A stretch of 64,000 nt of DNA from NCBI GenBank assembly GCA_963734505.1, contig CAVTHH010000011.1, positions 8,196 to 72,195 of the forward strand, written 5' to 3'. Shown in pieces: positions 1 through 64,000 of the stretch. The position numbers were made by a program, and so were the translations under genes. The notes under the pieces were generated by a model. That model saw only the letters and a list, made by a program, of their open reading frames with translations. It made no database searches and was not told the DNA's origin. Positions within the stretch are counted from its first letter, which is position 1. Every line of letters begins with the position of its first letter. The DNA comes from Candidatus Bathyarchaeota archaeon (GTDB lineage Archaea > Thermoproteota > Bathyarchaeia > Bathyarchaeales > Bathycorpusculaceae).

Positions 1-104
1 AAGAGATTTGCCGGAAAGTGCCAATTGAAGTCTGACTTACAGGAAGGCACACCCCAATCGTTTATTAATCGCAACGTTAAGAGATGTGAGTCTACGGTGA
101 CAGG

Positions 105-383
105 ATGAACTACTGGAAAATTGTGAAGAAAATTGCGACTGCTTTCGGAGTTGTGTTTGTCGTATTTGGAGCGCTTTCTGCATTTTTAACCTATGAACAA
201 CTCGATATGCAATACGGATCAACCGCTCCCGCTAGCTATATTCTGGTCGCCAGCTTGATCGTTGTGTTGCCTTTCATGCTTTACGCCGCGCTCTCGTTTG
301 TGGTGGCAGGTTTCAGCTCTCGCGCAGCAAAAGAAACCGACAAGAAAGATGCAAACGTGGCTGTTGCGACTGAAACGGAATAA
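105..383 (+). CDS. small two-TM hypothetical membrane protein
   Basis: 92 aa ORF with two hydrophobic helices and a charged tail. Confidence 0.65.
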   Translation: MNYWKIVKKIATAFGVVFVVFGALSAFLTYEQLDMQYGSTAPASYILVASLIVVLPFMLYAALSFVVAGFSSRAAKETDKKDANVAVATETE

Positions 384-420
384 GAGCGCTTGCTTCCAAA
401 GCTTGCCCTCCCGCGCGCAC

Positions 421-924
421 TCATAAAGTCTTCATAACTACATTCTTGAAGTCAGCAATCAATGTTACCTTAGTTCTGACAAGCATAGGAATAAAACCAA
501 ATTTCTTGGAAAGTTGAACACTCGCTTTTTCCAAATCACTCAGAACTGCCGTGTTTACTTTGACCCAAATGACATAATACTTGGCTCTTTTCTTTGCCAC
601 AAAATCAAATCGTCTGCGTTCATGTTCTTTACCCGAATAATCAGAGTTGTCGAGAGCCGTCTTCATTTCTATAAAATCTTCCTTCTTAGAACCAAGAAAT
701 TTCTCCGCATAGTCTCGGTAAGGGGAACTTCTTCCTACAAAGTCTGAGAGTACCATGTAACTTTGAACGGCGAATCCTTGTTTTCTAAGATATTTTGATG
801 CGAGCCTCTCACCGATATATCGTTTATAGACACTGAGTTTTTGCTGACTATATCCGGACACTTCCCACAACTTCCTGAAAGTTTTTAGTACAAAAAATGA
901 GTATAAGAGTTTTGAGAATTTCAA
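421..924 (-). CDS. PD-(D/E)xK nuclease-fold protein (Hjc/YraN-like), possibly inactive
   Basis: GERLASKYLRKQGF...FDFVAKK...YYVIWVK; W occupies the E position of ExK; start uncertain. Confidence 0.55.
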   Translation of the reverse strand: MKFSKLLYSFFVLKTFRKLWEVSGYSQQKLSVYKRYIGERLASKYLRKQGFAVQSYMVLSDFVGRSSPYRDYAEKFLGSKKEDFIEMKTALDNSDYSGKEHERRRFDFVAKKRAKYYVIWVKVNTAVLSDLEKASVQLSKKFGFIPMLVRTKVTLIADFKNVVMKTL

Positions 925-1347
925 ATAAGGGTTTTAGCGCTTCATTCTAGCGCGCTATTCGTTCTCTTCTTGACTTATTCTCTTCTTCATATATTCTCGG
1001 GTATAAGTGTTCTGCGAGCTCTTTCTCTCGTAGCTGGGCCATCGCTTTCCCAGGCACCTAGCCCTTCACTTTTTCTTTCGAGTCAAATAGAACCTTAACG
1101 CTTGTTTTCCATTACAAAGATTCATAAAGCCTTTTGCTCAAAGCATCCGCTACACCCTGAAAAGAAACAGAGGCTCCATTCACTTGAAATGCCCAATTCA
1201 ACCGAGAAATAACCGGATGCGCCCTTGCGGCTCAGTCCTTTCCTTCCTCCTAAAGGTACAACGCTTTTTGAATCCTAGCACGCGTCACTTTGACGTTAAA
1301 GGTTTACTATGACACAGTATCTTGCGCGTCAGAGACCGACACTAACC

Positions 1348-2319
1348 TCATTGTTTGTCGGACGACTTATCAAAATGAATGGCGTTAGCTATCAAACGGC
1401 GCATTCCATCCTCAAGAGAAACCGCAGGAGTATACCCCAAAATACGTTTTGCCTTAGAAATGTCGGCACGGCTGCCCTTGATATCGCCAATCCGAGGCGG
1501 CTCATGACAAACCTCAGGCTTTTTACCCGACAGATCAGACACAGTCTTAGCTAACGCATTGATCGTAACCGCTTTTCCAGAACCAATGTTGAAGATTTCG
1601 CCGTTGGCACTGTCGTTTTCCGCAGAAGCCACGACAGCCTTCACCACATCGTACACGCTCACGAAGTCTCTGCTTTGGGAACCGTCACCGTAAACAATCA
1701 ACGGCAAACCCCGCCGAGCATGATCAACAAACTTGGTTATCACGCCAGAATAATCGTTCACTCCCTGCCGCGGCCCGTAAACGTTGAAGAATCGCAGGAC
1801 AACCGCCTTCAAGACCTCCTGCAGACAAATATTCCTACAATGGTGCTCAGCCTCAAGCTTAGACTCCGCATAGGGCGAGATCGGATTAGGGATGGCTTTC
1901 TCGTTCACAGGCAGCTTCTTGGGATCGCCGTAGACCGCGCAGGAAGAGGCAAACACAAACTTACCCACACCAGCCTCGACGCAACAACGCAGCAAAGTCA
2001 AAGTTCCACCAGCATTCACGTCAAAGGTCAAGGCCGGGTTCTCCACGGAATAAGGCACACTCGTCACCGCAGCCAAATGAGCCACCACATTCACGCCATC
2101 CAAGCATTTTTTGACAACCTCAGCGTTGCGTATGTCGCCCTCTATCAACTCAGCCTTGCCAGACTTCAAATGCTCCAAAATGTTCCCTGGACTTCCAGAG
2201 GAAAAATTATCTAAAACTCTAACCTCGAAACCGCGCTCAACCAGAAAGTCAACCAGGTGGCTGCCTATGAAACCTGCTCCGCCAGTCACCAGATACCGAG
2301 TCTTCGCACCCATGAACAT
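1348..2319 (-). CDS. NAD-dependent sugar epimerase/dehydratase (UDP-glucose 4-epimerase-like)
   Basis: TGGAGFIGSH, YAESK (YxxxK), RFFNVYGP, SRDFVSV motifs. Confidence 0.9.
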   Translation of the reverse strand: MFMGAKTRYLVTGGAGFIGSHLVDFLVERGFEVRVLDNFSSGSPGNILEHLKSGKAELIEGDIRNAEVVKKCLDGVNVVAHLAAVTSVPYSVENPALTFDVNAGGTLTLLRCCVEAGVGKFVFASSCAVYGDPKKLPVNEKAIPNPISPYAESKLEAEHHCRNICLQEVLKAVVLRFFNVYGPRQGVNDYSGVITKFVDHARRGLPLIVYGDGSQSRDFVSVYDVVKAVVASAENDSANGEIFNIGSGKAVTINALAKTVSDLSGKKPEVCHEPPRIGDIKGSRADISKAKRILGYTPAVSLEDGMRRLIANAIHFDKSSDKQ

Positions 2320-2440
2320 TCCCTAATCATAAGTCGCAAAGGAAGAAATTAAACTTAAAGTTTCTGTCTCAGAGCGCACGCTAAAAGAGAGAGCAATGCC
2401 AAAATTCTCACAGACACTGAAGACTGAAACTTTGCCTATT

Positions 2441-2674
2441 CTATTTGAGGATGGGTATTCCGAGGACGTTCGCGAGTTCTTCGCATGTCATCCGCAGTTC
2501 AGATATCTCAGCTTTAAGCGAACTTATTGTAGACTTCCTTTTTCTGATTTCATTCGTCAACCTATTTTCCAGTTCCTCCATTGTGACGAGTAAACGCTTT
2601 TTCTCTTCAAGCAACTTGTACTCTTCTTCGGTCAATTGTGCTAGGCCACCGGAATCTTCAACCTCGCTAAACAT
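2441..2674 (-). CDS. small coiled-coil hypothetical protein
   Basis: 77 aa, E/K/L heptad pattern. Confidence 0.6.
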   Translation of the reverse strand: MFSEVEDSGGLAQLTEEEYKLLEEKKRLLVTMEELENRLTNEIRKRKSTISSLKAEISELRMTCEELANVLGIPILK

Positions 2675-2942
2675 TCTGTCACACCTAACGGAATATTATA
2701 TCTTAATATATAATTGCTATGCTCTTGCTCCCGACACGTGTCAAAAAACGAAATACAGCAAAGGTCGCGCACGAATTCAGTCCCAAACCCTATCTAGGCG
2801 CAAACGAGTAATAGAACTCAAGCATAATTGTTGCCGGTTTAGAACGAAATATCACTGCAATGCAACGGGTGCTGGCTAATGCATTTGTGACTGCGATTAC
2901 GCAATCACACAGCTTTATACCCTCACACTGTTTAGTTCATGT

Positions 2943-3482
2943 ATGTTAAAAACATTTAAAGCACTCATTCTCACTGCCGACAAGTTTGAGGACATGGAGT
3001 TGTTCTTTCCATATTTCCGCTTACTGGAAGAAGGGATAGAGGTCGATGTAGCAGCCCCCGAGAAGGGACACATTGAAGGAGAACACGGCTACGGATTCGA
3101 AGTCGAAAAAACCTTTGACGAAGTCCATCCAGACGATTATGACCTGTTATTAGTTCCCGGCGGGGCGCCAAATGGAGCGCCGTCAGTGGTCAGAAAGGAC
3201 ACCAGGGCTCAAGCCATTGCAAAATCGTTTTTCAACTCCAACAAACCCGTTTCCTCCATCTGTCATGGCCCCTGGCTCTTGGCTTCCTCAGGCCTCGTAA
3301 AGGGAAGACACTTGACTGCTTACTGGTATGACGGCGTTCCAGACGACATAAAGAAAGCAGGCGGAATATACGAGGACAAAGAAGTAGTTGTTGACGGAAA
3401 CCTTGTCACGTCACGTTATCCTGGGGATTTGCCCGCGTTCATGAGAGAAACAATGCGAATGGTAAACAGGATCAAGAAATAG
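2943..3482 (+). CDS. pfpI: PfpI/DJ-1 family protein (glyoxalase III/deglycase-like)
   Basis: FEDMEL, VPGG, ICHGP nucleophile elbow, VVDGNLVTSR. Confidence 0.9.
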   Translation: MLKTFKALILTADKFEDMELFFPYFRLLEEGIEVDVAAPEKGHIEGEHGYGFEVEKTFDEVHPDDYDLLLVPGGAPNGAPSVVRKDTRAQAIAKSFFNSNKPVSSICHGPWLLASSGLVKGRHLTAYWYDGVPDDIKKAGGIYEDKEVVVDGNLVTSRYPGDLPAFMRETMRMVNRIKK

Positions 3483-3562
3483 TTCCTGAAAACGTCCGAA
3501 TAAAATCTCCATTTTTGAGTTTTTTTGAAAATTGAAGTAAAAAGAAAAAAGAGAAAAGAGGT

Positions 3563-4126
3563 CTATTTCAATGCAATTTTTCGTTTTGGCTTGGGCGTTT
3601 TCTTCGGAAGCGTTATTTCCAGTACTCCCTCGCTCAGGTCTGCTTTGACTTCGTCAATTTTTATCTCCTCTGGCAGCTCAATTCTTCTGTAGAATGTTTT
3701 GCATGCGCGTTCTTTACATATGTAAAGTTGACCTTTCTCGTCATATTTCCATCCTGCCATGCCCGTTATCGCAACCGCGTTGTCTTGGACTTCGATCTCG
3801 ATGTCTCCTCTTTTGAAACCGGGCATTTCCGCTTTCAAGAGATATTCCTTTTCGCTATCTTTCAAATCCACCGCTGGGACCCGGATTTCAGGCATAAAAG
3901 AAAATGTCTTGGTCCAATTCGCAGGGAAAAGGAGATCTTCAAAATCACTCCTGAATCTGGTGAACGTGTCGTCGAACGCTTGCCAAATATCCGAAGGAGA
4001 AGCGGGCGCCAAATCGGATATTTTACTTGAGGGTTTGCTAACTATCATCGACTTCTTTTTCTTGGCTGCTGTTTCGGCTTCCTTTGAAGCTTCTTTATCT
4101 TTGACTGTGGGTTTCTTTTCAGCCAT
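3563..4126 (-). CDS. Hsp20/alpha-crystallin small heat shock protein
   Basis: PAVDL...AEMPG...F.RRIELP...GVLEITLPK and C-terminal IAL (IxI-like) motif. Confidence 0.92.
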   Translation of the reverse strand: MAEKKPTVKDKEASKEAETAAKKKKSMIVSKPSSKISDLAPASPSDIWQAFDDTFTRFRSDFEDLLFPANWTKTFSFMPEIRVPAVDLKDSEKEYLLKAEMPGFKRGDIEIEVQDNAVAITGMAGWKYDEKGQLYICKERACKTFYRRIELPEEIKIDEVKADLSEGVLEITLPKKTPKPKRKIALK

Positions 4127-4372
4127 TAAAACTCCCAGTAAACGTTGTGTTATAGTTCTCTCTTAAGGGTATGTGACTGTAGGAAGACAACCACAAGCGC
4201 GCGTTTATTGGTTGCTTAAAGATTTCAATGATTTGTCTTATGTTTTGTCCTGCTGGTTATGGAGAAAGTGTCTCCCGAAACTCTACTTTTGTTTCTTGTG
4301 GTTTTACTTTGGGGACTCCATCGAGTGCAATTCCACAATCTCTTTTCTTTTTCCGCGCGTTATGATTTTCCT

Positions 4373-5248
4373 CTATTCTTCTGTTTCTTCTTTCTCTTGA
4401 GTTTGCGCTCGTTTGTTTTCTGCTCGTTTTCTTGAATCGCTACTGTTTATTGAAGCCATAGCAGCCAGCCCTCCTGCGCCAATGCTTTTCAGAGTTTCCG
4501 TCGGCAACGCAAAGATAATGGTGTTGCTCTGGTCCTTGCTAACCTGCTTGATAGTTTCCAGAATTCTCAGCTGCAGCGCATCATTTTCCGCTAAGACAGC
4601 GGCTGCTTTCGCAAGATTTGTAGAAGCTTCCAACTCAGCCGCAGACTTGATTACTATCGCTCTTGATTCGCGTTCTGATTCGGCTTGAACCGCAAAAGCA
4701 CGCTGCATGTTTTGGGGCAGATTTATTTCCTGCAGTTCAGTTCTTGCAATGTCGATTCCCCATTGCTGGGCCAACTCGTCGATTATGCTCTTTATTGAGA
4801 CCGCAACTTGCTCACGGCTGGATAACAGCTCGTCTAGTTTGTATTGTCCGACAATGTTTCTCATGGAAGTCTGCGCGTACTTGGTTACTGCTTCCTTATA
4901 GTTAACGACATTCAGAATTACCTTCTCAGGGTCTTCCACTTTCATGAAGACAACCGCGTCAAGACCCACCGAAATGCTATCCTTGGTTATCGCAGACTGC
5001 CCTCTCAAGTCTATGGTCTGCATTCGCATGTCAACTCGGTAGAGCGAGTCAACGAATGGTATCTTGAAGTTTATCCCTGTGCTGGCGATTTTGGTGATTT
5101 TTCCAAATCTAAGGACAGCAACCTTTTCCCACTGCTTAACAATGTAAAACCCTAATCTACCCACTAAAAAGACGAAAAGAACAGCTAAAAAGATTAATCC
5201 TATCTCCCACGGTTCCACTTTTCCAGCACCGGTAGACCATATTGCCAT
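4373..5248 (-). CDS. SPFH/band-7 stomatin-like (slipin) protein
   Basis: N-terminal TM, AVLRFGK, ITKD.ISVGLDAVV, AQTSMRNIVG, WGIDI, ALQLRILETI. Confidence 0.92.
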   Translation of the reverse strand: MAIWSTGAGKVEPWEIGLIFLAVLFVFLVGRLGFYIVKQWEKVAVLRFGKITKIASTGINFKIPFVDSLYRVDMRMQTIDLRGQSAITKDSISVGLDAVVFMKVEDPEKVILNVVNYKEAVTKYAQTSMRNIVGQYKLDELLSSREQVAVSIKSIIDELAQQWGIDIARTELQEINLPQNMQRAFAVQAESERESRAIVIKSAAELEASTNLAKAAAVLAENDALQLRILETIKQVSKDQSNTIIFALPTETLKSIGAGGLAAMASINSSDSRKRAENKRAQTQEKEETEE

Positions 5249-5281
5249 AACTCAATATAAAATTTTATCCCAAACCCGAAA

Positions 5282-5803
5282 CTAAGGAGTTCCTTTCTCA
5301 GAGACTGCTGTTTCTTCTCGATATTGACGAATTACTCTAATGAGTTCCTCCAATCCCTTGCCTCTGATTTCAATCGGTTCTCGACCTACAACATGTAACG
5401 TAAAGACAGGAGGTCCAAGCGACAGAAACACACCCAATATAATCAGAATTATGCCACCAATACCCAAACCTGTCGAAATAATATACAGGATATTTGATAA
5501 AATATCTCCTTCCCAATACCAACCCTGCGCAATCAGAGGACGAAAATAGTTCAACAACAATCCAAAAACAATAACAAAAACCCCTGCCGCAATATAGCGT
5601 AATGGAATCTCCTTCTCATACTCAATGGAGGAGATGTAGCGGTAAGAAGCGTCAACAATTTCTTTTCCACCAAAGATCCCCTTCTTTTTGAGGATGAGAC
5701 GTTTGTTTGTCACATATACTTCCCTTTGAGGATTTCCAACAATGATAACTTTCTCGTCAGGAGTGAGGTATGAGGCAATATCAGACGGTATTGACGAAAC
5801 CAT
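5282..5803 (-). CDS. PH-like domain membrane protein
   Basis: YLTPDEKV...VYVTNKRLIL..KGIFGG...ISSIEY (bacterial/archaeal PH pattern) interrupted by two TM helices. Confidence 0.65.
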   Translation of the reverse strand: MVSSIPSDIASYLTPDEKVIIVGNPQREVYVTNKRLILKKKGIFGGKEIVDASYRYISSIEYEKEIPLRYIAAGVFVIVFGLLLNYFRPLIAQGWYWEGDILSNILYIISTGLGIGGIILIILGVFLSLGPPVFTLHVVGREPIEIRGKGLEELIRVIRQYREETAVSEKGTP

Positions 5804-5836
5804 TTATCTTGTTCCCTGTAAAAATGGGGAGATGTG

Positions 5837-6082
5837 CTACTGCAGGCCTTCAAGTTCACGGCTCGTTGCATCGATATTTGAGACTTCCCTTTTTAGCTGG
5901 GGTTCGTCATGTCTCATTTCTTCACAATGACAATCTCTGTTTTCTTCCTTTGTTTTACACTGTTCACACAAGTTGGAAACTGGTCTCGTGGAGGTCTTTT
6001 GATGAATGTACATGGGATACTGGGTGCAGTTCTCACACCAATGCCAATTGTCATGGTCGCTTCCCTTAACATATTCCACCAA
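5837..6082 (-). CDS. small Cys-rich putative Zn-binding protein (paralogue of 19865-20104)
   Basis: WHWCENC-TQYPMY...LCEQC...CHC; near-identical motif in a second ORF. Confidence 0.75.
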   Translation of the reverse strand: MVEYVKGSDHDNWHWCENCTQYPMYIHQKTSTRPVSNLCEQCKTKEENRDCHCEEMRHDEPQLKREVSNIDATSRELEGLQ

Positions 6083-6178
6083 TTCTAATCACCAACTCTC
6101 TTTTGCAATTTGTATCTGCAAAGAGAAAACACTAATATACGTTATCTTTAACCAGTGCAACAAAAATACAAGCGCACG

Positions 6179-6298
6179 CTAGTGTTTAAGCAATTCAAAA
6201 GATAAAATATCTTCCAAAACTTTCTTGCAGCGCTCTAATTTAGAAATTTCTGCGTTGATCTTCTCTAACTCTTCCCTAGCGCTTACTTCAATTTTCAT
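6179..6298 (-). CDS. 39 aa coiled-coil micro-protein
   Basis: manual translation MKIEVSAREELEKINAEISKLERCKKVLEDILSFELLKH, GGTGA SD-like motif just upstream. Confidence 0.4.
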   Translation of the reverse strand: MKIEVSAREELEKINAEISKLERCKKVLEDILSFELLKH

Positions 6299-7125
6299 AA
6301 TCACCCAATCACATGATTGCCGTTTTAAGGTTTCTTGTGAACCGCACTTGGCCTAGAAGTCAACTTTTCTTTGCAATCAAGTGGATCTTCCGGTCCTGTT
6401 TTCTATAGTTATGTTCTACCAAACAATAACGCTGTTTGTGGAAAAGTAATCCGTTTTTGGACTTCATACTTCTTATATATTTGATAAGCCCAAAGCAACT
6501 CGATGCGCACAGTGGTTCAGTCCATTTTCCTTTTCCTAAAGGAATGGAGTCTCTTGAACTCTGATGCGCATCCCTTCATCACAAATTATGCTTTAGAAAA
6601 AGCAGTCCATTTTTGGACAGACGAGTCGTTATATACCTGTTCAACCGAGAAACAAACTGATGCGCTAGCGGTTCAGTACAAGTTCCTTTGTCCTATAGGT
6701 ATGACGTTTCTTGAATCCTAGCGTGCGATACCTTGAAGTTCAAGTTTTGCGCGTCCGCTTCCTTATTGCTTCACCATTCTCTATCCTGAACACGTTGCCA
6801 AACTCGGTGAGAACAGTCTCGCATTTAGTGCATTTCTGAGTTTTCAAAGACCGGAAAGCAAGGATAGGACGATGCTGTTCAGGATGAGGATTAGTTTAGT
6901 TTTGCTGTTGCAACTTCCAAAAAGTTCCAGCAGCCGCAGTTGAGACATTGAACTTTTAGCGTTGTTTTCACGCTCAAGCCTTCAATCCCATCAAGAAGCA
7001 TTTAGGCTTTAAGATTGTTTAGGCGACACTCACGAGCACTGTTGACTTGTTGTGCACAAAAATACATAACCTTATAGGAGACGTAGTAGCAAACTGAAAT
7101 TAACTCGACCTAGTGGAAGTTTCAA

Positions 7126-7278
7126 ATGGAAATCAGAAGGCTGCTAATAGTGGTCTTTTTCTTGACTGTTGGGATTCTGCTTATTGCTGACGGTGTTGCA
7201 GCGAGTTTTGCCGTGACGTTTCTGGTTGGTTTGGCTATGGCACTTCTCGGCTCTATATTCTGGCTTAACGCTGAATAA
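7126..7278 (+). CDS. 50 aa two-TM micro-protein
   Basis: manual translation MEIRRLLIVVFFLTVGILLIADGVAASFAVTFLVGLAMALLGSIFWLNAE. Confidence 0.5.
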   Translation: MEIRRLLIVVFFLTVGILLIADGVAASFAVTFLVGLAMALLGSIFWLNAE

Positions 7279-7320
7279 CAAGTCTGTTTACTTTTAACGC
7301 AGCGCTTACTTCACTAAAAC

Positions 7321-7527
7321 TCATTTCTTTAACTTCTTAACTCTGCGTTCCCAAGCCGAAAATTTCCCTCGAATGCCAAGCTGCGGATGCGGTTCAAACT
7401 CACCGATTAGCCGCCACGCCTCAAGCGGTAACACGGCAGAAGACTCCTTCATGCAAGCTTCCATGTGCTGACATTCATCACCGCAGAAACCTCGAATTTT
7501 CCAGTTACCAAAACAGGTCGGTCTCAT
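7321..7527 (-). CDS. small Cys-rich protein (3' part of track ORF 7321-7914)
   Basis: MRPTCFG...FCGDEC..MEAC 4-Cys cluster; the upstream part of the track ORF looks non-coding. Confidence 0.45.
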   Translation of the reverse strand: MRPTCFGNWKIRGFCGDECQHMEACMKESSAVLPLEAWRLIGEFEPHPQLGIRGKFSAWERRVKKLKK

Positions 7528-8008
7528 ATCGTTATACTCGTGTTTGTTTTTAGTTTTTTGGACAGGCTGCACCTCTCCGTGTGCTCCGGCGCAACCAAGC
7601 CCGTTCGCTGCAGAAAGCTTAGCGGAAAGCCTTCTCCTTTCTCCCCTATTCTGCTCGTCCCACGATACTATAAAGGAGCCTTCAGAATGGAAATATGACA
7701 AGAACCGAAAATGATATTCCATCTTTCTTCCGTCCAAAGACACGAAGAAACCTGGAGCGCGCATGCTTGTTCCTAAATTCGTTTTAGAGTGAATCCCACA
7801 CCTCCCCATGGGAATGAATAGGCTCACGAGAAGAACAACAACAATCATTTTTTCCGAAAAACGCATCCGTTTTTCTTTCACACACTTCTTCTCAAATATT
7901 TTCGGAACAGGCAAGCGCGCTACGGTACATCATGTTTGACTTTGGGTTGCCATAAGGCTTATGAAGTTGACACTTGTTCCCTGCGGTAATTCACCGGTTA
8001 TGGTTGAC

Positions 8009-8976
8009 ATGGGAAACCTCATAGTTGCCGTTCTCGGCGCATCGGATTACGCAAGCAGCCTTGGCAAGAAAGGCACGGCCTACGGACATCACTCTTTACG
8101 ACTTGAAGAGAGGCTTGGACAGCGTGACGTTCGTAGAACCCACCAGATATCCTGAGAGGCTAGCCCCGCTCTTCTATGCGGTAGCTATGGCTGATAAGGC
8201 ACTGGTTGTGGTGGACGAGTTGAACTCAAGCTTCGGAGAATGCCTTGTTATGCTTCAATGCTCCAACGTGAACGGCGGCTACTTCATTCTTAGAAACTAT
8301 TTATCTAGGGAAAAAATTGAACCTTTGATTAGGGGTACCTGTCTGGAGAGATTCGAATTTATGGAGGACAATCCGACGTTGCTGAGAGAGCGATTCATTA
8401 CCGAAGCTGCCCTTCAAGAACCAGAGAACGAAGCCGAAGAAGCCGTAGGGACAGTTCCCCTTGACCATGCGTTTAACGTGAAAGGAGTGGGGACCGTGGT
8501 CCTCGGCACAGTAACCAACGGCAGCATCATGAAACATGATACCATGCAGGTTCTTCCAGGAGGAAAAACCACGCAGGTAAGATCGATACAGAAGCAAGAC
8601 GACGAATTCGATTCAGCATATGAAGGCGAGAGAGTAGGTCTCGCACTGAGAGAACATAGAAGTCGCAGACCTGGACAGGGGAACAGTCTTAACAAGAGAT
8701 CCCGCAGTTAAATCTTCAAAACTGCTGGATACTCATGCGTCCTTGGTTAAGTATTGGCCTGCAAGAATAAAGACGGGCATGATTTTGCACTTGGGACATT
8801 GGATGCAGTTTATCAATGGCAGGGTTGAAGCCGTCACTGACGAGGAAGACTGGCGCAAACCGGTTTTAACGGTGGCTTTGGATAAGGAACTCGTGCATCG
8901 ACCAGGCGACCAAGCCGTGCTCATGTACTTAGAAGGTGGAAAGCTGCGCGTAGCCGGCACGATAGAGCTGCCCTGA
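8009..8976 (+). CDS. SelB-like/EF-Tu domain 2 protein with degenerate G domain; two apparent indels (~8078, ~8651)
   Basis: joined frames read MGNLIVAVLG...LGKKGT.TDITLY...DHAFNVKGVGTVVLG...RSIQ..D...GERVGLAL.NIE..DLDRG...LRVAG. Confidence 0.8.
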
Positions 8977-9006
8977 CCCTACTGATGCAGATATGAAACG
9001 TGATGA

Positions 9007-9174
9007 GTGGCTGTCTTGACGACTAAAACGTTGCTTTGTGGATGCGTTTATGAAGAAAGCGAGTGGATGCTCGTGCGAGTAAAAGAGTGTGAAAGGCATC
9101 AGAAGCAGCGAACCAGAAAAAGAGAGTACAGACCAAAAGCAGAATGCAACAGGAACGATACCAAAGGCGAATAA
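9007..9174 (+). CDS. micro-protein with CxC...CxxH Zn-binding pattern
   Basis: manual translation ...TKTLLCGCVYEESEWMLVRVKECERHQKQR... Confidence 0.45.
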   Translation: MAVLTTKTLLCGCVYEESEWMLVRVKECERHQKQRTRKREYRPKAECNRNDTKGE

Positions 9175-9408
9175 ACGCGCGCGTTTCGCAAGAATTCCAC
9201 GCCAAAAAAAAGATCAATATTCTTCTTTCTTTTTTGGTGGATATTACAAATCGTGTTCCCGCGCATGAGATTGCCCGAGCGACTACCCATTAGTTAGCTG
9301 GGAGAGCCTGCCTCTAAAGTGAAAGACGTTAGTTGCGAAAAACAATTGACTTTTTAGTGAAGTGCGGTTGTCAATAAACCTTTAACAATAGACAGATTAG
9401 AGCGCTAG

Positions 9409-9591
9409 GTGAAAACTATGGAAATAACTAAGGAGCAGTTTCTCGATTATGAAGCGGTAAGGCTCTCAGGAGTGACAGATATGATTGCTATCGCTGTTAT
9501 AGAAGAACTGAGCGGATTATCTAGGGAGCAAATCTTTGAGATAAGGAAGCGCCATGACGAATTGAAAAAGAAGTACACTGCAAAAGAGTGA
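9409..9591 (+). CDS. small helical protein, DUF5049-like
   Basis: ITKEQFLDYEAVRLSGVTDM resembles the ...R.SG.TNM.. signature recalled for DUF5049. Confidence 0.55.
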   Translation: MKTMEITKEQFLDYEAVRLSGVTDMIAIAVIEELSGLSREQIFEIRKRHDELKKKYTAKE

Positions 9592-9651
9592 GTGCACTCG
9601 GCAAAACTCTGCTGCGAGACTATCTACAAATTCTGCTTTTTACTGAAGATT

Positions 9652-9843
9652 CTATTTCTTTGGAGAGTTTTTGAAAACTGCACAGTCCATGCATTGCTTC
9701 ATTGTGCATACATCTTCTGAAAATGGGCAACAATGAAAAATCCGCGGGAGATAAGCGTTCAACGCCTCGTTCTCAACAGACTCAAAATCTAGTTTAGCCT
9801 TACTCAAAAGTGTTCGAATCTCATCTGTAGATTTCTGAGTCAC
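9652..9843 (-). CDS. small Cys-rich hypothetical protein
   Basis: HCCPFSEDVC...QCMDC; GGGAGAG SD-like sequence upstream. Confidence 0.6.
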   Translation of the reverse strand: MTQKSTDEIRTLLSKAKLDFESVENEALNAYLPRIFHCCPFSEDVCTMKQCMDCAVFKNSPKK

Positions 9844-10081
9844 TTCTCTCCCTCAAGAAGGGCAAATCGTAGGATAGCATATAAACCATATTTCCAGAAA
9901 CCTAATACATCAAAAACGCCACGCCAATCAGTCCAGCATGGAAAGATATAGAAAAAGATAAAGGAAAAAGCAAAGGGCTCGTCTGAATCCATTTAGTGAA
10001 TTTTCAGCGCGTGCCAAATTCGACTCACTTGTTCATTAGCACTCTGCCCATACGTTGTTGCTGTTTCAGTCGCGAAACCCT

Positions 10082-11360
10082 CTATTCTTCGCCAAGCATT
10101 TGTACCGCGTTTAAAGCTGACAGCGCTGAGGTTTCCATGCTTGAGACCGCCGACTCTACGGCATTAACATACATAAATCGTTTGTCAATGCGGGTTGGAG
10201 GCAACTTGGTTAGGGGTTTGAACACAGGGTAGGCAGCTTTCCAGCAACGCTCCAAAACCATAACTCCGCCGTCTCTAAAGATGCCATTGAACACATATTG
10301 GGCTGAGGGGCTCTGGCGAGGAAATCGTAACCAAAGACCTCCCATCCCTTGCTTTTTGAATGATGTACTGAGTTATCGAACCCGAGTCCTCTGTGGTCAA
10401 CACAATAGCCGGAGGCTCTTCCGAATCTTTCAAACCAAAACATTCTGGGTCAAAAACGCCACGCATAACCCGCTTATAGACAGGCTGATAAGTCTGAGGC
10501 TCCCAACCATGCACGGACAAGCCATCGAATCTTATGTCTGCAAGTTCAAGAGGTGTGGCGATTATCACACTGTCAAAAACCGTCATGTCTCCTCCAGCAT
10601 ACACCTTATAATTACCTTCAAGCGTCTTTTCTATCATTTCAACTTTTTGAGACAGTTTAACCGTGGCATTCGAGGCTTTCGCAAGATGAACTGGCAAAGT
10701 GCTGTTGCCCTCCGCTAAACTGTACATTGCCCCCGAGTAAACTCCTATCAAGGAAGAAATCCCCGCCAATCCTCCCAGGTCCGCGTTCTGAGAGTATATA
10801 ATCCTGGTGATGGGAGCAACAATTTCATCAATAAAGTCATGACTAACGCCTTCCTCAATCAATATCTCAGAGAACTTCTCTTTGTGCCATTTGTCTAAAC
10901 CAGTCGCCTCGAAAATTTCACCCATATCGGCAGGGACGGAGAGTTTTTGGTACAGTTTGGCTACTTGCCCTCGTGCTTTCCTCAGGAGAAGAAAAGTTCG
11001 CGCTAGGCTAAGTTTGTACTTTTCCAGAAGTCTAAGGCTTGTGGCGAATGACTTCTTGTTTGACTTGAAAACGAATTCTGAGCCATTCCATACCGCGAAA
11101 TCCACGCGTTCTTCGATTGGCGTCGTTCTCAGCTGCTCGTCCCCTATGAGTCCCGAAAGCGTCCTGTTGAAACGGTTGAAGAAGGCGGCACCCAACTCAA
11201 GATTCACTCCAGCCGCATTACGCGTTAGGATTCTGCCGCCTACTCTGTCCGCAGAATCGTAAACAGTCACTTTTACGCCTGGAAGGTATTTGCGGGCAAA
11301 ATATGCAACGGAACACCCGCCTATACCAGCACCAACTACCGCTAAATTCGCCAGTTTCAC
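10082..11360 (-). CDS. prenylcysteine oxidase/lyase (PCYOX1)-family FAD oxidoreductase; one apparent indel ~10301
   Basis: VVGAGIGG, RVGGR, ELGA, FIDEIVAPITRIIYSQ, IIATPL, VLTTED, then in the next frame WKAAYP..KP and YVNAVESAVSSMETSALSALNA. Confidence 0.85.
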
Positions 11361-11430
11361 ACCCGAACATGAATGAACACCTAACAAGATAAACCCAAAT
11401 GTAAACAACAGGTTCAGAGTTTCAATCAAC

Positions 11431-11460
11431 AAACCTTAAGTAACACAGCCTACGCGTAGG
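11431..11460. promoter_or_regulatory. TATA-like box plus 12-bp palindrome CCTACGCGTAGG in the divergent promoter region
   Basis: AAACCTTAAGTA about 25-30 nt upstream of ATG 11464; perfect palindrome at 11449-11460. Confidence 0.4.
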
Positions 11461-11463
11461 GGT

Positions 11464-12363
11464 ATGCTCCAAGAAGTCAAAGGGTTCGCCCAATTCATCA
11501 GTGTAGAAAGAGGCATAATGCTTTTCATGATCTCCGTCGGCGCAACATTCCTGATGACCAAAACCCTCGCCTGGTCTTCCGCCCTTTACCTCGGCTTCAC
11601 AGTGTTCTGTATCTGGAGCGCCGTAGACGCCATAAACAACCTTTGCGACGCTGACCTGGACGCCCTTTCTGACCCTTCACGTGCGGAGTTCACAAAAAGA
11701 CTGGGGAAACTGGGCATGCTCATCACGGGAGCTTTTGCCGCTTTGTCTTTGGCATTGGGCGCCGCAACATTGATCCCCTTCGTTGCTCTGTCTGTCGCGC
11801 TAGGCATCGTTTTCGGCGTATTGTACTCTGTTCCTCCTTTCAGACTACGGAAAACAGCGTATAAACCAATAGTTAATTTCACTGTGGGTGCGGTTCCAGT
11901 GCTGATCGTTGCCGCTTTCTTCAACGTATTTTCCGCCGATGTTGTTTCGCTTATTCTGCTCATAGGCGTAACAACTTCAGTTAACAGCTTGTGGGAGGAC
12001 TTGGCGGACTACGCTTCAGACTTCCACAGCGGCTCTCGAACTGTGCCGATAATTTTCGGTTTCCGCAAGGGGCTTCTCTTGACAATCAGCCTGGGCTACG
12101 CTATGATTCCTATGATGGTATTCGTAGGCTTGCTCTTTCAGCTTGGCTGGGTCTACTACGCTTCATTGATCGCGCTTGCCGCATTTGTGTCGCTTCGAAT
12201 CGTACAGAAAAGAGATACATTATTCAATCACCCTGGAAAAGACACTGAGAGACTGCACATGCTGGGCGAAGTTTTGGCAAGAGACTTCGTAGTAACTGCT
12301 ATCGTTTTTACGCTCAGTTTGATGGTTAGCAGTCTACTCAAAATCAACACAACCTTTCTATAG
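11464..12363 (+). CDS. UbiA-family membrane prenyltransferase (DGGGP synthase-like)
   Basis: about 8-9 TM helices; NNLCDADLD (NxxxDxxxD), YSVPPFRL, EDLADYASD..GSRTVP motifs. Confidence 0.88.
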   Translation: MLQEVKGFAQFISVERGIMLFMISVGATFLMTKTLAWSSALYLGFTVFCIWSAVDAINNLCDADLDALSDPSRAEFTKRLGKLGMLITGAFAALSLALGAATLIPFVALSVALGIVFGVLYSVPPFRLRKTAYKPIVNFTVGAVPVLIVAAFFNVFSADVVSLILLIGVTTSVNSLWEDLADYASDFHSGSRTVPIIFGFRKGLLLTISLGYAMIPMMVFVGLLFQLGWVYYASLIALAAFVSLRIVQKRDTLFNHPGKDTERLHMLGEVLARDFVVTAIVFTLSLMVSSLLKINTTFL

Positions 12364-13003
12364 ATAAGCAATATTTCATTTGTTTCGCTCTCATGGCTCA
12401 CGCACGATTATTCTGCTTCGCTGAATCGAGTTTACCTGCACGAAATCTAATTGACTGAACAGTGAAATCGCGTTCTCAAAAAGAGTTATTTTCCATCAAA
12501 ACCACAGCATTGTCTGAGGGGAAACGGGGAAGGCAGCAACCACAAAGATAGCGGCACTTTCTTCTCTCATGGGTTTTCACCACCCAAAACCTTCTCCCCC
12601 CTTCAAAACCAGCAAAAGAGAGTTTCTTCAATTCACAAGGCAAACCAGACATGTATTGAGATAATAGAGGGGTAGGGAAGCCTTCTCTCTTTCTCATCGT
12701 TCTTCCCGAGCAGAACCATGTTTTTGCAGCTTGACATTTTCCTGCTAGCGAACCCAAACTTGGCGGTTTCCCTATTTTACAGAGATGAGCAGTTTGGCTT
12801 AATAACCATCCTTCCAAACCGTAATATTCCCGATGTTCAACACTTGCACAGGAAACAGCCAAACCTCATCTGATTGAACTCGAAGAATAATCTGTGAATC
12901 AAAGGTGCACAATTCTTTTCACGCAGAATCATCCTATGCTCAATTTTATCTTCTGATAGTTAGGATTTGATGCGAGAATAGGTTGAAAGCGCTTGTTATC
13001 TCG

Positions 13004-13768
13004 CTATGGTTTACGCTTCTTGAAGCCAACAACGAGACCCGTGCTGTTGAAGGCCGCCAGCGCAACTCCGGTCACGATCAAGAACGTGGGAAACGGTTCT
13101 GGGTTAGAATTCGTAGTTGGAGGCGTAGGAGTTGGAGAAACTGTTGAGGGCGAGGGGGTTGGTTGAGGTTGAGGCGTAGGAGAAGGAGATGGAGTTGGCG
13201 TGGGTTTCGGCGCTGGTGATGGTAGGCGAGTAGGAATGCGCCCTAAAGTCTGCGGGTTGAAATCTGTGAATGAAGTTGATTGCATGTACGAGGCTAAATT
13301 CGTGCTCACCATTATCTGATTAACCATACTTACCCAATGATCACCATTCGCGCCAGGAAGCACGAGGCGAAGGGTCTCGACCAAAGGTTGCCCATTCATC
13401 TCATAAGCTATTATTACGTCATCTCGCACAGCGTCGGTCATAGAGATGTCTCTCATATACCCGTCTGAGGCGGAGAACCCCACCGACTTCGCTCCAACAT
13501 CAGGTTCAACCTTGTCAAGTAGAACATGGAGACTTACGCCGGTCCAGTTTCCTGCAGTCACGAAGACGCCGTAGCAGTATATTTCCCCATAGACCGAACT
13601 CTTCGGTTGCGCCATAAGTTCGCTGATGGTCAAAGCCATGGGATTGGAGACGGCGCCGTCTATTTTTAACGTCCATTCTGAGTAGGCATTCGCCTGGATC
13701 GTGCCTCCGAAAATAATGGAAACAAGAAAGATTGCAAGCAAAAATTCCAAGAGGATTTTCTTTTTCAT
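13004..13768 (-). CDS. surface-anchored molybdopterin-binding (sulfite oxidase fold) protein
   Basis: signal peptide, WTLKIDGAV, IYC..., WTGVSL, ASDGY, IIAYEMNGQPL..LRLVLPG, Pro/Thr linker, PEPFP + TM + KKRK tail. Confidence 0.8.
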   Translation of the reverse strand: MKKKILLEFLLAIFLVSIIFGGTIQANAYSEWTLKIDGAVSNPMALTISELMAQPKSSVYGEIYCYGVFVTAGNWTGVSLHVLLDKVEPDVGAKSVGFSASDGYMRDISMTDAVRDDVIIAYEMNGQPLVETLRLVLPGANGDHWVSMVNQIMVSTNLASYMQSTSFTDFNPQTLGRIPTRLPSPAPKPTPTPSPSPTPQPQPTPSPSTVSPTPTPPTTNSNPEPFPTFLIVTGVALAAFNSTGLVVGFKKRKP

Positions 13769-13937
13769 TTGGTTGCCCTCAGGGGGTGTCTGTCACAATA
13801 TCTATGACACGCGTCATACTATTAAGCATTCAGCTCAAAAACCTCCAAACACCTTTCACCATCCTAGCGCGGGCACACTTCATACATCAATTGCACAAAG
13901 ATCAGCAGGCCAGAAACCAACAAATCTCATTTCTAAA

Positions 13938-14311
13938 CTACTTCTTCTTCGACTCAATCTCTTTTACCCTGAGCCGCACAATCTTTTTCACCAAGTCAAA
14001 AGGAATAGGCTTATCGAACGGAAATTGGACAGTACCTTTTGCCAGCTTGAAAGGAGCCAACTCGTTCTTGAAAGCTTCAACGACAGATGAATTGACCGGG
14101 TAAAAGCCAACATGGTTTTTCCATGCTGCAAAAAATACCAAGTGCGCACCATTGAGATCGAACGTGGGATCCCGTAACTCATCGTCTCCTCCGCTTGGGG
14201 CGCCGATTCATTGACAACGTGTCTGAGCTCTTCTAAAATATCTTTGACGTCCTTCGGGAACCTAGCCACGTATTCATCAACAGTTCTGCATTGGTTTCTC
14301 GAAGTTGTCAT
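13938..14311 (-). CDS. DUF1801/YdhG-like protein; one apparent indel ~14165
   Basis: TVDEYV..FP...L..LR....APQAEE.MSYGIP / FAAWKNHVGFYP...KGTVQFP.DKPIP. Confidence 0.8.
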
Positions 14312-14679
14312 TACGTAAACACATCTCCCTTCCACTATTTGAGCGCGCGTTATAGTCTGTTTCCCCGTTCGGCCCTGTGCTGAAGCCATGAAACCTCATC
14401 TGCACAACCAAAACAAATTTTCTCATGGCAGTCCTCCCGTGACATTTGAGTTTTCGCGGTATATCAGAATTTGTGGTTGTGAACCAACAACAGGGCGAAG
14501 CAACTCTTGAAAGAAGAACCCGGGATATAGAGCGGAATAGGGATGAAGTCTTCGTCAGCGGAAAATGATGGTCAAATGTGATAATCTTGAGGTCGTTCTG
14601 ACTTCTTGTTATTGACGTGGCACAATCACAAACACTAATAAGAAATCTTCCCGTCTTTTCCTCGAGAGGTGAAATATGA

Positions 14680-15069
14680 ATGTTAGGTGAACTTATTGGA
14701 GAATTCAAAGGCAAGAACGCAGGATGGAGAGTTCTTCCAGACGGAAAAATCGAAGTAACAGCGCAAGGAACCGGCAAACTTCTTGGAAAAGATGCTTTCG
14801 TGATTTCCACAAGCGTGGGAAACATGGCGACCAACGGGGTTTTCATGGGAGAAGTTACCAGCGTTTTCAACACGATGGAAGGTGAGACTGTGACAGCGAA
14901 AGGCATCGCAGTAGGTTTTCCTTCAGGAAACGGGGGAGCGACACGAGCTGCATCAATCCACATGACCTCATCGCAGAAATTCGCACGTTTGAATAAGGTC
15001 GTCGGCATGCACGAATACGAAACTGACATACAAGACAATTGGACGGGAAAAATCTGGGAGTGGAAGTAG
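14680..15069 (+). CDS. conserved archaeal hypothetical protein
   Basis: 129 aa, GAGGTGA SD, beta-rich, ends KIWEWK. Confidence 0.75.
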   Translation: MLGELIGEFKGKNAGWRVLPDGKIEVTAQGTGKLLGKDAFVISTSVGNMATNGVFMGEVTSVFNTMEGETVTAKGIAVGFPSGNGGATRAASIHMTSSQKFARLNKVVGMHEYETDIQDNWTGKIWEWK

Positions 15070-15215
15070 CCGCTTCTCTTTTCCAAATAAAGAAGCCCCT
15101 CTTATCAAGTTCTGTGGTGAATAGGGTGACCGATTCTATACCACTTTTGCAGAAGATGAAACGCAAAAAGTCAGCGCGCTCAGAAAGTCTTATCTAAGGA
15201 CAAAAGACAATACCG

Positions 15216-15560
15216 TTGAACAGCAATTTGGACGCTGAGGTTCCACGGCATTTGGAAAAGAAGTTTCATTTTCAAGAGATGAATTGGATAATCACCTTCC
15301 CTGGCTCAGGAAATAAAGGAAAGAAATATCCTGATTACTTAGTTTTACTCTCAGTTCTCAAGAACATGAGTTTGAACGAGAAAGTCCGCCTTATCGAAAT
15401 TGTTGAAAACATTGAGTTTCAAGAAAGATTCCCTCATACAGTTGGATTCTTCAAGTCTGAAACTAACGAGTCCCCGTGTGAAGACTTGAATTATTTGGAG
15501 TTGCGAATAGTGGGATCCGTTGAAGAGTTCTGGAAATTCCTCAACGATTTAGATCTTTAG
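15216..15560 (+). CDS. hypothetical protein
   Basis: 114 aa ORF with protein-like composition. Confidence 0.6.
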   Translation: MNSNLDAEVPRHLEKKFHFQEMNWIITFPGSGNKGKKYPDYLVLLSVLKNMSLNEKVRLIEIVENIEFQERFPHTVGFFKSETNESPCEDLNYLELRIVGSVEEFWKFLNDLDL

Positions 15561-16871
15561 CGAGCGAAGTTTACTTTGACCGCGTGAGTGGAGCATGATA
15601 TGCAGGGATCATACGCTCTCACCAGCATTTCCAGGGTCAACTCTATCTCCTTCTCTGATTTTTCAAGAATCTGAGGCAATAGAGCTTTCATGTCCAACTC
15701 GATATTGGCGTGATTCTGGTTCGTCGGGATTATGCAGTTGGCTTTCGTACACACTCCTTTGGCATTGTACGTATAGTCGTGAAACAGAATTCCTCTGGGA
15801 ACCTCGACCGCACCTACGCCCTGACCCGCCTTCACCTTAATTTCTATTTTGTTGTACTCTGGCTGACTCTTCAAATCTGCAGCTTCAAGCTCATTAATCA
15901 AGCGAATAGAGTCTTCGACACTCTGAACAACTTCAACGAGTTGGGCAACGCTGTTCATAAAGGGATTGTAGCACATCGGCAACAAATTGAATGCTTCAGC
16001 TGTTTCCAGAGCCATCGGTGATAACCTCTTGTAATTGATGTTTAGTCTCGCCAAAGCCCCCACCATATAGGATTCTCGCATATGCTTTGCCCACTTGGCC
16101 GTTGACCTGGGCACCACATACTCGTTAGTGAAAGCCAAGTACTCTCTAGCGGGAGCCGTACCCGTATCAGAGGAAGCTATTACTCCGTCATAAAGCGCGT
16201 ACTCGTTAGGATTCGTCAGAGCGATAAACTCGGTTTCTCTCTTGAAGTTTGGAAATTTATTTACTAAACTCTTGAAGAGCCCAGCCATTGCTCGGATGCT
16301 TGAGACTGATTCCTTGAGTTTCTTCCTCAGTTCGACTAATTCTCTCATCGTCGGGATCTTAGAGAAACCGCCAGGGATCAATCTCTGAGGATGAGTTGTT
16401 CTTCCGCAGATCAGAGTTGACATTTCATTCGCGAGTCTGTGAAGCTTCAGAACAGTTTTCACTTCAGGTAGGTTCGTAGAAGCTAAAGGAATAACCGAGC
16501 CTACTCCCATTAGGTCTGGCAGTACCAGAAAACCCAAATGTAAAATGTGGCTCTGCAAATTCTCCGCCATGTAATGCCAGCTTTCTCAGTTTGAGGTCTT
16601 GGTCGCTAATTGTAATACCTAACGCTGCTTCTGTAGCTTTGAGAGAAGCGAGTGCGTGGCCGATAGAGCATATGCCACATATGCGTGAAGTGATGTGGTG
16701 CAGCTCGTTCCAAGACCTGCCTTCAACCATTGCTTCAAAGAATCTAGGAGCTTCTGGAACACTCCACTCACATTTTTCAACGACTCCTTTTTGCATGTTC
16801 ACGTAGATATTTCCGTGTCCTTCCACTCTTGTCACATGGTGCACGGCAACGTCGAGATTTCGATTTTTCAT
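15557..16871 (-). CDS. hydA: group 3b [NiFe]-hydrogenase (sulfhydrogenase) large subunit; one apparent indel ~16565
   Basis: TRVEGHG, L1 SRICGICSIGH, EVPRG.LFH, L2 RAYDPCISCSTH plus C-terminal extension. Confidence 0.92.
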
Positions 16872-17605
16872 CTTTTTGCCTCCTGCCAACCGAAGTATAG
16901 CTTAAACTTGCCTATTGCATCGTCGACCGTGAGACCGTATTTTATTAAGACTTCCTTGTGAGAATTCTCATTCGGATTATCCACAAATCCTCGGCAACCC
17001 CAGCAGATTGTCCCTTCATTTACGCAGCAGGAATTGCAGCCTGCCCTGGTGACTGGCCCAACGCAGAACTGTCCGCGTTCAAAGGCGCATATGTTTTCGT
17101 TTTTCTTGCATTCAACGCAAACAGGGTATGTGATGGTTTCGGGCTTCTTTCCCAGCAAGAGCGATTTCACCACGTGAAGGAAGTCGTCTCGATCTATGGG
17201 GCAGCCGTAAACGTACGCGTCTACAGGTATTATGGCGTCTATGGGTCTTGCAGCGTAGCTGTCGAAAAGCTTTGCGTTTTCTCCGTAGACTGTTTTCTTG
17301 ACGCCTTCGAGGTCTTTGTAGTTTCTGAGTGAATTAATACCTCCGATGGCTGCGCATGAGCCTATGGCGACGACAGTTTTCGCGTTCTTCCTGATCTGTT
17401 TCAGCCTATCTTCATCTTGAAGCCTGGTGCATGACCCTTCGATGAAGGCGATGTCGTAGTTGTCCGCATGCTCTTTCATCACTTCTCTAAAACTGACCAC
17501 CTCGATCTGCCCGAGCAATGTCAAGAGGTCTTCTTCCAGATTGGCTACTTGAAGCTGATCTCCTTCACAGCCCGCAAAGTCAAAAAATGCAACCTTAGGT
17601 TTCAT
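16868..17605 (-). CDS. hydD: group 3b hydrogenase small (delta) subunit
   Basis: CEGDQLQ, IEGS, IGSCA, YGCP, VCVECK...CVGPVTRAGC...CWGCRG; start and stop overlap both neighbours. Confidence 0.9.
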   Translation of the reverse strand: MKPKVAFFDFAGCEGDQLQVANLEEDLLTLLGQIEVVSFREVMKEHADNYDIAFIEGSCTRLQDEDRLKQIRKNAKTVVAIGSCAAIGGINSLRNYKDLEGVKKTVYGENAKLFDSYAARPIDAIIPVDAYVYGCPIDRDDFLHVVKSLLLGKKPETITYPVCVECKKNENICAFERGQFCVGPVTRAGCNSCCVNEGTICWGCRGFVDNPNENSHKEVLIKYGLTVDDAIGKFKLYFGWQEAKR

Positions 17606-19524
17606 CAAAGCGCCTCCGGGACTCCTTTGATTTTGGAATAATTGAAAACGGGGCCATCCTTGCAGACATATATCTGGTTGATTTGGCAGTGACCGCACTT
17701 TCCGACACCGCATTTCATCCTACGCTCAAGTGACATGATGATGTTCTCATCTGGCATATTTCGAGTCTTCAAATCCGCAATGACGAATTTGTACATGACA
17801 GGGGGACCGCACAGTATCGCAAGGGTTCCCTCGGGATCAAACTGAATTTGCGGAATAAGCGTTGTAATAACACCTATGCTTCCAGACCAAACCTCATTTT
17901 CGGGGCACCAATTCACCGTGGATTTGAATTCAACATCATTTCTCGACGCGAGCAAGGCAAGTTCATCTCCGAAGAGTAATTCTTTTGGCTCCTTGCACCC
18001 GTAAAGAAGAGTAACGCGTCCGAAGTCCTTCCTGTTATCCAAGACATAATTGAACAATGATCTCAGTGGAGCTATTCCAAGACCACCCGCTATAAACAAC
18101 AGGTCTTTTCCTTTCATAGACTTACCATCAAAACCCTTGCCAAACGGCCCTCTTATTCCGACTTTGGCTCCCACATCCAAATTGTGAAGGCTCCTTGTAA
18201 CATTCCCCAGTTTTCGGACACATAGTTCAAACGTTTTCTTTTTCGTAGGAGATGATGAAATTGATATTGGGGCTTCGCCTATGCCGAAAACCGATACTTC
18301 AACAAACTGCCCTGGTTCATGCCCAAGCTCCGAACCATCATCAAGTCTTATCTCAAAAAGTGTTTCGAAGGTGGTCATCGGCACTTTCTTAATTATCGTT
18401 CCCAGTTCGGGTACGTAATCTATGTTGCCTTCGGTGCTAATATTGACGTCTGGCTGAGCGGCAGAGAAAGGCATAGGCATTCCACTATTTCGACTTTCAT
18501 GGAACATGTCATTAAACAGATTAACCGGGTTCGCTATGTCCGGAAGACAGTTGGAAGAGCATCTTCCGCATCCAACACAAGAGATGAAGCCGAACCTGTC
18601 ATACAAGTACTTTCCTTTCTTGAAGTAACGGTGACGATAACGTGTTGGTCTGGTCGCACGGAAATTCTCTCCCGAAGCTATTTTAGCAAAATCTTCAAGA
18701 AGGCAACCATCCCAAGTCCTAATTCTTTCACCTTGCTCCAAAGTCAAATCCGGATTGTCTTTAACGTCGAAACAGTAGCAGGTTGGACAAACCAGTACAC
18801 AAGATCCACAGGCTAAACACTTCTCAGAATGACTCTCCCAAAACCCACTCTTAGCATAGCTGGCTCCAAGCAATTCTGGGATCAGTTCTGCCGGAAAATC
18901 CAATTTCTGCTGAACCATATTCCAGACTTCTTGCTTCTTCTGACCAGCAATCTGAATATCACGAGCCAAAGCCGGCGTGATATTCTTCGCGTACTTGAAC
19001 AGAAGAGCCTCTCCCTTTGAGGAGCCAACGTTGATGCCGTACCTGTTGCCTAAATCAGTTAGCATGAGGTCATAGCCATAGTCAATAACGCTACAGCCCA
19101 TGATGGAAGAAAAATTATATTTCGACATTTCTTGAATGTTTGCACCAATAATAATCGAGGACTCTCTTTTCTTGAAATAATACGGATCAGATTTTGTGTC
19201 CCTGAATATTTCATCCATGTGAAGCAAAGCAACAATATCATAGGGATGTACGCCTATTATGACCATGGGCTTAGCCGCCTCGGGGTTCTTCGCCGAAAAA
19301 CCATCTGCTAAATCATAAGTGAACAACGTTTCACGTTGAGGAAAGAAGTATTTCTTCGGAGGCAACAACGTAACGTCATAATCCAGTCGAAGTTCATCTG
19401 CTGAACCCAATGTGCCGAAAGCAAATTTGTTCCCCCGAGATTTTACGCCAATGACATGTCGAGAATCATCTTTGATTAAAGCATTCACAAAATCCTTGAA
19501 GTCTTCTTTGGAGATGATTTTCAT
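17605..19524 (-). CDS. fused sulfhydrogenase beta (4Fe-4S) + gamma (FAD/NAD(P), 2Fe-2S) subunit
   Basis: N-half CLACGSCVLVCPTCYC and CVGCGRC; C-half PGQFV, RGPFG, AGGLGIAPL, CGPPVM, MKCGVGKCGHC...CKDGPVF. Confidence 0.88.
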   Translation of the reverse strand: MKIISKEDFKDFVNALIKDDSRHVIGVKSRGNKFAFGTLGSADELRLDYDVTLLPPKKYFFPQRETLFTYDLADGFSAKNPEAAKPMVIIGVHPYDIVALLHMDEIFRDTKSDPYYFKKRESSIIIGANIQEMSKYNFSSIMGCSVIDYGYDLMLTDLGNRYGINVGSSKGEALLFKYAKNITPALARDIQIAGQKKQEVWNMVQQKLDFPAELIPELLGASYAKSGFWESHSEKCLACGSCVLVCPTCYCFDVKDNPDLTLEQGERIRTWDGCLLEDFAKIASGENFRATRPTRYRHRYFKKGKYLYDRFGFISCVGCGRCSSNCLPDIANPVNLFNDMFHESRNSGMPMPFSAAQPDVNISTEGNIDYVPELGTIIKKVPMTTFETLFEIRLDDGSELGHEPGQFVEVSVFGIGEAPISISSSPTKKKTFELCVRKLGNVTRSLHNLDVGAKVGIRGPFGKGFDGKSMKGKDLLFIAGGLGIAPLRSLFNYVLDNRKDFGRVTLLYGCKEPKELLFGDELALLASRNDVEFKSTVNWCPENEVWSGSIGVITTLIPQIQFDPEGTLAILCGPPVMYKFVIADLKTRNMPDENIIMSLERRMKCGVGKCGHCQINQIYVCKDGPVFNYSKIKGVPEAL

Positions 19525-19864
19525 AGTTTCAGTCCCATCCCGCGGGAAAATTAGTAAGGATTGCAGAAACTGACAATTTAAAAGTTGTGGAATGAGTCTC
19601 TTTCAATAGATTCTATCGTACACGAGCAGCTCAACCGTGACCTGTGGAATCCCTCAATCCTGAATTTTGTGAGAACCTCTCAGATAGGCAGTTCTAGCAT
19701 TAGCCAAGGGTACCTAATGATATACAGGGTCAACGCCCTGTATTTTTGCTGAGCAGGTAAACAATAACCTTTATTAATACTCAATATTCAAGATACAAAT
19801 GGGGGCAAATGAAAAAACCATCTCTTGCAAGAAGCGTGCAAGAGATCGAACTGATGTGATTAGA

Positions 19865-20104
19865 ATGGTGAAGTATGTTAGAGGAAGCCAGTATGACAAG
19901 TGGCACTGGTGCAAGAACTGCACACAATATCCAATGTACATATATCAAGAAACACCTATAAAACCGCCTTCTGACTTCTGCGAGCAATGCACAACAAAAG
20001 AAAAAACAGCAAATTGTCAATGCGAAGAACTGAAGACCGCACCCGAGAGGCAGTCAAAAAGCGATTTTGTAGATTTCCGTTACAACAATCAATACGCTCT
20101 ATAA
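19865..20104 (+). CDS. small Cys-rich putative Zn-binding protein (paralogue of 5837-6082)
   Basis: MVKYVRGS...WHWCKNCTQYPMY...FCEQC...CQC. Confidence 0.75.
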   Translation: MVKYVRGSQYDKWHWCKNCTQYPMYIYQETPIKPPSDFCEQCTTKEKTANCQCEELKTAPERQSKSDFVDFRYNNQYAL

Positions 20105-20214
20105 GATTTGAAATTGGAAAAACTTGCTAAAAAAACCGCAAACTCCCACTTAAACGAGAACCCATGAAACAAAACTCAATACGATTGTTAAATGGAAATC
20201 CCCTTTTTTTTATA

Positions 20215-20477
20215 CTATTTTAGTAAGTCTTGGAGTCCAGCATATCTTCTGATGAACTCGAGTCCTTTCTCCGTTGTTATGTATTTCGTGCTGTCATCAG
20301 ACGACCGGAGTAATTCAAGCTTTAGTAGATGTCTTAAGAACTTTTGCATTCCAGAATATGACACGTTTGTCTTGTGCATTATTTGGGTCTCGCAGTCGGT
20401 TTCCTGCAAAGTTCAAGCACCTCTACAAGCATCTTGAACTGGCTTCGCTTGGCCTTGATGTCCGACCCGGCACCCAT
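20215..20477 (-). CDS. archaeal winged-helix regulator (HTH_45-like); one apparent indel ~20390
   Basis: KRSQFKMLVEVLELCRKPTA / TQIMHKTNVSY...L.HL....LL...KYITTEKGLEF. Confidence 0.7.
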
Positions 20478-20648
20478 CTTGGTTCAGCATCACGTTATAT
20501 ACTGCCAAACATAACGCTGAACCACCGTTTAAACTTTAACTCAACGGACTTGTATCTGCGTCGTACACATATACAAGTCGCATTATCTTGCTCTAATCAC
20601 AATTAACTGAAGAAGGCGAAGGGGCCACGCCCTTGCGAGAACGCCTGC

Positions 20649-20876
20649 TTAGTTCCTTCGGTACTCGAAAATGTTGTTCCAATTGTTCGGATTCGAGTAA
20701 CTTGCTTCTGGACCTTCTTGCCGAATCAAATCGAAGACACTCCAGAATTCGGTTTCAGTAAGTTTTTCCTTCCGTTTCAGCTTGTTCAGTATGACTGTTT
20801 CGTCTTCTGTGAGTTGGTTTTTTCTTCGAGTAAGAATCTTGATCAACTTCTCTTCGTTGAAAACTAATTTCTCCAT
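20649..20876 (-). CDS. hypothetical protein
   Basis: 75 aa, GGAGG SD upstream. Confidence 0.55.
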   Translation of the reverse strand: MEKLVFNEEKLIKILTRRKNQLTEDETVILNKLKRKEKLTETEFWSVFDLIRQEGPEASYSNPNNWNNIFEYRRN

Positions 20877-21049
20877 TTCCTCCAGACTCCCATTTTGCTC
20901 TTATTGGAAAAGCGAATATAAGGAAAGTTTCAGGCCGGAAATATTCTCAAAGCCAGAATAGCTCCCTGGAATAGCTTCCAAGATTAGCCCTTGAGATTCA
21001 AGCTGTCAGATATCTGAACCGTAAGAAAGAGAGTATACATGTCTCATGG

Positions 21050-21226
21050 TCATTCTGCACGCAGCAGGAGGAGAGGTTTTGATGCCTCCCTTTTCAAAAC
21101 ATCAATAACTTCAGCATCCTTAAGACAGACGCACTCTCTGGGTTCATCATCGGATGAATGCTCGCGCATAACAAAGTGTATCTCTCCATCCTTGGATACC
21201 ACTTTGATTATGTCTTTCTTCTTCAT
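21050..21226 (-). CDS. 58 aa hypothetical micro-protein
   Basis: manual translation MKKKDIIKVVSKDGEIHFVMREHSSDDEPRECVCLKDAEVIDVLKREASKPLLLLRAE. Confidence 0.4.
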   Translation of the reverse strand: MKKKDIIKVVSKDGEIHFVMREHSSDDEPRECVCLKDAEVIDVLKREASKPLLLLRAE

Positions 21227-21346
21227 AGTGCCTTCGGCACCTTAACACAAGTCGAGGACAACCTATGATGTTTCGGCTATACATAACTTATGAAGCAACA
21301 ATCCACTTTTGCTCTTTCCAACCAGCACGAACTATTTCTTTCATAC

Positions 21347-22720
21347 TCAATTTACCATGCTTGCCAGTTCATGTTTTCTATTCGCCAATTCGTAGGCAAG
21401 CCAGCTGAGAGGAACGATAGAAATGAACAAATATCTAACAATTGTGAAAACTAAATAACGGATTTGGGAAATAGGATAATAAGAAACCCAATAATCTGGC
21501 ATCCACCAGTTCTCATATACAAAATCCACTGAACTCATGACTAGACCAATCAGAATGGGCAACGTTATTGCGAGCAGTAAGCAGCTGACTTGTTCATTGC
21601 GAACTTGTTTTAATGCGCCGTTAAGGTACGGGGATAGAATCCACAAGTACGGTAAAAGGAAGAATAGGGAGAGGAGAGCGAAAATCCAGAATTGAACAAA
21701 AGCGCTTCCTACATCATTTGCAATGGAGTAGACGAGCGCTTCCTGCAGGTACGAACTGGGTTGCGAAGCCGTCCACAAATTCCAGACGGATCCGTCCCAA
21801 AAAAGTGCCAAGTTACGTAAGGTCCATGTTGACAACAAAGCAAAAAAGACTGCAATCGCTATCAGGTAGTTTCTGTTTTTGAAGACGCGCCAATTCATAT
21901 AATAGAATCTCCACAAGAAACCCGCAATGCCAGTTATTATGAAAAAATAGCCGAGACTGGCTTTAGTGAGGAAGCCCAGACCAGCGAATAACCCCGCAAG
22001 TATGATTCGGTTCCCTCTTTCAGGCTTGAGGCTTTCAAAAATGAAGAACACTGTTAGCGTGTACAGCATGAGGACCATGGGCTCTGCATAGTTTCTTGAT
22101 GTTGAAAAAATGAAGCTGGGTATAGTTGCCACAAGTCCAGTGGAAATTAAAGCCGGAGTCAAACCGTATAGGTTCTTTGTAACAAAGAAAACTACGATCA
22201 AGGATAGAGCAAAAATCACAAAATCCGCTATCTGTGTTCCTAAATGAACGGGTAAGAAAGTGTAGAATAGTGACAAGTACATTGGAAAAACTGGGGAGAA
22301 ATGATGCGTGTATAAGCCATCGACAATAAACTCACGATTTGCAAGAAACGATTGTGCCATTTGTTGATAAGTTAAGCCATCATGCATCCACGAATAGTGT
22401 GCCGGTGTCGCTGAAAACGTAAGCCAGCCAAACACGATAAAGGCTACAATAATTGCTACCAGAAAAACTGTGTTTACCGCCGTGCTTGGTGCTTCCAGAA
22501 TATGTAATTCACCCTTTTTGAAGAGCAATGTCACGCCGATGCCTGCAACCCCTATAATGGTGTACAAGCCGAAGAGAGCCATCGAAGCTTCACTGTGCAT
22601 GAACGCGACCCAATCATTCAGGTTTCCCTGGTAAGCTAAGAAAGCGAACAAGCAAAGTAAGAGGTAACCACACCCTATGATTGGAACAAGAAAACTCCAG
22701 TGGCCAATCTTCAAAGTCAC
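21347..22720 (-). CDS. GT-C fold glycosyltransferase (ArnT/PMT/GT39-like)
   Basis: multi-TM; HDGLTY..MA, HHFSPVFP..LS, YAEP, GLGFLTK motifs. Confidence 0.8.
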   Translation of the reverse strand: MTLKIGHWSFLVPIIGCGYLLLCLFAFLAYQGNLNDWVAFMHSEASMALFGLYTIIGVAGIGVTLLFKKGELHILEAPSTAVNTVFLVAIIVAFIVFGWLTFSATPAHYSWMHDGLTYQQMAQSFLANREFIVDGLYTHHFSPVFPMYLSLFYTFLPVHLGTQIADFVIFALSLIVVFFVTKNLYGLTPALISTGLVATIPSFIFSTSRNYAEPMVLMLYTLTVFFIFESLKPERGNRIILAGLFAGLGFLTKASLGYFFIITGIAGFLWRFYYMNWRVFKNRNYLIAIAVFFALLSTWTLRNLALFWDGSVWNLWTASQPSSYLQEALVYSIANDVGSAFVQFWIFALLSLFFLLPYLWILSPYLNGALKQVRNEQVSCLLLAITLPILIGLVMSSVDFVYENWWMPDYWVSYYPISQIRYLVFTIVRYLFISIVPLSWLAYELANRKHELASMVN

Positions 22721-22789
22721 ATCTAAGCTGCTATCGCTTAGGTTGCATAATTATTTTGCTAAAAAGGGCTCGCGTAAGTTTAGAGTCCA

Positions 22790-23086
22790 CTATTGTACAG
22801 TCATGAAGGAGGCAATCAGCAAAACCATCCCACAATAGAGAACATACATTCCCGCAGAAATCTTCCCCGCATCAGTTTGGAGTGAGTTGATTTGCCCCAT
22901 TCCTCCCATAAGTATGGCAGCGCTTAAGAACGCATCCACCCACGGTAGCCCTTAAAACGCGTTATAACCTACCATTCCGATAATGAGCGAAATGACAATC
23001 AACCCGACCGAGATTGACGTGAATTTCACCAGGCGCTTTAAAAAACTGCATCGTGACAAACGTTTTTCGTGACGACATTCAAACAT
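22790..23086 (-). pseudogene. small K-channel-like (Ion_trans_2-type) membrane protein with internal stop
   Basis: MFE.RHE.....FLKRL...IIGMVGY.AF*GLPWVDAFL.AA.LMGGMG.....TDAGK; in-frame TAA at 22952-22954. Confidence 0.65.
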
Positions 23087-23174
23087 TACTGCCGATCATC
23101 GCTTCAAGTATGCATGGTCGCTGTTCAAGATTTCCATTTTGGAACTTCTGTGCACACCTTATTTTAGGACATTT

Positions 23175-23351
23175 CTATTCGAACTGCTGCCTGTCTCTCT
23201 CAAATAGTAGATAATGATTCGTCCCCAACGTAATAGCCGCATTTCCAGCAACAGCATATGTATGAAGACTCCAACCAGCCTTCTCTGCCTCTTCTATAGT
23301 CTTGCCCACGTTATCATGATGTCCAACTAACACGCATTTCCACTCCTTCAA
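23175..23351 (-). CDS. 58 aa DUF4177-like micro-protein
   Basis: AGGAGGTG SD, TTG start, KEWKCV...IEEAEKAGWSL...HYLLFER. Confidence 0.65.
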   Translation of the reverse strand: MKEWKCVLVGHHDNVGKTIEEAEKAGWSLHTYAVAGNAAITLGTNHYLLFERDRQQFE

Positions 23352-23557
23352 CTAGACAACACCTCCTTCTCCATTACTTCCAAAACCGGGTAGGGCATAA
23401 TAACTCACTCCAACGGACTCCTATTTACAAGGCTCGCTGCCAAATAAAATTTCGGCCCTAGCAAAAATCTTGGGAAAAAGCAAAATCATTAACAGGAAAC
23501 ACCTCAGTACTACAGCCTTATAAACGGCCGATCGATGAAGAATCCAGGCTGAAGGCA

Positions 23558-24160
23558 ATGTTGATAATAGGCTTAGATCTGGCAGGAGTCGAGACCCGAC
23601 CCACAGGCTTTTGCCTCCTTGCCGGAATGAAGGTATAAACTTGCCTGCTATATACAAATGAAGAAATCTTGAAGAAAATTGATGAGAGCAAACCTCAAGT
23701 AATCGCGATCGATGCGCCCTTGAGTCTTCCTCCGGGACGAAAAACAATCGAGGACAGGTCAGGCGTCCACCTAAGAGAAAGCGACAGAGAACTACTAAAG
23801 AAGCGAATAAAGTTTTTTCCCATAACGCTCGGAGTCATGAGAAAACTGACTGAACGCGGCGTGTACCTAAGAAGAGTCCTCGAAAGCAAGAATTTCAGGG
23901 CAATAGAAGTCTACCCTGGAGGCGCACAAGATGTGCTGGAAATTCCTCGAAAACAAAAAGGCCTCGATAAGCTGAAGGCGGGGTTGGAGAAACTAGGAAT
24001 AGAAGCGTTAAAAGATGGACTTAGCGATCATGAACTTGATGCTGTCACTTGCGCGTTCGTGGGAAAACTCTTCTTGGAAGGCAAAAGCACGATCTATGGA
24101 GAGCAAGAACAGGGCATAGTAATGCCCAAAGCGGAAAAATCCCGTGAAATCGGGCTTTGA
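23558..24160 (+). pseudogene. DUF429 RNase H-fold predicted nuclease with in-frame TAA at codon 27
   Basis: IIGLDLAG....TGFC upstream of TAA 23636-23638, then IAIDAPLSLP, IEVYPG, HELDAVTCA in the same frame. Confidence 0.75.
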
Positions 24161-24168
24161 AGCCTGTC

Positions 24169-24264
24169 TTACAATCTCCTCTTCCGTTGGAGGTAACAGT
24201 CTATACATTCTGCTCTGCCGTTCTCAAACACGTTCGCATTAGTACCGCATGAACACTTAGTCAT
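24169..24264 (-). CDS. 31 aa Zn-finger micro-protein
   Basis: MTKCSCGTNANVFENGRAECIDCYLQRKRRL, GAGGTG SD upstream. Confidence 0.45.
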   Translation of the reverse strand: MTKCSCGTNANVFENGRAECIDCYLQRKRRL

Positions 24265-24711
24265 ACACTACACCTCTCCTTTCCCTAAACATGCTCGATT
24301 GAACTGTTTTTTTTCAGTTTTCACCGTTGAGGACACGATGGACCATTTACTCGATGCAGAAACGCCTAAGCGGGTCTAAACGTTTTCTAAGTCTGCCTCA
24401 GTTTCAAAGTCGGAGAAAACGCCGTAGGCTATCGAACGATCAAGGATTGTTATTCTCGTTTTTCTGATGTCTATTGACCATGCTTTTGAGCGCCATTTTT
24501 TCACAGCTTGATTCTTTCGGCCGAATAGGTTCATCATTTTGCTTTCCTCAAACAAGGTACATGGTGTATTAATAAAGCGGTTATTCTCGAAGTGACTTAA
24601 TCGTGCATATGAACTATCGTGTGTTCAGAAATACTATGAAAATCGAAATACGCCTTTAAAACCGCCACCGCTACGTTAATGTTGTAGGAGAAAGGAGGAG
24701 GAGCCTACCCC

Positions 24712-24816
24712 ATGAACAATTTGGCAAACTTGTTCAACTTCGGACTATACATGTTCGTATTCATAATGATAGTTGTCGTTGTAACAGGATTCTTATGGGC
24801 CAAATACGGCAGGTAA
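24712..24816 (+). CDS. 34 aa single-TM micro-protein
   Basis: GGAGGAGG SD; MNNLANLFNFGLYMFVFIMIVVVVTGFLWAKYGR. Confidence 0.5.
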   Translation: MNNLANLFNFGLYMFVFIMIVVVVTGFLWAKYGR

Positions 24817-25068
24817 CATCCAGCATCTTTGGCCATCTTCATTCTCTAGGATTAAACTATCCTACATAAACGACGTGTATTTCTGTTGTGCATGCAACTC
24901 AGAACGTTTATCTATAATTCGTCAGACGTCAAATGTGAGAGAAGCTGAACAGCCAAACTGCCGAATATTCCTGATGCAGAATGGTAATTCTTGTGATTGG
25001 CTCTGAGGTTAGTCCTCTCTGGGGTCAAGTCGATCGTTAATACCTGAATAGGTATAGAGTGAAAACAG

Positions 25069-25617
25069 ATGAGAGGACTCATGGTGGTCATCTACGCCAT
25101 TGCTTTTTTCCTACTAGTTGTTAGCATAATATCGATTCCTCAAGATGAGTGGCGATTGATGAGCAATGGCGAGATTCTTGCGCTTGGTTTTTCAGTGTTA
25201 GTCGGATTTTCCGGTATTCTGTTGTCCTATTTCGCTTATGTTGACGGAAAGGTTTTGACCGCCTTGCAGATGGGATCCAAGCTTGAAGAGATACAAAAGG
25301 TCAAAGATCTGCGTAGTGAACATGGCATATCGTTTACTATGGCTCATGTTAAGGTTGATCAACTCAATCGTCCCCAATTTGGAGAATTGAAAAGCAGATC
25401 GGCCAACAATAAGAAGGAAATGGTGAAAGAGATTGTTTCTGAAGCACATGCTCTGACCAAGAACGAGTATCTTGAAACAACAAGTGCTGGTGATGTGTCC
25501 GTTAAAATACTGGAGGATTTGGCAAAGAAACTTGGGTCTGAATTCACAGTTGCGCAAGGTTCAGCATCGGGAAGAGGGAGCGTCCTGTACATTAAGCACG
25601 CAGACTCGTTACCATAA
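25069..25617 (+). CDS. hypothetical membrane protein
   Basis: two N-terminal TMs plus soluble domain. Confidence 0.6.
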   Translation: MRGLMVVIYAIAFFLLVVSIISIPQDEWRLMSNGEILALGFSVLVGFSGILLSYFAYVDGKVLTALQMGSKLEEIQKVKDLRSEHGISFTMAHVKVDQLNRPQFGELKSRSANNKKEMVKEIVSEAHALTKNEYLETTSAGDVSVKILEDLAKKLGSEFTVAQGSASGRGSVLYIKHADSLP

Positions 25618-25647
25618 GCATAAAATCATCATAATTTCTGTCTAATC

Positions 25648-26171
25648 TCAACGCGCATTCTGGCTTTTCCTATAGACCATTACCCCAGCGATGGCGAACA
25701 ACAAAACTAAAAACACAGGCAGAATTGACGTAAACTCTGGTATACCCTGAACCTTGGTTTCATAGAGTGTCCAAGCATACGGAGAGAACTCATTTGGATA
25801 TCCTTCTTTTCAAGGTAATCGCCCAGAAATATAGCCTCATTAACATTTAAGAAATGGGTGGAATTATGATCAATGTAGGGAACAGCAACAACCCTATAAC
25901 CAGTGCCTCTTGCATCCAAGACATAGAGATCGTCCACATCCAGGTAAACAGTTTTCCCAGAGATCACAGAGTCCAATGCTGCTTTCGCCTCGTCATACCC
26001 CGCTTGACCTATCTCACTTGCATTGACATCTGCCATTCTGATGGTGTATTTGGTGCCGTTTACAGCCCTAATTTCAAAAGTGTCCCCATCAACAACATGA
26101 GTCACTGTCCCGTTCATCTCTCCCGGCAGGGCAAAAACATAACCGGGGACTTCCAAGAGAAGAAGAAACAT
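25648..26171 (-). CDS. thermonuclease (SNase)-family surface protein with PEF-CTERM anchor; one apparent indel ~25798
   Basis: VVDGDTF, IRMADVNASE; shifted frame gives ...GIPEFTSILPVFLVLLFAIAGVMVYRKSQNAR. Confidence 0.75.
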
Positions 26172-26177
26172 TGCATT

Positions 26178-26894
26178 TCATGCCAATTCTGCCGTTAGTA
26201 CCACGATGACCCGCACCTCTATATCTCCCAATACGATCGGCGTCTCAACGTTTTGATCGTCCTTCGCCATCGCAGCTCGCATAAGAAAGGGTTCACGAAG
26301 ATTCCCGCCAAGATTCTGCTCCTCAATTCGCATTATACCGCCGATGACCTTTCCCGCACCGGCTGCAATTGCTTTCGCACGACCGAGTGCAGCCTGCACG
26401 GCCAATTGGAGTGCCTCGGTCTCTACCGCCCCCTCGTCTTTGAGACCGAAACGTGGACCCGAAATCGTCAGCGCTGTCTCGCGAGTTGCATTGGCAGCGT
26501 CAATCACATCGCCCAGACGATCCAGTTTGTCCACCCGAACATCAATCTGATTCCGCACGAGGTAGCCTCTCACCGTGCCACGACCGTTCTTCCATTCAAT
26601 CTCTGGCGTGAGATTATACCCAGTTGTCCGAATCGCGTCAGCTGAGAGACCCAAGTCGAGAAGTTTCGATTGGACTATTGTCATGGTTTCGGCGCTCATT
26701 CGTCGCGCCTCATCGGCTTTCGTGTCCCTGGTCTCGGTGGATAATGAAAGCCAAGCCTGATCCGGCGCTCGCTTTACCGTAGCTTCACCATACGTTACAA
26801 CGACTGGATGTTTTGAACTAGTCCGAGTGAAACTATGCTCCGAACAAGAATTTGATTTCATGGCTTCTCTACAATCTGCGACTCGTATATACAC
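26178..26894 (-). CDS. SIMPL (DUF541) domain protein
   Basis: VTYGEATV..APDQA, IRTTGYNL.P, GY.VRNQI, A..RA..IA motifs; start probably downstream. Confidence 0.85.
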   Translation of the reverse strand: MYIRVADCREAMKSNSCSEHSFTRTSSKHPVVVTYGEATVKRAPDQAWLSLSTETRDTKADEARRMSAETMTIVQSKLLDLGLSADAIRTTGYNLTPEIEWKNGRGTVRGYLVRNQIDVRVDKLDRLGDVIDAANATRETALTISGPRFGLKDEGAVETEALQLAVQAALGRAKAIAAGAGKVIGGIMRIEEQNLGGNLREPFLMRAAMAKDDQNVETPIVLGDIEVRVIVVLTAELA

Positions 26895-26955
26895 CTAACG
26901 CATTCGCGCAAAGCCCCGCCGAACTAACAAGTTGTTGCTATGTAGAAAGAAAAGG

Positions 26956-27843
26956 TCATATCACAAGCCAGGTTCCTATTAACATCAAAGCTATAGCAGA
27001 GATTTTTAACGATACTATTGATCTGTTTATCTCTTCCTTGAGGATTCTAGGCAGAAAAGTGCTCAGAAATAGAATATAGAAAAAGACGAAAAAAGGTTGC
27101 AGACCGAACAAAGAGGAGGCTAATGAAGCGTTAACCAAAGACAACGCTACAAGCGAGCATAGAGTGCCGGCAACGTACAACCCTTCTCCAATGAAAGTGG
27201 TTATCACAGCCTTTTTCCCAGCTCCAATTACAGCCTTAACAGTCTCTCTTCGCAGTCTCGGAATAGAAAACAATAACAGCGCTCCGCAAAAAGTCCCTAT
27301 TATATTCCAGAAGAACAGCGATGAGTAATCCAAATAGCCTAGAAGAATTTTGTCCGAGATCGTATAGGACGCTATTATCACTCCGAAGGGAACCATGAAT
27401 TTCAAGGCACTGGAGAACGGTTTACCTCCTGACTTCCTATAGGATATCAGCATTGAAGCGACCACGATCAGGGAAATCCCAAGATATTTCTGAACCCCAA
27501 GCACCTCATCAAGAAAGATAACTGATAGCAAGACCACAAAAACAGGAATGAGCTGAAACAACGTAATTATTCTCGTGACTTCCTCAGTGAGAAGAGCCTT
27601 AGAATAAAACCAAAACCCGGCTAAAGGCATCAAACCCACCAGCAAACCAATAACTGAATATGGAAAAGAAACCCTAACCGGAACAAGAACATAGACTGCC
27701 AATGCAAAGATTGCATCCATAAGGACAACGGTGAAAATCGTGGCAAAATAGCTGTGAAACTTTTTAGTGATTAGAAACTTGATGAAAACGTTGTTCATTG
27801 CCCAAAAAGCGGGAGCCAGCAAAGCAACGACATACCATTCCAT
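26956..27843 (-). CDS. EamA/DMT family transporter
   Basis: 10 TM, two repeats, IFLDEVL...YLGI and ILKEEI motifs. Confidence 0.85.
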   Translation of the reverse strand: MEWYVVALLAPAFWAMNNVFIKFLITKKFHSYFATIFTVVLMDAIFALAVYVLVPVRVSFPYSVIGLLVGLMPLAGFWFYSKALLTEEVTRIITLFQLIPVFVVLLSVIFLDEVLGVQKYLGISLIVVASMLISYRKSGGKPFSSALKFMVPFGVIIASYTISDKILLGYLDYSSLFFWNIIGTFCGALLLFSIPRLRRETVKAVIGAGKKAVITTFIGEGLYVAGTLCSLVALSLVNASLASSLFGLQPFFVFFYILFLSTFLPRILKEEINRSIVSLKISAIALMLIGTWLVI

Positions 27844-28034
27844 AGCTTATCAACTTGACTTCGGCAGTTATCAGTAATTACCTTTCCCTCTTAAAAGCAA
27901 ACGATGACGGACGCAAGTTGAATTTCAATTCGGACTAAAATCTTGGATCAAAATCTATTCCATAAACTAATGTTTCAACGCTACTAAGAAGTTTTATAGT
28001 TGATCTGTGGAGACAGCAATAGGGGCTTTCGAGT

Positions 28035-28556
28035 TTGCTTGAAGGGAAGGTTGTAAACCTTCGAATTATGGAGAAAGAAGACCTTCCAATCTTGAAGGAA
28101 TGGGATAATGAAATCGGTATCATGGGGGAATATGAGCCGATCATTCAGGAAACCAAGGCCGACTTGGAACGGCAATTTGACAAATCGACGGACGGCCAAT
28201 GGTTCTTCATAGAGAAGAAAGAAGGAACCAAAATAGGACTTATCGCTCATTTCGTCGCACATGGCACCGTGATAGGGTACGCAGTCCTTCCAAATGAAAG
28301 ACGTAAAGGCTACGGCAGCGAAGCAATCGAGATTATCGTAGATTACCTGTTTCTTACGAAAAACATAGTCCGCATTCAAGCTGAAACCCACCCCGAAAAT
28401 ATCGCGTCACAAAGAGTTCTGGAGAAAGCAGGCTTCAAAAAAGAGGGAATAATAAGAAAATCATTCTTCAGCAGAGGAGTCTGGAGAGATACAGCCATGT
28501 TCAGCATCATCAGAGAAGAATGGAAAGAACCAAAAATACTGACAAGAACAACTTGA
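28035..28556 (+). CDS. RimJ/RimL-type GNAT N-acetyltransferase
   Basis: RRKGYGSEA, NIASQRVLEKAGFKKEG. Confidence 0.9.
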   Translation: MLEGKVVNLRIMEKEDLPILKEWDNEIGIMGEYEPIIQETKADLERQFDKSTDGQWFFIEKKEGTKIGLIAHFVAHGTVIGYAVLPNERRKGYGSEAIEIIVDYLFLTKNIVRIQAETHPENIASQRVLEKAGFKKEGIIRKSFFSRGVWRDTAMFSIIREEWKEPKILTRTT

Positions 28557-28670
28557 ACCGACACGCTGAACTAGATTTTGATGGATCCCAAACGTTATTT
28601 ATGCTTACAAATCCATAAGGACAGGAGCAATTAGTTCCCAAAAAATAGAAAAAGGGGCATCGACCTCAGA

Positions 28671-30274
28671 ATGGATATACTGGCAATCGCTTTCGGCATT
28701 GTTGGCGGCTTAGCGATATTTCTCTACGGTTTGATATTACTAAGCGATGGCCTAAAGAAAGTCGTCGGCGAAAAACTTAAGCAGCTCCTTTCTAAGATGA
28801 CCAGCAATCCTATAAAAGGCGCCTTTTTTGGCGCCATAACATCCGCGACTGTCCACAGCGGCTTAACGATGGTTATTCTTATTGGCTTAATCAACGCAGG
28901 CGTTCTGACCTTGAGTCAAGGTATAGGAGTCATGCTTGGAAGCGAAATTGGCACAACAATAACTGCTCAAATAGTAGCTTCCGACATGGAATTATTTTTT
29001 ATCCCATGATCGCAATTGGGTTCCTCCTGTCGATTGTGGCCAAGAACAAAAGGTACAAGAGTATAGGTCAGGTATTGCTGAGTCTCGGCCTGGTCTACTT
29101 AGGAATGAATATTTTGTCCGGGAGTATTCGACCTCTGCAAGACGAGCCTGCTCTGGAAATCTTTCTTTATAATCTCGGGCAGTTCCCAATAACTGGATTG
29201 CTTGCAGGAATGTTACTAACTGGTGCTCTAAACAGCAGTACAGCTCTGATGGGGCTTGTACTTTCTCTGGGAATAAACAACATGATTACTCTAGAAGTCG
29301 CCATAGCCATTATTCTGGGAGCCAATATAGGATCATGCGTAACCGGGATGATGGCTGCCGTCGGATCATCCCTCTCATCTAAAAGACTGCCCCTAACTCA
29401 GGTTGTAGTTAACATAATTGGAGCGCTGATATTCTTCCCTTTCATAACCAACTTTGCTGGATTAATTGCCATGACATCGGCAGATCTGCCTAGACAAATC
29501 GCAAATGCCCACACTATTTTCAATGTAGCGGTTTCACTAATTATGCTGCCATTGGTGGGTTTTCTAGCATCAATTGTGACGAGACTTATGCCAGGAGAGG
29601 AGGTCAGAATCAAGAGAGGAACAGAGTACATAGATGATAAACTCCTGGCTGCCCCGTCCATCGCCTTGTCTCAAGCTGAAAAAGAAGTTCACAGAATGGG
29701 CCATTTAACATACGAGATGCTGGATAAAGCAATGTCAGCTTTACAGAATGACAAGAAAGAGGCAATAGCAAAAGTGAAGGAGCTGGAAGGGATTGTGGAC
29801 GAAATCTATCATGCTATTGACAAATTCTTGGACGAGAGCCGATTTGTAAACCTGAGTGACCAGGAACTAAAGAAATTTGCTTATCTGAAGCACAGTCTTA
29901 ATGATATTGAACGAGTTGGAGATCACGCTAATAATCTGGCTGAATTAGCAGAAAGGAAACTGAAGAAGGCTTTGACATTTTCAGAAGACGCTAAAAATGA
30001 GCTGGATACCATGGGTATGAAAGCGAAGATGATTTATGAAAAAGCTTTGATTGCCCTTGAGGGTGAAAGTGAGGAAGTTGTCAAGACAGTTCGGGAACTG
30101 GAGGCAGAAATTGACCGTTTGCAGAGAGTTTTTGAAGCCAACCACATCCGAAGACTGGAGAACAAAATATGCAATCCGCTGGGCGGAATAATTTTTGTTG
30201 ATATTCTCAGAAACTTGGAACGGGTTGGTGATCACTCAACTAATATTGCAGATGCGATCTTGCTAGGTTTCTAA
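28671..30274 (+). CDS. Na+/Pi cotransporter with PhoU domains; one apparent indel ~28987
   Basis: GGLAIFLYG, GSEIGTTITAQ, GANIGSC, RQIANAH.IFN, two ERVGDH PhoU motifs. Confidence 0.88.
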
Positions 30275-30525
30275 TTTGCCGCATGGCGATCGTCTTTTTG
30301 AGTCGGTTGGATTGAACACGGCATATCCTGCATAACTCGGGATTGCTCCCGGGAATTGTTGCAGTTAGCACGTGAGATTTTGTTCATATTCAAGCTTTGG
30401 GCTTAAATAGTCGATTAAGCATATTGTGATTGTAATAGGAAGAATTCTTAGAGAATCTTTCCGGGATCTCTGTGAAGTTTCTGTTTTATTACAAAAGTCG
30501 CGCCTTAAAATGTGGAATGAATTAA

Positions 30526-30741
30526 ATGGAAGTTGTTTCAGGAACTATTTTCAAAATGGAAGCTAGCATTAAAGCTAAGCTTCTGGCAGCCAGGGCAGTC
30601 TCACGAGACGAAGCAGTGACTATCCAAGATGCTCACTTCGACATGCAGGAGCTAAACTGGTTAAGCTACATCGCCGGCGGGCTGTTTGCAGACGTAAAGA
30701 AGACAACAGATAGACGATATTACGTCACGGTTTCGAAGTAG
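30526..30741 (+). CDS. small hypothetical protein
   Basis: 71 aa ORF ending TTDRRYYV (wing-like). Confidence 0.55.
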   Translation: MEVVSGTIFKMEASIKAKLLAARAVSRDEAVTIQDAHFDMQELNWLSYIAGGLFADVKKTTDRRYYVTVSK

Positions 30742-30873
30742 GCTAGCCTTCTTCAGTTCAGACATGTATTCCTTCAAGTCCGCAGAAAGGTAATCTACGT
30801 GCGCTGGGAGCGAAAAGTTTTTCAAAAATGTTCCCCTTTACATTACCAGTTTCTAATACACTATTTCTGATAG

Positions 30874-31140
30874 TTGATTTTGATGAGCAAGAAAAGAAAA
30901 ATGAAACATGTTGACACTGACGATGTTGACAAGCAAGAACAGGAAACAGACACTGAAGATATCTATAATGATGAACAAAGAGAAGAGATGCTTGACGAAG
31001 ACGAAATATCGGCATCTGAAAATGCCTTCATGCAAGGCAGAGAACAGGAACCTCCCAGAAGAAAGGTCCAGAAACAGAAAATTAGTCACGATGACTCGGC
31101 GTCTGTTGAACTGGCCAAAGACGAATACCAGAAAGATTAA
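30874..31140 (+). CDS. small acidic hypothetical protein
   Basis: DIYNDEQREEMLDEDEISASENAFMQG. Confidence 0.65.
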   Translation: MILMSKKRKMKHVDTDDVDKQEQETDTEDIYNDEQREEMLDEDEISASENAFMQGREQEPPRRKVQKQKISHDDSASVELAKDEYQKD

Positions 31141-31341
31141 CCTGAAGCCTGAGACATCTAATTATGCTCGTGCTGCACGCGCGCGTTCGACTCTTAGAAT
31201 ACGTATAGTTGTTGGATTTCTTTTGGGCAAACCTGAGTACGTTCAAAATAGCTTTTGCAGTTCCACGAGTACGTGTGCTTCCTCGGTCTGCAAAAAAGTT
31301 ATTATGCATTAGAGTTCAAAGAGTTATCGGATGTTAAAAAT

Positions 31342-32691
31342 ATGAGTGATCCAAATAGGCGTTGGCCCCCTCCAGTCGGTCCAGCAACGCAGGGAGCAAG
31401 AGCTCCGATGGGTGCGCGTGGACCAATCGTGAATATCGTCAAGCGGGATGGGCGTGTTGAACCGTTCAACCGGGACAAAATGATTGAAAGCATACGCAAT
31501 TCGGGAGCAACTCAGCCGCAGGCTAATATAGTCGTAGATCGAGTCACTGCTCGTCTGGCGCCCCGAACAAGCGTCCCGTCACAGGAAGTGTCCACTATGG
31601 TTGCACGTTCCTTATCACATGTGAATCCAACAGCTTCGCAGAATTACGCGGACACGCGAGATCAGAAATTGGCTTACAATCAACAGGTAAACCGTTTGTC
31701 TGCTGAGATTTCAAGCATCAATCAACAGGTTAGCAATATATTAGCCAGGATTGAAGGCCTTGATGGTAGAATCAAAAGTTTACCAGGGCGCATTGCCCGT
31801 ATTCGACAAAGTAACTATCGTGTGTTAACACATTTGGAGACTGATCAAACAGCTCTCTCTGAAGATTGGGCAAAGCTCGGTCAGGAGCTACGATCGACTG
31901 CAAGTCTCAAAGGTGAAATGGCACGCACGCAAGTCCGGGATTTGCAGCAGGCTCTATCAATAAAAGTGGGAAGGGGCGACTACAATATCGACAATCTACA
32001 GGAGATCGAGTCGGGGATTCCCGAATTGCGTACGAGCCTATCTGATATGCACAGCTCTGTAGTTTCTGCATTGTCGCCTCTCGAGGAGAAGTTTGCGAAC
32101 ATAGATCAAGACGTTTCGCGAGCTGAAAGCACTCTATCTCTCCTTGAAGCTGCATCATTTCCTTGGGAAGAGGATGAAACACCCATTCTGGCTATTCAAG
32201 CTAAAGACCTTAACAGTGACCAAGAAGGCGTCATCACTCTCACTAATCTCAAGTTCGTTTTCGAGCAAGAGAAAGAGATTGTGTTGAAGAAAACTTTGTT
32301 TGTGGTAACTGAGAAAAAGGTCGTGAGAGAAGTTGTGGTTCAGAAACCAATTGGAATGGTCACAAGCATAGCAGAGGGAAGAGTGGGTTTCTTCAAAGGG
32401 TCTGGGCTGTTCGTTAAATTTGCATCAGAAAGCGGAATTCCTGAGAAGAAATTCGACACGTCCGGTGAGGACGCAGACTGGGCGACCAAAACCTACAATT
32501 ACATACTTTCGGGTCAAGCAGACAAAGAACTGGCAGCCTCAGCTCCGACCGAAGCAGAAAGCAAAAAACAACAGCAAGGACCACAACTTGTTACCTGTCC
32601 AGTCTGCGGTGCTCCTTATACAGAAAAGATCTACCGAGGGCAAACTTCCGTCAACTGCAAATATTGCGGAGCTGTAATCGCAATTCAGTAG
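31342..32691 (+). CDS. ATP-cone + coiled-coil + PH-like + Zn-ribbon protein
   Basis: IVKRDGRVEPFNRDKMIESI (ATP cone), long heptad region, GVITLTNLKFVFEQ, CPVCGAP...CKYCG. Confidence 0.85.
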   Translation: MSDPNRRWPPPVGPATQGARAPMGARGPIVNIVKRDGRVEPFNRDKMIESIRNSGATQPQANIVVDRVTARLAPRTSVPSQEVSTMVARSLSHVNPTASQNYADTRDQKLAYNQQVNRLSAEISSINQQVSNILARIEGLDGRIKSLPGRIARIRQSNYRVLTHLETDQTALSEDWAKLGQELRSTASLKGEMARTQVRDLQQALSIKVGRGDYNIDNLQEIESGIPELRTSLSDMHSSVVSALSPLEEKFANIDQDVSRAESTLSLLEAASFPWEEDETPILAIQAKDLNSDQEGVITLTNLKFVFEQEKEIVLKKTLFVVTEKKVVREVVVQKPIGMVTSIAEGRVGFFKGSGLFVKFASESGIPEKKFDTSGEDADWATKTYNYILSGQADKELAASAPTEAESKKQQQGPQLVTCPVCGAPYTEKIYRGQTSVNCKYCGAVIAIQ

Positions 32692-32835
32692 CGGCATTGG
32701 CCACCTCTTCTTCCCCATCCTACAGGTCGTCTGCTTAAACCGCAATGCATTTTGCTAGATTATAGAATCACAATCCGTAAGCAAAATGCGACATATTTTT
32801 TAAGCAAGACCGCTGTATAGCTGAAGTGATGAAAA

Positions 32836-33483
32836 ATGTCATTCATAGATAAGGCGAAGAAAAAACTTGGGGATTTCGCGGATTCAGCTAAAGATGCAGT
32901 CACAGGCAAAGATGATAAGGCTGAAGGTGCAAGCGAGAAGGCAGTAAATTCAAGCAGTCAAAGCACGATTGACCAAGTAAAAGGAAAGCAGGGAATCATC
33001 TCTAAAATCCAGGACTTTTTCACCTTAGGGTACTCAACTAAAGAAGACCTCAGGGAGCTTGACAAAAAGCTCAGAGATAGCTACTACTCTGATTTCAAAG
33101 CTATGCGTCACCGATGGGAAGAGATATCTCTTGAAGCCCTAAAAGCAAGACAACGCAACAAAGACGAGTACAAAAAGGTCATTCAAGTCATAGACCGAGT
33201 TGGTGAGAAGATTAACAGGGCCGACTACGGCTATGCTGGGCTCATGGACCGGAAAGGACACATCAGAGAGGATGAGCTTGCAAAGGTATTCAACTACGAC
33301 AAGGCCTTGGGGAATCAAGTTGATGACTTGCAGCAGGCTGTTGAAGACATTTACGGCTTGGTTGAAGCCGAAAACTGGACCGAAGCTCCGCCGAAAGTTC
33401 GTACGTTGAAGCTCATGCTGTTGGATGTCGAAGAGAAGTGGGATGGAAGAGAAAAAGAATTTAGACCTTTGGAGGTTTCATAA
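32836..33483 (+). CDS. conserved helical hypothetical protein (SPFH-associated)
   Basis: GYSTKEDLRELDKKLR...RADYGYAGL.D...I.EDEL..V..YD; 2 nt before the SPFH gene. Confidence 0.8.
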   Translation: MSFIDKAKKKLGDFADSAKDAVTGKDDKAEGASEKAVNSSSQSTIDQVKGKQGIISKIQDFFTLGYSTKEDLRELDKKLRDSYYSDFKAMRHRWEEISLEALKARQRNKDEYKKVIQVIDRVGEKINRADYGYAGLMDRKGHIREDELAKVFNYDKALGNQVDDLQQAVEDIYGLVEAENWTEAPPKVRTLKLMLLDVEEKWDGREKEFRPLEVS

Positions 33484-33485
33484 AC

Positions 33486-34556
33486 ATGCCGTTGATCGAT
33501 AAAGTTTCTTGGGATAACGCCGGGGCGGAAGACATTGCTAAAAGATTTCCCATGACGAGTCTGAAGTACGGAAGCCAAGTCATTGTTAAAGAAAACCAGT
33601 GGGGAGTGTTCTTCAGGGACGGAAAAGCATATGACGTTTTCGGCCCCGGTAGACACACGATCACAAGCAACAATGTTCCATTGCTGACGGAAGCACTTCA
33701 GAAGATTGGACTGATAGGAGACATATTTGATTGCGAAGTGATTTTTGTCAGCAACAGCCAATTCAGAGCCAACTTCGGAGGAAGCGCTTACTCTGCTCCA
33801 AGCGGAGACATAAAATACCAAGCTGAAATCGGATTCTTTGGATACACTCTGTACAAGGTGGAAGAACCGAAACTATTCGTCACGGAGTTCTTCGGCAATA
33901 GGGACGTGAGTAATTCAAGCGAGATTGCAAACTACATAAGAGGCTTCATCGTTGAACGCGTAATAGACGAATTCGGAGAACATGAGATCTCTGAACTAGT
34001 GAAGAACGTTGATGAAACAACCGATATAGTGTCCTTGAAGATCACCGACGAAGCAGCTCGCATAGGACTGAAAATCATAGACTCCGTCTTCGAAGGGGTC
34101 AAGATTCCCGAGGAAGCAAGGCGTTTTGCTTCTGGCATGGGTTCTCAGGCCATGACAATGCAGTATATGAAGGAGACAGCAACCGAACTCAAAGATTCGC
34201 AAGGAGGAGGAGCAGCAGCAGCAGGTTTAGGGGCAGGAATCGGTTTGACAATGCCGTATATGATGGCTCAGCAGATGCAGCAAGGACAACAGCAACCGCA
34301 GCAAGTAATCGTATGTCAAACCTGCGGAGCTAGGAACCCGGTTAATACGAAGTTCTGCGGAAACTGCGGCGCTAGTTTAGCCCCAGTAGCTAAGATAATC
34401 TGTCAAAACTGCAAAACAGAGAACCCCGCAACAATGAAGTTCTGCGGAAACTGCGGAAAACCACTAGCAGCTCCAGCTGAGATCACTTGCCCTAAATGCG
34501 GAACCAAGAACCCACCGGGAACCAAATTCTGTGGCAACTGTGGAGAAAAACTCTAA
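33486..34556 (+). CDS. SPFH (YdjI-like) protein with three C-terminal Zn-ribbon repeats
   Basis: SQVIVKENQ.GVFFRDGKA.DVFGPGRHT; AGLGAGIG; three CxxC...KFCGNCG repeats. Confidence 0.9.
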   Translation: MPLIDKVSWDNAGAEDIAKRFPMTSLKYGSQVIVKENQWGVFFRDGKAYDVFGPGRHTITSNNVPLLTEALQKIGLIGDIFDCEVIFVSNSQFRANFGGSAYSAPSGDIKYQAEIGFFGYTLYKVEEPKLFVTEFFGNRDVSNSSEIANYIRGFIVERVIDEFGEHEISELVKNVDETTDIVSLKITDEAARIGLKIIDSVFEGVKIPEEARRFASGMGSQAMTMQYMKETATELKDSQGGGAAAAGLGAGIGLTMPYMMAQQMQQGQQQPQQVIVCQTCGARNPVNTKFCGNCGASLAPVAKIICQNCKTENPATMKFCGNCGKPLAAPAEITCPKCGTKNPPGTKFCGNCGEKL

Positions 34557-34691
34557 AATTTCTCCTTTTTTTCCACATCAAACCAGAAAAGTCCTATGTG
34601 CTGACCAGCTTTAGTTGGGGTTTAAACCCTAAATGTCCACTTTCTAAGTAACCAGCCTTCCCACAGAATTTGATGAAGTCTAGGCAGCGGG

Positions 34692-35144
34692 TCATGTCTC
34701 TACTTTTGTTTTCTTAGGTCTTCTCTTCAGAGGCAGAAGCTTCTTCAAATCCTCCGCATCTTTTGTCTCAAACATCCTAATCCATAGCCAACGACCGTCG
34801 TGAAGCTGTTTAGAGTTTTCTATCAACTTGTACATTTTGGGACTCAGATACTTCTGCATTGAGAGAGCTTTCGCCGATTCTTCTTTGCCAAGAACCATCA
34901 ATATTCTTACGCCACCTTTTTCAGGGGTAAGCGTCACAAGCGTTCTACCACTCTTTCGGTACCGAACGTCCCACCCCTGCTTCTTATCAAAAAGCATCTC
35001 AGGAATTATGTCATAGTTATCCTCAAGGAACTTTCTTACCTCTTTCCAAGCCTCAACTGCACCCGGCGCTTCTATGAAAGCCAAAATCTCTCTTTCGTTG
35101 GGAACATGAGTCCCATCCATCATCCTTTGACGTTCAGCAACCAT
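34692..35144 (-). CDS. DUF3788 family protein
   Basis: GW.VRYRKSGRTL.TL.P...HDGRWLWI. Confidence 0.8.
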   Translation of the reverse strand: MVAERQRMMDGTHVPNEREILAFIEAPGAVEAWKEVRKFLEDNYDIIPEMLFDKKQGWDVRYRKSGRTLVTLTPEKGGVRILMVLGKEESAKALSMQKYLSPKMYKLIENSKQLHDGRWLWIRMFETKDAEDLKKLLPLKRRPKKTKVET

Positions 35145-35434
35145 ATACTGACTCCCTCCTTCATTTGTTATATCATCACATTATAGCTTTTTCTAACCCA
35201 CTCAATACGAGGTAGGGATTTAGAACAGCGGATATTCCATGATCATCATCATGTGGGCCACGTGCGCTTGCTGCCCATCCTAATGGTCATTGAGTCTCTC
35301 ACGCGAAAGATTTACCCAAAGAGACGCCAAGCAACAAGCCATCTTCTCTTATGACATCAATGAAATGGCGTTGTCTGGATCTTCTAGTGTAAACGTTTTA
35401 AGCAGTTCTCATCAGAATAGTTCAACGATCGATT

Positions 35435-35998
35435 ATGAAAGGCGTAAGATTTCATGGTCGAGGAGGAGAAGGCGTAGTAATCGCGGCAGAGCTTCTGGTC
35501 GACGCCGCCTTCAAGGAAGGCAAATGGGTTCAGGCTTTTCCATTTTTCGGTGGAGAGCGCCGAGGCGCACCCGTAACAGCTTTTGTCCGAATCGCTGACA
35601 GACCGATTCGACTTAGAGGACCCCTTTACGAGCCAAACTATGTCGTTGTTCTAAGCCCCTTCCTAAGCGAAGGAGTAAACGTAACGGAAGGATTGAAAAA
35701 AGGCGGCTTACTCCTCGTTAACAGTCCAGGCAGGCGCAAACGGCTTGAATATGAAGGCTACAGAGTGGTCAAGGTTGACGCCACCAAGATCGCGGTCAAA
35801 CTCGGCCTCGTCGTTGCAGGATCTGCCGTTGTTAACACTGTGATGTTAGGAGCTTTTGCCAGAGCAACCAAAATTGTCAACCTCGACTCGTTGAAGGAAG
35901 CTATCCAGAAAAGATGGCCCGGACAGCTCGGAGAGAGAAACGCCGAAGCAGCTATTTTAGGCTATATGCTTCTAAGGGGGATCGACAAAGCTGGTTAA
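35435..35998 (+). CDS. porG: pyruvate/2-ketoisovalerate:ferredoxin oxidoreductase gamma subunit
   Basis: RFHGRGGEG, FPFFGGERRGAPV, NTVMLGA. Confidence 0.9.
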   Translation: MKGVRFHGRGGEGVVIAAELLVDAAFKEGKWVQAFPFFGGERRGAPVTAFVRIADRPIRLRGPLYEPNYVVVLSPFLSEGVNVTEGLKKGGLLLVNSPGRRKRLEYEGYRVVKVDATKIAVKLGLVVAGSAVVNTVMLGAFARATKIVNLDSLKEAIQKRWPGQLGERNAEAAILGYMLLRGIDKAG

Positions 35999-36314
35999 AA
36001 AACGAGTTCGCCGAGCACAACAAATTCTGCCTAGAACGCCCATTTCAACTCCAACTGAGGAAGGGGCTGGCGACATCAGTACATGGCAAATATACCAACC
36101 CATCCTAGGCAAAGAAAAATGCACGAAATGCGGTCTCTGTTGGCTCTATTGCCCAGAAGGTGCTGTCAAGCTAAATTCAGATTATTCACCTGAGATCGAC
36201 ATTTCACATTGCAAAGGTTGTGGAATCTGCGCCAAAGAATGCCCCATGAAAACAATAGTGATGAAGTTTAAAGGTGAAACCAAAGATGCCACAAAACATA
36301 GTCGCAAATGGTAA
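35991..36314 (+). CDS. porD: 2-oxoacid:ferredoxin oxidoreductase delta subunit (2x4Fe-4S), probable CTG start, absent from ORF track
   Basis: manual translation ...TWQIYQP....KCTKCGLCWLYCPEG...HCKGCGICAKECP; in-frame TAA at 35973 and no ATG/GTG/TTG before the clusters. Confidence 0.85.
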   Translation: MVKKRVRRAQQILPRTPISTPTEEGAGDISTWQIYQPILGKEKCTKCGLCWLYCPEGAVKLNSDYSPEIDISHCKGCGICAKECPMKTIVMKFKGETKDATKHSRKW

Positions 36315-37479
36315 CTATGCCGCCGCTTATGCGGTTAAGGTAGCTAAAGTAAAAGTGGTTGCAGCATATCCTATCACGCCCCAAACCGCCGTCGTAGAGA
36401 AGATCGCTGAGTTCTTAGCTAAAGGCGAGATGAATGCAGAATATATCAAAGTAGAATCCGAGCACAGCGCCATGTCAGCTTGCATCGGAGCTTCAGCGGC
36501 AGGAGTCAGAACCTTCACTGCCACATCATCCCAAGGACTATTGTATATGCATGAGATGCTGCATTGGGCATCTGGAAGTAGACTGCCTATAGTAATGGCC
36601 GAAGTGAACCGTGCGATAGCTCCGCCTTGGTCAATTTGGACAGACCATAATGACTCAATTTCACAAAGAGATACGGGATGGATCCAATTCTACTGCGAAA
36701 ACAACCAAGACATCTTTGACACTCTGATACAGGCGTACAAGATCGCCGAAGACACGAGAGTCCTTCTCCCGGCAATGGTATGCTATGACGGTTTCGAACT
36801 CTCCCACACGGCCATGCCACTGGAACTCCCTGATCAAAGAGAAGTTGACGGTTTTCTGAAACCTTACGATGTGGAGCATGCCTTGATAGATCTGGAAGAA
36901 CCCACAACCCACGGCAACCTAGTAAGTCCGGAATTGTACATGGAGTTTCGACACTTAATTCAGAAAGCGATGGAAAATGCTAAGCATGTAATCGACGAAA
37001 CGGCTTCACAATTTTCAAGACACTTCGGTCGAGACTACGAATCTCAAATTCAATGCTACAAATGCAGAGACATAGATGTTGCAATAGTCTCAATGGGATC
37101 CACAGCCAGCGAAGCAAAAGAAGCAGTTGATAGGTTGAGGAAAGAGAAAATGCCTGTTGGCGCTGTCAAATTAAGAGTCTTCAGACCCTTTCCGACCGAG
37201 CTCTTCCAAGAACTGGGAAAAAGAGTGAAAGCTTTCGTAGTCATAGACCGCGACATTTCCTTCGGAATGGAAGGTGCGCTCTTCACAGAGCTAAAAAGCG
37301 CTATCTACCATTTGGAAGAAAAGCCCATTGTCTTAGGTTTCATTGCCGGTCTCGGCGGCCGAGACATAAGGATCAGAGATCTCACCAAAGCAGCTAGAAA
37401 AGCCTTAGATGCACTCAAGAAAGGTGTAAAATATCCAAAGGAAGAATGGGTCGCTACAAAGGAGGTTGTTGAAGAATGA
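36286..37479 (+). CDS. porA: 2-oxoacid:ferredoxin oxidoreductase alpha subunit
   Basis: AAYPITPQT, ESEHSAMS, TATSSQGL, RPFP, GLGGRD. Confidence 0.92.
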   Translation: MPQNIVANGNYAAAYAVKVAKVKVVAAYPITPQTAVVEKIAEFLAKGEMNAEYIKVESEHSAMSACIGASAAGVRTFTATSSQGLLYMHEMLHWASGSRLPIVMAEVNRAIAPPWSIWTDHNDSISQRDTGWIQFYCENNQDIFDTLIQAYKIAEDTRVLLPAMVCYDGFELSHTAMPLELPDQREVDGFLKPYDVEHALIDLEEPTTHGNLVSPELYMEFRHLIQKAMENAKHVIDETASQFSRHFGRDYESQIQCYKCRDIDVAIVSMGSTASEAKEAVDRLRKEKMPVGAVKLRVFRPFPTELFQELGKRVKAFVVIDRDISFGMEGALFTELKSAIYHLEEKPIVLGFIAGLGGRDIRIRDLTKAARKALDALKKGVKYPKEEWVATKEVVEE

Positions 37480-38369
37480 GCTGGATAAAAGAACTACCTA
37501 AAGAAGAGTATATGCTGGGAACCACGTCTTGCGTAGGCTGCGGATCAGCTCTAAGCCTCAGGTTAGCCCTTAGAATTCTAGGCAATAGAACAATTTTAGT
37601 CATTCCCGCCAATTGTTCGGCAATCATCCAAGGAGCATACCCTAAAACTACATTCAGAATTCCAGTTTTGAACGTTGCTTTCGCTTCGGCTGCAGCTGTT
37701 GCCTCAGGAGTCCTCGCTGCCCTCAAGGTTCGAGGCATAGAAGAAGTCAACGTTGTAGTGTGGGCAGGAGATGGAGGAACAGCTGACATAGGACTTTCCA
37801 CACTCTCGGGGGCTGCTCATCGTCAAGAAAACATATTGTACATCTGCTATGACAATGAGGGTTACATGAATACAGGCGTTCAAGAAAGCGGTGCAACTCC
37901 CTTTGGAGCAGTGACTGCAAACTCGCCACGCGGCAAAAGGCTCATCAAGAAAGACATGCCCCTGATCATGATGCAACACAACATTCCTTACGTAGCAACC
38001 GCCAACATTTCGTATGCCCAAGATTTTGTCCAAAAACTCAGAAAGGCCATGACCCTTAAAGGCTTCAAGTACATCCATCTCCTTACGCCTTGTCCTCCTG
38101 GATGGAGAACACCAGCAGACGAAACAATACACATAGGAAAACTCGCCGTTGAAACCGGATCGTGGGCCCTATTCGAAATAGAAAAAGGAAAATTCAGCCT
38201 CACAGGTCCAAGCCTCAACCTTCTCAACCAAGAGAGACGAAAGCCAATAGAAGAATACCTTCGGGTTCAAGAAAGATACAAGCAAATGACAGATGAAGAC
38301 GTGAAAATCTTTAAAGAGTGGATAGACAACTCGTGGAAAAAGTATTCTGAACTGCAAAAACAACAGTGA
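37476..38369 (+). CDS. porB: 2-oxoacid:ferredoxin oxidoreductase beta (TPP-binding) subunit
   Basis: CVGCG, GDGGTADIG, YDNEGYMNTG.Q, PCPPGW. Confidence 0.92.
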   Translation: MSWIKELPKEEYMLGTTSCVGCGSALSLRLALRILGNRTILVIPANCSAIIQGAYPKTTFRIPVLNVAFASAAAVASGVLAALKVRGIEEVNVVVWAGDGGTADIGLSTLSGAAHRQENILYICYDNEGYMNTGVQESGATPFGAVTANSPRGKRLIKKDMPLIMMQHNIPYVATANISYAQDFVQKLRKAMTLKGFKYIHLLTPCPPGWRTPADETIHIGKLAVETGSWALFEIEKGKFSLTGPSLNLLNQERRKPIEEYLRVQERYKQMTDEDVKIFKEWIDNSWKKYSELQKQQ

Positions 38370-38393
38370 AAATTCACGACTAGTAAATTGAAA

Positions 38394-39005
38394 TTAGTTC
38401 AACCCAGCCAAATTGACGGATTGCTTTCGTTTCAATTTGTCTAAAGTCTCAGCGGCAAATGTGTCTATCTTGCGCCAAACAACAAAAACATCCAATATTT
38501 CCAAAAGTATTATCACAACTAGAACAATTGAAAGCGCTCTTGTTAGGTTAATCATGAACAGTGTATATTGAATATGCGGATACCCAAAAGCTACAGCAAG
38601 CCACGTCCAATATCCAGATGCCCCACCCACAATTAAAGAGGCGATATCTGAAGCAATCCACCAGAATACAATGGCCACGACGCCAGCGATAACGTTGCCC
38701 CACAAAGTCAGGTTTGACCAACCTGATGAAACTGACGAGCAACCGACTATTCGTGTTCCTGATTCACGTGGAAATAACTGATAACTGACTACTTTCTTGG
38801 CACTTTTTGGAGAAACGCCAAACAAAGAACCGTGCTCAATCGAAATTTGCTGTGGCGGCTCTTCTGAAACAATCCTGCAACCTTTCTCAAGCAAAATAGC
38901 TCTCATTTCTGAGTAAGCTTTTTCGATTTCCAAGCCAACAGACCGCTCAAGCAATATAAGACTACCCAGACACAGTACGCTGCCATAGTTAATGGGGTTT
39001 TTCAT
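38394..39005 (-). CDS. hypothetical membrane protein
   Basis: soluble N-domain plus 2-3 TM; true start probably ~38955. Confidence 0.65.
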   Translation of the reverse strand: MKNPINYGSVLCLGSLILLERSVGLEIEKAYSEMRAILLEKGCRIVSEEPPQQISIEHGSLFGVSPKSAKKVVSYQLFPRESGTRIVGCSSVSSGWSNLTLWGNVIAGVVAIVFWWIASDIASLIVGGASGYWTWLAVAFGYPHIQYTLFMINLTRALSIVLVVIILLEILDVFVVWRKIDTFAAETLDKLKRKQSVNLAGLN

Positions 39006-39189
39006 CAGTTTCGAAAAATATTGTGCAAAGCATTATCGTTCATTGATAGCAGAATAGTTTTGGCTCATAACAACTCAGAATGAGACATGCGTTGATTTTG
39101 GTTCAACCACGTGCATGTTCATGAGACTTCTGGCGCAGTTGCCATCGTTTGCATTGGGGTTAAATACTTTGAAAATGCCTTAAGAGTAT

Positions 39190-39654
39190 TTGGTGATAAC
39201 TTTGTTAAAAGCCGCAGTTGTATATTATAGCATGTTTGGTAATACCGAGAAGCTTGCGAAGGCCTTGGGAGCTGGTCTACAAAGTGGGGGAGTTGATGTT
39301 GAGGTTGTGAATGTTGACGCTGTCAGGTTTGAGGAGTTGGCAAAAATCGATTTGCTGTGCGTGGGCAGCCCTGTGCATGGTTGGAACGCGTCGAAGCCTG
39401 TGAAGGAATTTTTTGAGCACTTGAAGAGTGTGCAGGGCTTGAGGGGCAAGAAAGCGTTCGCGTTTGACACTAAGATGAAGAGTAGGTTGGCCGGCGGCGC
39501 TGGTGGAAAGATTGAAAGCAAACTGAAAGACTTAGGCTTCACCATCGTAAGACATAGTGAGTCAGCTATTGTAGAGGGCAGAGAAGGACCGCTCGAAGAA
39601 GGTGCAGAAGAAACATTCAAATATACAGGCTCAGAACTTGTCAAAATGATTTAG
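39190..39654 (+). CDS. flavodoxin-like protein
   Basis: YYSMFGNTEKLA, VGSPVH, AFAFDTK, V.GREGPL. Confidence 0.88.
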   Translation: MVITLLKAAVVYYSMFGNTEKLAKALGAGLQSGGVDVEVVNVDAVRFEELAKIDLLCVGSPVHGWNASKPVKEFFEHLKSVQGLRGKKAFAFDTKMKSRLAGGAGGKIESKLKDLGFTIVRHSESAIVEGREGPLEEGAEETFKYTGSELVKMI

Positions 39655-39700
39655 CCTCGGCGCGCGCGGACCTTATGAAAATCGATGAAGGAGGCAATTT

Positions 39701-40105
39701 ATGGCAGCTAAAAGAACAATCATGGCAATAGTCGCAATTGTTGTTTTTATCGTTACCGCCTTCGCAGTGTACGCGGGGATTACCTACCCTCGAACAGTGA
39801 TATCCATTCCAGTGTCCCTTGCCTTAGGAGCCGATTCGAAGACAACAGCGCTTGATCAATCATTCTTGAGCGACAAGGTTCAAGTACAGGTTGCCATTGA
39901 AAACGGCGCAGCCCTATGGCGAGCTCGAATTCTAAAGGGAGATGATGTTTTATGGGAACATTCAGCAGCGCAAGGCGAACAACAGATTTACGACAGCGGC
40001 TGGATACAACTGCCCAGCGGGAACTACAACTTCACTTTTGGGACAATTGGAATCGGATCGCTGGAAGCGCAAGTAACGGTAGCGTCAAAAGGCGGTTTCT
40101 GGTGA
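39701..40105 (+). CDS. membrane-anchored/secreted beta-sandwich hypothetical protein
   Basis: N-terminal TM, L.SGNYNFTF. Confidence 0.7.
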   Translation: MAAKRTIMAIVAIVVFIVTAFAVYAGITYPRTVISIPVSLALGADSKTTALDQSFLSDKVQVQVAIENGAALWRARILKGDDVLWEHSAAQGEQQIYDSGWIQLPSGNYNFTFGTIGIGSLEAQVTVASKGGFW

Positions 40106-40196
40106 AAAACATCGATCATCTTTTCTCCCGTGCGCGCTAAAACAGGATAGACCTTCTACATGGAAGTAACCAATAATAATCTCGTGTGATTTCGCT

Positions 40197-40619
40197 TTGC
40201 TTTACGTCCAATCAACTGTTAGCCTAGGCATTCAAGTAGCCGTATTGTGTCTACTCATAACTGCTATCTTCCTGAAAAAACGGAATTTGTACAGGCAGCA
40301 TGGAGTCGTCATGTTATTTGCCGTAGTTCTTCATTCGATAGTCATATTGATTGTCATGGTTCCTTCTCTCGCGGCATTCTTCAGTGCGCCAAGTCTTGTA
40401 GATTTCACGAATGGACTAACGATAATGTCATTAGTCCACGCTTTCTCAGGACTTGCAGCTGCACTGTTAGGCAGTTGGATTGTGGGTTCATGGCATTTGC
40501 AAACGAGTTTAAAGCCTTGCTTTAGGAAGAAACGATTCATGGATCTTACTATTATCTTGTGGTCGCTGGCGTTTAGCTTGGGGGTTGTCCTTTATCTGGC
40601 CATCATCCAAGCGATCTAA
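40197..40619 (+). CDS. 4-TM DUF420-like membrane protein
   Basis: four TMs with His residues (RQHG..M, VLH, VHA.SG). Confidence 0.65.
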   Translation: MLYVQSTVSLGIQVAVLCLLITAIFLKKRNLYRQHGVVMLFAVVLHSIVILIVMVPSLAAFFSAPSLVDFTNGLTIMSLVHAFSGLAAALLGSWIVGSWHLQTSLKPCFRKKRFMDLTIILWSLAFSLGVVLYLAIIQAI

Positions 40620-40742
40620 ACCCAAAACACAACCTCTATTTCGGGTCTTCTTTTGTCTCAAAAGCGAGCAGCTGAAGGTGTAAAACTGAAAACCTGCTCA
40701 GAAGAGATATAAGGCTGACGCCGCCCCGTTTTACATGGTAGA

Positions 40743-41422
40743 ATGGAAAAGCCAAAACGTTCTAAGGATATACTCATCGCAGCAGTCGGTCTTTTGCTTC
40801 TTGTGCTTGTCGTTACCATAATTTTCTGGGAATCTCCGCCCATAACATTGTATCCTCAGGAAATACGTGAATATCAAGGCCAGAACCTCTCGTCGATTGG
40901 CGACTTCAGAGAGAACTCGATCCAAGGCCCTCAACATGTAAACGCCTCGACCTACCGGCTCAAGATAATGGGACTAGTAAACACAACTGTGGAATACACT
41001 TACGACGAAATCGTCAATAGCCTCCAAAAATACCAGAAAGTAGTCACGGTCCACTGCGTCGAAGGCTGGTCCGCCAAGATCCTCTGGGAAGGTTTCCTTT
41101 TGAAAGATCTTCTACAGGAAGCAGGCATAAGACCCGAAACCAAAGCAGTCATCTTCCGCGCCATATGATGGGTACTCAACCTCTCTTCAGCTGGACTATC
41201 TCTTGAGCGAACGATATATTGTTAGCGTACAAAATGAACGGGCTTGTTCTTCCGCCCGAGCGAGGATTCCCCTTTCAACTCGTTGCAGAAAGTAGGTATG
41301 GATACAAATGGATAAAATGGATAACCGAGATTGAACTCACTAACAACAAAGACTACTTAGGCTATTGGGAAAGCAGAGGCTATCCCAACGACCCAATCGT
41401 TCCTGATTATTCCACCCCATGA
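40743..41422 (+). CDS. membrane-anchored molybdopterin-dependent oxidoreductase (sulfite oxidase/MsrP-like); two apparent indels ~41163, ~41209
   Basis: HCVEGWS...WEG, DGYSTSL, LAYKMNG..LPPERGFP..LVAE..YGYKWIKW, GYWESRGY. Confidence 0.85.
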
Positions 41423-41620
41423 TCCTCAGAGAACAACTTACGACAATTCCTTTGGTGATCTATAATCCGTTAAACATCTACCTGCTTTCTTACTTTCGGA
41501 TTTATGTTCCCTGCCATAATATGCAAAGCAAAAGAAAACCAACAAGTTGCATTTATTATCTATTTCAGAACGATATAGAATGAATGCTCCAATTTTCTTA
41601 GCCCTGGTCAAAGAACGGAG

Positions 41621-42460
41621 TCAATGACGGGAAGATTCTGCGGATTCTATTTTGCTTTTGATGTTCCGAATGAATTCCTGGGGTAACCTCGTTCTCCTAG
41701 CTATCTCTTCCGTTTCCTCAGCTACCAACTGATTTATGAGAATAATACCGGAATCAACAAGCTGCAGCCTTACGTCTGTTTTTAAGCCCCTGATGCAACT
41801 AAGCGGGTAAAGACTCTTTTCCAGGATTATATCACGCAGGCCAAGATCAGCAGGCGTACTCCACCCAATCTGCATGATATTCCGGCAAATCCCATACTGC
41901 ATGGCTTGTTCCGAGTATTTGGTGTTGGTGACAATCATTGCTTCATCGATTTTCAAATCGATCAAGCCAAGGTTGAAACCCTCACTCACGTCTTCCAATA
42001 CCGCTCTCGCTATGCGGCTTTCGTCCAATCCTGTGAAAGCGTGATAGTTGTAATGGTGTTTTGCCTCAACAAAGTAAGTTACACCATCCTTTCTTGCGAT
42101 CGCGTCAACCTCATGCTCAATACACTTTCCCTTCAATATTTTGTTGGGGACAACCTCAAAACCGATGTTTGCTAGCAAGATCTGGACGAATTTTTCAAAC
42201 TCAGGCTTTGAATTCATCAAGCTTAAACCTCTTCTTAAGTCATATAACCGGCTTGCCTGAGGTTTGTATTTGTGGATGAACTGGAAAATCATCTGCAAAA
42301 CCTTTGCTGTTGGCATTCCATCGTAGACTCTGCTTTCGATCTTCCCAGCGATTTCCTCCGCATCTTGCTTGGTTGCTCCCATACGCATGCAAGTGGCAAC
42401 AATTTTGTTTCTGTCGAACTGCTGCCTTGAGCTGTCAGCCTTGGTAACCATAAACCTCAA
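41621..42460 (-). CDS. ATP-cone + Mrr-like PD-(D/E)xK endonuclease domain protein
   Basis: VTKADSSRQQFDRNKI (ATP cone); FEKFV..LL...GF, HEVDAIA...FVEAK, IVTNT. Confidence 0.85.
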   Translation of the reverse strand: MRFMVTKADSSRQQFDRNKIVATCMRMGATKQDAEEIAGKIESRVYDGMPTAKVLQMIFQFIHKYKPQASRLYDLRRGLSLMNSKPEFEKFVQILLANIGFEVVPNKILKGKCIEHEVDAIARKDGVTYFVEAKHHYNYHAFTGLDESRIARAVLEDVSEGFNLGLIDLKIDEAMIVTNTKYSEQAMQYGICRNIMQIGWSTPADLGLRDIILEKSLYPLSCIRGLKTDVRLQLVDSGIILINQLVAEETEEIARRTRLPQEFIRNIKSKIESAESSRH

Positions 42461-42636
42461 AAACGTTCCACCCTCTCAAACTTAATTGCTAGGAAGCCAC
42501 ATAAGTCTTACCCAATTTAGCTTTAGCCTCTCACCCTAATCAGATTAGCGTAGCATGTGCTCCTGCCCAAAGTCCGTTAATTCGAGACTGGATATGTTTT
42601 TAAGGACTATGATTGTGAGAGTTCAAGCTGATACAA

Positions 42637-43251
42637 ATGTACTTCAAACAGGTGCAGCAGCACGGCGACAACTTCTCATACGTCATCGCAGACGAAAAAA
42701 CGCAAGAGGCAGTCGTTGTGGACCCAAGTTTCAACGCCGGCGAGATAACACGTACCATGAGAGAAAAAGGGTTTCACTTGAAATACCTCATAACCACGCA
42801 CGGGCACTCTGACCATACCGCTGGAAACGAAGAACTCCGCTTCAATTTTGGCGCCAAGACAGTCGCCCACAAACTATCCCGAACACAACCAGACCTCGCT
42901 GTTCAAGATGGCAGCATAATTCTCCTAGGCGCAATTGAGATCAAAGTGATCTACACTCCGGGACACACTCCCGACGGAATATGTCTTCTCATCGATGGAA
43001 AAAAACTGTTGACAGGTGACACACTATTCGTAGGGAACTGCGGCAGAACCGACATGCCAGGAGGAGACTCTGCAACCCTATACTACAGCCTATTCGACAA
43101 ATTGTCGAAACTGAGTGATGACATTGAAGTGTACCCTGGACACGATTACGGACATAGACCTCGCTCAACAATTGGGGAAGAACGCAGGACAAATTTCGTC
43201 CTCAAACCACGCACCGTCCAAGAGTTCGTAGACTTTATGAGTACCCCATAG
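42637..43251 (+). CDS. metallo-beta-lactamase fold hydrolase (glyoxalase II/ETHE1-like)
   Basis: THGHSDH, TPGHTP, TGDTLF, YPGHDY. Confidence 0.9.
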   Translation: MYFKQVQQHGDNFSYVIADEKTQEAVVVDPSFNAGEITRTMREKGFHLKYLITTHGHSDHTAGNEELRFNFGAKTVAHKLSRTQPDLAVQDGSIILLGAIEIKVIYTPGHTPDGICLLIDGKKLLTGDTLFVGNCGRTDMPGGDSATLYYSLFDKLSKLSDDIEVYPGHDYGHRPRSTIGEERRTNFVLKPRTVQEFVDFMSTP

Positions 43252-43711
43252 ATTTGGACCATTGTGTAGGACCGACAAAACAATTCTTCTATAGTAAAAG
43301 GAAGAAAACTCCATCGTCTAATTGTCTGATCATTGAACTGCGTTGATACTGACTGTGAAGCTTGACCAATCGCTTCCAAGGGCTTAAGTGTCACTTAATT
43401 TTGTTCTATGTGAGTCAAACATTGAGATCCTGATTAAGGGAAAATATGCGATAGCTCCGACTTCATTATTTATCGTAGCTGAACAGTTCGACATTGGCAT
43501 TGATCCAAAGTGGGAAAAGGGGCTATTTCGCTCAGGGACTTATTCACACGCGCGCACGGTATGCTAGCAGGGCCACTTCATGACAGTTTGAATCGAGAAT
43601 ATTAACGAGTGCTACGTATTGTCAATTCTAAAAATAGAAATTCTAAAATCCAAGAAGCATGGAGTTGTTGGATAGTTCTCACGCGTATCCAGGGCGTGAT
43701 ATCTAAAGAAA

Positions 43712-46606
43712 ATGCTTCCACCGATGAAGAAAAGGAGAGTCGATTGTGCCAGCGGAAGGATTTTAATAGTTGCTACGATAGTCGTCGTTCTTTCTGTAAG
43801 TCTGTTCACGGTTGAAGCGTCAGCCGCGAACGTGACGCTGGCTGAGACTCTCAACAAAACAATCACCAATGTTAACTGGGCTGATTCAAACCCGCTCACT
43901 GCCACATGGGGCATTATACTAGCAAACAAAAACATGACCGCCCTTGACGATGCAATCAACCAAAGCATAGCCAAAAGAAACTATATCAACGCCCTACATA
44001 TCACCAGACTCGCCGAATTGAATCAATACAGCTCAACCTCGATTTCACAAGGTGCAGAAACCGCACTTCAACAAATATCCATGTGCGGAAGCCTGCCAAT
44101 AAATTTTGCAGCAAACGGCTACGGCGATCCAGATCTGACAAATAAGGGTTGCTTTCTGGTATACAACCGCTTTCTGATATGGGCATACAAGTTTGCAGAA
44201 GAGTACAACCTCACAAGCAAATGGGACAAGAATAGAGCATTTGCTGATTTCGCAAGAATGTCTAACAAACCTCCCGCCAACAGTGCATCCGGAGAAATGC
44301 TGTGGTGCGATCCCCAGGAGAACTGGGCAAATTCATTTTCAAGCAGATATTACGACGAACACGCCGAGACCCTGAGCGTGTTCTTGAAGTTCTATGAAAT
44401 CGGGGTCCAAGAAGCCTTGGCCTACGCTGATGTAGCTTGGACCGGAGTCCAAAGCCATTGGAACGGTCAGTACTATGGTTATACAGGCAGTTCAAACGTT
44501 GAATGTGAAATGGGCAGTTTTGCCAGAATTATTGGCGAATACAGACAAGAAAAGGGAGGCAACTTCTCAGATTGGGAAAGAGTCATTCAAGACTTGAACT
44601 ACAAACTGCTGGCGAAAGGTTGGAGTTCACCCGGTTGGGCTAGCCCAGGAGTCATCGTTCATGCAGAAAGCAACTCGCAGTTGAGACTTTGGGAGACCCT
44701 GAGTGCTATAACAACGCTCCATCAGCTCTTCCCTCAACTGACTTCAAACATGAAACAAAGCTTTGCAGATTTACTCATGGGGCAAACCCCGGCATGGAAA
44801 GGCCTGATCGAAAGTGGGTTGAACAACAACGGCTATTTCCGAGGAGTCGACCCAGGTTCTCAATCTTCCAACGAAGCGACGGCATGTGCAGCAGCAACTC
44901 TGTTTCTTGAAGGAATAGTGCCAATTACAGGTAGCCTTGCGATTCCCTTGTTGGAGGAGAATTATCCACCTGATACAACGCCGTTTCCAGTCAGAGAAAT
45001 GAAGTTCGATTACTCGAATCACAAGATCAAGATCCCAGTGAAAGCTGGTGAGCTGACATTTGTGTATGGCTCGCTACCTGTCTCGTACAATTTCACATCA
45101 GACGGAGTCTACGATATCGAATTCACAGACGACTGGAATCAAATAACAAGAGTTAACGGAGAACCCGTTGCAATAACACCGACAGAACCTCAGAAGCTGG
45201 ACGCTACCGAAGGAAATTTCAGTATTTCACTGTCATGGTCTCCACCATTATTGAGCGGAGACTCTAAAGTTACAAACTATAGAATCTATAAAGGAAACAC
45301 AACTAACGAAGAAGCTTTCTTCGCAGAAGTCGGAAACACTTTGTCTTTCATCGACAATGAAGTTTCAAAGGGAGAAGCATACTACTACCGAATCACTGCC
45401 GTCAGTCCAGTTGGAGAATCAAAACCTTCGAACGAGGCAAACGTAGCATTGTCAGGCCCAAAAACGACAGATTCGTACGACGGTCTATGGCACACTGAGG
45501 ACTTCACCATCTACCTCAAGGCGACCGATTCAAGCGGAGTATCCGAAATATATTATAGAATCAATAGTGGCGAAGCCCAAAACGTCAGTACAAAGGGTCA
45601 GCCTCAAATCACGTTCGAAAGCGGAGCAAACGTTCTAGAGTATTGGAGCATCGATACATTGGGCAACGAGGAACTTCCTCACAAAATTCTGACTCAGGTA
45701 AAACTTGATAAGACGGCCCCAACCGGCTCATTACAAATAAATGAAGGAGCAAGAGCAACACCTTCAACTTCCGTCACTCTCAGCATAACATCAACCGACG
45801 CAACCTCTGGCATTTACCAGGTCAGATTCAGCAATGACGGCGTGTGGGACGGCGAACAATGGCAGACGCCCAAATCAATTGAAACCTGGATCTTAGACTC
45901 TGAAGATGGAGCGAAGACCGTATACTGCGAGATCAGAGACAACGCAGGGCTTGTCTCAGTTAGCTATTCTGACACAATAATTCTAGATACGTCAGCTCCT
46001 GAAGGCTCAATGCAAATCAACGATGGAACAGCATACTTGAACACCACAGCAGTACAACTGCATCTGTCAGCCACAGACGTGGGTTCAGGTGTAGTTCAAA
46101 TGCGCTTTTCCAATGACAACGCTACTTGGTCAGCCTGGGAGCATTACACTACTTCAAAGTCTTGGAATCTGCAAGAAGGCGACGGCCCAAAAAGCGTCAC
46201 GGTTCAATACAGAGATGACGCAGGCACAGTCTCATCATACAGCGATTCAACAAACCTTGACACAACATCTCCAGAGGCTAATGCTGGCCCTGATAGGAAA
46301 GTGAGCACTGGTTCATTCTTATCCTTTGAAGCAAGAAACAGCACTGATCATGCCGACACTGTCGGTTATCTTTGGAATTTTGGGGACGGAACATTAGGAA
46401 ATGGCCGGTTGACAAACCACACGTATACAAATCCAGGAACCTATACAGTTCAATTGATAGTAGAAGACGCAGCTGGAAATAACGCTCAAAGCATAATAAC
46501 TGTAATAGTTCAGCCATTGCAGCCGTGGTTAATGATATGCATCGTCACATGCAGTGTTCTGGCAATCATCTTCATAACTGCATTCTCGATTAGGAAAAAA
46601 GTTTGA
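43712..46606 (+). CDS. large cell-surface protein: unknown helical N-domain + FN3 + Ig-like repeats + PKD + C-terminal TM
   Basis: signal peptide; LSWSPP...YRIY...YYYRITAV; two GS.QIN.GA repeats; WNFGDG..HTY..PGTY.V.L.V.D. Confidence 0.85.
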   Translation: MLPPMKKRRVDCASGRILIVATIVVVLSVSLFTVEASAANVTLAETLNKTITNVNWADSNPLTATWGIILANKNMTALDDAINQSIAKRNYINALHITRLAELNQYSSTSISQGAETALQQISMCGSLPINFAANGYGDPDLTNKGCFLVYNRFLIWAYKFAEEYNLTSKWDKNRAFADFARMSNKPPANSASGEMLWCDPQENWANSFSSRYYDEHAETLSVFLKFYEIGVQEALAYADVAWTGVQSHWNGQYYGYTGSSNVECEMGSFARIIGEYRQEKGGNFSDWERVIQDLNYKLLAKGWSSPGWASPGVIVHAESNSQLRLWETLSAITTLHQLFPQLTSNMKQSFADLLMGQTPAWKGLIESGLNNNGYFRGVDPGSQSSNEATACAAATLFLEGIVPITGSLAIPLLEENYPPDTTPFPVREMKFDYSNHKIKIPVKAGELTFVYGSLPVSYNFTSDGVYDIEFTDDWNQITRVNGEPVAITPTEPQKLDATEGNFSISLSWSPPLLSGDSKVTNYRIYKGNTTNEEAFFAEVGNTLSFIDNEVSKGEAYYYRITAVSPVGESKPSNEANVALSGPKTTDSYDGLWHTEDFTIYLKATDSSGVSEIYYRINSGEAQNVSTKGQPQITFESGANVLEYWSIDTLGNEELPHKILTQVKLDKTAPTGSLQINEGARATPSTSVTLSITSTDATSGIYQVRFSNDGVWDGEQWQTPKSIETWILDSEDGAKTVYCEIRDNAGLVSVSYSDTIILDTSAPEGSMQINDGTAYLNTTAVQLHLSATDVGSGVVQMRFSNDNATWSAWEHYTTSKSWNLQEGDGPKSVTVQYRDDAGTVSSYSDSTNLDTTSPEANAGPDRKVSTGSFLSFEARNSTDHADTVGYLWNFGDGTLGNGRLTNHTYTNPGTYTVQLIVEDAAGNNAQSIITVIVQPLQPWLMICIVTCSVLAIIFITAFSIRKKV

Positions 46607-47148
46607 GACATGGAAGAATTCGTTTTTTCAACCTTTGAGCTCACTGGCAAATGGAATTCTTCAACTACTAAGACATGGAAACGGGAAACCATCCTCAAAC
46701 TGGCGTCCACTTGATTGATGAAAAAAGGATCTAAGTTGAGGTGAAAGTACAATTCCTCGATTTGTCCGAGCTACATAAATTAATCCATTTCAACATTCAG
46801 ACAATTTTGTTAACACTTACTGACAGGAGTGCAAAAAGTTAAATACGCAAAGCGAGGAAAAAATGGTCGACGAACAAGGAGAAGAGAAATGTAAAGGTGG
46901 GCATGCACACAGTTTGCTATGCCAACTACTCTCGCGATTTCAACACGCGAGAAAGGCTGAAAGGACTCTGGGCAAACGATGGCCTTATAGTCATCGGGAA
47001 TTTTCCTTTCTCCTAAAACACATCCAGAGTCCCAGCAAACAAAATCTCAGGGAAAGGTTCTTGGAGCGCGCGCTCAATCATTCACTTCGAAGTCCGCAAC
47101 AGATGGCATGTGACATGTCAGGTTTATATTTTGTCTGAGAGAAGTAGT

Positions 47149-47586
47149 CTATTTGACAATCAGCACTGGGCAAGTGGCATTTTCGGCGACTCTGGAGCTA
47201 ACACTGCCTAGAGCGTAATCTCTCCGACTCATTCCTCTACTTCCAATGACAACCAAGTCAAAGTCTCCCATTTTGGCTGTCTCGATAATTACTTCATCGG
47301 GGTGCCCGTGTTCAAGTCTTGCGAACACTTGAAGAGTGGCTAACTTCTTCACTTTCTCCTCGGCCTTGGAAAGCACCATGCTGAAACTTTTCTCTAGTTC
47401 TGCAGAAGCGTCAGCAATCGCTTGGGATTTCATGAAGTTCATGGATGGAATCGGCAGGAAGACAGGGGGAACCACGGTCAGAAGTAGGAGTTTTGATGAA
47501 TATTTCTGTGCTATGTCAACTGCAAAGTCCAACGCGTTATCCGCATGGTCAGATCCATCAATTGCAACGAGTATTTTCCCAATCAT
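47149..47586 (-). CDS. universal stress protein (UspA)
   Basis: KILVAIDGS, DLVVIGSRG, LGSVS..V...A.CPVLIVK. Confidence 0.92.
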   Translation of the reverse strand: MIGKILVAIDGSDHADNALDFAVDIAQKYSSKLLLLTVVPPVFLPIPSMNFMKSQAIADASAELEKSFSMVLSKAEEKVKKLATLQVFARLEHGHPDEVIIETAKMGDFDLVVIGSRGMSRRDYALGSVSSRVAENATCPVLIVK

Positions 47587-47669
47587 TTTCTTTCCCTACC
47601 AGATGGAATTAGAGATTTAGCTATTAAATTTTCACTATGGTTGCTCATGTCCCAATGTGCAGAAAAGAA

Positions 47670-48110
47670 CTATACCTTTCGATTTTCTTCTCGAAACTCG
47701 CTCAATGCTTTTTCACAACTTTTTTGCAGCCAAAGCCATCTTCTGATATACCAGTCATTGCCCCAGACTTCTCTTTGCTCTTCCAACCATTTGTCGATCC
47801 CCGTGATCTTCTGTTTCCTAAGATTCTCTATAACTGGCAGGTGATGAGTCCAAATGGGACTATAGCAAAATTGAATCAGCTTCGAGCAGGGCAGTTCGTC
47901 GCAGTCTTTACAGGTTTCGAGATGTTTATGCTCCACGCAACACTTGTAGATGTCGCAGCCTACATGATGTTCGATTGCGGCGCAGGTTCCACACATGCAC
48001 CCGCAACCGTGGCATGATTTATACTCTAAGTAATCAACACAAGCACCACAATACAGACCGCAAGGAGCAGCCAGTTTTCGACAATCAATGACACTCGATT
48101 CTTTTCCCAT
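47670..48110 (-). CDS. DUF3795 Cys-rich protein
   Basis: APCGLYCGAC, CHGC, CDIYKCC, TC.DC.ELPC. Confidence 0.85.
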   Translation of the reverse strand: MGKESSVIDCRKLAAPCGLYCGACVDYLEYKSCHGCGCMCGTCAAIEHHVGCDIYKCCVEHKHLETCKDCDELPCSKLIQFCYSPIWTHHLPVIENLRKQKITGIDKWLEEQREVWGNDWYIRRWLWLQKSCEKALSEFREENRKV

Positions 48111-48172
48111 GATTTGAACATAATAATAACTTCAAATATATAATTCTGGACGAGACGAAAGAGCGGAAGGAC

Positions 48173-48674
48173 ATGACGCAGAATATTACCATTAGAAACT
48201 ACCAAAGCCTCTGATAGGGAAACTTGTCGTTCCCTGTGGCGAGAACTCACTGAGTGGCATCGTCAGATCTATCAAGACTCCACAATCGGTGGAGAAAATC
48301 TCGGAGAGCACTTTGATAACCACTTGTCCAAGGTGGGACCTTCAAGAATATGGGTTGCCACAATTGATTCAGAAGTTGTTGGATTAATCGGACTCGACGT
48401 ATCGGGCTACGAGACTGAAATAGAACCCCTCATAGTCACCAAAGCACATCGATACAAGGGAGTGGGAACAAAACTTGTTGAAAAAGCCATTCTTGAAGCG
48501 CGAAAAACCGGAACTAGTCTAAATGTTTCACCAGTGGCAAGGAACACAGATGCAATTCATTTCTTCTATAATGCGGGATTTACGAATCTTGGACGAGTGG
48601 AGATGTTTATTGATTTCCGCAACCGAAAATGGAAGTCACCTTTGGAACTCAAAGGATGTAAGTTAAACTACTAG
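48173..48674 (+). CDS. GNAT acetyltransferase; one apparent indel ~48203
   Basis: ITIRNY / DRETCRSLWRELTEWHRQIY continues into track ORF with HRYKGVGTKL, AIHFFYNAGF. Confidence 0.8.
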
Positions 48675-48779
48675 CCTTCGGCTGCTAGAATAATTGTAAA
48701 CAAGCCGACTTTTTCGGCACGCTGAGAACAACTCCGAAAAAAAGGAGGGCGGATAGAAGGAACTGCTCAACGTGTTTGG

Positions 48780-48989
48780 CTATTTCTTTCTGGTAACGAC
48801 GAAGGCAATTTTCACATTGGCTCTGTATTCGACGATCTTGTTTTTTTCCACCTTTGCGTTGCAACGTTTCACGTAAACAGATTTGATGTTGTCAACGGTC
48901 TTTGCGGCATCTGCCAGTGCATTTTTAACAGCATCTTCCCAGCTAGTTGGCGAGCTGCCTATCAGTTCGATTATCTTTACTACGGCCAT
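48780..48989 (-). CDS. dodecin family protein
   Basis: KIIELIGSSPTSWEDAV...IVEYRANVKIAF. Confidence 0.9.
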   Translation of the reverse strand: MAVVKIIELIGSSPTSWEDAVKNALADAAKTVDNIKSVYVKRCNAKVEKNKIVEYRANVKIAFVVTRKK

Positions 48990-49093
48990 TTTTCTAGACT
49001 CCCACTATTCTTAACAGAAAACAACTATTAATATTATCCCTGAGAAAGATCTCGGTATTCTTTCCGGCGCAAGGTTATTGTATTGATTCGACG

Positions 49094-49420
49094 TCATTTT
49101 CCATGCTGTTTCCAGCCGTGCCAAGTCAATCTTGCACCATAATAGAAAAAAACGCTACCAACAATAAGCAAAATGATGCCGTACACAACGGTGTTGTAAA
49201 ACGCCAAGTTATAGGGTTCAATACTTAGGCGCCAAAGGAAAAAGGGACCATATTCGTATGTCGCCTCGACAATGACAAACAGCATTAGTATGGCGAATGC
49301 GGACAGGAAGATCGTGCCGGCTTTAAGTGCGTGTTTCTCGATTGCCGCCATCTTTTGGTTGAACCTCGAACCCGCTGAACCTTCTGGGTAGTCATCTTCC
49401 CAATCTCTTTCTTCACCCAT
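49094..49420 (-). CDS. hypothetical membrane protein
   Basis: two TM helices. Confidence 0.6.
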   Translation of the reverse strand: MGEERDWEDDYPEGSAGSRFNQKMAAIEKHALKAGTIFLSAFAILMLFVIVEATYEYGPFFLWRLSIEPYNLAFYNTVVYGIILLIVGSVFFYYGARLTWHGWKQHGK

Positions 49421-49578
49421 GGCTTACATGTCACTCTCTGATTTTCAGTACCTGTTTCAAGGCCTGACAGAAATCATTAGGCGCTTATACGGAAAAACCT
49501 TTTCAAAGTAGTGGGCTGGAGAACAAGACGACGAAGCTTGAGGAGGTCCTACCGCTTCGGACAGACAGGCTGTTGCTG

Positions 49579-49638
49579 TCATTCGTCTCCTTCTTCGTCC
49601 CAACCCTCGTCGTCTTCAATATACTCTTCATCAGACAG
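49579..49638 (-). CDS. putative 19 aa ultra-acidic peptide, CTG start
   Basis: GAGGTG SD 7 nt before CTG; (M)SDEEYIEDDEGWDEEGDE. Confidence 0.35.
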   Translation of the reverse strand: MSDEEYIEDDEGWDEEGDE

Positions 49639-49772
49639 TTGCCAGCACCTCAGGTGAACCGATAAAGCGGAAGAGGTACTAAATCTTTTCTGAATTTTGG
49701 AAGAGCGCACTTTAATAAATGAAGGAATTGCATCTGCTTAGCTTAAGACTCTAAAGCATCCTTGACGAGTGA

Positions 49773-50387
49773 CTATTGCGAGTTTGCTAGGAATTGAGTT
49801 ATCCCGACCAGTATGAACTGAACGGCAATTGCGGCAAGTAGCAAAGACATGACTCGCGCGATAACAACTGACCCAGTCTTGCCAAGAACCCTATAGATTG
49901 AGTTAACATACCGAAGGATAACCCAAGTCAAAAAAAGCACAATCAATACCGAAATAATCGTGACAAGCGTGCCGTACAATTTAAGGTTAAGTATGGTTGT
50001 AGTTATGGCCCCTGGACCCACAAGAAGAGGCATAGCAATCGGAACAGCGCCCAAGCTTTCCATAGGTTCAGTACTCTCATAAAGCGAGCCTGAAACCAAG
50101 ATCTTCATTGACGTAATCAATAAAAGCAGCCCACCTGCAATCCTAAAACTTTCAACCGAAATGCCAAAAATAAGGAATATTTCATGACCAGTGAACGCAA
50201 ACACCAAAAGAAGGACGACACCGACAAAGATGGCCGTGTTGAAAACTTTGCTCCTCTGAGCATTACTAAACTTCTCGGTCAACCCCATGAAAATTGGAAC
50301 ATTTCCGAAAGGATCCACGATAATGAACAAGACCAAAGCTGCCTTTACAATATCTGTAAGAGTACCAGCTACAACTTCAGACATCAA
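49773..50387 (-). CDS. MarC family membrane protein
   Basis: VDPFGNVP.F, FRIAGGLLL, VPIAMPLLVGPGAI, RVMSLLLAAIAVQ. Confidence 0.92.
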   Translation of the reverse strand: MMSEVVAGTLTDIVKAALVLFIIVDPFGNVPIFMGLTEKFSNAQRSKVFNTAIFVGVVLLLVFAFTGHEIFLIFGISVESFRIAGGLLLLITSMKILVSGSLYESTEPMESLGAVPIAMPLLVGPGAITTTILNLKLYGTLVTIISVLIVLFLTWVILRYVNSIYRVLGKTGSVVIARVMSLLLAAIAVQFILVGITQFLANSQ

Positions 50388-50572
50388 ACCATCATCAAGC
50401 TATTTGACACGAACTGAATAAAAGCGTTAATCTAAATCAGACACGAGAAAACATTTGATTCTGTGAAAGATGCCAGAACAAACAGGGTCTCGGATGTTTT
50501 TCCAAGAGCCTAGCCAGAAATAGAACCTACCGCTTGACGGTTAAGACCCTTAGTCCTTTGAGAGGGGGCATT

Positions 50573-52205
50573 CTACGTCTCTATGTTTCGTTTAGTTTGA
50601 AACTCCTTCTCGATTTTCATTTCTCTTCGTTTCTTGTTATAGCTCAATGCATAGTTATGTGCTGCGTCTCTTATCTGACGAAGCAAAAGCATCATTCGAC
50701 TACTCGTATCAAACTGTCGAGGCATAGAGTCACCGGGGAGATGAATCTCTTCATGTTCCTTTGCCAGGCCGATTAGGGGAAGCTGGAGCCCCAGCATTTG
50801 CAGAGCCAGTTCTAGCCGCCGAAACCTGTCCAAGACCGCCATCAACAACTATCAAATCCGGCATCGAGGCTTTCTCCTCCAATAGACGCCTGTATCGTCT
50901 CATTACTGCTTCATTGACGCTGGCGAAGTCATCTTGCCCTGGAACCGTTTTGATCCTGAACCTACGGTAATTGCTCTTGTTTGGCTTTCCGTCAACAAAT
51001 CGCACCATACCAGCAACAACATGCTCACGCCCTAAATTGGAAATGTCAAAACACTCTATCACACTAGGAAGCGCCGCTAAATTGAGCGTAGTCTGCAAAT
51101 CAGCCAAAGGACCCTCTTCGTCTATAGCGGACTCGATATTTTTCTCGGCAAGTTTAACCAAGGCAAATCTGTCGCCTCGCCGAGGAACGCAGAGAGTTAC
51201 TCGTCCTCCTCTTCTATGGGAAAGAAATTCCTCCAAAGCTGCCTTTTCTGAATTATCTGTCCAACACGGCAAGTTTAGTAAGATCTCCCTTGGAATTTGA
51301 CTACAGGAATAGAAAGCCTTCAGGAAATCCTGTTCAATCTGCGGCTGAAAATCTAGAGAAAACTCCTTCTTTCCAAGTAGTACGCCTTTCCGTATGCCCA
51401 TATGGACAGCAAGTTCCTTCTCCCCAAACCGTTTAAACGCCATCACGTCCTGGTCAAAATGTCTCTCATTATCAACTATCTGGCGCTCTGTGAGAAGTCG
51501 AATGGAGGCAATCTGATTGCGAAGTTCAAGAGCACGTTCATACTTCTGTTCTTTTGACGCAAGGTTCATCTGTAGGAGAAGCATCTGCATTGTTTGCTCA
51601 TAATTGCCATTCAAGAAATAGCGGGCAAACTCAACTTGCTCAGCGTACTGTTCAGCGGTAACGCGACCGCTACATGGCGCTGTGCAAAGGCCTATGTGAA
51701 AATTAAGGCAAGCTCTCTTCGGTAGCTTCTTGCACACTCGGAGTTTGAAGATTCTTACGACGAGCCTCTGCAAATCTTGCCTAGTGAAGCCGTCCGTGTA
51801 AGGTCCAAAAGATTCCAGTTTCCGAGACACCTTTCTGCTGGTTAGTATCCTCGGAAAGGTCTCTCTGGTAAGCGCAATGTAAGCAAACGTCTTGGCGTCT
51901 TTGAGATTAACGTTGTATCTAGGTGTATGTTGTTTGACTAGTTTGTTCTCGAGCAGGAGAGCTTCGACTTCATTATTTACGACGATCCAGTCTATGCTGC
52001 GGATTCTAGCCACAAGTTGTTTTGTCTTAGTAGGCTGGTCAGAGTTGGAGAAATATGAGCGGACGCGAGAACGGAGACTCTTAGCCTTCCCGATGTACAA
52101 GACGTCTCCTTTTTCATCCTTGAAAAGGTAGACTCCTGGGTCTGCAGGAATCTCGGAGCTATTGAATTCTGATGGACTAATTAAGGGTATCAATTGGAGA
52201 TGCAA
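50573..52205 (-). CDS. uvrC: excinuclease ABC subunit C, lacking C-terminal HhH; one apparent indel ~50810
   Basis: PGVYLF...YIGKAKSLRSRV (GIY-YIG), ECFDISN, VVDGG.GQ / GLAK..EE...QIRD.AH. Confidence 0.9.
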
Positions 52206-55092
52206 CCTTTTCTTTTGCTCTCAAGACTTCGTTGTCAAGTATTCTCCTCAGGAAACTGCCAGTGTACGAACGCGGGTTTTCAGCAACTTCTTCGGGTGTC
52301 CCCTGTGCTATGATTTCTCCGCCTGACTCCCCACCTTCAGGACCCAAATCGATGAGGTAGTCGCAGCTTTTTATTACGTCTAAATTGTGTTCTATGACAT
52401 AAACCGTGTTTCCCTTGGCGACTAGTCTGTTCAAAACTTTGATGAGTCGTTTAACATCGTCAAAATGCAGTCCAGTAGTGGGTTCATCGAGCATGTAGAC
52501 GACGTGACCTGACTTGTGTTTGCTGAGTTCACGAGTAATTTTGATGCGCTGGCTTTCTCCTCCTGATAGTGTGGTTGAGCTCTGTCCCAATTTTATGTAG
52601 CCTAACCCGACATCCAGCAAAGTCTGGAGTTTCCTCGCAAGTGATGGCATGTTTTCAAAAAACTGAGCTGCCTCTTCGACCGTCATGTCCAACACTTCGG
52701 CAATGTTCTTTCCCTTATAGAGCACGTTGAGCGTCTCCAAATTGTACCGTCTTCCTTTGCACTCACTGCATTGAACATAAACGTCGGGAAGAAAGTTCAT
52801 CTCGATACGCAATACACCGTCTCCTTGGCAAGTCTCGCATCTGCCCCCTTTTACATTGAAACTAAATCTGCCTGGATTGTATCCGCGGGCTCTGGCCTCC
52901 TTTGTAGTGGCGAAAATCCGTCGAATTTCGTCGAAGAGTTTTGTGTAGGTAGCAGGGTTGCTTCTGGGAGTTCTCCCGATGGGATCTTGGTCTATGACAA
53001 CGACATTGTTAACAAATCCTGGAACTTCGACCGTTTTGTGCTTTCCGACTTTGTCGATTCGTTCACCGAATTTCTCTTTCAATACGGGCATCACGGTCTG
53101 ATTCATCAGCGTGCTTTTTCCTGATCCGGAGACGCCTGTAACTCCGCACAGCACTCCTAAAGGAAGATTTACAGTGAGGTCTTTTAGATTGTTCTCTTCT
53201 GCTCCAGTTATTGTGGTATAATCACAGGGTTTTCTCCGCTCTTCAGGCACCTCGATTCTTAACTTGCCCGAGAGATACTTGCCTGTTATGCTTTTCTTGC
53301 TCGTAATGATTTCTTCAGGAAAGCCTTCGCAAACCACGTGCCCACCGTGAACTCCCGCTCCGGGACCCATGTCCACTATGTAATCTGCGTTCCGTATAGT
53401 CTCTTCATCATGCTCTACAACAATCAGCGTGTTACCGAGGTCGCGAAGCCTGTGCAGAGTAGCGATAAGCTTAGCATTGTCTCTTTGGTGCAAACCTATG
53501 CTTGGCTCGTCAAGAATGTACAAGACACCCATCAAATTGCTGCCAATCTGCGTGGCCAGCCGAATCCTTTGTGCCTCGCCTCCTGAAAGTGTCTTCGCCG
53601 CCCTGGAGAGCGAAATGTACCCTAAACCCACGTTCTTAAGAAAACCTAATCGTTCATTAATTTCCTTGAGAACCTGCTTGGCAATAGCCAGTTCTTTCTC
53701 ATTCAATTGAGATGGCAAATTTGAGAAAAAATCTACTGCTTGGTCAATCGATAGATCCGTAGTATCTATGATGTTCTTGCCTAGGATTTGGACTGCTAGG
53801 ACAACCGGTTTCAAGCGTTTTCCATCACATGAATTGCAGAGACTGGATTTCATGAACTTTTCAATTTCTTCTTTCCGCCATTCGCTTTCTGTTTGACGGA
53901 ACAGTCTCATCGTCTGAGGAATCACGCCCTCCCAGCCGTCGCGCATCCACATATTGGCTCCATTGGACCAAATTCCGTTGATAGGCTCTCGATCACCGTA
54001 AAGAAGAATCTTCAGCTGTTTTTCAGTGAAATCTTTAATTGGAGTGAAGACATCGAAGCCATGCCTCTTGCCCACCATCGCTAACTGTTGTGCACGCCAA
54101 CTTAGATCCATCCTTCCGTAAACCGCTAAAGCGCCATCCATGATCGATTTGTTTCTATTTGGAATAACAAGATCTTCGGAGACTTCGGTGATTTCTCCTA
54201 ATCCGTGGCAAGTTGGGCAAGCTCCGAAAGGTGAATTGAAAGAGAACATGCGCGGTTCGAGACTCTCAAAAACGACGTCGGGATGATTAGGGCAGGCCCC
54301 GAAAGTACTCAACGTGTTTTCGTCTTCGAAGCGTGTCATTTCACTTCGTCTATCCTCAAAGGCCTTTTTTGAGTCAATTAATATCATAGTTCCTTTTCCA
54401 ATCTGCAGTGCTTGCTCAACCGCTTCGGCGATTCTGGAGCGCTCGTCATCCTCGATTTTGGCAGTATCTATGACGACCTCGATCCAATGCTTCTCGTACC
54501 GTACGAGTTTGACTTCTTCCTTTATTGACTCTGAGTCATAGATTTTCTGGTCCACTCTGATCTTGGTGAATCCTTCTTTCTTCAAATCATCGAATATCTG
54601 CTCATGGGTTCCTTTCATGCCCCTGATGATAGGAGCAAGAAAAACCAGTGTTTTTCCTTTTTCTGATGCCATTATCAGGTTGGCTATATTTTCGGGACTG
54701 CGAGGGCGAATTGCGCTGCCACATTTCGGGCAATGATGGATGCCTATTCGTGCGAAGAGTAGACGAAGGTAGTCATAAATTTCGGTTACAGTTCCAACTG
54801 TAGAACGCGGGTTCTTGCTTGTGCTTTTCTGTTCTATAGAAATCGCTGGTGACAATCCATCTATCGAGTCCACGTCGGGTTTGTCCATCAATCCTAGAAA
54901 CTGTCGGGCATAAGCGCTAAGACTTTCAACGTATCTTCGTTGCCCTTCCGCGTATATGGTGTCAAAGGCTAAGGTGGATTTGCCTGAGCCGGAAAGTCCG
55001 GTAATTACGGTTAATTTGTTTCTCGGGAGTTCTACATCTATGTTTTTGAGATTGTGTTCTCGAGCGCCTTTGACAGAGATTGTATCTTTCAT
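52177..55092 (-). CDS. uvrA: excinuclease ABC subunit A
   Basis: [17 protein letters not shown], two LSGGE signatures, [11 protein letters not shown]. Confidence 0.97.
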
Positions 55093-55166
55093 GGGTCTCT
55101 CTAATTCCAGTCTGCTTTCTTGTGAACCGTATCCTGTTTTAACATAAGCATTAGAACCTTTTTCCT

Positions 55167-57131
55167 CTAAGCCAACTCTCTCAATGGAGTATTCCTCTTT
55201 CCTTCTTTCATAGTGAGAGTTCTGGTAAGTTCTGTTATCGCGTCTCTAAACTCGATAGCTTTCTCAAAATCCAATTTTTCAGCGGCTTCTTTCATTCGAG
55301 CATCAAGCTCAATAATCTGGCGTTGAATATCGGACACAGCGAGATGTTTCGCTCCTTTTATGATGCCCTCCTTATGCGAAACGCCTTTGACTATCGTTCT
55401 TGGGGTTATGCCGTGGATACTGTTAAACCGCATTTGAAATTTGCGGCGGTACATGGTGATTTCCATAGCGCGTTTAATCGATTGGGTCTTTATGTCCGCA
55501 TAAAGTATTACTTTGCCGTTAGCGTTCCGTGCTGCGCGTCCAATTGTCTGGATGAGGCTACGCTCGTCGCGGAGGAAGCCTTCTTTGTCTGCATCCAATA
55601 TGAAAATTGTTGCAACTTCGGGAATGTCTAAGCCTTCCCGGAGCAGGTTTATTCCCACTAGGATGTCATATTCTCCTACACGGAGTTGACGAACAAGTTC
55701 GATGCGGTCAAGACTTTCAATTTCAGAGTGGAGATATCTCACTCGGAAGCCTTCTTTGGCAAGATAATCTGAAAGGTCTTCAGCCATTCGCTTGGTAAGG
55801 GTTGTTACCAATATCCGGTCCCCGCGATCAATTGTTTTCCTTGCCTCTTGCATGAGATGCTGCATCTGGCCTTCGACTTTGTGAAGCTCAACTTCGGGAT
55901 CTAGTAAGCCTGTTGGACGAGTGATGACCTCTACGGGTGGGCCACTTTTCCCAAGTTCATACTCAGCCGGCGTTGCTGAAACAAAGAGAGTCTTATTCAT
56001 CTTCTTTTCAAACTCTTCAAACTTAAGGGGCCTATTATCAAACGCGCTGGGGAGACGAAAGCCGAAGTCGACCAGATTTTTCTTTCTGGCGTAGTCGCCG
56101 TTGTACATGGCCCGAGACTGAGGTATGGTTTGGTGGCTTTCATCGATTATGAGAAGATAGTCTTTTGGGAAGTAATCAATGAGAACGAATGGGGGCTCAC
56201 CAGCTTTGCGACCATCGAAATGGCGGCTGTAGTTTTCTATTCCTGCACAGAAACCCACTTCTCTGATCATTTCTAGATCGTAATTCGTTCTTTGCTTGAG
56301 CCGTTGAGCTTCAAGTGGTGGAAGTTGAGGAAGTCTAATGTCCAATTCTTCTCTTATGCTGAATAGGGCGTGCTGCTGTTTCTGCTCCGGAACTACATAC
56401 TGTCTTGCTGGATAGATCGTAATATTATCAACAGAGAGCTTTGTGTCGCCTGTTAGAGCGTTGACCTCTTTGATTTTCTTGATTTTTCCCATTTCAAGTT
56501 CGATTCGTATGATATCGTTCTCGTAAGTTGGAATCACGTCTACTGTGTCTCCTCTCACTCGGAATCTGCCCGATTCGAGAACAGTGTCGTTGCGTTCGTA
56601 CTGCATGTCAATCAGAGAATTTATGAGGCTTCGGCGATCCGCTTCTTCTCCTATTCGGATAGGGATAGCCATTGTTCTGAAATCTTCTGGGTTACCCAGA
56701 CTGTATATGCAGCTAATACTTGAGACAACAATCGTGTCTTCGCGGCTTACAACGCTGGAGACAGCGTGCATACGCATTTTTTCGATCTGCTCATTCACGC
56801 TAGAATCCTTTTCGATATACGTGTCAGTTGTCGGTAGATAGGATTCTGGCTGATAGTAATCGTAGAAGCTGATGAAGTATTCAACACGATTATTAGGAAA
56901 GAGCTCTTTCAGTTCAGCGTATAGCTGCGCAGCTAAAGTCTTATTGTGCGCAATAATGAGGGTGGGTTTTTGCAGACGGCTGATAACGTTGGCCATGACA
57001 AAGGTCTTGCCGCTGCCTGTGATTCCCAATAGCGTCTGCTTTTCCTTTTTTGAGAAAGTCTCAGCGATCTCGCACACTGCGGCCTCTTGACCTGGAGAAA
57101 GCTGAAAAGGCGCCTTGAGCTCAAACTGCAC
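55167..57131 (-). CDS. uvrB: excinuclease ABC subunit B
   Basis: GITGSGKT, YDYYQPE.Y.P, DESH, GINLLREGLD, QTIGRAARN. Confidence 0.97.
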   Translation of the reverse strand: MQFELKAPFQLSPGQEAAVCEIAETFSKKEKQTLLGITGSGKTFVMANVISRLQKPTLIIAHNKTLAAQLYAELKELFPNNRVEYFISFYDYYQPESYLPTTDTYIEKDSSVNEQIEKMRMHAVSSVVSREDTIVVSSISCIYSLGNPEDFRTMAIPIRIGEEADRRSLINSLIDMQYERNDTVLESGRFRVRGDTVDVIPTYENDIIRIELEMGKIKKIKEVNALTGDTKLSVDNITIYPARQYVVPEQKQQHALFSIREELDIRLPQLPPLEAQRLKQRTNYDLEMIREVGFCAGIENYSRHFDGRKAGEPPFVLIDYFPKDYLLIIDESHQTIPQSRAMYNGDYARKKNLVDFGFRLPSAFDNRPLKFEEFEKKMNKTLFVSATPAEYELGKSGPPVEVITRPTGLLDPEVELHKVEGQMQHLMQEARKTIDRGDRILVTTLTKRMAEDLSDYLAKEGFRVRYLHSEIESLDRIELVRQLRVGEYDILVGINLLREGLDIPEVATIFILDADKEGFLRDERSLIQTIGRAARNANGKVILYADIKTQSIKRAMEITMYRRKFQMRFNSIHGITPRTIVKGVSHKEGIIKGAKHLAVSDIQRQIIELDARMKEAAEKLDFEKAIEFRDAITELTRTLTMKEGKRNTPLRELA

Positions 57132-57400
57132 TCTTCTTCCCCCCTGCGGAATGACAAGAAATATTCAAAATCGAATTAAGGACTTATAAGAGTTTGTGGA
57201 AACTTACCCGAGCGAGGCAGACAAACTAACTGACGACTATTGGACATTGTCAACGAAGTAAGACATTTCGCTTTCCCATCTAACCGAGATTCCCAATGCA
57301 ACAAAGACTCTGTCCCTTTATTCCGTAAACCAATTCATAGATTAAAACGAATCTACAAACCCATGGCACTCTTTTCAAAAAGAGTGCGTTTAGCGTCTCG

Positions 57401-57958
57401 TTATGTCACCAAGTGTTCAAGAAGAATTCTTATTCCAATGGCAATGAGTATGATTCCGCCTACGGCTTTTATTCTATTTCCAAAGAAGTTTCCGATAACA
57501 TTGCCAAAAAGAAAGCCCGCATATGAGAGGGAGAATGTTACAATGCCAATAACAACTATTGGTGCCAGGATATCTGTTTGTAGAAAGGCGAAGCTTAAAC
57601 CAACCATCAAAGCGTCGATACTAGTCGCGATGGACAATGTTAGAAGAGCATGTAAACGAAGACTACTTCCCCCCTGAGAGGTTTCCTTTTTTGTGGAATC
57701 ATAAATCATTTTTGAACCGATCAAAACCAAAAGACCGAAAGCAATCCAGTGATCAATTCCCTTGATCAGATCTTCCAATTCAATCCCTGCAAACCATCCG
57801 ATCAGTGGCATAATCATTTGGAACGCGCCAAAAAAAGAGGCAATGATAAGTGCACTCTTTCGCTTGTGGGTTTCAATAGATAATCCTCGAGCTATTGAAA
57901 CCGCGAAAGCGTCCATCGCCAGACCAACTGCAATCAACGTTATGGTGAGAACATCCAT
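57401..57958 (-). CDS. mntP: manganese efflux pump MntP
   Basis: LAMDAFAVS, FQ..MP.IGW, DHWIAF.LL, ATSIDAL.VG. Confidence 0.9.
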   Translation of the reverse strand: MDVLTITLIAVGLAMDAFAVSIARGLSIETHKRKSALIIASFFGAFQMIMPLIGWFAGIELEDLIKGIDHWIAFGLLVLIGSKMIYDSTKKETSQGGSSLRLHALLTLSIATSIDALMVGLSFAFLQTDILAPIVVIGIVTFSLSYAGFLFGNVIGNFFGNRIKAVGGIILIAIGIRILLEHLVT

Positions 57959-58220
57959 TCAAATCACATGCAAGTCATTTTTCCGTAGAGAACTCTGTTG
58001 AGAATATAGGCTTTTTGATATGGATCACAAGTTCGGAGCAGGAGACTCCCTTAAGAAACAGAGTTCTAAGCGCAGATCTTTTCGATCCAGCTTTCTTGCG
58101 CAGACCATCAATTCTTGCAAGGAAAGTGATCACAAGCCAACTATTCAGTCTTGGATAGCCTCGCTAACTGCTCTTGTCAGAACAAAAAAGAAAAAATGGG
58201 GGAGCTTGATTTATTGAAAT

Positions 58221-58718
58221 CTATGGACTCGGTGATGTAGTCGAAGTAATAGAAGCGAAAGCCTGCTTTACTTGAACAACGACTGTGCCTGCCATGCGGT
58301 CACTGTATTTCTGTCGTTTGTCACCCGGAGTCGCGACACCAATCAACCAATCCAACAGTAGGAAAACCCAGAAAATCTTGCTAATGTTGCGAATAAACGA
58401 CTTCCCATAGGTGACTTTGCCGCCATTGACCATCTGAACCTGTAAGCCAAAGATACGCTTTCCAATAGTCCCGCCCCACGAAACCTCCAGCACTAGGAAG
58501 TACAACACCGAGAGAATGCCAATCACTAGTGGTAATACGAACACGTAACCCCACGAAGCCCAGACTCCTGAGTACGCATCGACAAAAAGAAGCGGTACAA
58601 ACAACACTAAGACCAAGATTGCAGCAATGATGCCAAGTATGATGGTGTCGACGATGAAAGCGATCAACCGCAAGAGCCAATGACCCATATCTATCTGCGA
58701 ACTGCTGTCTGTTGTCAT
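58221..58718 (-). CDS. RDD family protein
   Basis: RLIAFIVD, TIGKRIFGL, QKYSDRMAGTVVV. Confidence 0.88.
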   Translation of the reverse strand: MTTDSSSQIDMGHWLLRLIAFIVDTIILGIIAAILVLVLFVPLLFVDAYSGVWASWGYVFVLPLVIGILSVLYFLVLEVSWGGTIGKRIFGLQVQMVNGGKVTYGKSFIRNISKIFWVFLLLDWLIGVATPGDKRQKYSDRMAGTVVVQVKQAFASITSTTSPSP

Positions 58719-58728
58719 TTTTTCAACC

Positions 58729-58763
58729 CTTATTTCATTTTGTAGCTTATTTCATTTTGTAGC
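58729..58763. repeat. perfect tandem 17-bp duplication (CTTATTTCATTTTGTAG)x2
   Basis: read directly, just upstream of the RDD start. Confidence 0.85.
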
Positions 58764-59147
58764 AAGGGGTTATTATCATTTGCTAGGAAGGAGACTCCGC
58801 TAAAGGCACCCCATGGACAATTTCAACGCTAACCGCGATAAAGAAGGCGTGTCCAAGGAATAGAAACAAAGCGCAAATACAGGGACGACACTCTTGCTTG
58901 GATCATTATTGGCTATTACACTACTAACTGAAAAATCTAGCAATAGCTGGGTTTTCTTGTTCACATGGATCTCATTTCTGCAACAGTCCTTTGAAAGGGT
59001 AGATGACGGTTAGTCCTGTCAATTTTGAAGCCCTCGCGTTTTTCAGATGTAGAAAAACTTTGGCATAGCACCTGCGGACATGTTTATGGTTATGCTTGGC
59101 AAAAGAATAAATTCAAAAAAGTCACACTAGTAGTGGAAGGAAAGCCT

Positions 59148-59348
59148 ATGTGTATGGGAAAAGTGGTTGTTCGTTGCCCTAGATGCGCAAAACAGCTGCA
59201 AGTTACCAGACCAGACAGCTCCCACCCATTTTGGTCCGTGAATAGGCCCAAAGAAGACGAAGGAATAGCTAACGTGATAATACAGGATCTCGAATGTAAG
59301 AATACAGAATGTTCTAAAAGATTTTCAGTCTATTGGTACGACAAATAG
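59148..59348 (+). CDS. small Zn-ribbon protein
   Basis: CPRC...RPDS.HP.WS...CKNTEC...F.VYWY. Confidence 0.65.
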   Translation: MCMGKVVVRCPRCAKQLQVTRPDSSHPFWSVNRPKEDEGIANVIIQDLECKNTECSKRFSVYWYDK

Positions 59349-59492
59349 TTTGGTAACGCTCTACCAAAACCCTTTTTGTTGTTTTAGCGCTCGCTGATAG
59401 TAGACCTGCAAACTGGATGCTAGGAGAAAGGTTGCAGCAAATACACCACACCTACATTTCTTCTTAGACTTTAGGTCAGAATTCGCGTAGAA

Positions 59493-59567
59493 TGGACCGA
59501 GCGGGATTTGAACCCGCGGCTTCCGCCTTGCGAAGGCGGCGATCATACCAGACTGATCTACCGGCCC
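59493..59567 (-). tRNA. tRNA-Ala(CGC), intronless, CCA not encoded
   Basis: GGGCCGG...CCGCC-TT-CGC-AA-GGCGG...GGTTCAAATCC...TCGGTCC-A; G3:U70 Ala identity pair. Confidence 0.95.
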
Positions 59568-59718
59568 ATCGAAACACGATCAAAAAAAGAATAGCCCTTG
59601 AATATAAAAGAATAATGCCGCAGAAAATTTACGATTGTACACCATTGGACCGAATATTGACTAATGCGGATTCAAATAGCGCGTGCTGAGCGTGAAAGAC
59701 TCTGACATGGAACGGATC

Positions 59719-59910
59719 TCATTCTTCGCCGAATGATCCATGCTCTATCCTAGCATGGGTTTTCCTGTAGCGTTCCTCGTGGTCTTGCTTTCCACTCCCA
59801 AAACAATCCAGATGGCTTCGCAAGTCTGCTTGAGTCAAAAAAATGCATGGGCAAAAGGGACACTTGAGTCCTTGTTTGATTTCCTTTTCTTCGACCATGA
59901 TTTCTAGCAC
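59719..59910 (-). CDS. small C2H2-like Zn-finger protein
   Basis: CPFCPCIF.T..DL..HL. Confidence 0.6.
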   Translation of the reverse strand: MLEIMVEEKEIKQGLKCPFCPCIFLTQADLRSHLDCFGSGKQDHEERYRKTHARIEHGSFGEE

Positions 59911-59917
59911 CCATACT

Positions 59918-62900
59918 TTAGTGGATGTTCAGGTAGATCCTCTTTCCATCCAGTTCTGACTCATGCCAATCCGCCTCGACTGAGGTGTGGTCACCGTGCA
60001 AGTACACTTTTTTGGAGCGAACCAACCCAGCCATCTCCTCCAAATAGGATTGTAGAAGAGTCTGGCTCTCGTCATCAAGTTCCGCGATATGAACCGCGTC
60101 TAACACATCCGTTGGAACAAAGCCCAATTCCTTTCTCAAAGCTTGGACACGACGAGCTAGATCTCGCATGATTCCTTCACCAAGAAGCGTGTCATCGCGA
60201 TGTCCGCTCACAAAAACGGACACGTCGCCTTCTGACGCGGATGCCCAGTCGCCACATCCAACAATATCTGGAACCTTCGAGGCATATTCCACATTTTTAA
60301 CATTCGTGAGTTCCAAGAACAACCGCTCCAAAAGCCTCACTGCCTCAGCCATCTTCTCTGGCGCGACCACCACTATATTGGACAGAGGCCATCTCCGCTT
60401 AAGCTTAGCCTGCTGTCTAGCGGCATAAGCCAACGAGACGCATTTGAACAAAGCTTCGAATTGCTCTTCCAGATCTTTATCTCGCAGCTTCTCATCTGGA
60501 ACTGGCCAACACTCCATATTAACTGATCCAGGTAGCTTCGAGTCCAGCTTCTTGTAGACTTTCTGGTATAAAGCCTCACTGAGGAACGGTGTCACTGGAT
60601 TGAAGAGTAAAGTTATCGTCTTCAGAGTATGGTGCAATAAGGCGTATATGGTCTGTCGCCGCTCAAGGGTTTCAGGGTCATCGGTCCAGAGTTCTTTTCG
60701 AATCATTGGTACATAAAGTCTGCTTAAGGTCTCAATCACGAAATCCTCGAGGATTGCGACGGCAGCGTTGAATTCGCATAGTTCCAGTTTGTGTGTATAT
60801 TCCTCAATCTTCTCTTGTAGCTTGGAGAGCAACCATCTGTCTGCAGGCTGCAATGAAACCAAGATTCTATCTAATAATATCTTATTTCCCGCAAACCTGT
60901 ATCTGCTAGGTTCGAACTCATCAAATTCTGCGTTCTGCAGGAAAAACCTGCTCAAATGATATAGAGTAGAGAGCACCTGGTAAGGTCGGCGGCTGAGTTC
61001 TTGCAGGTCGAAGTTCATGAAGTCTATCGGCGAACACTTTCGCATCATGTAAAACCTGCACAGATCCGCAGAATATTTGTCAAGGAGCTTGGAGGTTTCA
61101 AGTACGTTACCCAAACTCTTGCTCATTTTCCTGCCCCTTGCATCTTGCGTTAAGCCTTGGAACAAGAAAGCATGATAGGGCCCCTGAGCCCGTCCAGTTA
61201 GTATAACGTGTTCCAGCAAAAGAGAGTTAGCCCATCCTCTCGTTTGGTCTATACCCTCAGTTAAAAAGTCCGTGGGTACAAATTTGTCAAATTGGGCATC
61301 AGTAAACCTTGCGTAAGGTGAAGCCCCACTGTTGTGCCAAGTGTCCAAAACATAGTCTTCTCTTTGCATTATGCCTCCGCAGTTTGGACATTTCAATTTG
61401 ACACGATCAACCCAAGGTTTGTGCAGCTCGAAATTGTAAGGCACTGCCTCTAAAGCATTCTCAACCAATTCTTTCTTGCTCGCGACCAACTTTTTCTGAC
61501 CACATTTCTGGCATGCCCATATCGGAAGTGGCGCACCCCAAACGCGCTCACGGGAAATGCACCACGGCTTGCCTTCCTTGAGGAATGACAAGAATCGGTT
61601 CTTTGGTTCATCAAAGTAATACTCGATTTTTTCGGCTGCCTCAAGAACTTTAGAGTTTATCTTGTCGGTTCTTAGGAAATACTCCTTCCTTGCCAACCAT
61701 ACCAATTTGTGATGCGAACGCCAACAAGTTGGGTATTCATGCTTGACCTTCTTCACCTGGACAAAGGCGTTTCGATCGCGAAGCTCCTCAACAACCAAGT
61801 AATCTGCTTCCCTAGCGAAGACCCCGTTAAACAAACCCGCTTCTTTTGTGAATTTGACTTCGTCATCAAAAGGCGCAAAGACAGGTACTTTTCGTCTCTG
61901 TGCTGCCCAAAAATCGTCTTCCCCATTTCCAGGAGATAGATGAACTACTCCGGTCGCAGTATTAACATCTACAAAGTCTTCAGCAATAACTGTGTGAACT
62001 ATCGAATTTTTGGTTTCCAGCTCTTTTTGCCCCGGAATTATGTCTTTAAGCGGGTAATCATACGGTGTTCCTTCAAGGCTTTTTCCAGCCATGCTTTCCA
62101 CGATTTCGTATTTTGATATGCTTAATTCCTGCATCACGGGCTCGACTCGCTGTCGAACCATTATCCAAAACTCACCGCCCACACGCACTCTAACATACTC
62201 AGCTCGTGGGTTAACCGCTAACATCGTGTCGGTGATTATCGTGAACGGCATGGTGGTCCAAACAAGAAAGTAGTCGTTTGAACTGTCTGTTTTCTTGAAT
62301 TTGAAATATAGGGATGGGTCTTCCACTTCTTTGTAGGAGCCTTCATAACCAACTTCTGCGCTGCTAAGCGATGTTTGACATCCTGGACAGTAAGCCACTA
62401 CATAGTGACCTTCTTCAAGTAGACCCTGTTCCCATGCGTGTTTGAGGTATTGCCATTCTCTTTCAATATAGTCATCCAAGTACGTCCAATAGGCTTTCTT
62501 CTGGTTGATGAAAATCCCCATGCGACTGTCAGCTTCCATCCATTCATGGTAGTACTTCATTATGACTTTTTTGCACTCTTCTATGAAGCGCTCTTGCCCA
62601 ACATGCTCCAGCAGTTCTCTCTTGTTCTTTACTCCCAAAAGCTTCTCAACTTCGAGCTCAACAGGGAGACCTTGGCAGTCCCAACCCGCCCAAAAAGGCA
62701 TGTAGTAACCTTGCATGGTTTTCCATCGATAGCGAATGTCTTTCATCACTCTCCCCCTGGCATGACCGATATGTGGAACGCCGTTCAGTGTAGGAGGTCC
62801 TTCAACATAGCCTAAAAATCCCTTATTTTCCTGCTCTCGAAGCTCAAGTTTATCTCGAATCTGGTTCGTTTCCCAAAAGAATCGAATTTCCTTTTCGAGT

Positions 62901-62974
62901 TCCAAGGGTTTGTAATCTCCGGTAAGACTTAAGTTAGAATTAGCGTCCGATTTTATAGCCACCTTGCAACACAA
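59918..62974 (-). CDS. ileS: isoleucyl-tRNA synthetase (archaeal/eukaryotic type)
   Basis: EGPP..NG.PHIGH, GWDCQGLP, WTT.P.T, WCISR.R.WG.P, DQTRGW, KMSKS. Confidence 0.96.
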   Translation of the reverse strand: MCCKVAIKSDANSNLSLTGDYKPLELEKEIRFFWETNQIRDKLELREQENKGFLGYVEGPPTLNGVPHIGHARGRVMKDIRYRWKTMQGYYMPFWAGWDCQGLPVELEVEKLLGVKNKRELLEHVGQERFIEECKKVIMKYYHEWMEADSRMGIFINQKKAYWTYLDDYIEREWQYLKHAWEQGLLEEGHYVVAYCPGCQTSLSSAEVGYEGSYKEVEDPSLYFKFKKTDSSNDYFLVWTTMPFTIITDTMLAVNPRAEYVRVRVGGEFWIMVRQRVEPVMQELSISKYEIVESMAGKSLEGTPYDYPLKDIIPGQKELETKNSIVHTVIAEDFVDVNTATGVVHLSPGNGEDDFWAAQRRKVPVFAPFDDEVKFTKEAGLFNGVFAREADYLVVEELRDRNAFVQVKKVKHEYPTCWRSHHKLVWLARKEYFLRTDKINSKVLEAAEKIEYYFDEPKNRFLSFLKEGKPWCISRERVWGAPLPIWACQKCGQKKLVASKKELVENALEAVPYNFELHKPWVDRVKLKCPNCGGIMQREDYVLDTWHNSGASPYARFTDAQFDKFVPTDFLTEGIDQTRGWANSLLLEHVILTGRAQGPYHAFLFQGLTQDARGRKMSKSLGNVLETSKLLDKYSADLCRFYMMRKCSPIDFMNFDLQELSRRPYQVLSTLYHLSRFFLQNAEFDEFEPSRYRFAGNKILLDRILVSLQPADRWLLSKLQEKIEEYTHKLELCEFNAAVAILEDFVIETLSRLYVPMIRKELWTDDPETLERRQTIYALLHHTLKTITLLFNPVTPFLSEALYQKVYKKLDSKLPGSVNMECWPVPDEKLRDKDLEEQFEALFKCVSLAYAARQQAKLKRRWPLSNIVVVAPEKMAEAVRLLERLFLELTNVKNVEYASKVPDIVGCGDWASASEGDVSVFVSGHRDDTLLGEGIMRDLARRVQALRKELGFVPTDVLDAVHIAELDDESQTLLQSYLEEMAGLVRSKKVYLHGDHTSVEADWHESELDGKRIYLNIH

Positions 62975-63193
62975 TCCATCGCAAATACATTGAGACAGTA
63001 TATAAAAGGATTAAGCTTCCAGGCTGCACTTAATTTCTTGTGTCAAATTTAAAAGCTAACTTAGGATATTACGTAGATAAAAACAGAATAAGCATAAAAC
63101 AAAGAGAGCACACTCAAACATCGTAATTAGGCAGATCATTCTTGAAATCCAGGACCCACAATCAAAGATATCTTCAAAGGTAGGGAGAAATAA

Positions 63194-64000
63194 GTGACGA
63201 AGATCAGCTTAGGCGTTTTCAACACTCAGCCACCGCATCTATATTTTGGCGGCGTAGAACGCCGAATAATCGAAACAGCCCGAAGATTGCTCGATGACAT
63301 TGACACTACAGTATATAGCGGCACGAAAGCAGGCTTCAAGAAGCCGACTTCCGTGAAAGGAGTAAAAATATTCCCTTGCTTTTCCACAGATGCACTTTTT
63401 CCTGTTGATAACTGGTTTTTCAACAGGACACTCTCCAATACAATAGAAAGAATTGACGCTGATATTTACGAAGCGCACACCGTTAGCGGCTACGGATTCT
63501 TGAAGACTCTCAGAAAAAAGCATATCAAAAAACCCGTCATTCACACGATTCACGGCGTTCTTGCAGACGAGTATGCACAATCGCTTCGTGGCAGTTCGAC
63601 GACGCTTCGCTCAAGATTCGCGAATCTCATGATGAAACAGATGGCAACAACTGAGAAAGAAACCGCTGAAAACGCAGACCTTATCGTGACAGTGAGCAAG
63701 TATTCATCCAAAAAGGCAGTTGAGTTTTACGATATAGACTATGCAAAAATAAGAATTGCACCTAATGGCGTCGATACTCGGAAATTCAAACCAATGGGCG
63801 ACTTGAAGAATGTCAGACGCCAAATTGGGATAAATAACAGACTCTGTGTGCTCTTCGTTGGTAGACTAATACCCAGAAAAGGTCTCTCATATCTGATTGA
63901 AGCTGCTAAACACGTTGTAAAAGAAATTGATAACACAGTGTTCCTGATCGTTGGGAGCGGCCCTTTGAGAAAATATCTGGTTAATTACGTGGACAAAATG
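63194..64000 (+). CDS. GT4 glycosyltransferase (partial, runs off window)
   Basis: manual translation: GGVERR, IHTIHG, TVSKYS, APNGVD..KF, LFVGRL...KGL.YLIEA, IVGSGP. Confidence 0.88.
   Translation, partial: MTKISLGVFNTQPPHLYFGGVERRIIETARRLLDDIDTTVYSGTKAGFKKPTSVKGVKIFPCFSTDALFPVDNWFFNRTLSNTIERIDADIYEAHTVSGYGFLKTLRKKHIKKPVIHTIHGVLADEYAQSLRGSSTTLRSRFANLMMKQMATTEKETAENADLIVTVSKYSSKKAVEFYDIDYAKIRIAPNGVDTRKFKPMGDLKNVRRQIGINNRLCVLFVGRLIPRKGLSYLIEAAKHVVKEIDNTVFLIVGSGPLRKYLVNYVDKM

Follow-up and report, generated by a model that had tools for sequence, protein, structure and literature searches.

An archaeal prenylcysteine oxidase family flavoenzyme gene and its partial linkage to a UbiA-family prenyltransferase gene

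Work on prenylcysteine oxidase has been confined to animals and plants, where the enzyme carries out the last step in the disposal of prenylated proteins. UbiA-family enzymes form C-C, C-O (ether or ester) or phosphoribosyl bonds, and we know of no member of this family that forms a thioether. The structural and evolutionary study of PCYOX1 covers metazoan sequences only and leaves prokaryotes unmentioned (PMC11530802), and our literature search found no prokaryotic PF07156 (Prenylcys_lyase) member with a characterised function, substrate, product or acceptor. BchG-like UbiA paralogs have been reported in Bathyarchaeia and Heimdallarchaeia (PMC3930316, PMC11193907); the "BchG" of an MCG fosmid (Meng et al. 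2009) is referred to here as cited through these two papers.

The locus described below lies in a window of 64,000 nucleotides (contig CAVTHH010000011.1, positions 8,196 to 72,195, assembly GCA_963734505.1, Candidatus Bathyarchaeota archaeon), to which all coordinates refer. It holds a prenylcysteine-oxidase-family FAD enzyme gene on the minus strand (10082..11360) and, in the opposite direction, a UbiA-family gene. The result stands at the level of annotation, backed by a solid association from comparative genomics, and does not demonstrate a new system.

The oxidase gene, its family and its fold

Two open reading frames on the minus strand, 10275..11432 and 10082..10345, represent the two halves of the oxidase gene. 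They are split by a single extra base at 10297 between ...SPEPLSP and NVFNGIF..., and removing this plus-strand coordinate fuses them into a product of 425 aa, which starts with GTG at 11360 and stops with TAG at 10082-10084. A TTG start at 11432, which would add MLIETLNLLFTFGFILLGVHSCSG with the look of a membrane anchor or lipobox, was rejected because N-terminal extensions are not conserved among homologs and most of these begin seven residues before GxGxxG (75 of 110 top-ranking homologs with a recognised motif). Neither a signal peptide nor a conserved N-terminal extension was found in the protein by homolog comparison.

The repaired translation contains GAGIGG, RVGGR, FIDEIVAPITRIIYSQ, IIATPL, VLTTED, AAYPVFKP, and YVNAVESAVSSMETSALSALNA, all of which line up with the corresponding stretches of the solved PCYOX1 structure, PDB 9fxq. 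GAGIGG (residues 10-15; 11316..11333, minus strand) is the dinucleotide-binding (FAD) motif, of which G10, G12, and G15 are invariant in both homolog alignments (A2, A5). Residues 6-420 of the oxidase aligned to residues 13-456 of 9fxq at 26% identity with an E-value of 5.1e-33, far ahead of all other PDB structures by sequence. The reading made from the sequence alone, which had claimed colinearity of 11360-10082 with PCYOX1 after the repair of one indel, is thus borne out together with every motif that it quoted.

Both halves exceeded the PF07156 cut-off of 27 bits, with 101.8 bits for 10275..11432 (profile positions 2-247) and 45.7 bits for 10082..10345 (profile positions 289-349). Amino_oxidase and NAD_binding_8 were also matched by the larger frame, with PF07156 as the top Pfam match, and the intact oxidase of Ca. 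Bathyarchaeum tardum from the same order reached 174 bits. An AF2 model of the 98%-identical protein P0001 (pLDDT 96, pTM 0.94) had 9fxq as its best fold in Foldseek with a TM-score of 0.89 and an rmsd of 3.1 Å, followed by folds with TM-scores of at most 0.73 and approximately 14% identity. By profile, alignment and predicted fold, the oxidase is a true member of the prenylcysteine oxidase family and neither a generic amine oxidase nor HemY, the two assignments that would have undone the earlier proposal. Models of CrtD, CrtI, and HpnE matched its N-terminal region weakly.

Two tyrosines of the PCYOX1 active site are retained. Tyr189 (10794..10796, minus strand) aligns to PCYOX1 Tyr221 in the HMMER alignment to 9fxq (RIIYSQ/RVNYGQ) and Tyr377 (10229..10231, minus strand) aligns to Tyr433. 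The Ala mutant of Tyr221 is inactive, and Tyr433 lies next to the flavin at the bottom of the cavity that receives the substrate (PMC11530802). Tyrosine occurred at both positions in 26 of 26 close homologs, and in 67 and 63 of 75 sequences family-wide, respectively. These residues may also be no more than the aromatic cage common to enzymes with the amine-oxidase fold. Val234, which lines the PCYOX1 substrate tunnel and is not required for catalysis (Met in PCYOX1-like), is replaced by Ser in 23 of the 26 close homologs.

The UbiA neighbour, its linkage and its distribution

The UbiA-family membrane prenyltransferase (11464..12363, plus strand, 299 aa) matched PF01040 with 71.1 bits (cut-off 34.2). 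Its first Asp-rich motif, NNLCDADLD (residues 58-66; 11635..11661, plus strand), aligns to NDFYDRDID of chlorophyll synthase, and the second, DLADYASD, occupies residues 179-186 (11998..12021, plus strand). Of the genome's five UbiA paralogs, this one departs furthest from the Pfam profile; the DGGGPS-like paralog is a separate gene on another contig (C1, 239 bits). No NCBIfam equivalog or subfamily model was reached, as all 12 matches remained far below their cut-offs. The best of them was TIGR01476 BchG/ChlG with 47.2 bits (cut-off 212.3), the DGGGPS model gave 36 bits (cut-off 296), and the best PDB match was chlorophyll synthase with an E-value of 1e-3. The paralog is unassigned: these models placed it in none of the characterised subfamilies (DGGGPS, ChlG/BchG, UbiA/MenA/MqnP, CtaB, DPPR synthase), and the proposed placement among DGGGPS, MenA, UbiA, or Cox10-type clades was not obtained.

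Oxidase and UbiA are separated by a divergent intergenic spacer of 103 bp (11361..11463), in agreement with the roughly 100 bp noted earlier, and the same divergent layout was found in L096, an ENA contig, and three metagenome contigs. The perfect 12-bp palindrome CCTACGCGTAGG (11449..11460), separated from the UbiA ATG by 3 nt, is present as the sequence-only reading described, but its occurrence fits chance: 20 perfect 12-bp palindromes were observed in the window against approximately 15.6 expected. It occurs once in the window, is confined to the strain group (including the 97% strain L096), and is absent from the loci of relatives with the tandem arrangement; as an operator it was rejected on the window count and on these relatives. 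Other neighbours in the window are unrelated, comprising Band 7, an EF-Tu-like gene, a Mo-oxidoreductase, and a NiFe hydrogenase. The holders of the locus are wetland and freshwater-sediment metagenomes, which together with the NiFe-hydrogenase genes of the window describe an anaerobic setting. No RNA data set was among the holders listed.

Among 31 Bathyarchaeia loci, UbiA adjoins the oxidase in eight, in two orientations, with one decayed remnant in addition. In seven of the 31, the gene immediately upstream, in the same orientation, is a UbiA ortholog (approximately 70% identity); these tandem loci form one clade with 100% UFBoot, in which L008 carries a 24-aa C-terminal remnant of UbiA. 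The head-to-head pairing on which the earlier reading was built is real within the window's species group and peculiar to it, while UbiA upstream on the same strand is the commoner layout elsewhere. Most oxidase genes occur in unrelated contexts and UbiA linkage is a minority pattern, and no conserved neighbours other than each other were found around the oxidase or the unlinked UbiA ortholog. In a congeneric relative (G004), as in Ca. Bathyarchaeum tardum (G040), the oxidase and UbiA genes are far apart or on different contigs.

The UbiA ortholog was present in six of seven oxidase-bearing genomes (three of four among 41 relatives and three of three further oxidase-bearing genomes) compared to four of 37 without the oxidase, and the single oxidase-bearing relative without it is a 65% complete genome. 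Among the 41 relatives this co-occurrence corresponds to a hypergeometric p of approximately 0.012, uncorrected for kinship and with genomes that are not independent samples. The oxidase distribution is nested within that of the more widespread UbiA ortholog, and, within the order, both genes were observed in families f1 and f7 only. With five UbiA genes in 1.5 Mb, chance adjacency would be below approximately 1% per locus. The link between oxidase and UbiA is real but partial.

The oxidase is a patchy accessory gene: PF07156 occurred in 5 of 401 Thermoproteota, all in one Bathyarchaeia order, and in 9 of 251 Asgardarchaeota. The Asgard oxidase lies directly beside UbiA in two of about eight genomes, so that synteny, as had been asked of the locus, extends beyond this genome into both groups. 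At L099, whose WGS prefix JAJRWK01 is the name of a Heimdallarchaeales GTDB family (PMC11193907), UbiA stands upstream in tandem. At L102 (G959), PAP2 and UbiA are divergent upstream and a second UbiA follows 29 bp downstream. At L097, a locus with no assigned taxon, UbiA lies 0.8 kb upstream of the oxidase. The UbiAs of these three loci belong to a different subfamily, approximately 25% identical to the window UbiA, and match another paralog of this genome best. At some Asgard loci MFS or ABC transporter genes stand beside the oxidase instead, which fits uptake and salvage rather than a UbiA pathway.

The family tree was a midpoint-rooted FastTree of cluster representatives with taxa assigned to 11 tips. 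In this first-pass tree the archaeal clade, which unites the Bathyarchaeia with Heimdallarchaeia members such as P0132 (JAJRWK01; SH-like 0.96), groups beside a protist subgroup of eukaryotic PCYOX. A second prokaryotic clade, which includes the haloarchaeon Halosegnis longus (WP_075938086.1) and an Ardenticatenaceae MAG of the Chloroflexota (MGB0388480.1), is placed beyond the eukaryotic sequences; no UbiA neighbour was found at the Halosegnis longus locus. RefSeq names the Halosegnis longus member "prenylcysteine lyase family protein", and JGI pipelines already label Bathyarchaeia proteins "prenylcysteine oxidase/farnesylcysteine lyase". With two prokaryotic clades and members already named by annotation pipelines, the family is not exclusive to eukaryotes, and its description as eukaryotic or eukaryote-type is overstated. 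PF07156 was found in 0 of 301 sampled Actinomycetota genomes despite ESM Atlas labels that hint at actinobacterial clusters; the Atlas taxonomy may not be dependable here, or Actinomycetota may carry the oxidase only rarely.

Integrity of the gene and candidate functions

The 98%-identical Logan contig L071 (encoding P0001, 425 aa) reads CCCAA-ATGTG where the minus strand of the window reads CCCAATATGTG, and base 10297 is absent in three of three contigs of separate wetland metagenomes, each covering 9900-12400 unbroken. In the ENA contig, which carries a 95%-identical UbiA, the oxidase is called intact with 443 aa. As three approximately 98%-identical wetland strains do not have the base, it represents either an error of the assembly or a lesion of this strain. 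Two more genes are split in the window and whole in the ENA contig, one for a hydrogenase large subunit (15557-16889) and the other EF-Tu-like (8025-8976), a pattern that points to assembly indels. The frameshift is most likely an assembly error, and sister strains carry the intact gene. That the oxidase of this genome is a dead pseudogene with a functionally meaningless UbiA adjacency appears very improbable. The broken frame, the eight non-synonymous compared to five synonymous codon differences from the closest intact allele (too few to interpret as selection), and the accessory, frequently lost state of a gene with 5 occurrences in 401 genomes of the phylum would agree with decay, but copies are intact in four near-identical sources, other window genes show the same kind of split, the sole lesion is 1 nt in an otherwise open frame, and the oxidase-UbiA adjacency recurs well beyond chance.

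The candidate function that we put forward, at about an even chance of being correct, is the oxidation of a bond between an isoprenoid and a heteroatom, by a flavoenzyme that faces the membrane from the cytoplasm and has its pathway in common with UbiA. The oxidase would be an archaeal-branch FAD enzyme, cytoplasmic and probably associated with the membrane surface. By homology, its hydrophobic tunnel would take up a long isoprenoid chain, and the enzyme would oxidise the carbon next to a heteroatom at the chain head; in PCYOX1 this heteroatom is the sulfur of a thioether, and the reaction yields an isoprenoid aldehyde and the free head group. The oxidase and a dedicated UbiA paralog may share one isoprenoid pathway in this lineage. 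As UbiA is the more widespread partner and near-constant in oxidase genomes, the oxidase would most likely act on, or downstream of, a UbiA-dependent prenylated membrane metabolite; cysteine from CaaX-type prenylated proteins would be an unlikely substrate. Electrons may pass to an acceptor other than O2 in these anaerobes. Substrate class, pathway direction, and electron acceptor are what we infer here.

A eukaryote-like salvage of prenylcysteine or other S-lipid-cysteine, in which cysteine and isoprenoid aldehyde are freed from thioethers left by proteolysis of the cell's own lipid-modified proteins or of prenylated peptides from eukaryotic detritus, is less probable, though it has several points in its favour. 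This is the very reaction of the closest characterised relative, which requires a free cysteine head group (PMC11530802), both head-group-side tyrosines are kept, transporters adjoin the oxidase at some Asgard loci, and Bathyarchaeia have been described as protein and detritus degraders (PMC3930316). Archaeal lipoproteins carry archaeol thioether-linked to cysteine, but AliA-type lipidation is reported from Euryarchaeota and DPANN (PMC12462473). A further point against salvage is that the thioether carbon of archaeol-cysteine is non-allylic. A search of five genomes with the oxidase, among them the complete one of Ca. Bathyarchaeum tardum, turned up no protein prenyltransferase: the alpha subunit (PF01239) gave 0 of 5 and the beta subunit (PF00432) 0 of 5, the latter in a search that matched in no control genome either. 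With no signal peptide on the oxidase, the substrate would need to enter the cell. The UbiA neighbour would then merely reflect isoprenoid re-use or shared regulation; however, re-use of the aldehyde via UbiA needs a reductase and kinases, none of which is linked at these loci, and the near-constant presence of this UbiA paralog in oxidase genomes is left unexplained.

Two further alternatives give UbiA a direct part, and we consider each of them improbable. The S-isoprenyl make/break module of the sequence-only reading, in which UbiA S-prenylates a small-molecule thiol or protein cysteine and the oxidase reverses this in an isoprenyl-thioether cycle, would agree with a recurrent linkage that involves both gene orientations and two UbiA subfamilies, with the nesting of the oxidase within the UbiA distribution, and with ICMT-type PF04140 homologs in five of five oxidase-bearing genomes. 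PF04140 is not diagnostic, since 5 of 14 unrelated control prokaryotes, free of the oxidase, carry homologs as well. Against the proposal stands UbiA chemistry, in which thioethers are not among the known bonds and the nearest profiles (chlorophyll synthase and DGGGPS) are those of O-prenyl bond makers, and the UbiA neighbour is missing at most oxidase loci. AliA and AliB, the enzymes known to lipidate cysteine in archaea, resemble Lgt and not UbiA (PMC12462473), and the prenyltransferases were not found, as described above. The other alternative is a tailoring role, in which UbiA makes a pigment, quinone, or lipid and the flavoenzyme desaturates or oxidises its hydrocarbon chain while the heteroatom bond stays uncleaved. 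The model for this is found in C50-carotenoid clusters, where the CrtD desaturase works with LyeJ, a lycopene elongase of the UbiA type. Carotenoid pathways are known to pair UbiA with an FAD enzyme of the amine-oxidase fold, and both the weak CrtD, CrtI, and HpnE matches and the archaeal BchG-like paralogs point in this direction. Yet the CrtD and CrtI matches span the Rossmann region only, with 19-29 bits against cut-offs of 238-640, the full-length sequence and fold match is specific to PCYOX1, and further linked carotenoid or quinone genes were not found.

More far-reaching, and in our estimate very unlikely, is an isoprenoid-heteroatom (possibly thioether) metabolism of Bathyarchaeia and Heimdallarchaeia in which UbiA attaches and the PCYOX-type enzyme removes the chain, with the archaeal clade ancestral to the eukaryotic prenylcysteine-turnover enzyme. 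Under the preferred reading of a shared isoprenoid-heteroatom pathway, the substrate's identity would give a function to a UbiA paralog common in Bathyarchaeia, would test O2-free oxidation of C-S (or C-O, C-N) bonds by the PCYOX fold, and would help to decide whether eukaryotes inherited or donated the enzyme. An archaeal clade that is repeatedly linked to UbiA, in genomes where prenylation machinery was not found, suggests that the original job of the family was membrane isoprenoid metabolism and not protein turnover.

Comparison with known systems

The oxidase shares PF07156 and the FAD Rossmann motif with plant FCLY and with PCYOX1 and PCYOX1-like, for which 9fxq is an ancestral reconstruction (PMC11530802). 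Its likeness to PCYOX1 extends over the full length, with the identity, TM-score, and Tyr221 and Tyr433 equivalents given above. It differs in having no signal peptide or ER/lysosome targeting, in its length of 425 aa compared to about 475-505, in the Ser at the Val234 position, in the linked UbiA gene, and in an anaerobic archaeal host without detectable protein prenyltransferase. Its UbiA partner has the PF01040 fold and both Asp-rich motifs in common with ChlG/BchG and archaeal DGGGP synthase, but it misses the cut-offs of both widely and coexists with a separate DGGGPS-like paralog.

Within the archaeal clade, the Heimdallarchaeia members are of the same length and approximately 33% identical, while their loci differ by the other UbiA subfamily, by PAP2 at one locus, and by transporters at others. 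The Halosegnis and Ardenticatenaceae proteins share PF07156, a length of approximately 430-450 aa, and the absence of an N-terminal targeting sequence, at approximately 30% identity. The next-nearest folds are NicA2 and Pnao (PDB 5ttj and 7e7h), which have the amine-oxidase fold with TM-scores of 0.66-0.73, and differ from the oxidase by their soluble amine substrates and by lacking an isoprenoid tunnel. Both are dehydrogenases that deliver electrons to cytochrome c and not to O2, and they thereby provide a precedent for a non-oxidase mode of this enzyme in an anaerobe.

Reading frame and fold of the oxidase

The oxidase gene of the window (11360..10082, minus strand) is covered by two overlapping minus-strand ORFs within 11432-10082, both of which exceeded the gathering score of PF07156 (Prenylcys_lyase) in the Pfam profile search proposed as a check in the sequence-only reading. 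The upstream part (10275..11432) scored 101.8 bits over profile positions 2-247 and also matched Amino_oxidase and NAD_binding_8, and the downstream part (10082..10345) scored 45.7 bits over positions 289-349. The two frames are separated by a single extra base at plus-strand coordinate 10297, where the window reads CCCAATATGTG and L071, a Logan contig 98% identical to the window, reads CCCAA-ATGTG. L071 encodes an unbroken 425-aa oxidase (P0001), and a 425-aa product is likewise obtained from the window once base 10297 is removed. All motifs quoted in the sequence-only reading are present in this translation, and its repair of one indel was borne out. Its assumed start at 11360, a GTG, was also upheld; the longer ORF begins at a TTG, and its additional hydrophobic stretch is not conserved among homologs.

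Contigs of three different wetland metagenomes (~98.3% identical) span 9900-12400 unbroken with the same gene order, and base 10297 is absent in 3/3. An ENA contig (UbiA 95% identical to that of the window) has the same divergent layout, and its oxidase is called whole with 443 aa. Two further window genes show frameshift-like splits and are whole in the ENA contig: an EF-Tu-domain-2 protein at 8025-8976 (228 aa plus a 77-aa ORF, against 324 aa) and a NiFe-hydrogenase large subunit at 15557-16889 (overlapping ORFs of 337 and 141 aa, against 437 aa), which suggests indel errors throughout the assembly. An assembly indel is the simplest reading of the break at 10297, while a real lesion in the window's strain is a conceivable alternative. 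Relative to the window, the three metagenome contigs also have one additional A immediately 3' of the oxidase stop (10079/10080), which makes two single-base indels within 2.5 kb.

Among PDB entries, the reconstructed ancestral mammalian PCYOX1 (9fxq) was the sole strong relative by sequence (E 5.1e-33, residues 6-420 against 13-456), and the remaining amine-oxidase-fold entries aligned over the Rossmann region only, with E 1e-7 or weaker. The AlphaFold2 model of P0001 (pLDDT 96, pTM 0.94) superposed on 9fxq with a TM of 0.89, followed by NicA2, Pnao, MAO, putrescine oxidase, and PPO with 0.60-0.73 at ~14% identity. The colinearity with PCYOX1 noted in the sequence-only reading holds over nearly the full length. 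Tyr221 of PCYOX1 is essential and Tyr433 lines the cavity bottom beside the flavin (PMC11530802). Once the crystallised chain's numbering offset of 20 residues is taken into account, these residues align with Tyr189 and Tyr377 of the archaeal oxidase, and Tyr occupies both positions in 26/26 close homologs.

Association with UbiA prenyltransferases

The divergent neighbor (11464..12363, plus strand) matched PF01040 with 71 bits and contains both Asp-rich motifs, as had been read from the sequence. It is the most divergent of five UbiA paralogs in the window genome, and another of them clearly resembles DGGGPS (239 bits against PRK12884). Its best models were (bacterio)chlorophyll synthase and DGGGPS, both far below cut-offs, and its best PDB match was chlorophyll synthase (E 1e-3). 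BchG-like UbiA paralogs of unknown role have been noted in Bathyarchaeia and Heimdallarchaeia (PMC3930316, PMC11193907).

Across 31 Bathyarchaeia loci, an ortholog of the window UbiA (~70% identity) was the sole recurrent neighbor of the oxidase. It lies directly upstream on the same strand in seven loci of one clade (100% ultrafast bootstrap), which also includes one locus without UbiA and the contig L008. In L008, 24 residues from the C-terminus of UbiA (71% identical) survive at 5742-5813, ~190 bp upstream of the oxidase, in the place that the whole gene occupies in relatives; the tandem arrangement has decayed there. In the window's species group the genes are adjacent and divergent, and they are unlinked in G004, a genome of the window's genus, and in Ca. 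B. tardum. No conserved neighbors were found for the unlinked ortholog. The UbiA ortholog occurred in 6/7 oxidase-bearing genomes examined (the exception being 65% complete) versus 4/37 relatives without the oxidase, so that the oxidase is nested within the UbiA distribution; in a 41-genome sample the hypergeometric p was about 0.012, uncorrected for relatedness.

In distant members of the archaeal oxidase clade, UbiA was located directly upstream of an oxidase homolog in a Heimdallarchaeales genome (L099) and 0.8 kb upstream in L097. On an Asgard metagenome scaffold (L102:2795-7242, equal to G959:C181), the oxidase homolog stands between a divergent pair of PAP2-phosphatase and UbiA genes on its upstream side and another UbiA 29 bp downstream; this isoprenoid cluster is denser than that of the window and is possibly the best locus for pathway work. 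The UbiAs of these distant loci are ~25% identical to the window's and best match a different paralog in the window genome, so that two UbiA subfamilies have independently come to lie beside the oxidase. Near the oxidase homologs of Halosegnis, of six further Asgard genomes, and of three metagenomic loci no UbiA was found; at some of these loci MFS or ABC transporters lie there in its place. At a density of five UbiA genes in 1.5 Mb, chance adjacency is expected at under about 1% per locus, against about a quarter observed. The association is real but partial, and the linkage proposed in the sequence-only reading is not confined to the window genome.

The 103-bp spacer between the two window genes contains the perfect 12-bp palindrome CCTACGCGTAGG at 11449-11460. 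Its presence had been reported correctly; the window has 20 such palindromes where about 16 are expected, and the one in the spacer is restricted to the window's own strain group. A second, AACGCGCGCGTT, lies at 9174-9185, in non-coding sequence 3' of the oxidase gene. The interval that separates the EF-Tu-like gene from the oxidase contains a DJ-1/PfpI gene in the ENA relative and, in the window, just small ORFs of 60 and 63 aa. At 13004-13768 (minus strand), a position beside UbiA that is conserved in the closely related strains (L096, the ENA contig), lies the gene of a protein with a molybdopterin-oxidoreductase domain (PF00174). A signal-like segment at the N-terminus, a long linker rich in Pro and Thr, and a hydrophobic anchor at the C-terminus make it resemble a YedY/sulfite-oxidase-like enzyme tethered to the surface. 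At 15557-19524 (minus strand) follows a cluster like a group-3 sulfhydrogenase-type NiFe hydrogenase, comprising the large subunit, a small subunit with the Oxidored_q6 domain, and a subunit of 639 aa that binds Fe-S, FAD, and NAD; the cluster fits an anaerobic way of life.

Distribution of the oxidase family

Full-length close homologs (45-98% identity) formed well over 100 clusters, and 31/31 that could be named belonged to Bathyarchaeia MAGs, a single-cell genome, or Ca. Bathyarchaeum tardum. Many Bathyarchaeia homologs carry the JGI pipeline annotation 'prenylcysteine oxidase/farnesylcysteine lyase'. The gene is sparsely scattered among species-representative genomes, with 4/41 close relatives and 5/401 Thermoproteota carrying it, and every carrier belongs to one of two families in the window's order.

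An exhaustive profile-free search yielded 1706 cluster representatives below an E-value of 1e-3, of which 111 were below 1e-30; 145 of the representatives were placed in a FastTree phylogeny. One clade (27 tips, SH-like 0.96) comprises ~425-aa sequences without N-terminal extension, including the Bathyarchaeia proteins and, on deeper branches, Asgardarchaeota: P0132 from assembly JAJRWK01, which names a GTDB family of Heimdallarchaeales (PMC11193907), and P0135/P0278 from another genome of the phylum. One member of its sister group (SH-like 0.95) adjoins an Enkurin gene, and the group is taken as eukaryotic on that basis; the labeled eukaryotes further out are Amoebozoa, a glomeromycete, and a green alga. 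Halosegnis longus (RefSeq 'prenylcysteine lyase family protein') and an Ardenticatenaceae MAG form a separate well-supported clade. With these archaeal and other prokaryotic members, the PF07156 family is not eukaryote-specific, contrary to the earlier description of a eukaryotic enzyme; the midpoint-rooted, sparsely labeled tree does not tell donor from recipient between archaea and eukaryotes. No discussion of prokaryotic members was found in the literature searched, and the structural and evolutionary study of PCYOX1 sampled Metazoa alone (PMC11530802).

PF07156 was detected in 9/251 sampled Asgardarchaeota genomes. Several matches, those on L107, L108, L110, and L113/L115 (G944, G872, G950, G902), have in-frame TAA/TAG/TGA stops or are split in two, and may be pseudogenes or assembly errors.

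Candidate roles and comparison with known enzymes

At about even confidence, the oxidase is read as a cytoplasmic, membrane-facing flavoenzyme. An isoprenoid-tailed substrate would enter its PCYOX-type tunnel, the carbon adjoining the heteroatom that links tail to head group would be oxidized, and a dedicated UbiA prenyltransferase would be needed for the pathway. The window's NiFe hydrogenase genes, together with the occurrence of the window sequence in wetland and sediment metagenomes, argue for an electron acceptor that is probably not O2.

The main rival, a eukaryote-like salvage of lipid-cysteine thioethers, is considered unlikely, and a chain-tailoring role of the flavoenzyme clearly more so. 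The module proposed in the sequence-only reading, in which the UbiA makes and the oxidase breaks S-isoprenyl bonds, fared no better than the latter: it is possible, yet improbable. In archaea, S-lipidation of cysteine is attributed to just two characterized enzymes, AliA and AliB, which are Lgt-like and have been reported from Euryarchaeota and DPANN (PMC12462473). ICMT-like genes are present in oxidase-bearing genomes, and equally in unrelated prokaryotes. In five genomes with the oxidase, one of them complete, a search for the alpha and beta subunits of protein prenyltransferases found neither, and UbiA enzymes are not known to form thioethers. Since AliA and AliB are also of another type, such a cycle is possible but not directly supported.

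In sum, the gene pair described in the sequence-only reading is confirmed and its interpretation holds in part. Compared with known systems, the oxidase represents an archaeal variant within a known enzyme family. The tunnel residue Val234 of PCYOX1 is Ser in the archaeal clade, and the archaeal oxidase has no signal peptide, whereas the animal and plant enzymes are secreted or ER/lysosomal. The nearest folds outside PCYOX, NicA2 and Pnao, are dehydrogenases despite their oxidase fold, in line with a non-O2 acceptor. What is new is the recurrent, non-universal association of an archaeal PCYOX-family gene with UbiA prenyltransferases.
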